Of a DNA stretch of 64,000 nt, positions 1 to 64,000 are shown piece after piece. How positions within the stretch are numbered: the stretch's first letter is position 1; every line of letters begins with the position of its first letter. The DNA is from Bugula neritina (Eukaryota > Animalia > Bryozoa). The notes under the pieces were generated by a model. It was not told where the DNA came from. It saw nothing but the letters and a program-made list of their open reading frames with translations, and made no database searches. The stretch lies in assembly GCA_964035545.1 (NCBI GenBank), contig OZ037765.1:21513504-21577503 (forward strand), read 5' to 3'. Both the position numbers and the translations under genes were made by a program.

Positions 1-733
1 GTAGGTTAGTTGTACTTCAGCAGTTGTGACATGGCAAAGTTCGTTAGTTTAGCATCTCAAGAAAATGTTGCTTTAATACATAATGGCATTTTTAAATAAA
101 CCTCATGTTTGTTTCAAGCCTCGATGGTAAGAGTTTTTTAATTGGGTAAAAACCACTGAACGTATTTTCCAGGTCATTGGGCAAGGACTATTTATAATGT
201 GGCACCAGAGCAATTATGATTAGAATATCATCCTGGCATGATCACTAGTGGCCCCACTGGCTTAACCCCCCCCCAACCCTGTGCACTAGACTATTGCTCT
301 CACCACTAGACTATAGCTGTACGCCCCTTTTGAAGTGCCTACATTTTTAATTACCTATGCTAGGATATTATATTTATAAGTGATGATTTATGCAAGTGCT
401 AGTATTAGTTGTGTTTGTACATTATGCAATTTGTAAGTATTTCTATTATTATGGGATTATTCGTGTAATATTCAACTACCATCTTTTAAAAATTGCCATT
501 TCTGTTCTCAAGCTCTGATCTTCGAGGCCTAGATAACACTAGAAGCCTCTAACTTCTATATAGTTGCTAGATTTTATTATCCTACTTTAAACTGTTAATA
601 ATATTTTTACATTATCATAAGGCAATTCCGGGTCTCAGCTAACTATGCTTGAAACTGCAGACTGTTGGAGTTGTGTTCCTAATTAATTAGGATCCCTCGG
701 CAGAAAGGAATTAACATTATATGATATGTTACA

Positions 734-1029
734 GGATTTTAGATAACAATGGCACAGGTAGAAATGGATTTTAGATAACAATGGCACAGGTAGAAATGGC
801 ACCGGCAATAATGGTACAAATGGAAAAGTTGGAAAAAATAGCACACTGATGCTAAATTTTCCCACACCCCAAACCCAAGCACTTAACCCCAACCCCACGT
901 AGCAAACCCTAATATTGAAAATGTGCCATTTTTACCTACTTTGCCATTTGTGCCCATATTACTGGTGCCATTATTACCTGTGCCATTTTTACTGGTGCCA
1001 TTTTTACTGGTGCAATTTTAACGGACACC
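734..1029. mobile_element. Foldback/MITE-like non-autonomous DNA element remnant with inverted arrays of ~15-bp repeats
   Basis: Left arm has AATGGCAC-type units (including a perfect 32-bp tandem duplication, 734-765/766-797); right arm has the inverse TGCCATTTTTACTGG-type units (922-1020); the centre is CCCCAAACCC/AACCCTAA-rich. Confidence 0.6.
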
Positions 1030-1734
1030 ACATCACAGTTGTACGAGACAGCAGCATTGTGTATCCATTGAATTATGTGTCGGAATTTTTAAAAAGTATT
1101 CAGATGATCAAAAGACAAGGTTTTATAAGAAGATTTATCTGGCAAAAATTATCTAACATCATAACTGAAATGAAAGGCTATAGATTACCTTACTTAGACC
1201 ACTCAGCTATAAGACTTGAGTTAAATGCTAACTACCAAATAAACATAAAACACACTTACAACCTACATATTCATTGACACTGATCAAATTAAACTGCCAA
1301 AATACTCAATATATCAGCATATATTGCTATAGCAAAAATACTCCACAAAAATATAATTTTTGAATGTTGTAGGGGTAGTCTATAATTAAAGTTAATTTTA
1401 TCAGACATGCAGGGTCACGCTTACTATTGGTTAGCTTTAAAAAATAGTCAGAAATTGAAAAAGCTCTCTAGTTTCAACAAACCATTTGGTATATATAACT
1501 GTAAACGTGAAATTAAAATTGCCAAAGATATTATAAAAATAATTGTGAAATGAATCTACAGAAATTAAGCAGCAGCATAAACAATATAAATCTGATACAT
1601 AAGATTGGGTATCTGAAGTCAACTATCAGTTTGGAATGCAAATTGCGTTAAAAACCATACTAAAATAGTCTGATCATCATATAGCATCCTATTACACGTA
1701 CAAAACATACATGTACATGAGATGTTGAAAGTTA

Positions 1735-4235
1735 CTAGTGACAATTTCCACAATTAGGATGACAGGGTCCCTTTACTCTACATTTGCATCCTCCTGAATT
1801 GTCTCCTGGCCCCTGAAAAACACCCAAAGAAAATGTGTAGAAAATAAAAGATCAAGAAACAACACCGCCATTAAAGCTGTTTGAGAGACTTAATCAAAGA
1901 AATATAACCTTTAAAATCTTAAGACATAAACGGATGTAGATAGAAAAAAATTAGAAACACATAAAAGGAGGTTTGTTTAATCTTCGATTTAACTAAACGA
2001 CAAATTTAAAGAAAGAGTTCAATAAAATTTGTACATAAAATATAGCAGTATAGTTTATAAAGTGAAACCAACCAGAGGCCCCCATCTTGCTTGCTTAGTC
2101 ACCCAGCAAATCTCAGTCTGACAAACTGAACACTTCAACCAATCACAGCCAGTCTTTTTCATAATCACAATATTACACTTCGGGCATCTCATAGCTTCTT
2201 GAGCTCGAACAAGTCTCTAAAACGTTAAATTTTATAATTGAGTAGCAAAAACTAACCATGACAAATTATGCATAATTAACTACAACAAGTAGTACACGTA
2301 GGTTACGCAGTCAGCACATTTATGAGTTCAGGATAATTATCAACATTTGTAGCAGGATAAATTTCAACAGTTTATAATACAAATTCAATCAAAATAATTT
2401 TCAAAAAGATTAAAGTGCGATGATTATGATTTAAACTGTTTGTTGGGCACCTTTCAATAGTAAAAAATATGCAATAAAAATACAAAATGTGATTTAAACT
2501 GATAACAGTTAAGATAATACAAATATATATTAGTTACATTCAAGGTTATTATTTCCACAAAAAAATTATCAAAATAATTTTCTAATATGTTCAAGTACCA
2601 AAAGCAAGCAAGGCTTGTTTGCATGTATAAAACACTATATAGCATTAAACATCACAAAATCAGAGTTCTGTCTAATCAACAGTTTTATTAAAATAAATTT
2701 TAGACTATTTTCAAGTTGATACTTTAACAAAACTGGTAGATGTTTAGCGATAAAAAACTATATGTTGTGACTAGATGTATTTTAAATGAAGGTAATAAAC
2801 AAATTCACCCTAACATCTAGAATAATAAGCTGTCTAACCTCTATCTCATCCTGAGTTTTACGGGCATCAACATCATTAGCTGCTTTGCGTTTTAAATCAT
2901 CTTGATATTCTTTACAGTTTTGATTTTCATGTATTGCTTGACAAGTTAGACAATTTCGAACATTGCAGACTGGACATTGAAAGAAGTTGACTTCGTCATC
3001 ATACGTACACCAGCCCCGGCAGTTGACTGTCTTACAGTGATAGCTGTCTGCTGCTTGCGATTCAGCTACTTGTAGTCCTTTCTCCAGGAGTTTAGGGTAA
3101 AATTCAGGCGCTATCTACCATTATAAAACTAAAAATAATTGTCTCACCAAAAATATAATGAAGTCAAATGTACAATAAAAACTGACTTTAAAGCGTTATA
3201 GATTGCCAAAGTCAAATACTTTAAATAGTCAAGTCAATAGTAGTACAAAAATTCAATGATAGGAAGTGTGATTCAATATGGAATTATCTGCTCTTCGAAA
3301 ATAGTGTGTATTTCTTTGCTTCTGAAAAAACCGTTACGCAAATAGCTTTATAAAAATGTGAATGTTTGACCTCTCTAATCTCCCGCTCCTGCATAACTTC
3401 ATCACAGTGATAATCGTCATCGACATAAGGACACCTGACCTCAGGAGTTTCACTACTCTCTATATGACCCTTTAGACAATCTCTGAAACAAAACACGATT
3501 CAATAAAGAAAGATAAAATATGTAAGAGAAGAAAACTCAAAATACAACATAAATAGCAGACTGAAAAAAGAGTAAAGCAAGGACAGCAATTAAATAGTCA
3601 CTTAAATAAAAACGGATAAGTCCCATAAAGCACCATTTTAAGAAATCATGTTGTATAAAGACCTGCAAAAAACATGAAGACATTCCCTGAGAGTTGCCCC
3701 CTCTCCAACATCACAGTCCGTGAAACAAATGGGACACTCAAACTCCTCATCATTGCCGATCAGGTTTGTGTCATCTGCATTGAGCAAAGCTTGTCTGTTC
3801 TGTTCTCTCTGTAAACGTTCTTGTCTTCTTTCATCTTCTAATACCTATATTTCAATTATGGTAAAGTTACTTAATCAGCTACAAACTCTAACCATGCACG
3901 TGAAATATACTGTTGGAAATATACAATACTATTACAAAACAAATAGTGCATGGGATATTCAGCAACAAGAAGGTAATTGAATATACTAAGGTAATTTTAT
4001 TGATATTACAAGATAATAAAGAAAATATTTACTTCTTGGCAAAATTACACAAACCTGTGTCAGCTTTATTTCATAGTAAGATTTTGAAGTAAATAATACA
4101 AAAGCTTTATTATAAAAGAAAACATTTAAAAATATTTATTACTGATATACTATATTATATAAACTGATTTTGATTTTCAAAAAGCTTGTTACAAAAAAAA
4201 GCAATATGTGGATGAGTAATTTATTATTATCGCCA

Positions 4236-4272
<37 letters not shown>

Positions 4273-7200
4273 TATATTATATTATATTATATTATATTAT
4301 ATATATATTATATATTATATATATATATATATATATTATATATTATATATATATATATATATATTATATATAAAAAATGCATTTATGTAATGGATATAAC
4401 TACTACAGTTCATAAAGTTAAAAGGAGTTAGCTCCATTAGGACTATTGATTGACATAAATCTATCTTTAATTTAAACCCATTCTCTGCAATGCCGCTATG
4501 TACTCAGGAGTCAAATCTCGAGTGATCTAAAAGAAATTCAAACAACAGTTTATCACTGTTCATAACGAGCCAGGAAGTAATATTTGATCGAACTAAAATG
4601 AGGGCTCAGCAGTCAATTAGGAAAAGAAGTTTTTACAAACTTTCAGAAAAAGTAATTTTGTTGATGACAAGTAAATAGAATACTGGTAGTTATGAACAGC
4701 AATAACTTTGTATGTACAACATAATGATATGTTTACCTGCTGCATAGCTATATCGGCAGCAGTACTTCCATCAATAAACGGCAGTTCTGCTGCTCTTGGG
4801 GTATAATCATCGGGTATTACATAGTTAGCCGGTCTATCCATTGAACAAATTTCACACGAAGGTCTGTGCGGAAGGTTGAGAAAAGTGCAACCACTACACT
4901 GCCAATTCCACAAACTCTACAAATCAAAAGAATTCTATTTTAAAAAACCAGCTACATGAATAAAGCAACAATTTGTGTTAATAAACACTTTAGCATTATT
5001 TTCCTTGATATCAACAAAAAATAAAATAAAATAAATTTAAACATGAAATTTAAAGCAAGGAATCCAACCAACCAACTGCAACTATGAACGCACGTTTTAG
5101 TTATTTGCAAATGTTTATTGTATACTTACACCAGACTCTAGTATTTAATCTATAACAGTTAGAAACACATATCAACTATATATACAAAACATATAGGGTT
5201 TATTATGCTTATTTTCTATTTAGCGCTTACACAAGGTGCCACATAACCTATCCTACAGCAACTTTGATAATCTTAATGCCATTTATATACCACATATTAG
5301 CGTAATTAGAGACTTTAAATATATGTTCTTGTTTTACTGTAGATACTTTTAATTCATATAATACTCAACTCTGCATGAATTGGCTAGCCTAAGCTTTGAG
5401 CTTTTATATAATGTATTTTCAGATGATATACTGGAAACATATTTTCACATTAAAAATTGAAAGCATAACAATAAATAGACACAAACTTGTGATATAAGCT
5501 ATTCACCTCATCTGCTGACGGAGCAGCAGTATGCTCGTCACCAATCGCTGCCTCATACCCCGGGGGTCTCAGTTCGCCGCACATCTGGCAGTTTACAGCT
5601 TGTAATGAATTGAGCAATGTGCACACTTCACATGACCACTTCTCTACCTGTAAATTTTCCAACCAACAATAGTTTCAACACAAGTATGACCATATTGCGC
5701 CAATACAGATAAAGTTTTTTATAAAGCAAAAGTGGTGTTATGATAATGGCTCTCTCAAAGTCAATGATAACTACACATTTAAACAAAATCATGATATGTA
5801 TAGAAATTACTATAATTCATAAGCTAAAACAAGTACACAAAAATGTTGTTATAAAAATTACTTGGCTATCAAAAATAAAATTAGTACATGCTTTGAGATA
5901 TAACCAGACGATTGATTATTAGAGAGTGGCTTACCGAAAGAGGATCTTCTGAAGGAAGAAGTTGCTCATCGTGCTGCGTTGGTGAAGGCGGGGCTTGAGG
6001 CGGGGCTTGAGGCGGGGCTTGAGGCGGAGGGCGTACTGACTGCTGTGGAGGTTGAATCACTGGAGGCAGTTGAGCTGCAGATTGTTCCAACGCATCTTCT
6101 GAGCAATACTCTAATTCTTCGAAATCATGACCCTATGTACATAGTATGTCAATATATCAGATGGTGGCAACTAAACTAACTACCGCTAAGACAATGAACG
6201 AGTAAAAGTCACAATAAGACTAGTAAACTACAATTGTTTACAATTAATCCAAAGGTAACACAGTTTGCTGAATAAATCTTAGTCATTAGTGATATGCAAA
6301 AAGTACATTGTGAGAGTGCAATAAAGAGTACAATTTACACTACACTTCGAATGAATTCATATGTGGCTTTGTTAACCTATGGTCGTAGTTTCATTCGATT
6401 GACACTGTCCCATGCATTGAATAAAAAATCAATTTGCATAATTTGAAGTATGGGAATGTAGTGATAGAACAGCACCCGAAAATGATATCTTTTAGGCATA
6501 ATTCAAATTTACGAAATACATTTGAAAAACACCTTTGTTCACTTGAAAGTGAAATTTATTTTTCTTATGCATATATTTTCATGCATAATAAATTTAACAA
6601 TTCTCAATCTTTCTGAAGGTGTGAGGTGAGAGAAGACCTACAAGGACACAAGAGCAATAGCTAACGTCTATTGAGCTACACTAACCTGGTGGTAGGCGCC
6701 CACACAGTTGAAGCAGACCACACAGCAATCGTAATCACATGAAAAACAGTAGTGGGTGGGAGGAGTGATTGTGTTGTCTTGTCTGTAGCACATCTGGCAG
6801 TGCTCGGAATGTGTGGAATACCTGCTAGCAAGTTTCCTCACGTTTTGTACATGAGCATCAGTATGCTGTGTCACAGAGGCAGCCATGGCAGCATTACCTA
6901 TGTCTGCTGCCGCACCTTCGGCTTCCCTGAACACCTCTAGCAATAATCAACATGTATCAATTGTACATCTTGTAACGCAAAAAACTCTGTTACTGAAACT
7001 TGCTTTATATATGTGAAACTTTACTTCAAATCCTCAGACATTTAAATAAAATTTCACACTGCACTACACACAATAAACCACACACTTTTTGATTTAAAGT
7101 GCACACTTACAAAGATATTGTTATTTCAGAAAGAGAAAAATATGAAAAATGCAGGTATTGTGTCAAACTACAGTTAATTTGATAAAAAATTATCTAAAAA

Positions 7201-8097
7201 AACTGAATACAGTTAAAAATTTAGCTTTAGATGAGAAAATGGCTCTAGTCAAAATACCTCTGTCTTCTAGAACTGTTGGGAAGGCAGCGCTGCGTTGTGC
7301 ACCAATGTTTCGGGGAGCTACCTGGGGAGCAGACAGCTGTCGAGCAGGAGTGTGCGGTAATTGTGAAAGAGGAAGTGGGTTAGAAGCTGAGCAGTGAATA
7401 GTTGATGCATCAGGAGCTGCAGCTGGTGGTCTTGCTGAAAAATGATAAAACACATTGATAATTTTTCTAATAATAATCTTTACAGAACAGATATAAAAAT
7501 ATAGGCAATATCATCTCCGAAAAATGCAATGCTTATTACATACATTAATACAGTTTTATTGGAAGTTCCATTTTATATATAATTCCAAACAAAAGTGAAT
7601 TTTTACCATCATAGTGTGGGTTTATATTAAGCTCTCTAAGTTTCTTCAGCCATTCATCAAAATCCGATTGCCGTGTTTTTATCAAGCTTGGTGTTTGGGA
7701 AGCAGATTTCATGTATACATGAAGAGTATTAGTGGAACCTTCCTTAGTTAAATTAGGCACCAGCTCTTCATCATTCAATGCTTTGAAATTTTTTCCATCC
7801 ATGCAAATAAACACTAACTGGCACTCGGTTGGAAAGCCTCTTTCATGTTGAATATAAATTTTAAGGTCTATGATTGGTTTGTTGATGTAGGTCGAAGGTA
7901 GCTGAAGCCGGAATTTGTGTCCAGCCATGCAGTACACAGGCATTCTAACAATAAATGAATGTCATGATTTGGCATTGTAATAATTAAAATATAATAATAT
8001 TATAAAAAACATCTTGCAACTAATCCGAGCTATCAAATATTGGGTACCTGCCGAAAAATACAAACGAATGCAGTCATTACCTGGGTGTGTCATCCAT
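1735..8097 (-). CDS. RBCK1: HOIL-1/RBCK1-like RBR E3 ubiquitin ligase (~697 aa, 12 coding exons)
   Basis: Exons 8097-8081, 7944-7607, 7434-7258, 6936-6686, 6132-5935, 5647-5507, 4916-4737, 3844-3663, 3482-3371, 3114-2839, 2216-2073, 1812-1735; all GT-AG and phase-consistent (2094 nt). UBL (GFPTECQ), [13 protein letters not shown]...CEIC, RING1 CPICFTDC...[22 protein letters not shown]...CPVC...[12 protein letters not shown]2 [19 protein letters not shown] and the HOIL-1-specific tail [19 protein letters not shown]. Confidence 0.93.
4240..4371. repeat. (TA)n/(ATTAT)n compound microsatellite in an RBCK1 intron
   Basis: Directly visible. Confidence 0.95.
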
Positions 8098-8964
8098 CTT
8101 CACAAAATGCTCGGCATTAAGTAAGAGTTAGTAGGTAGAATAAAGCCAATGTCTTCTTCCTACACGCACATCAATTCTATACAACTAAGTTTTTTGTAGT
8201 TAAGGGATCTTCAATTTTCAAGTCTAAAAATAATGTTAGCATCAATAAACAGAAACATGAGCCGTTCATTGAGTTGTAAACTAAAAATTTTACTGATGAC
8301 CCAAACTATCATTCCATAGCCTACATATTTAAAAACTTGATGGCAAAACACAAAAACTATAATTAAGTCTTTTACTACTTACACATCACAACTTACCAAT
8401 AACTTAGAACCTACCAATAAATTTTGATTTTCATTACAAAAATAATATGAGGCAAGAATAATTAGAACTATAGAAGCTTTCTGTTGCCTCTTTGCATCAC
8501 TATAAATCTATCTAGCATAAACATATATGAATTGAAAAATTATAATGTAAAAAGCTAAAATTATTTAATGAATGCATTATCATATATCTTAATGCGGTCT
8601 TTTTAGCACATTTTGTCTTCCTAGATTTTGGAATATAATTTCAAGGTAAGATCCAATTATTATTCACATGAATACTAAAACTTCTTTGAATGAATTTGTT
8701 CAACTAGCTGACTTGATTCAATAATCTTGGTTAAGTTCTTGCAAGTCTTTGAAACTTGGGCAAACCAAAATACTAAGTTGGTTGAGTTAAAATTCTAGTC
8801 AGTTTAAAATTGCTTAGAATCCCATCATGCAAAACACTAGCACACTAAAGACTAACTATCGTTCGAATCAGTGAAGCTCAAGCTTTTAATGATAGAGAAA
8901 AGTGTCAGAAGACCATTTAATGTATAAGAACTTTCTGATAAGGCCTTAATTAAGTCCTATAGCC

Positions 8965-9820
8965 AGTGAGAGGCTGTAGGGGCACCACATATGATCTCAC
9001 AATCTCCCTCCGTGACTCTTCATCCTCTGCTTCCCAAAAATAGTGCTGATGGATAATCTGGTCCATTCCTAAATGTTGCCTTCCCATCTTTTATTCTGTC
9101 CTCTTTGTCTGCCTGTCTCCCTCTGCCTTGTATGATAATATTTGACTATCTAATCTTGTGATATACTCATACCATTTGAATTTGCTTTTGTTGAACATTA
9201 ACTAGAAGATCATGACGGTGACCAATAGCTCTTCAGACACTGTTCTGAACTTCATCATTTGCTACATGGTCTTTGTATGCTATGTCAAAGGTGTTTTAAA
9301 AGCTTTTCATTCTTCTTCGAAGATCAACCATCAGGGTCCATGACTTGCATGCATAAAGGAATGTTAATGTCATAAGGGAAAGCAGCAGTTTGATTTGCTG
9401 GTAATCGTCTTGTATTTTCAGAAAGTGTTCAGCTTTGTTAACACTGATGTTGTTTGTGTTGTTCTGTAAATTTTTCTTTCTTTAAGCCTTCAACCCTAAC
9501 AATGGATCCCAAGCAATTGAAGTTGTTTACGAGATTCAAACGTCTTTCATTGATTTTAACATTTGCTTTGAAGCCTTCAGCTTTGCTGGTCATAATCATC
9601 GCTTTGTCGGCACTGCTTTTCATGCCATAGGCTGTTGATGATAAATGTATTGAGTCCATGAGGCTCACAAGTTCTTGACCTATAACTCCAAGACCATCGA
9701 TTTCCGTTAGTAAAGTAGCTGTTACGTCCTAATACGAACTATACTATTGCTCATCGTTTTCTAGACATAGGCTAAAACGCACTATGAGAAAAGACAGCCC
9801 TGTCTTACTCCAATCATTGT
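8965..9820 (-). mobile_element. Decayed RTE-clade non-LTR retrotransposon, 3' part of the RT ORF
   Basis: Minus-strand fragments GVRQGCLFS (~9787-9812), IDGL...ELVSLMDS...STAYGMKSSADKAMIM (degenerate FADDIDGL region) and a C-terminal 'RGQNKRWEGNI*EWTRL' typical of RTE/BovB-like ORFs; many stops and frameshifts. Confidence 0.8.
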
Positions 9821-11629
9821 TTGAAACAACATTTACATAAGTTAAAAAACTGCACAAGGATAAGAAGCTCAAACTCTAAATGTCAGGTTTATCATGTACA
9901 GAGCTGGCCATTACATAAGATTAGAATAATGACACGGAGCTACTCATAAGCCTAAGCCAACACTCAGGTCTACAATAATACTAACAGCCAGTGCATGCAA
10001 CTGTTAGAGTAATGACACGATATTCATATACTAATAGCATATTTTTAGGTGAGTTATACCCAATTCTATTTTAAATTCAATAACCAAAATAGTCTCACTG
10101 TCAATGAAATTCAATAACTTATTATCATAAACCCAATCAGAATGCATAATCATAATGATGACAACCATCAAATAAAAGTTGTGATAGTTCAAAGTTTAAG
10201 CTTAAGTACAAACTCACTCTCACTCTTACTCTTAGTAATACAATAGTATAAGTATAACTATAAGTATCACAATAAAGTTTAATATCATACTTATTAGCAT
10301 GAACTAGAAAATTCATCTCAATCAAACGAATAAAAGTAAAACAAAATTTAAAAAAAAATATAAATAATATTATTAGTATTGACGTAATCAGCATCATAAT
10401 CATAATCATTAATGATAATTCATAAACTAAAAAAATAATAAATGAACTAAAAAAAAATAAATGTGAAATATTACCAAGTTAATAATTAAGCCTGAAAAAC
10501 AAAAGTAATAAACATAACTAATAAGTGATAATTAATAGTAATAACAAATAGCAATGATGAATTATAAATAATTAAATAGTGGTGATACTGGTACTAGGAT
10601 TTACTTCCATAATGATAAAGTTAATCTGTTAAACATTGAACATCAAGTTAAATTAAAGATAATACCGAAAATTACATAAATGTTATTCTAATCAAGAATT
10701 TGTTTTAGCAAATGCAAAACTGGTAGTCTTGGGGATAAAATACTAAATATAGTGAGAAAGATTTGTGTCTTTCAGCATGAGCATTTGCCTCTGAGATTCC
10801 AGTTTATCCTCAAACTCCAAGTTCTGGGGAGTTGGAAAATCCCCGAGCAGTTCCTTGTTTCAGAGTCATCTACCCAACTCAATTAAAGCGAGGCCATGTA
10901 TAAAAGAGTGATATATGACCTTTGATCCTTTGGCAAAGCCTACTTGGAGACTTTGATTTGATAGATCATACTGGTTGCATTGTACCAACAGTTTTTGTGC
11001 GTGTTCTCGGGTCGTCGCAAATAGAATAGCTGAATTCCAAACATTTGTTGCACAGTTGGCGCTGGAATGAAGAAAGTGCCATCTATCTAGATTCTAAATG
11101 GCGAGAATGATTTTACAAACAGCTCCGAGTTAGGGGTGAAGGGTGATTTTTAGTGGGCGGGGTCTCGAGTTTGGAGATATGTTCTCAACTCCAAACTAAA
11201 ATCGTCCTTCACCCGAACCATCTAAATGGCGACATGGGCGACTATGGGAACGCATCAACCTAATGATAATATTAACATTATATTATGACATTAACTAATC
11301 AAATCTCTAGTAATTGTTATAAAAGCGCTGTTAGTATTATAAGATTTGCAGTTGAATTATTCATATTGCAATTCAAATAATAGTAATAATGATTTCCGTT
11401 AAAGTATAAAACCAAGTTATACGTATTTATATTACTATTCCGCATTCGCCTTCGGTATTGCTATGCCTATCGGCTATTGGTTTTCAATTTGAATTTAAAT
11501 TTTATTTGAAAATCTCTAGTCTAGACTCTACGCCAACACTATAAGTATAACTATAAGTGCAATAGTAATAAATATAATAGTAATTGCAATATGCATGTAA
11601 TACCAATAGTAATAGCGACACAGTAAAAC

Positions 11630-14250
11630 TAAAAATCACTAGATACATCAATGGTCCTGGTGAATCCATTATATTAACTATTCTAATTTCTCCTCGAGTA
11701 AGCTTTGATCTTGTCACATATTACAGACCACGTAGTGAATCCCATCTTATGATACTTTCTAAAATTCTTAATGATAACAACTCCAAATGCCCTTTGGTGC
11801 TTGTAGGTGATTTTAACCTGGCAGACATTGATTGAACTGATGGTCAGGGTAGAGTTAGTAAATCTTCCAGAAAACCATATTTTTACAGGGAAGCTTCAGA
11901 TCTTTTTAAATGTTCCAACTTAGTACAACTTGTGCAAGGTCCCACCCATAAGAAAGGCAATACTCTGGACCTGTTCCTTGTTGAATCTGTTCTTTTTTAT
12001 TCTTTGGATATCGAGTGCAAGGTCTTACCAGGAATCTCAGACCATGACATGATCTTAGCAGAGATTCACACACTGCACCCAAATACTAAAAATATCCAAA
12101 ATATCCCTGACAATGGCAAAGTAAAGTACAGTTTTAAAAAAGCAAATTTTGAGGAAATTAACCGTCTTTTTTCTGATCTCTTCCTACAGCTTACTGACAA
12201 GGATTGTCCTGTTAGAATTAAATGGTAACGTTTTAGAGACATGACTCTGCACTCATTAGAAAATTTTGTACTCTCTCTGCTCTCACGACCCAAAGGCAGG
12301 CCTTGGATGACACGAGAATTGCTGCGCTCCATCAGGAGAAGGGATCGTGCCTACCAGGCCTTTAGGCAGTACCCTACTAAAAGAAACTTATTATATTTAG
12401 AACGCCTTAAAAAGGCAGTCAAAGCAGAAGTTGATACAACAAAAAGAAATTTCATAGAGTGCCATATCACAAATGAATTACAAAATGGTAACACCCAACC
12501 TCTTTACAACTTTATTAGCAAATCCCGAGGACAGTCAAACCATCTTGGCTGCTTGGAAAATATCTTGCCAAAAAGAATTCCTGACTCATTAGCAGATTTT
12601 TTCTCCTCCGTGTTTAACAACAACACTCACCCCATACCAGACTTTGCATTACAAGTACCACCATTACGGGTCATGCCCATGTTAAACATAACAATAGAAG
12701 GGCTGACCAATCTTATCAAGAAACTAGACATCTGAAAGGCCAGTGGACCAGATGAAATATCTTCGTACTGTATCAAAGAATTTAGTAAAAATGTACCAAA
12801 ATTTCTTTCATGTCTCACTTTAGTTATGCAGGCCAGTTTAGATCACAATAGTGTACCACGAGACTGGAAAACAGCCAATGTAATCCCCATATTTAGAAGT
12901 GGAAGACGAGATCTGCCAAAAAATTATAGACCTATTAGCCTCACATCAATAACATCAAAGTTGATTGAACATATTATTGCTAGTTTTATGTGGCAACACA
13001 TAGGTAACTACAACCTTGTCAATAATAACCAACACGGCTTTCGAAAAAAGCTCAGTACCACCACACAATTGCTTGATGTTGTCCACCATACGGCTAAAGC
13101 ACTAGCCGAGCACAAAGCATACCATCTTATATCTTTTGATTTTGCAAAGGCCTTTGACAAGGTCCCACACAAACTTCTAATTTACACAAGATTAAAGCCT
13201 ATAAGTTTGATGTGAATGTAGTGAAATGGATTGAACAGTGGCTATCAAATAGAACATCTATGGTTCTGGTTAACGGTAAGAAGTCCCACCAATTTGCCGT
13301 TACATCAGGTGTGCCTCAGGGCTCAGTTTTAGCGCCTCTTCTTTTTTTGTTATTTATAAATGACATGCCACTCTGTGTAAATGATTCATATTGTCGACTA
13401 TATGCTGATGATATTTTGTTAGGTATGGACATAACAGAATGTGGACCATCCAAACTCCAAGAAAGTGTAACAGCGTTGTATGACTGGTCTATTAAATGGG
13501 GCATGAGTTTTAACCCAAACAAATGTATGCATATGGCCATAAGAAAAAATCTTCCCAGTTTTAGGCTTTTTATGAATGGTGTCGCCATACTCCAAACCTG
13601 CGGTTTAAAATACTTGAGTGTATACATTCAAAGTGACTTCAAATGGCATAAACATGCAATGAACACTGTTAAAAAGGGAAACAAATTGTTAGCAATGATA
13701 GGAAGATGCCTGTTTAGCGCTAATACCAAGACAAAAATGATAGCCTTTAATACGGTTATCCGACCAGTTCTTGAGTATGCTAGTCAGGTATGGTCACCCT
13801 ACATTAAAACATTAATAGACAAGGTGGAAACAGTTCAGAGACGGGCTGTTAAGTGGGCGTACAGACTCGGTCCTGTAGAGAGTTTTTCAGAGTGCATGAT
13901 AAAAAACAATATAGAACAACTTAAAGAAAGAAGACAACACCTATATTTGAACTTTCTAAAAAGAATTGAGTTTGGTTTATATGAAGTACAGCTTATTGAT
14001 TATATTTCTTTTAATACTTCATATTTAACACGTCGAGGAACACTCAACCCACATTTTGGTCTAGACCAATTTAAGTTTTCTTTTTACAACAGAATAAAAC
14101 CCATACTTGAAGGGCAAGATCCCGATTCACTAATGTAGCCAAAAAATTTTCTCTCCCTGTACCATTAAATCGGTCATGCCTGTTTGCTGATTTTAGTATG
14201 AAACCTATATGCATATCCACTTAATGCCCTAGGGCGTATTGGATTAATCT
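11630..14250 (+). mobile_element. 5'-truncated CR1/L2-group LINE (APE endonuclease + reverse transcriptase), inactivated
   Basis: APE motifs VGDFN, PTH..GNTLDL, SDH; RT motifs YRPISLTS, NQHGFR, DFAKAFDKV, SGVPQGSVLAP, YADD, RPVLEYASQVWSP. Collinear ORFs are broken by stops at 11833, 12226 and 12733 and a frameshift near 13185; the 3' end has a GCCCTAGGGC palindrome (14226-14235) followed by a CA/TA tail. Confidence 0.93.
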
Positions 14251-14289
14251 GTACACACACATATATATATAGATATATATATATATATA
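14251..14289. repeat. (CA)n(TA)n tail at the LINE 3' end
   Basis: Directly visible. Confidence 0.85.
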
Positions 14290-15434
14290 CTGCCACTAGC
14301 TCTAAAGTCTAAGGCGTTATTAATTAATTAATAAGTATTTTACGTATTAAATTTGTATAAAAACGCCTATCACTCGACCAGAGTTTATTTGATTAATCAT
14401 TGATGTGTTTTGCAAATGCAGGAATGCAGGTTTAAGTATTATTTTATCATTTACCATTATCATTAAATAAAAATTAAAAACTAAATCAATGCTAATTAAA
14501 TTATGTTTATTTATTTGAGTAGTTGATAAGCGATTAATAAGTTTGTGGCGGAACTTGGCCTAAATCTGCCAAAACTGGTGAACATAGTTGAGTTGTGTGT
14601 TGGTTTGAAACAGCATTTATTGGCTGCACTTTCATTTGAATTCATTACAGCATGTAGATAACTAAATATGATTTTATCATCAGTTTTTGTAGCATTTTTT
14701 CAGGTTCTTAGCTAATAGTAGCTAAACAACAAAATTGATACAGTTTTCTTTTTGTTTTGAGGCTTAAGTTTTTGAATGTGGAGCTAGTCTACACTTGCTG
14801 CGAGATACCTATACATTGTATGCATTTTTGAGATTAGCATTAAATCAGTTGAGTTCTTCAAGTCAGGCTTATTATTTAGGGAAGCCTGATTTTTAGTTTG
14901 AATTATAAGTACTCAGTCTGCAAAAATTTATTTCAGTTTTGGCTTACATCGCTTGAAAATTAACTAATAAGATTTTCTTGTTAAATACGGCCAGTGTTAA
15001 GTTCTGTGAGATTCAGCAAACTGTCACAAGGTGTGCAGTGGTATATTTTACTTTTTATTTAAAGTTTGGCAGTAATAACTTTAGAGTCTTCTATTGGTAT
15101 TTAGTGCCTAGGCTGTATTATGTCATATACTATGACAATTGCTAGCAAAAAATTATTAAAATATTTTTTCACAAGTTCTAACAGTAGTTGATAATTTCAA
15201 CGTTGAATTATGACTTGAATAGCTCTCAATAAATATTTTGTCAAATAAAAATGTAACTTGATATATTACCTGTTACATGCTGGCCATAAATGTTGTGTGC
15301 TGATTATTAAGTTGTTGATCTACAAATTAATTACTGTATTGTTAAAGCATTTATAATAACTATCAAATTTAAATTCATCACTCTCATAGTATGTGTACTT
15401 TGAACTTTTTTTCTCTTTTGGCAATAGAAGAGTG

Positions 15435-16908
15435 ATGGCTTCATTGAAAGATGATAGTATCAACTTTGACAAACTTGAAAATGAAGTTGATGAAGCGATG
15501 AAAGCTGAAAACCTTTACTGGCTACAAAATGATGCTAAATTTAGAGCAGTTAAGCAAAAAGGAACTTATGAAGAATTCAAGTATATATATGCTACTGACT
15601 ATGTTGTTTGTAAAACTTTATATTTACTAAAACACAATAATGTTTTTGTTAAAGTTCAAATTAAGAAAACAATTTAATATGTGCAAAAATAATACAGTAT
15701 TGAAATATAATTTTTTGTTTTGAAATTTTATGTCATAATATCTTAAAATACAGATAATCTTCTGCCATGATGCAAACTTCTAGACTATATAGTTACTTTA
15801 TATGTAGGTGCAAAAATGTGTCATATAAAAATTTAAAGCTTAACAATGCTCTTGATGCAAATTGGTAGCAGTACTAGTTTATATGCTTCAACAGTAAGGT
15901 GTACTTAGCATGAACGTATTTGGCAGATCAGCTGATCTGGCTTTTCTTTTGTAATTTTTTTAAATTACATATTTCAAAGTATTCTGTCATTTACCAGCAT
16001 GGCAGACATTATTAATCAGCTATTGCTTGTATTGCTTTAATTAATTATTAAAAATTATTGTACATTTTATAGAGAAATAGTAGCAGCTGCACACCTGAAA
16101 CCTCTTGCAAAGAATGATAAAATTCAATTAGAAGAAAAGATTGTCAGTCCATGGAACTCACTCAGTAGCAACTCAAAATCTGCTGTTGGTGCTGAAACAA
16201 AAGACTCACATTCTTCTGTTAGTGTTTTTCTCTTCTGTATTTGCTTTTTCTAACCTTACAGTTGCTTTGCCAATAAGCAATAAATTTTACGTAATGTTGC
16301 AGTGTGTCGAAACTCCCAAGCCTTGATAAGACATTCAAATCTGTTTATATAAAAGTGCATGAGCTAGTCTGTGGAGAACGTAGTGTAGGTTTGTGTGCAT
16401 GTAGCATTATTTTAATTTGTCATACATAGTTAGATATAATTATAATGGTTTTAGTTGCATGCATGCATTTTATATAACATAAAGGCTAACAATTTAGATT
16501 TGTTAGTCTCCAATCTCTTTCTACTGATGCTTGTAGGATTTTACTATTCCAGTCTCATCTCAGGCTTTCGTCTTGTTTTGGAGGAAACAACAATCTCACA
16601 AAGATAAGGCAAGCTATCTGCGTAAACTCCTAGAGACCGGTGGACCTGGGGCTATTTTAACGGTTTTTAAAAATGAAATACCTTTTGGATTGTTAGGAGA
16701 ATTTTTTATCAGTGTATCTTCAGAAAAAGAACAGATTGACTCTAAAATATTAGAGATGTTGCTGACAACCTTAGCTCAAACTGGTCGATTTAACCTTTCT
16801 CTCTCTTTCTTAAGTTCATCAGAAAAAGACTGTTTGAAAGAGATTGTCACTTATTTAGAAAAACTTTCTGTTGACTCTGCTGCCCTGAAAGAATTGTATG
16901 ACATGTAA
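15435..16908 (+). CDS. CCDC103: Coiled-coil domain-containing protein 103 / dynein axonemal assembly factor 19 (~220 aa)
   Basis: Exons 15435-15580, 16073-16217, 16537-16908 (663 nt). The N-terminus INFDKLENEV...NDAKFRAVKQKGTYEEFKEIVAAAHLKPL matches the Dynein_attach_N motif; the C-terminus FKNEIPFGLLGEF...LAQTGRFNLSLSFLSSSEK...L.ELY matches RPAP3_C. Confidence 0.92.
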
Positions 16909-17644
16909 TATTATTAACTAGTGATGCTAGCTAAGGGCATTAAAGTCATTTTATTTTTGGTTCAACCTTCTTATTCAAGTATACAATATCAATGTGTAAG
17001 TAGGTTGGTCAATTATTTGCCACCCAATTTAATTATAACTTACATGTAACTAAGTTGCATCAACTACAACATCATATTAAATAGTTTCGAACATTGTTAT
17101 TTATTGTATAGCTCTAATATGTCTGTAAACCAGCTAGTTTTTATTTATTGTTTTTGGTGAAATCATATATATATATTTATGTTAAGTTTATATTATAATG
17201 TTTAGTATTAAAATGATATCTGTGTAATTACTAAAAGTTGATCATTGAATTTCTATTATATATTGTGGACCACTCTAGTAAGCAGAATAGGATTTAAACT
17301 GTAAAGATGTCTCAACAATTTATCTCAGTTTTGAATCAAAGTGTTATAGAAGTTTATATATGGTGTGCATAGCTGTTATTTAATAAACAGTGCAACTTTA
17401 TTTCCATTACGACTTACGAGTATTATAGCGGACACATATTAGTAATATTACACATTATTATTAATATTACAGTAATATAGCTGACACATACAGGGCAGAT
17501 TAGTATCTGCTGATGCAATAATCTGCACACCCGGCAAGATTAATCTGGAGCATTAGTCGATTCAATATAAACATCAGCATAAAGATAAATATCAGCAGTG
17601 GTTAAGCTTGTTTTATTGAAATCTTTGTAAGAAATGGTATGACT

Positions 17645-18539
17645 TTAGTTTAAGTTAACATTATACACTGAGTTAGACATATAAAACTGCATATCCATTG
17701 CTGTTACAGTCAGTGGAATCTGCCCATTAATAGATGTCAGACAAAACCCTGTAAAATATATTGAAAGGTGAGCAATGAAAATTCTACACAATGCTGCAGA
17801 CATGTTATAGAAAGATAAATAATATATAAGTTATAGTCAGTGCAAAAATTTATCTGCCATTTGCCTTTGCCACTGGTTTCCATTGCTTCGCATAATTCTA
17901 TTGGATTTTTCATTCAATGTTTGGAAAAAGTTTCATTGAATAGAATCAATTAAGTTCATGCAAACAGCAACCACAAATCCATCCTTACAGCAATGGCTAA
18001 TTTTGTCTGTAATAAATATTATAAAACACATGAGCAACACTCTAAGTGCTTATGAGCTACTATACCGTATAGAAATGACATGCAATGATTACCTTCATCT
18101 CCATATTTTAGAGGGTCAAAACTTTCTCCAGTATCAGTCCTTGTATACAATTTAAACTGGCCCAGAGCTGGTTTTATGCAAACTTGAAACTTTTTGTCGC
18201 TGTTCTCAGAAGTAAACAAAACATTTGCCTCTCCTTTGGGATAATTCCAATAAATTTGTCCTGCTGCACAACTTTTTATAGAAATCTTTGCAGTTGAGGC
18301 GACTCTGAAAATGAACAATGTATGACACATAATAATAATATTATGTATACTCAAGTCATACAGGATAAATGTGTAGACCGCAGCACAGTAAAGAATGCAT
18401 AGGCTGCATATAGAAACTTTTAATAGTATGAGACAAGTTTAAATATTGTTTTATGATTATAAATGATGTTGTAAATAAGTAGGTTGCTAGCAGCAAATAA
18501 TATTTATAGCCTAAACTCACAGCCACAACCACCCACACG

Positions 18540-18574
<35 letters not shown>

Positions 18575-18709
18575 CAAATTAGTTGACTTTCGCCAGGTTA
18601 CTTACTCTTGCTGGTTGACATATGCTGTACATTCATCATTGAAGAATAATCCTTCATTGTATCTTAGAAGCATTACAAAAAGACATCCTAATAAGAAAAT
18701 TCTTTCCAT
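17645..18709 (-). CDS. Small secreted meteorin-N-domain-like protein, copy A (139 aa, 3 exons)
   Basis: Exons 18709-18606, 18304-18093, 17748-17645 splice in frame: MERIFLLGCLFVMLLRYNEG-LFFNDECTAYVNQQEVASTAKISIKSCAAGQIYWNYPKGEANVLFTSENSDKKFQVCIKPALGQFKLYTRTDTGESFDPLKYGDEGFCLTSINGQIPLTVTAMDMQFYMSNSVYNVNLN*. Hydrophobic leader, 4 mature Cys, and C-x2-G-x3-W-x-YP-x-G and C-I-K-P motifs as in METRN/METRNL; supported by the adjacent paralog. Confidence 0.8.
18537..18573. repeat. (CA)n microsatellite
   Basis: Directly visible. Confidence 0.95.
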
Positions 18710-19494
18710 ACTTACGCTGCTCAAAAAGTTATGTATTAAGTTGAAAAATGTTGCTGTATAAAATATACCTGGCTACTTTACTAACTTCAGTTATAGGGAC
18801 ATTATATTATATTATATGAACTATTCTATGTTTAGTGTGGTTATCAGTGTGAGAGAAACCATCAGCTACATGGTACTTTTTGAGCTGACCGTGGCACCAG
18901 TTAAGTACAGTTATAATCATTACGTATAACTGTTTTAGTGGTGTTGAGGAATAACTTCCACATGTACTATAATCTAACAATGTTAGTGTAGGTATAATGG
19001 CATTCCAATCAAAGGCAGGATCAGGCTGCTAAATCCCTCTTTCTAAGACTTCACACCAGAAAGCCTATTAAAATTTGTTATGAGCACTTTTACTAATAAA
19101 AATAGCTTATTTCTCTATTTTATTTTATAGAGCCAAGTTATTATTCAAACTGGTAAATTACAGCAGCTAGCAGCTCCAACTGTAAGATCTACTATGCAAG
19201 TTTATGTAAAACAGAAAGTAGCAGTTAGATTACAACATTACATATTAATTGCTGATTTTTCAGTGCATGTGGATTGTAGCAGACAATAAACATAAGGTAA
19301 ATATAGTTATGTAGGAGTTTAAAAAGCAACACATGTTACAGTTTTTTTATGATGCAGGAATTAATTTTTATTTTTTAATATAAATGCTATGCTGCATTTT
19401 TAGCAGTAAAATACAATTGTTGAGCAGCATTAAAAGTTCAAAAAGTTAATAATACCAATCAATCAGAGCAGAGCTCAGTATTTTTATTATAAGG

Positions 19495-20364
19495 CTAGAG
19501 AATAAAAATGGTGTATCCAGTGTTAGCCACACTCAGTTGTGTATCTACAGGAGTTATCTCTAGAGGTATTTGTCCTGTCACAGACTCCAAACAGAAATCT
19601 GTAAAATTAACATCGAGGACTGTTGCATATAACTTATTATCACAGTTAGAACTGCTAACATACTGTAGTTTTTCAGTCTCTTTTGTGTAATAAACAGACT
19701 TTGTAAAACTGTAACTGCATTTAAGATATGCAGAACTCAATCCGGTACCAAATTTCTATACAATGTACCAACTCCTGTCTGCATGGCAAAAATATCATGT
19801 CCATTCGAAAAGTAAGAAAAGAAAACTATGTATAATATGAATTATAATCACTCAGCTAAATTATATTGGCAAAGTTGGTAGCAAACAAACTTGGACCCTC
19901 ACATACTTTTTATAATTCTACTCTGCTTATATTCACTATTGTTTGCTATAAAACAAACAACTCAGGAATAATATTTTGACAAGAAGGATACTAATTTTAA
20001 GTAATTCCTGGCCCATCTAAAAAGTGGTTGCAGCCATACAATATTTGTGTGCATCCAGGCATGTTCAGAAGTCTTACAAATTGCTTATTCAATATAGCAT
20101 GGGAAAGTTGCTTTAATTTCAAGTTTTGAAAGTCTGAAGGTGTGAGCTTATTATTACAGACGTTACAACCTTGTATTTTTCTGATTCAGTTTAATTTGAA
20201 CGTCTTAAAAAAGCAAAAAATGTACAATAATAGCCAAACCTTACTGCATTTGGTATTTTATAAAAAGCTCAAAGTTTTTCATGACTTAGAAGTGATATCA
20301 CTTTAGATAATTGTAGGTCACAGCAATTTACAAATCATGCAGCACATATCATAGCTATAAAAAT

Positions 20365-20437
<73 letters not shown>

Positions 20438-21137
20438 GTGTGTGTTTACAAGCTAGGGTTTGTGTCTCTATAAAAACATGCAGCTTCTTACAGGCACATT
20501 TTCACTGAATAAATGCATCCATATATTTAAAATTTGCATATTGTTTATTCTATATACAAAATTCCACCACAACTGTCAAAAATCTGAAGAATTTTAGTAT
20601 TTTAGAGGCTTGAGAAGCCCTGTTCTAGTTCCCTGCTGCTCAAACTCAATTATGTTACATTGTTAATAATCACCTTCATTGTCGTACTCTGCAGGGTTGA
20701 AGCTTTCTCCTGTATCTGATCTCCTGTACAACTTGAACTGATCCGATGCAGGTGCTATGCAAACTCTAAACTTATTCGTAGGGTCATCAGAGGTGAAAAA
20801 TATTTTTCCAACTCCAGCTGGATTGTTCCAGTAAATCCTCCCTGTGATGCATTTGTTAACATCTATTTCTGCTGAAGTTTTTCCTTTAATCTGAAAGTAG
20901 CTGCAAGCAAAATAACCTCATCATCTAGCATAGATTATTTTGATTTTTCATAAAATTATTTATATTGTAGAACAGTCCAAGAAGTGACAACTAGTGTATT
21001 ACATATTTAAACATTGTTTTCAACAATATCTCAAATACTTACTATTCATCAATAAAAGCAGTGCATTCATTCAAGAATAATCCATTACAAGTTTGTAGTA
21101 AAATTAGTACAACTGAAAATAAGAGACTGAAAAGCAT
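19495..21137 (-). pseudogene. Meteorin-N-domain-like protein, copy B (tandem paralog; exon1/exon2 junction out of frame by 1 nt)
   Basis: Exons 21137-21043 (MLFSLLFSVVLILLQTCNGLFLNECTAFIDE), 20890-20674 (IKGKTSAEIDVNKCITGRIYWNNPAGVGKIFFTSDDPTNKFRVCIAPASDQFKLYRRSDTGESFNPAEYDNE) and 19598-19495 (DFCLESVTGQIPLEITPVDTQLSVANTGYTIFIL*). Same exon layout as copy A, but the total is 416 nt and the junction creates TAA. May be a true pseudogene or a 1-base assembly error. Confidence 0.7.
20365..20445. repeat. (TA)n(TG)n compound microsatellite
   Basis: Directly visible. Confidence 0.95.
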
Positions 21138-21659
21138 TTTCACTTAATTGCTATTTGGAATGAACATTTAAAGCGAAACTAATACGATAGAAAGCATGTG
21201 ATGGTCTTTGATGAGTTTCTTATCAAAGTTATATCAACATGAGAAAGAACAACTGGTTTATAATTTTAATAGAAGGTTTTTATTCTACCAACAAGAGGAC
21301 ATCATTTTTCAATGAAATATAAAAATAAAAGCTTGAAATTGAGTTTATAAATAGACATTATATAGCATGATAATAACTGTTACATGCATATTATTATACA
21401 ACAAGACATTATGAACAGTACTGCAACAAGAGATTTTTATCATATAATATTTACATTATTATGTTACTACGTGTAACATTAGAAGAGATGACAAATTAAC
21501 AACAATTATCATATTATATGTAAACTAAAAAAATAGTTCAACACAAATAAATTAAACAATTTACAAGACATTCAATATTTTAAAATTTCAATCTTGAACC
21601 AGCGGAACGCTCAGTAATCTGGGAGACATGAAGGCAGCTGCTGCTGGAAACTGATTTCT

Positions 21660-24172
21660 TCATTTTTTCTAAAGGTAAAAAATAATTGTAAAGTAAAAAG
21701 TAACGTAGACTATTCATACAGAAAAAAAAACAAATAGCTTTTTCTTTCACAAAATCCTAGCACAGTGCATGTTATGCGTGTTGAGTGCACATGTCAAAAA
21801 ATAGATGCAACTTGCAATGCAACAAACATAGAAGAGTATATATTTATGGAACTCTTAACTACACACTTACATTAATCAAACTCTTAACTACACACTTACA
21901 TTAATCATTTTAACATTTTGTAAAGTATGTACTTCAAATAATACTAAAAGAATAACGAATTAAACACAGAATTCACAATTCTGGAACAATATACTCATCA
22001 TATTTTCTTACAAATGAATCCAATTTTTGTCTTTTGGATGATGACAATTCTCGATCTTGATGAGCTACAGGTCGTTTCTTATTTCGATGTTCCGGAAAAG
22101 ACGGCATTAGCTCAGGCAAACAAGCTGATAAAATATAAGCAAGTTTTGAGTATATAATCTAAACAGCAAGGAACTGTACCTTACAAATGTGCAGCATTAT
22201 ACAATTCATATAGAATATACATACGCAGTGGGCCTTCTTTAAAGTATGAACTCTCAAGACAATCAGCAGCTGTAGCTCTTTTAACAGGATTGTATGTAAA
22301 AAGAAAATTTAGCAAACGAATGCAGGAGTCGCTGGCCCATGGAAATGTCTGTTTTAAATTATTATACCTACAAAAGACATGAAGAAAATATTCATCGCAG
22401 GTAAATTTGACAAGTCACAGTTTAGCAACAGCCAGATTGGTTTCTAGCCAATTATTTTAGTGAATGTTACGTCTCGCATAGTGGAATGAGCACAGCATAT
22501 AAAAATGAACAATTTGAAAATGAATGCTAACATGTTACAGATTCCACTCAACTCACGGTTGTTTTTTCAAGGAGTAGTTTTTCATTCCAGGAAGGTCTTC
22601 AAATCCCTGCAATTATTATTAAAAGCAACTTGGTATGTCCGTGAGCAAAGCATTCAAGACAAATCTTGCGTTGAATAGGTCACTTAGCAAGTCCTAACTG
22701 CAGGTGTACACCAAATCGGTAGTGAATATTAGCACACCAAATTATTATTTGTAATGCAGATATTATGGGAGTCTACAATCTCTTAGCTATACAGATATGA
22801 TTGATGAAGAGAGTTGGTGCTAGAAGTGCAGACTGAGTAGTCAGCTAAAATCAAGCCATCTTAAAACTTGGTTAAACTATTTTTTTCATAAGTTAATAAT
22901 AATTCATTATGATAACTTGCAACTCAATTATATATAAATTAAAATAGCTATACTTATAAGGTTAGTAAAAATAACTTCTATGAGCCACCAATTTGATGCC
23001 AAATTATTTTATTGTAAAGATAAAAAATTGAAGTTGCCAGTTTGTTTATTTAAATTACTAGTCGTTAAATTGAGCATGCGAGTTGTTGATAAGTTACTAG
23101 GTTGTCTGAACGAGTACAAAAAAATTATGCAAGAATCGAGCTCTGCATTGAAAAATGTTTTTCCATGTTTGCATGCATACAATGGTCACTGGTATTTCAT
23201 TCGTATAATTCGAAAAGCACATAACCAATACACTAGTAAAAGACTCACTGGCCAAATAGAGTTGGTGGGAGACCCAAACATATCTACTATGAGGTCTATT
23301 TGGTGGAGCTCTGATTTACCAGGCAGTAATGGACGGTTGAGTAGTAATTCAGCAAGTATACACCCAGCAGACCTAAAATGTGAACAGAATGTACCAGTTC
23401 TGTTTAAATAATATACCCTCAGTCTAAATTAGAAGCTACCCAAGTCTACTTTGTTATGCTACTAAAGCAAGGCACAGCAAAATAATTTTCTTCTGTGTAA
23501 TTTTATATAACTCTACTAACTTTGGAAGCCGACATATATTATTGCACTATTTCTGATTATTATACAATGTAAATGTTACAGAACTCTTTACCAAAATACT
23601 TATAAGTAAAAAATAATTAATTTCCATTTAAACAAAAAATTAAAAAAATAGTTGTCTAAAAATTATTTTGTGTATCTAAGAAGCCTGAGTAAAGCTCTGG
23701 CCACACGATCGTGAGAATGACACGAAACTCGTGTGACGATTATTCGTGAGTTATCTTTTCGTATTGACCAGCCACATGATCGTTTAAACGAAAAGCCATT
23801 ATGCCGAGATTGGTACTACAAGTTTATATAAGTTATAAAGGAAAAATTTTGCCATTTTTGTTATTTTTTTGGTATTTTATGTGTACATTTTTTTAGTTTT
23901 GTTTATTGGTAAAGTTTTTAAAAACATTTTATATATATATAAAATTAAAAAAAATTAAAACTCACTCATGCACGTAAATACAAAGCTATAAAGTTTAAGC
24001 TTCGCTGTGATTACCATGTGAATATGAATTGAATAATGCTTGCAATAGCTATTTTACGCAAAATACTTTACAGTTGCTATAAATGTAAGACTAGTAAATT
24101 GGATGCAAATAGGCATAGTAATACTACTTAATTTATGCTATTTTTGAAATTTGTAGTAATTATTTGGCGTGC

Positions 24173-24248
<76 letters not shown>

Positions 24249-27144
24249 CTTAATATATACCACTTTGATGGCAACAAGTCATTTTTATTAGTCCGTGAAT
24301 GAGTCTTGCGCGAGATACAAGCAGCAGAACATTGCCAAATAGAGAAACTTAGTAGAAATGAAATAATCACTGTTGCTAAAATTCTATTGACCAATCAAAT
24401 GGTACTTATCGTCGATTGTGATTTTTCGTCCATCGTCATCGTTGTGCACACCCAACGATGACGATTTCGTTTGAATTCCCTCAAATTTTCTCGTACGAAT
24501 GTTTTTTCGTGTCAAATAGACGATTTCGTGTGATTCTCACGATCGTGTGGCCAGGGCTTTATCAACAGCCAGCTAACGGAGAGTTTTCAATAAAACTGAC
24601 ATAACAAAAATGTTCACAGCAAGGGAACTGATTATGAAAGGGCAATAGCAAACATTACGATAATAGATTAATTCTTACCACATATCAATAGATGTAGACT
24701 GTTCTCTTTGTCCAAACAACAGCTCTGGGGCTCTATACCTAAAACAAGTAAACTGATAAATATTGTGGACATGTTGAAACAGTTTTTAAGCACATGTGTC
24801 TTATAACAAGTAAATCAAACAAAGCAAACAACTAGAGCTTTAAAATAGCTTGGAATGAAATACCATAAATTACATTAAATAAATTTGTTCTTGAAAGGAC
24901 ATCATTGCATTATAATAACCCAGAGTTGACAATATTGAGTTTGTGCCATGCATTGCCTCAAACCCTCTCACTTTCCCTCTCAGCATTTTCAATTATTCAG
25001 TCTAAATAGTGCAATTTCGAAAGCAATCTATTTTATATATATAATACTATACTACATTTTCACCCAGTTTCATACTGATAATGGTACATGTCGCATACAA
25101 GATAAAAAATAGATAATGACATGAGTAAAACAGGTTTTTGCTACAACTTGAAAAAGTAAACACAAAGTGAACTACACTCACCATAACGTCACAACTACTG
25201 GTGTCATAGGCTTTGGGGGCATCTCAATCTTCCTAGCCAGCCCGAAATCAGCTTCAACAAAACAAAATTATATATACATTTACATATTTCACCGATAGTA
25301 CCTATAAATGAATAATTAAACATTTACCAATACAGTACAAAAATTAAACATAAATATCTACGACAAGCTGATTTTATATAAGCTATTAGATCACACATAT
25401 GAGTTGTATCCTCATACAAAATTGCAGCCTTAAAAAAATCACTCGTTAGCTACAATGAAATTTATTACTCCATCTTCTAAAGTTACAATGTTCAGTTTTT
25501 AAATTGAAAAACTCATTTATAAGATCATTTTAAATTCAATGCATAAATATAATATATATTAACATACCTAACTTAACATCTCCCCTGAAATCCATCAATA
25601 AGTTAGATACTTTTAGGTCTCGGTGGACTATAAAATTCTCATGTAAATACTTTAATCCAGAAAATACTTGAAGCATAATGCATTTAACTTGTGACTCCGT
25701 GAAAGGCTTCTGCATATTATCCAAGAGGTTCGCAATATCTTGTTCACAGTATTCCATTATGAGAAATAAACTAAAATTAAAAAGTTAATTTCAAACTAGC
25801 ATAGTACAAAAAAGAACAGGCTACACAAAATATTTAGCAGGTAAGAAAGTCAGGAAAAGGAGTTACAACCATGATTATTTAGTTTAATAAAAAACCGTAG
25901 CTGCTCACACATAACTGCCAGAAACTGCCAGTGAAGGTGATCATGCACAAGTCTGCAGAAGATTGTGTATTGACGTTAACAACCAAGTGAGGTGAAGACT
26001 TCTAGAAATACTGATCAGCTAGCTATCATTAAACAGACCCACCTGTCTAGTGACTTCCCAACGGCTACACCTCTAAGGTCAACTACATTCCTATGGTTTA
26101 ACTTGAGCAGCAGGGTAATCTCTCTTAACGCACTGATTGGAAAACCAGACTTTTTAAATTCATCATACATTCGAACTTTTTTTAATGCCACAATCTCATC
26201 AGATCTTGTATCTCTAGCTCTATCTAGTTATAATAACATTATTGGACCCAATTAACATCAACTTTAATGCTGCAGAGTTGTCAACTGATAAGTTTAAGTA
26301 AGACTTAACATTCAACAGTCTGTTAAGTGCTAACAGCAGGTAGCAAGCAGCAACCAGTTGAATGAAATGAAGATGAATTAGAGAGTGAGGGCAACAACAT
26401 AACTATTCTATTCCCATACTCCATATATCCTTTGAAAACATTAGAGAATGTGACACAACAAATCTGTAGTATTGACTCAGGTTGAAGCTGGATTGACACT
26501 TGACATATACCTGATTGCAAGTATTCAGCAATAATTCGAGTAAACAAACTCTTTGTTTTAAAGAGTGAAGAAAATACTAAATTACTTACATACAATTCCA
26601 TATGTGCCTTCACCAATTCGATTGAGTTTTTCAAAATCAGCTACTGATCTGCAGTTTCCTAGCTAAATTAAAATTGCAGCATTAATTACATTAGCACAAC
26701 AAAACACATCACAATGCATGCATTCTTATTATTTTGATGACGAGAAAGCATACTGTATATTTACATGTAGGGGCAATCCCAATTAAATTTAGCCTCAATA
26801 AATATGTGAGAGAATGGGTAAATAAGTTGAAAAATACCAAGTTTTAGACAAAAATAAGTTATATCCTAAGAAGGTTTGTATGTGCACCCTAAAAACCCAT
26901 AGAAAATGGTAAAACTTAGGCTATTGAAATTTATCTGCTACTAGAGGTAAATGGAAATAGTATTCATATTAAAACAACCATCAGCAAACTGTTCATGACT
27001 CCCAAAACATCTCCAGTTTTTCTCTAGAATTATCTTATTAACAACTCTTACCTGGTCACTGACAAGGAATGATTGTGGTTCAAGTGTTTTGAGTGAGATG
27101 TAAGTATATGACTTGGAGCCATCACTTGACTCCATATTTGCCAT
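21660..27144 (-). CDS. CDK10: Cyclin-dependent kinase 10 (~372 aa, 11 coding exons)
   Basis: Exons 27144-27052, 26662-26590, 26223-26043, 25770-25568, 25251-25182, 24738-24679, 23372-23249, 22606-22557, 22367-22225, 22124-22012, 21668-21660. Motifs: [55 protein letters not shown]...[40 protein letters not shown] (CDK10-type C-terminus). Confidence 0.95.
21850..21907. repeat. Perfect 29-bp tandem duplication in the last CDK10 intron
   Basis: AACTCTTAACTACACACTTACATTAATCA x2. Confidence 0.9.
23693..24558. mobile_element. MITE with ~35-bp terminal inverted repeats (PIF/Harbinger-like) in a CDK10 intron
   Basis: Left AGCTCTGGCCACACGATCGTGAGAATGACACGAAA versus right (reverse complement) AGCCCTGGCCACACGATCGTGAGAATCACACGAAA; flanked by TAA/TTA; no transposase ORF; internal (TA)n at ~24177-24245. 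Confidence 0.88.
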
Positions 27145-28029
27145 AAAGATAATGTAGATGTTTGACCACTTAAGGCTCAGGCAACACAATCGAGTTTGAC
27201 ATTGATCTAAAGCAAATTATTAGAGAGGAATATGATAATTACAATTATGAAACAAGTGCTACTTATAAAAAGTAAATTTTCATGTAGTTTCCGTATCACA
27301 ATTTTAAATAATGTTAAAGAGTTATTCTCCCGACATGCCAAGACAAAGCAAGAATGTCTTGCCAAGATTCAAACCCAATACCTAGCATGTATGGGAATTG
27401 CTAAATATAGCAAAAATCTTGGGGTCACATGAGTGCAATCCTAACCGCTGCCAAAACTCCATACCCCCCCTCCCCGGTTATGTGCTGCATCTAGCAATTT
27501 TTTGTATATGCGCCTACTGAAATATAACTCTATATTTCAATATAAATTATATTGAAATATATATTATGGGGAAATATAACTCCATTGAAATATAAGTAAT
27601 AATATAATATAACTATATAGTTTTAATTCAGTGTATACTAGGTTAGCACTCTAACAACTTGACCACTGCTGCCCCCTAATTTACCATTTAAGTATTTAGT
27701 ATACTACTCCAAATTGAAATTTGAATATAAATTTAATTACTAATTAGACTATTAGACTTAGAGTAAATTGAATTTAAAATTCTGAAACTTCAGAATCGAA
27801 ATAACAATTTTAATTTGATATTTCAAATTATATCAATTATATTTATACTATATTATGACAAACATGATTTTGTTAATAAATTCATTGATATTACTAAAGC
27901 TATTACTTATAATACGATTAATACCTTTTATTATTTATCACAACTGCAATAAAAAATTGTGATAAAAAAGGAGTTGTCCAATACAGATAGCTCATTTGAA
28001 GAGTTGTTTGCCCAATAAATTTTGGGCGT

Positions 28030-28400
28030 AATAATAGACAGCGCCCTCTAGCACATATTAAAAGACAAAACGTAGCACTAGCTTACTAATCAAGCCATAT
28101 CTAAAATTTTATTCGGCCATTGGGGAAAGACGTGAAGCTCAATTAAACCTATGTTCAAAGGTAATTTATGCTATATTATTATATGTATAATATTTTTTAA
28201 GTGCTTACCTGTTAACTAACGGTAACTGCTACCTTTCAGCATGACTGAGCTCCACATGCGATGTTTTCTTTTACAAAATGGCTAGGGCGCAAGCTCCGGC
28301 GCAGACGCACAGCTTCTTGTTAATTAATTTGAATGATAGAAGTGGTGGTTTCGTTTCCCTTCACCTAAAAATTAACGTTTATCTGCGTTGGTAACCATCG
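28030..28400. promoter_or_regulatory. Candidate bidirectional CDK10/NRF1 promoter with untranslated first exons
   Basis: Locally CpG-containing patch between divergent genes. Minus-strand donor CAG|GTAAGC at 28208 pairs with the acceptor at 27207; plus-strand donors at 28161 or 28391 pair with the acceptor at 29746. YY1-like CAAAATGGC 28274-28282, NRF1-like GCGCAGACGCA 28299-28309, CTCF-like CAGCGCCCTCTAGC 28039-28052. Confidence 0.55.
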
Positions 28401-28509
28401 TGCATAATTATACTATTAGCAGTTATTACTTTGTTATTTTATTTTAAATTATCATATGATGATGCTACCCGATTTTTCAGTTTTATAATCATAATGACTT
28501 AATCTTATC

Positions 28510-29070
28510 AGTATCACGTATCGGTATGACTATCACTATGACTATGAGTATGACTATCCACACGAGTCTATGACATTGACATTCACATTGTGATTCAGAT
28601 TGACTATCAGTATCACACTCACAGATTACTGTAAGTGTAACACTAACTGTCTAAGTCTATGACTCTATCACCATCACTATGACTGTAAAGTGTAAGTGTA
28701 AGTCATAGTATGAGATTGGGTATCAGTATGACTATGAGTATGATTATCGCTGACTATCACAATGACGCTGACTGTATGAGTATTACTATCTGTGTAACTG
28801 TATGAGTAACAGTAACTGTAAGGGTAGCACTTACAGCAACAAGCACACATGGTTATGGTAATACCAATAGTATCAGACATAGGCTATAACTAATACTTAT
28901 ACTATATAGTAGTAAGATATACTTATAGTTATAGTATAGTATACTTTACTAATACTATAAGTATAACATAAGACTGTAAGTGTAAGTTTAAGATAAGTTT
29001 AACATCAAGTATTAACATTGGCATTAGTATTACTATTAGTATTGCTATTAGATTTTTTTTAGTATTAGTA
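28510..29070. repeat. Degenerate 6-bp-period low-complexity block (ATGACT/ATGAGT/AGTGTA/AGTATA)
   Basis: Visible hexamer periodicity; produces spurious YSYSYT-type ORFs. Confidence 0.8.
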
Positions 29071-29747
29071 TAACTTGAAATTTTTAGACTAATTCCTTAT
29101 CTAATTTATAACATTAATTTTTACTATAATTATCTAAATAGTGTCTCCATTAGTATTATTTACTATAATAACCATAGTGTGTATTATTTAATATGATTAT
29201 AGTGATAATAGTTATTATATAAATATAATTAGTCTGATGGCTTAAAGTTGGATGTTGTCTAGTTAACATACAATAAATACATCGTATAAGGTATTATTAT
29301 CATTATGCTTATGGTTATCCACACTGATAAATATTACAATTGGGTTATCACCAGTGTTAGCCTATATGTTACAACAATGGATGTAATAAAGAAAGGTACG
29401 GTTTTCTCAAGTGATAATATTTACATCGGTCATACTTTCAATCGCAACATGCAAGTGAGTTATTGATCAATCTCTTTATTTCATTGCGTCTATTTTGAAT
29501 TTCAATTTTGCAAACGTCAATCGCAATCAATGAGTATCAGGTTTAAGAAATGATTTTTTGTCAACTTGAAACATAGCAATTGTGACATTTTTGACTGTTG
29601 TTAACTAAATATTTATGACATTCTATACTACTTTGTGTAATGGTGAGAATCATTGCCAGTTATGATGAATTGTTTTGCTCTTATAAATTACTTATCAATG
29701 CATGATATTGATGAGTTTTTGGAGTTATCCTTCGACATTATTTTAGG

Positions 29748-32700
29748 ATGCAGGCTGATAGTGAGATTGCATTGGTGGGAGGAAATGCTACTCAAAATGT
29801 GTATATTAGTAAAGGTCAGTTGCAAAATCATACCTGAGTTTATGGTTCTGTGCTTGTGATGTGAGGTGCAAAACCCATGTTTATCCTTTGGAAATGGCTT
29901 ATGATTTTTTCAGTGGAATGTCTACTATTGAATTAAGTTTAGTCTTGTTTTAACTTGCTTTACAACTGCATCTAAGTTTGTAAAGATTGTTTTAAGTAAA
30001 TTTACCTGCAGTTATTTAAATCTCATCTATTGTATTTACTTTTCACTAGCGTGTATTCCTTCTGTTGGTGTATTTCTACAGTTGGTGGAATACCAGATAC
30101 CATGATACAGACAGAGGAGCCAATGACAGATGACCCCAGCTCTCCAGAGAGTAGTTTTGATGCTACAGATCTTATGCAACATGTTCACGGGGATGGAATC
30201 TCAGCCCGTACGCTCTCAGATAGACTCTCCCACTCTGGTAAGTCATGGTGGTCTCTCATGGCTGTGTACAATGTGGCTATAGCCTGTGAGCTAATGGTTT
30301 ATGCTGCTTTACTTAGGTCCTGCTGGAGTGGCGGCTGCAGCGGCTATCACCTCTTTTAAAAAAACTCGTAAGCCTCACGCTTTTGAAACAAACCCAGCTA
30401 TAAGAAAGAGACAGCAGACAAGATTGTTGCGCAAGATCAGAGCATGTATTGAAGAGTACACAGTGAGAGTCGGCCAACAGGCTGCATTCCTTGCCGTAAC
30501 TCCCCATAAAGGGAGAGATAGTAATCAAGGATATAAAGTCTTTGGATCTCAACCATTAGAGAATGTTGTAAGTATTAACAATCTCCTTGTGAAGCTGCTA
30601 AAGCCTGGATGATATCTTGTCTATTCTAATGAATCCCATTTTATTCTGTCGGACTTTGATGCTCACCAACTCAACAGCTTGAATAGTCTGTAACAAATGA
30701 GCTTTCTTATCGAAGTTATCACCCTCCGCTCAATTTTTCTTTATAATTATATCGTGTTACCAGCTTAGAGCATGTCGGAATGTTGTGATGCAAGAATTAG
30801 AGACCACTCTGGCTAGCCAGGCTCCGGCACCAGCAGAAAACTCTCACCTGTTTGAGCTGCCGCAGCTACTCATGGATGGAATGCCCACACCTTTAGAGAA
30901 AATGACTCAGGTTTGCTTTCAGTGCGGCTATAATTGGTTACTTTTGTATGTTTTTCAACAATACCTCAGGGAGTTGTCTTCTTTGTTAGTGCCAGGAGTA
31001 CAAGGCAGCAATAAAATTGATATATAAGATAGAAATAATGTTTTAATTATCTCAAAAGCTTATTGTTTATAATGAACACAGTTGCACAAGACGAGTTGTG
31101 TTTTTATGTTCCTTTTATTGAGTTAAAAGTGTCCTCCATCCGAGCTACATGTAAGGTGTTCACATGAAAGATAGTTTCGGTATATTTTTATGAATAAATC
31201 TTTTCAAAGTTAGTAATTTTATAGGAAATTTGGTTGTAATAGTTATGACTTAAATTTCTATTTTTATGTCTTTTCACAATCTCTATACAAGAGTGGGAAA
31301 ATTGAAATGCCAAAGCTTCTCATTTTGAAGTGTTTTACATAATTGTTTTCTGACGTTGAAGTGCTTGTGTTTAAATATAATGCAAATAGATATAGATGCA
31401 TTTGATTGTTTGATTGTTTTTGAAGTCGGTGACTGACATGGGTTGTATCTAGTAGATATGAATGTACAATAATAAGATGATTCTCTCTCTCTGCGTAGGC
31501 TCACCTGCGTGCCTTCATACCCGAGATGTTGAAGTATTCTACTGGAAGAAGTAAACCTGGCTGGGGAAAGCAAGAGTTCCGACCAACATGGTGGCCCAGT
31601 GATGTGCCGTGGGAGAATATTAGGTGTGATGTGAGGTCAGAGATGCAGAAGAAGCAGGTGAGATGTGCACTGGTGTTGGGTGTTGATATCTACACTTCCT
31701 GTACTGTTGATGGATTTCACATAAATACTGTGTTGTTTAGATGTCTTGGACGACAGCGTTGAGAGCTATTATTAGAAACTGTTACAAACATCATGGCCGA
31801 GAAGATTTGCTGCCAATGCTGGATGACGTGACGACTACAGTACCCTCCCCTTATGTCATGCAGACTATCAATAACCCTGATGGCACCCTGGCTCTTATTC
31901 AGATAGATACGTCTGGTTCCCAACTCGCTGAAAACAGTGAGATTATAACATTAGGTGATGGTACACAGGCAGCTGTTGTGCGCGCAGTAAGTTGTTTTCT
32001 ATATGATGCACGTGTCTATGTTTATTGCACATGCTCTTTAACATAAATTGACGAACTGAATTAATATCTGATGTTATAACCTTGAGAAGATAACTCTAAA
32101 ATGATGCACCATGTCTTGTAGAACTCATCCACCACCTTGTACTTTTTGCATTTAAGAAATTTGATATTTGTTGAACTTGCATAGCACAACGTTTTGTGCC
32201 GGACAATAAATCCTTTGATATAAAAAGTGTAAAATTGTGCTATGTATGTATTATAAAAAAACTAAATTTTAGTTTTGTGGATATTTTAATGGCATAAATT
32301 CCATAAATAAGAATCAATTTTTAGTGACCAGGCACTAGCTCTCAAGCTTTCGACCGATATGAAAAAGTAGCAAGTTGCAGAAAGCATTTAACTGCCATAC
32401 AGTGATGTCTATAGTGCCTTGCATAACCTTTGTCACTTGTAGCTACCATGTGATGATCTAGAGGAAATACACGGTCAACATATAGACGGTACGGTAACTG
32501 AGGCTACACTTTCAGCTGATGGAACAATAACTCTGCCAGATGGCAGCACCATTTCTCATTCTGATGGTTAGTTTGTATTGGATTAGTGAGACTGGAGATT
32601 TATTGTATACTCTTGGGCTTATAAATTGTAAGAGTGGGTCAATAGGTCAACTGTCCTATATATCCATAGCAGCCTGTTTTTTTTAGAAATTATCCACTGA

Positions 32701-33095
32701 CCACGTCATTAGACTGCTTTGCTGTAATTTATGGATTTCAATGGTTATTGCTCGATCCAAATTTGAACTTTTTAAACTCTTTAAACAACTTGTGTGAAAT
32801 TATAAGTCAACTTCATGTTAGTCTAGACATGTTCTGGTGTATTGTACATTATTTGATCTTTTTAAGGAATAAAATTATACTCTTATTGGCCTTTACAGAA
32901 ATACAAGTTGCTAAGGTTCATTTATGATGATGTAAAAATATTGCAGGTATGGTGCAGTTGCCAGTATCCATGTACAGCGGCACCATAATGGTTGGGAATA
33001 TTGATCATGAGGCCAACTCCATCACCATGTCACAGCCAAAATCTGAATCTAACCACATACCACCACCTTCAACACATACTGTAGAAATATCGTAA
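29748..33095 (+). CDS. NRF1: Nuclear respiratory factor 1 / erect wing / P3A2 family transcription factor (~432 aa, 8 coding exons)
   Basis: Exons 29748-29814, 30082-30237, 30317-30567, 30764-30910, 31499-31657, 31741-31986, 32443-32566, 32947-33095 (1299 nt). Motifs: GPAGVAAAAA..KK..PHAFETNPAIRKRQQTRLLRK, RVGQQA, FGSQPLENV, PTPLEKMTQAHLRAFIPEMLKYSTGRSKPGWGK, SWTTALRAIIRNCYKHHGREDLLP, QTINNPDGT, GMVQLPVSMY. Confidence 0.96.
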
Positions 33096-33751
33096 TGTTG
33101 TGTGATATATGCCTTCTATTTGAAATGACGGATTGTTAGCTATATTATACTACCACCTAGGTTTGAGTCACAACTTACAGTGACTTCCCTAAATACTGTT
33201 GGGATAATCTGATCAGATGTATTTTTGCACTTATAATGATATTTAAATATTTGTAAATATGTTTGTATATAATTGTAATATAAGGTTTTTTTGACATTGT
33301 TTGTATATTTTTTGTTCAGCTTTAAAGTTTGATTGAATTCTTGACTCAATAATAAACTGTTATAAATTTTCAAAGCTAAACACATTTTATTGAATAGAAA
33401 ATAAATAAGTTTTCCAACATTTTAATTTAAATATACATGCAGTAGAGATACGAGATGAATATAACGTTTCTTACAAAATCGTTGATTGGTTAATAAACAC
33501 ACTATAATTGTTACATTATTAGGTCTTTATATGATGCTTTAAACAGTTTCATGGACGGAATTTATATATATCTCTTTGTTATGGAATTTTGTGAGCACTA
33601 GGCAGTAAAAATATCCAAAAAAAGGTAAAATGTTAAATACAAACACTATCGTCAAATAAATTATCAATCGCTCATTACCAGGCAAGCCGTGTCACTGGTG
33701 TAGGTTATTTTAGTCGCGTCCTTGACATTATGGTTGGTGGTTTGCAATGAT

Positions 33752-63642
<29,891 letters not shown>

Positions 63643-64000
63643 CTATAAAAAATAAACAATAACCTACAGTAAAACTTTTTTCATTAAACAAAAGCAACTA
63701 CAATAAAAATGAAAGCATAACATTAATCAGTTTTTAAAGCAGCTAATCGTAATACTACTAGGTTTGGTAAAAAGTGATTCGAAAACATATTTTTTTAATT
63801 ATAGAATAAAGATAGTAAATTGACACTTTTGAAGTAATTTTGCATTAAATACAAAAAGCTTTCAAAACGATAATGATTATTATGGCGATGATTGTCATTT
63901 GAACTTTTTTATGACTAATCAACACAAACATAGCTCTAATACTTATAGCCTGACAGAGCTTCGTTTTCACCAATTAAAATGTATAATAAAGGTAATTTTA

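Follow-up and report, generated by a model that had tools for sequence, protein, structure and literature searches.

Two neighbouring genes of the bryozoan Bugula neritina predicted to encode small secreted single-domain proteins with a signature resembling that of meteorin

A stretch of 64,000 nucleotides of the Bugula neritina genome (contig OZ037765.1, positions 21,513,504 to 21,577,503), hereafter the window, contains two adjacent genes, here called A and B, that have the appearance of real, conserved and so far unannotated genes for small secreted proteins of a single domain. Judged by sequence, their exon pattern is more than a product of chance, because the same three exons, leader, intron phases and invariant residues recur in independent contigs derived from other samples. 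In a broader reading, to which we would give somewhat less than an even chance, A and B are functional ancient duplicates whose secreted single domain is a relative of the N-terminal domain of meteorin.

Gene models and predicted proteins

Genes A and B are paralogous neighbours on the minus strand and comprise three exons apiece in models rebuilt base by base. Their features, given in window positions and in the direction of transcription, are as follows.

21167..21172, minus strand: TATA-like TTTAAA of gene B, 35 nt 5' of the ATG; a consensus match only
21043..21137, minus strand: gene B exon 1, 95 nt, ending in phase 2; ATG and hydrophobic leader, then the mature start LFLNEC... with Cys1 (LFLNECTA and the leader are also kept in the relatives' loci L004, L005 and L007)
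20674..20900, minus strand: gene B exon 2, 227 nt, ending in phase 1; domain core with Cys2, the G-x-IYWN-x-P-x-G signature and Cys3
19495..19598, minus strand: gene B exon 3, 104 nt; FCLES... with Cys4; stop codon TAG at 19497-19495
19483..19488, minus strand: AATAAA polyadenylation-type signal of gene B, 7 nt past the stop
18762..18767, minus strand: TATA-like TATATT of gene A, 58 nt 5' of the ATG; a consensus match only
18606..18709, minus strand: gene A exon 1, 104 nt, ending in phase 2; ATG, leader and LFFNDEC...
18093..18304, minus strand: gene A exon 2, 212 nt, ending in phase 1; domain core with Cys2, the signature CAAGQIYWNYPKG and Cys3
17645..17748, minus strand: gene A exon 3, 104 nt; FCLTS... 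with Cys4; stop codon TAA at 17647-17645
17612..17617, minus strand: AATAAA of gene A, 28 nt past the stop

The coding sequence of gene B amounts to 426 nt (141 residues) and that of gene A to 420 nt (139 residues). All four introns are bounded by GT-AG, with intron 1 in phase 2 and intron 2 in phase 1 in both genes, and the last exons measure 104 nt each. The two proteins are 47% identical overall in a global alignment and 50% identical within exon 2, and they have in common the motifs (i) ECTA, (ii) C-x2-G-x-IYWN-x-P-x-G, (iii) F-x-VCI-x-PA, (iv) QFKLY-x-R-x-DTGESF, and (v) FCL-x-S-x2-GQIPL. An earlier note on this DNA had described two adjacent three-exon genes with such shared motifs; they are in the sequence as claimed, and the same exon layout is found again in independent contigs. 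The stop codon of B is separated from the ATG of A by 785 bp, and A lies about 600-700 bp from the end of the next gene. The region is AT-rich eukaryotic DNA (32% G+C), with microsatellites within the introns.

A second haplotype is available as DNA contigs from the single public run that contains the stretch; both reading frames are intact in it, as is the B exon 3 acceptor, and the mature parts of A and B display four synonymous changes versus one non-synonymous change. The public-run search returned no RNA run containing the 4-kb stretch.

Each gene would give rise to a small secreted protein comprising a cleavable leader and one compact domain of about 120 residues, with predicted mature lengths of 119 residues for A and 122 for B. 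The cysteines of the predicted mature proteins are located at positions 7, 27, 57 and 88 in A and at 6, 30, 60 and 91 in B, and a conserved mature start, LF(L/F)N(D)EC, stands directly behind the hydrophobic leader in both. Inspection of A, B, L004, L005 and L007 discloses hydrophobic leaders, 18-22 residues long and ending in G or S (position -1), all preceding the conserved LFLNEC start; a small residue (A, C or V) occupies position -3 in four of these five loci, copy A having N. For A and B, the earlier description of a signal-peptide-like leader followed by about 120 mature residues is borne out. The domain is probably all-beta, with four invariant cysteines that probably form two disulfides, and from the architecture alone we infer a function outside the cell, as a soluble ligand or a binding module.

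The proteins appear to end with this domain. The stop codon lies 33-38 residues past the FC motif that contains Cys4 in A, B, L004, L007 and L009, and in the same five loci an AATAAA follows 7-77 nt past the stop. The conserved stop, the polyadenylation signals and the short gaps to the next genes leave little room for extra exons. The netrin-like (NTR) profile PF01759, a probe that may not recognise the NTR domain of meteorin, has two matches only in the genome (G000:C1 at 14.20 Mb and C5 at 1.74 Mb), neither of them near the window. Together, these observations on sequence support the view of A and B as single-domain, NTR-less proteins.

Extent of the family and the third gene G3

The whole 216-Mb Bugula neritina assembly holds two copies only of the A/B family, and at least ten further loci occur in unannotated metagenome or Logan contigs, with an exon-2 core that is 30-57% identical. 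A phmmer search of 1.84 billion cluster representatives with B exon 2 returned six true relatives of 38-44% identity; a search with the exon-2 profile A1 added a seventh (P0009) and otherwise recovered the same exon fragments, and three more loci came to light when JGI metagenome contigs were scanned. Seven exon-2 homologues match the family profile with E values of 1e-22 to 1e-29. Two other sequences from the representative search, P0006 and P0008, were rejected as family members, their scores being inflated by repeats.

The relatives, which bear neither a name nor a Pfam domain, are fragments the size of an exon and lie on short metagenome or Logan contigs. On the longer contigs, the exon-2 match is flanked upstream by exon 1, with the leader and LFLNECTA, and downstream by exon 3, with FC-x2-S-x2-G-[QK]-[IV]-P-L..., joined through GT-AG introns of the same phases; L004, L007, L009 and others share exons 1 and 3, the leader and the position of the stop. 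Across eleven sequences, nine residues of exon 2 (C, G, Y, W, P, C, F, R, D) do not vary. Between family members dN ranges from 0.37 to 0.9 and synonymous sites are saturated; A and B would represent two functional genes from an ancient duplication.

Pfam searches conducted exon by exon on A, B, G3 and four homologues (E <= 10) detected no domain, a homologous-protein search with the open frame of A exon 2 gave no candidate, and the contigs of the relatives reveal no shared neighbour gene. Neither the representative search nor the search with profile A1 found an annotated homologue. Judged from its members' sequences, the A/B family is real and undescribed, and has so far been seen only in unannotated contigs of invertebrate type.

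The pattern C-x2-G-x3-W-x-YP, back-translated, occurs at nine places in the genome versus one for the reversed control. These places include copy A and a third gene, G3.

G000:C3, about 25113735-25114808 (L027 8808-7735), minus strand: gene G3, three exons, 160 aa

G3 comprises a leader, four cysteines and, some 30 residues from the mature N-terminus, the sequence CKKGTIEWHYP. Its intron 2 is in phase 1 behind ...NE, as in A and B, and its stop codon is followed by AATAAA about 70 nt on, without NTR exons. A copy in a JGI metagenome, with 90-92% DNA identity, keeps both frame and stop. The G3 motif, G-x-IEW-x-YP, is nearer to that of meteorin than the motif of A and B. G3 differs from the pair in that it is not alignable beyond the motif, has intron 1 elsewhere and displays a longer C3-C4 spacing. 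In hmmsearch, the match of the joined G3 protein to profile A1 is confined to the motif used to find the gene, and searches of the PDB with G3 exons 1 and 3 gave no meteorin, the Meteorin entry 7TL6 not being matched. A possible NTR-like exon located 4.3 kb downstream of G3 (L027 3252-3407) was discarded owing to a splice phase misfit and the lack of any Pfam match. With G3 included, the signature seems to characterise, in this genome, a broader and rapidly diverging set of secreted proteins devoid of NTR.

Relationship to meteorin and alternative readings

The meteorins, ligands of a cytokine- or neurotrophin-like kind, are at present considered to have arisen within chordates: they are reported from vertebrates, amphioxus and tunicates have orthologues of Metrnl, and other invertebrates are reported to lack them (PMC12316458). 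Metrnl comprises, from prediction, an N-terminal CUB domain and a C-terminal NTR domain (2026 review, PMC13359822). In the proposed relationship, the domain of A and B would be a free-standing relative of the CUB-like domain found at the N-terminus of meteorins, and the two proteins, dispensing with the NTR half, would serve extracellularly as soluble ligands or as binding modules.

The signature C-x2-G-x3-W-x-YP-x-G...C-[LI]-[RK]-P, which the earlier note had given for meteorins, is indeed present in Meteorin (PDB code 7TL6), a chain of 134 residues. The exon-2 profile A1 aligns to its residues 27-63 in such a way that the two cysteines coincide, as do G, W, YP, G and C-[LI]-[RK]-P. Cys28 and Cys59 of 7TL6 correspond to Cys27 and Cys57 of mature A and to Cys30 and Cys60 of mature B, the Cys-Cys spacing being 30 in A and B versus 31 in 7TL6; copy B has N in place of Y before P. 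Meteorin sequences presumably contain four cysteines in the same order as A and B. Against 177,635 PDB sequences, the match reaches E = 1.1 with profile A1 and 1.6 with the larger profile A4, which is chance level. Single-sequence searches of the PDB with A exon 2 and with P0004 gave no meteorin, and the exon-3 profile had no match there. The earlier proposal of NTR-less single-domain ligands of the meteorin type therefore stands in part: the single domain and the absence of NTR agree with the conserved stops, the AATAAA signals and the PF01759 result, whereas the meteorin type is not established by a 7TL6 match at E 1.1-1.6 only.

In a protein-language-model search, the named Atlas clusters nearest to A exon 2 are CUB fragments (score 0.90, 26 of the 30 hits), with a low Atlas recognition value (1726), and B exon 2 falls near other beta-sandwich families, not CUB; the search with A exon 2 points weakly to CUB. 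The canonical CUB profile PF00431 gave no Pfam match at E <= 10 in any exon, and hhalign of the A/B family, in whose joined sequences every split codon was written as X, returned a probability below 1% when set against alignments of the CUB exons that this genome contains. AlphaFold2 predictions of exon 2 alone, from 8 and 11 aligned sequences, reached pLDDT values of 58 and 50 and are unusable as models, and Foldseek matches obtained with the better of them (pLDDT 58 at best) are uninformative.

These results have to be set against the possibility that A and B represent an orphan family, that is, a lineage-restricted small secreted two-disulfide protein, with for example an immune, adhesive or larval-settlement role, whose resemblance to meteorin is a short motif acquired by chance or convergence. 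We regard this as a serious possibility, although one that falls short of being probable. It accords with a meteorin match at E about 1, surpassed on the same motif by that of the unrelated ferredoxin-like 7KOE_D (E = 0.04-0.1), with a phmmer search of the 1.84 billion representatives in which B exon 2 matched no meteorin (E <= 0.001), with the lack of similarity to meteorin beyond the stretch of about 37 residues, and with the absence of known meteorins outside chordates (PMC12316458). A mere coincidence of motif sits less well with the offset of that motif from the mature N-terminus, the Cys-Cys spacing and the domain size, all of which agree with secreted meteorin, nor does it account for the positions matching meteorin being the invariant ones of the family, or for the language-model lead toward CUB. 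True homology of A and B to meteorin is a reasonable hypothesis that the shared signature suggests, and we hold it to be somewhat less probable than not. A further possibility, put forward with more caution still, is that the N-terminal domain of meteorin has free-standing homologues in a protostome (lophotrochozoan), namely A, B and perhaps G3.

A beta-trefoil domain of the FGF, IL-1 or lectin-like kind, in place of a CUB-like sandwich, would fit the mature size of about 120 residues, and the top PDB matches for A exon 2, P0004 and profile A4, with E values down to 0.0013, are Symfoil proteins, symmetric beta-trefoils designed from FGF-1 (3O4A, 3O4B, 3P6J and others). However, the Symfoil score is the sum of three identical repeat matches of 5-8 bits, none of which passes alone, and the same repeat artefact gave rise to the spurious P0006 and P0008. 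No natural FGF, IL-1 or ricin-type protein was matched, Pfam yielded no FGF or IL-1 match, and hhalign between thirds of the family alignment remained below 1% probability, with no three-fold repeat; we consider a trefoil improbable. Even less credence is due to the view that the models are wrong or the genes dead, their exons belonging to a larger transcript that continues, for example, into NTR exons, or being unexpressed relics. The models derive from sequence, and the RNA-seq runs searched did not contain the 4-kb stretch; yet in both genes an ATG is followed by a leader, the frames are intact and the splice phases conserved; A, B and three other loci agree in where the stop stands before AATAAA, the intergenic gaps on either side of A are short, the window holds no match to the NTR profile, and the second haplotype preserves the frames and the B exon 3 acceptor.

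Significance and comparison with known systems

If the relationship to meteorin is true, the meteorin ligand domain would be older than chordates, having been secreted as a free module prior to its fusion with NTR or independently of it, and the free-standing N-terminal domain of the bryozoan would offer a minimal model of the meteorin ligand domain. If the likeness is one of motif only, A and B are one more lineage-restricted secreted family, useful for the annotation of bryozoan genomes, in which such genes are currently uncalled, but otherwise an ordinary finding.

Among the known systems, the Symfoil/FGF-1 trefoil resembles the family weakly, in the exon-2 stretch from YP-x-G to DYG, which recalls one trefoil unit. 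Canonical CUB domains (PF00431) are similar in their length of about 110-120 residues and their four cysteines, but A and B lack C-G-G, C-x-W-x-I and Y-D, the hallmarks of CUB. Meteorin, including METRN and METRNL, differs from the pair in that (i) the full-length proteins carry an NTR domain, which A and B lack; (ii) the similarity spans only some 37 residues, with E about 1; and (iii) A and B come from a bryozoan, whereas meteorins are reported from chordates only (PMC12316458). On the other hand, meteorins are secreted and their domain begins at the mature N-terminus, as in A and B; the chain of 7TL6, at 134 residues, is similar in size to the 119-122 residues of A and B; and C-x2-G-x3-W-x-YP-x-G, with C-[LI]-[RK]-P about 30 residues further on, occupies the same chain positions in meteorin and in the bryozoan proteins.

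A third, divergent gene

G3, a divergent third gene located elsewhere in the same genome, encodes a protein of 160 residues and comprises three exons on the minus strand:

G000:C3:25113735-25114808, minus strand, G3; exons at 8808-8605, 8281-8155 and 7886-7735 of the stretch L027.

The protein displays a leader and four cysteines, together with the motif CKKGTIEWHYP, to which the meteorin motif is nearer than to that of the paralogues A or B. The stop codon is followed by AATAAA, and exons for the NTR half of meteorins are absent from G3. A sibling copy in the JGI metagenome 3300002729 (L061) shows 90-92% DNA identity and preserves both the frame and the stop.

An open frame at L027 3252-3407 (minus strand), 4.3 kb 3' of G3, carries C-x2-P-C ... 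D-Y-I-K-H-G, which we take to loosely resemble the start of the NTR half of meteorin. Its splice phase is incompatible with G3, and it was rejected as an NTR-like exon of that gene; a Pfam search of the frame returned no match.

Introns of A and B and their surroundings

In run X1, the public DNA run containing the stretch with A and B, word depth at window 17802-18069 in intron 2 of A reaches 615-673, compared to ~100 in the surroundings (~6x), which suggests a repeated element within this intron; contigs of the run end inside it, at 17951/17984. Read contigs also break at two microsatellites:

18517-18581, long (GT)n/(CA)n microsatellite, intron 1 of A.
20354-20453, long (GT)n/(CA)n microsatellite, intron 2 of B.

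Immediately 5' of the exon 3 acceptor of B (window 19601-19608), 2+2 bases are missing from the second haplotype, which also carries one substitution; the AG and a pyrimidine-rich tract are retained.

The window additionally comprises:

11932-14138, plus strand, LINE-type reverse transcriptase element in consecutive open frames, apparently split into pieces by frame shifts.
About 36800-58000, minus strand, many exons with P-loop and AAA-module type peptides, as judged by eye.

The latter exons, occupying the right half of the window, resemble those of a dynein heavy chain on visual inspection.

The signature in an unrelated protein

Among the PDB matches of the family profiles A1 and A4, the ferredoxin-like chain 7KOE_D, an unrelated protein, contains C-P-F-G-N-I-E-W-N-Y-P-R-G, which reproduces the family signature almost perfectly and is a useful caution against trusting motif-level matches.
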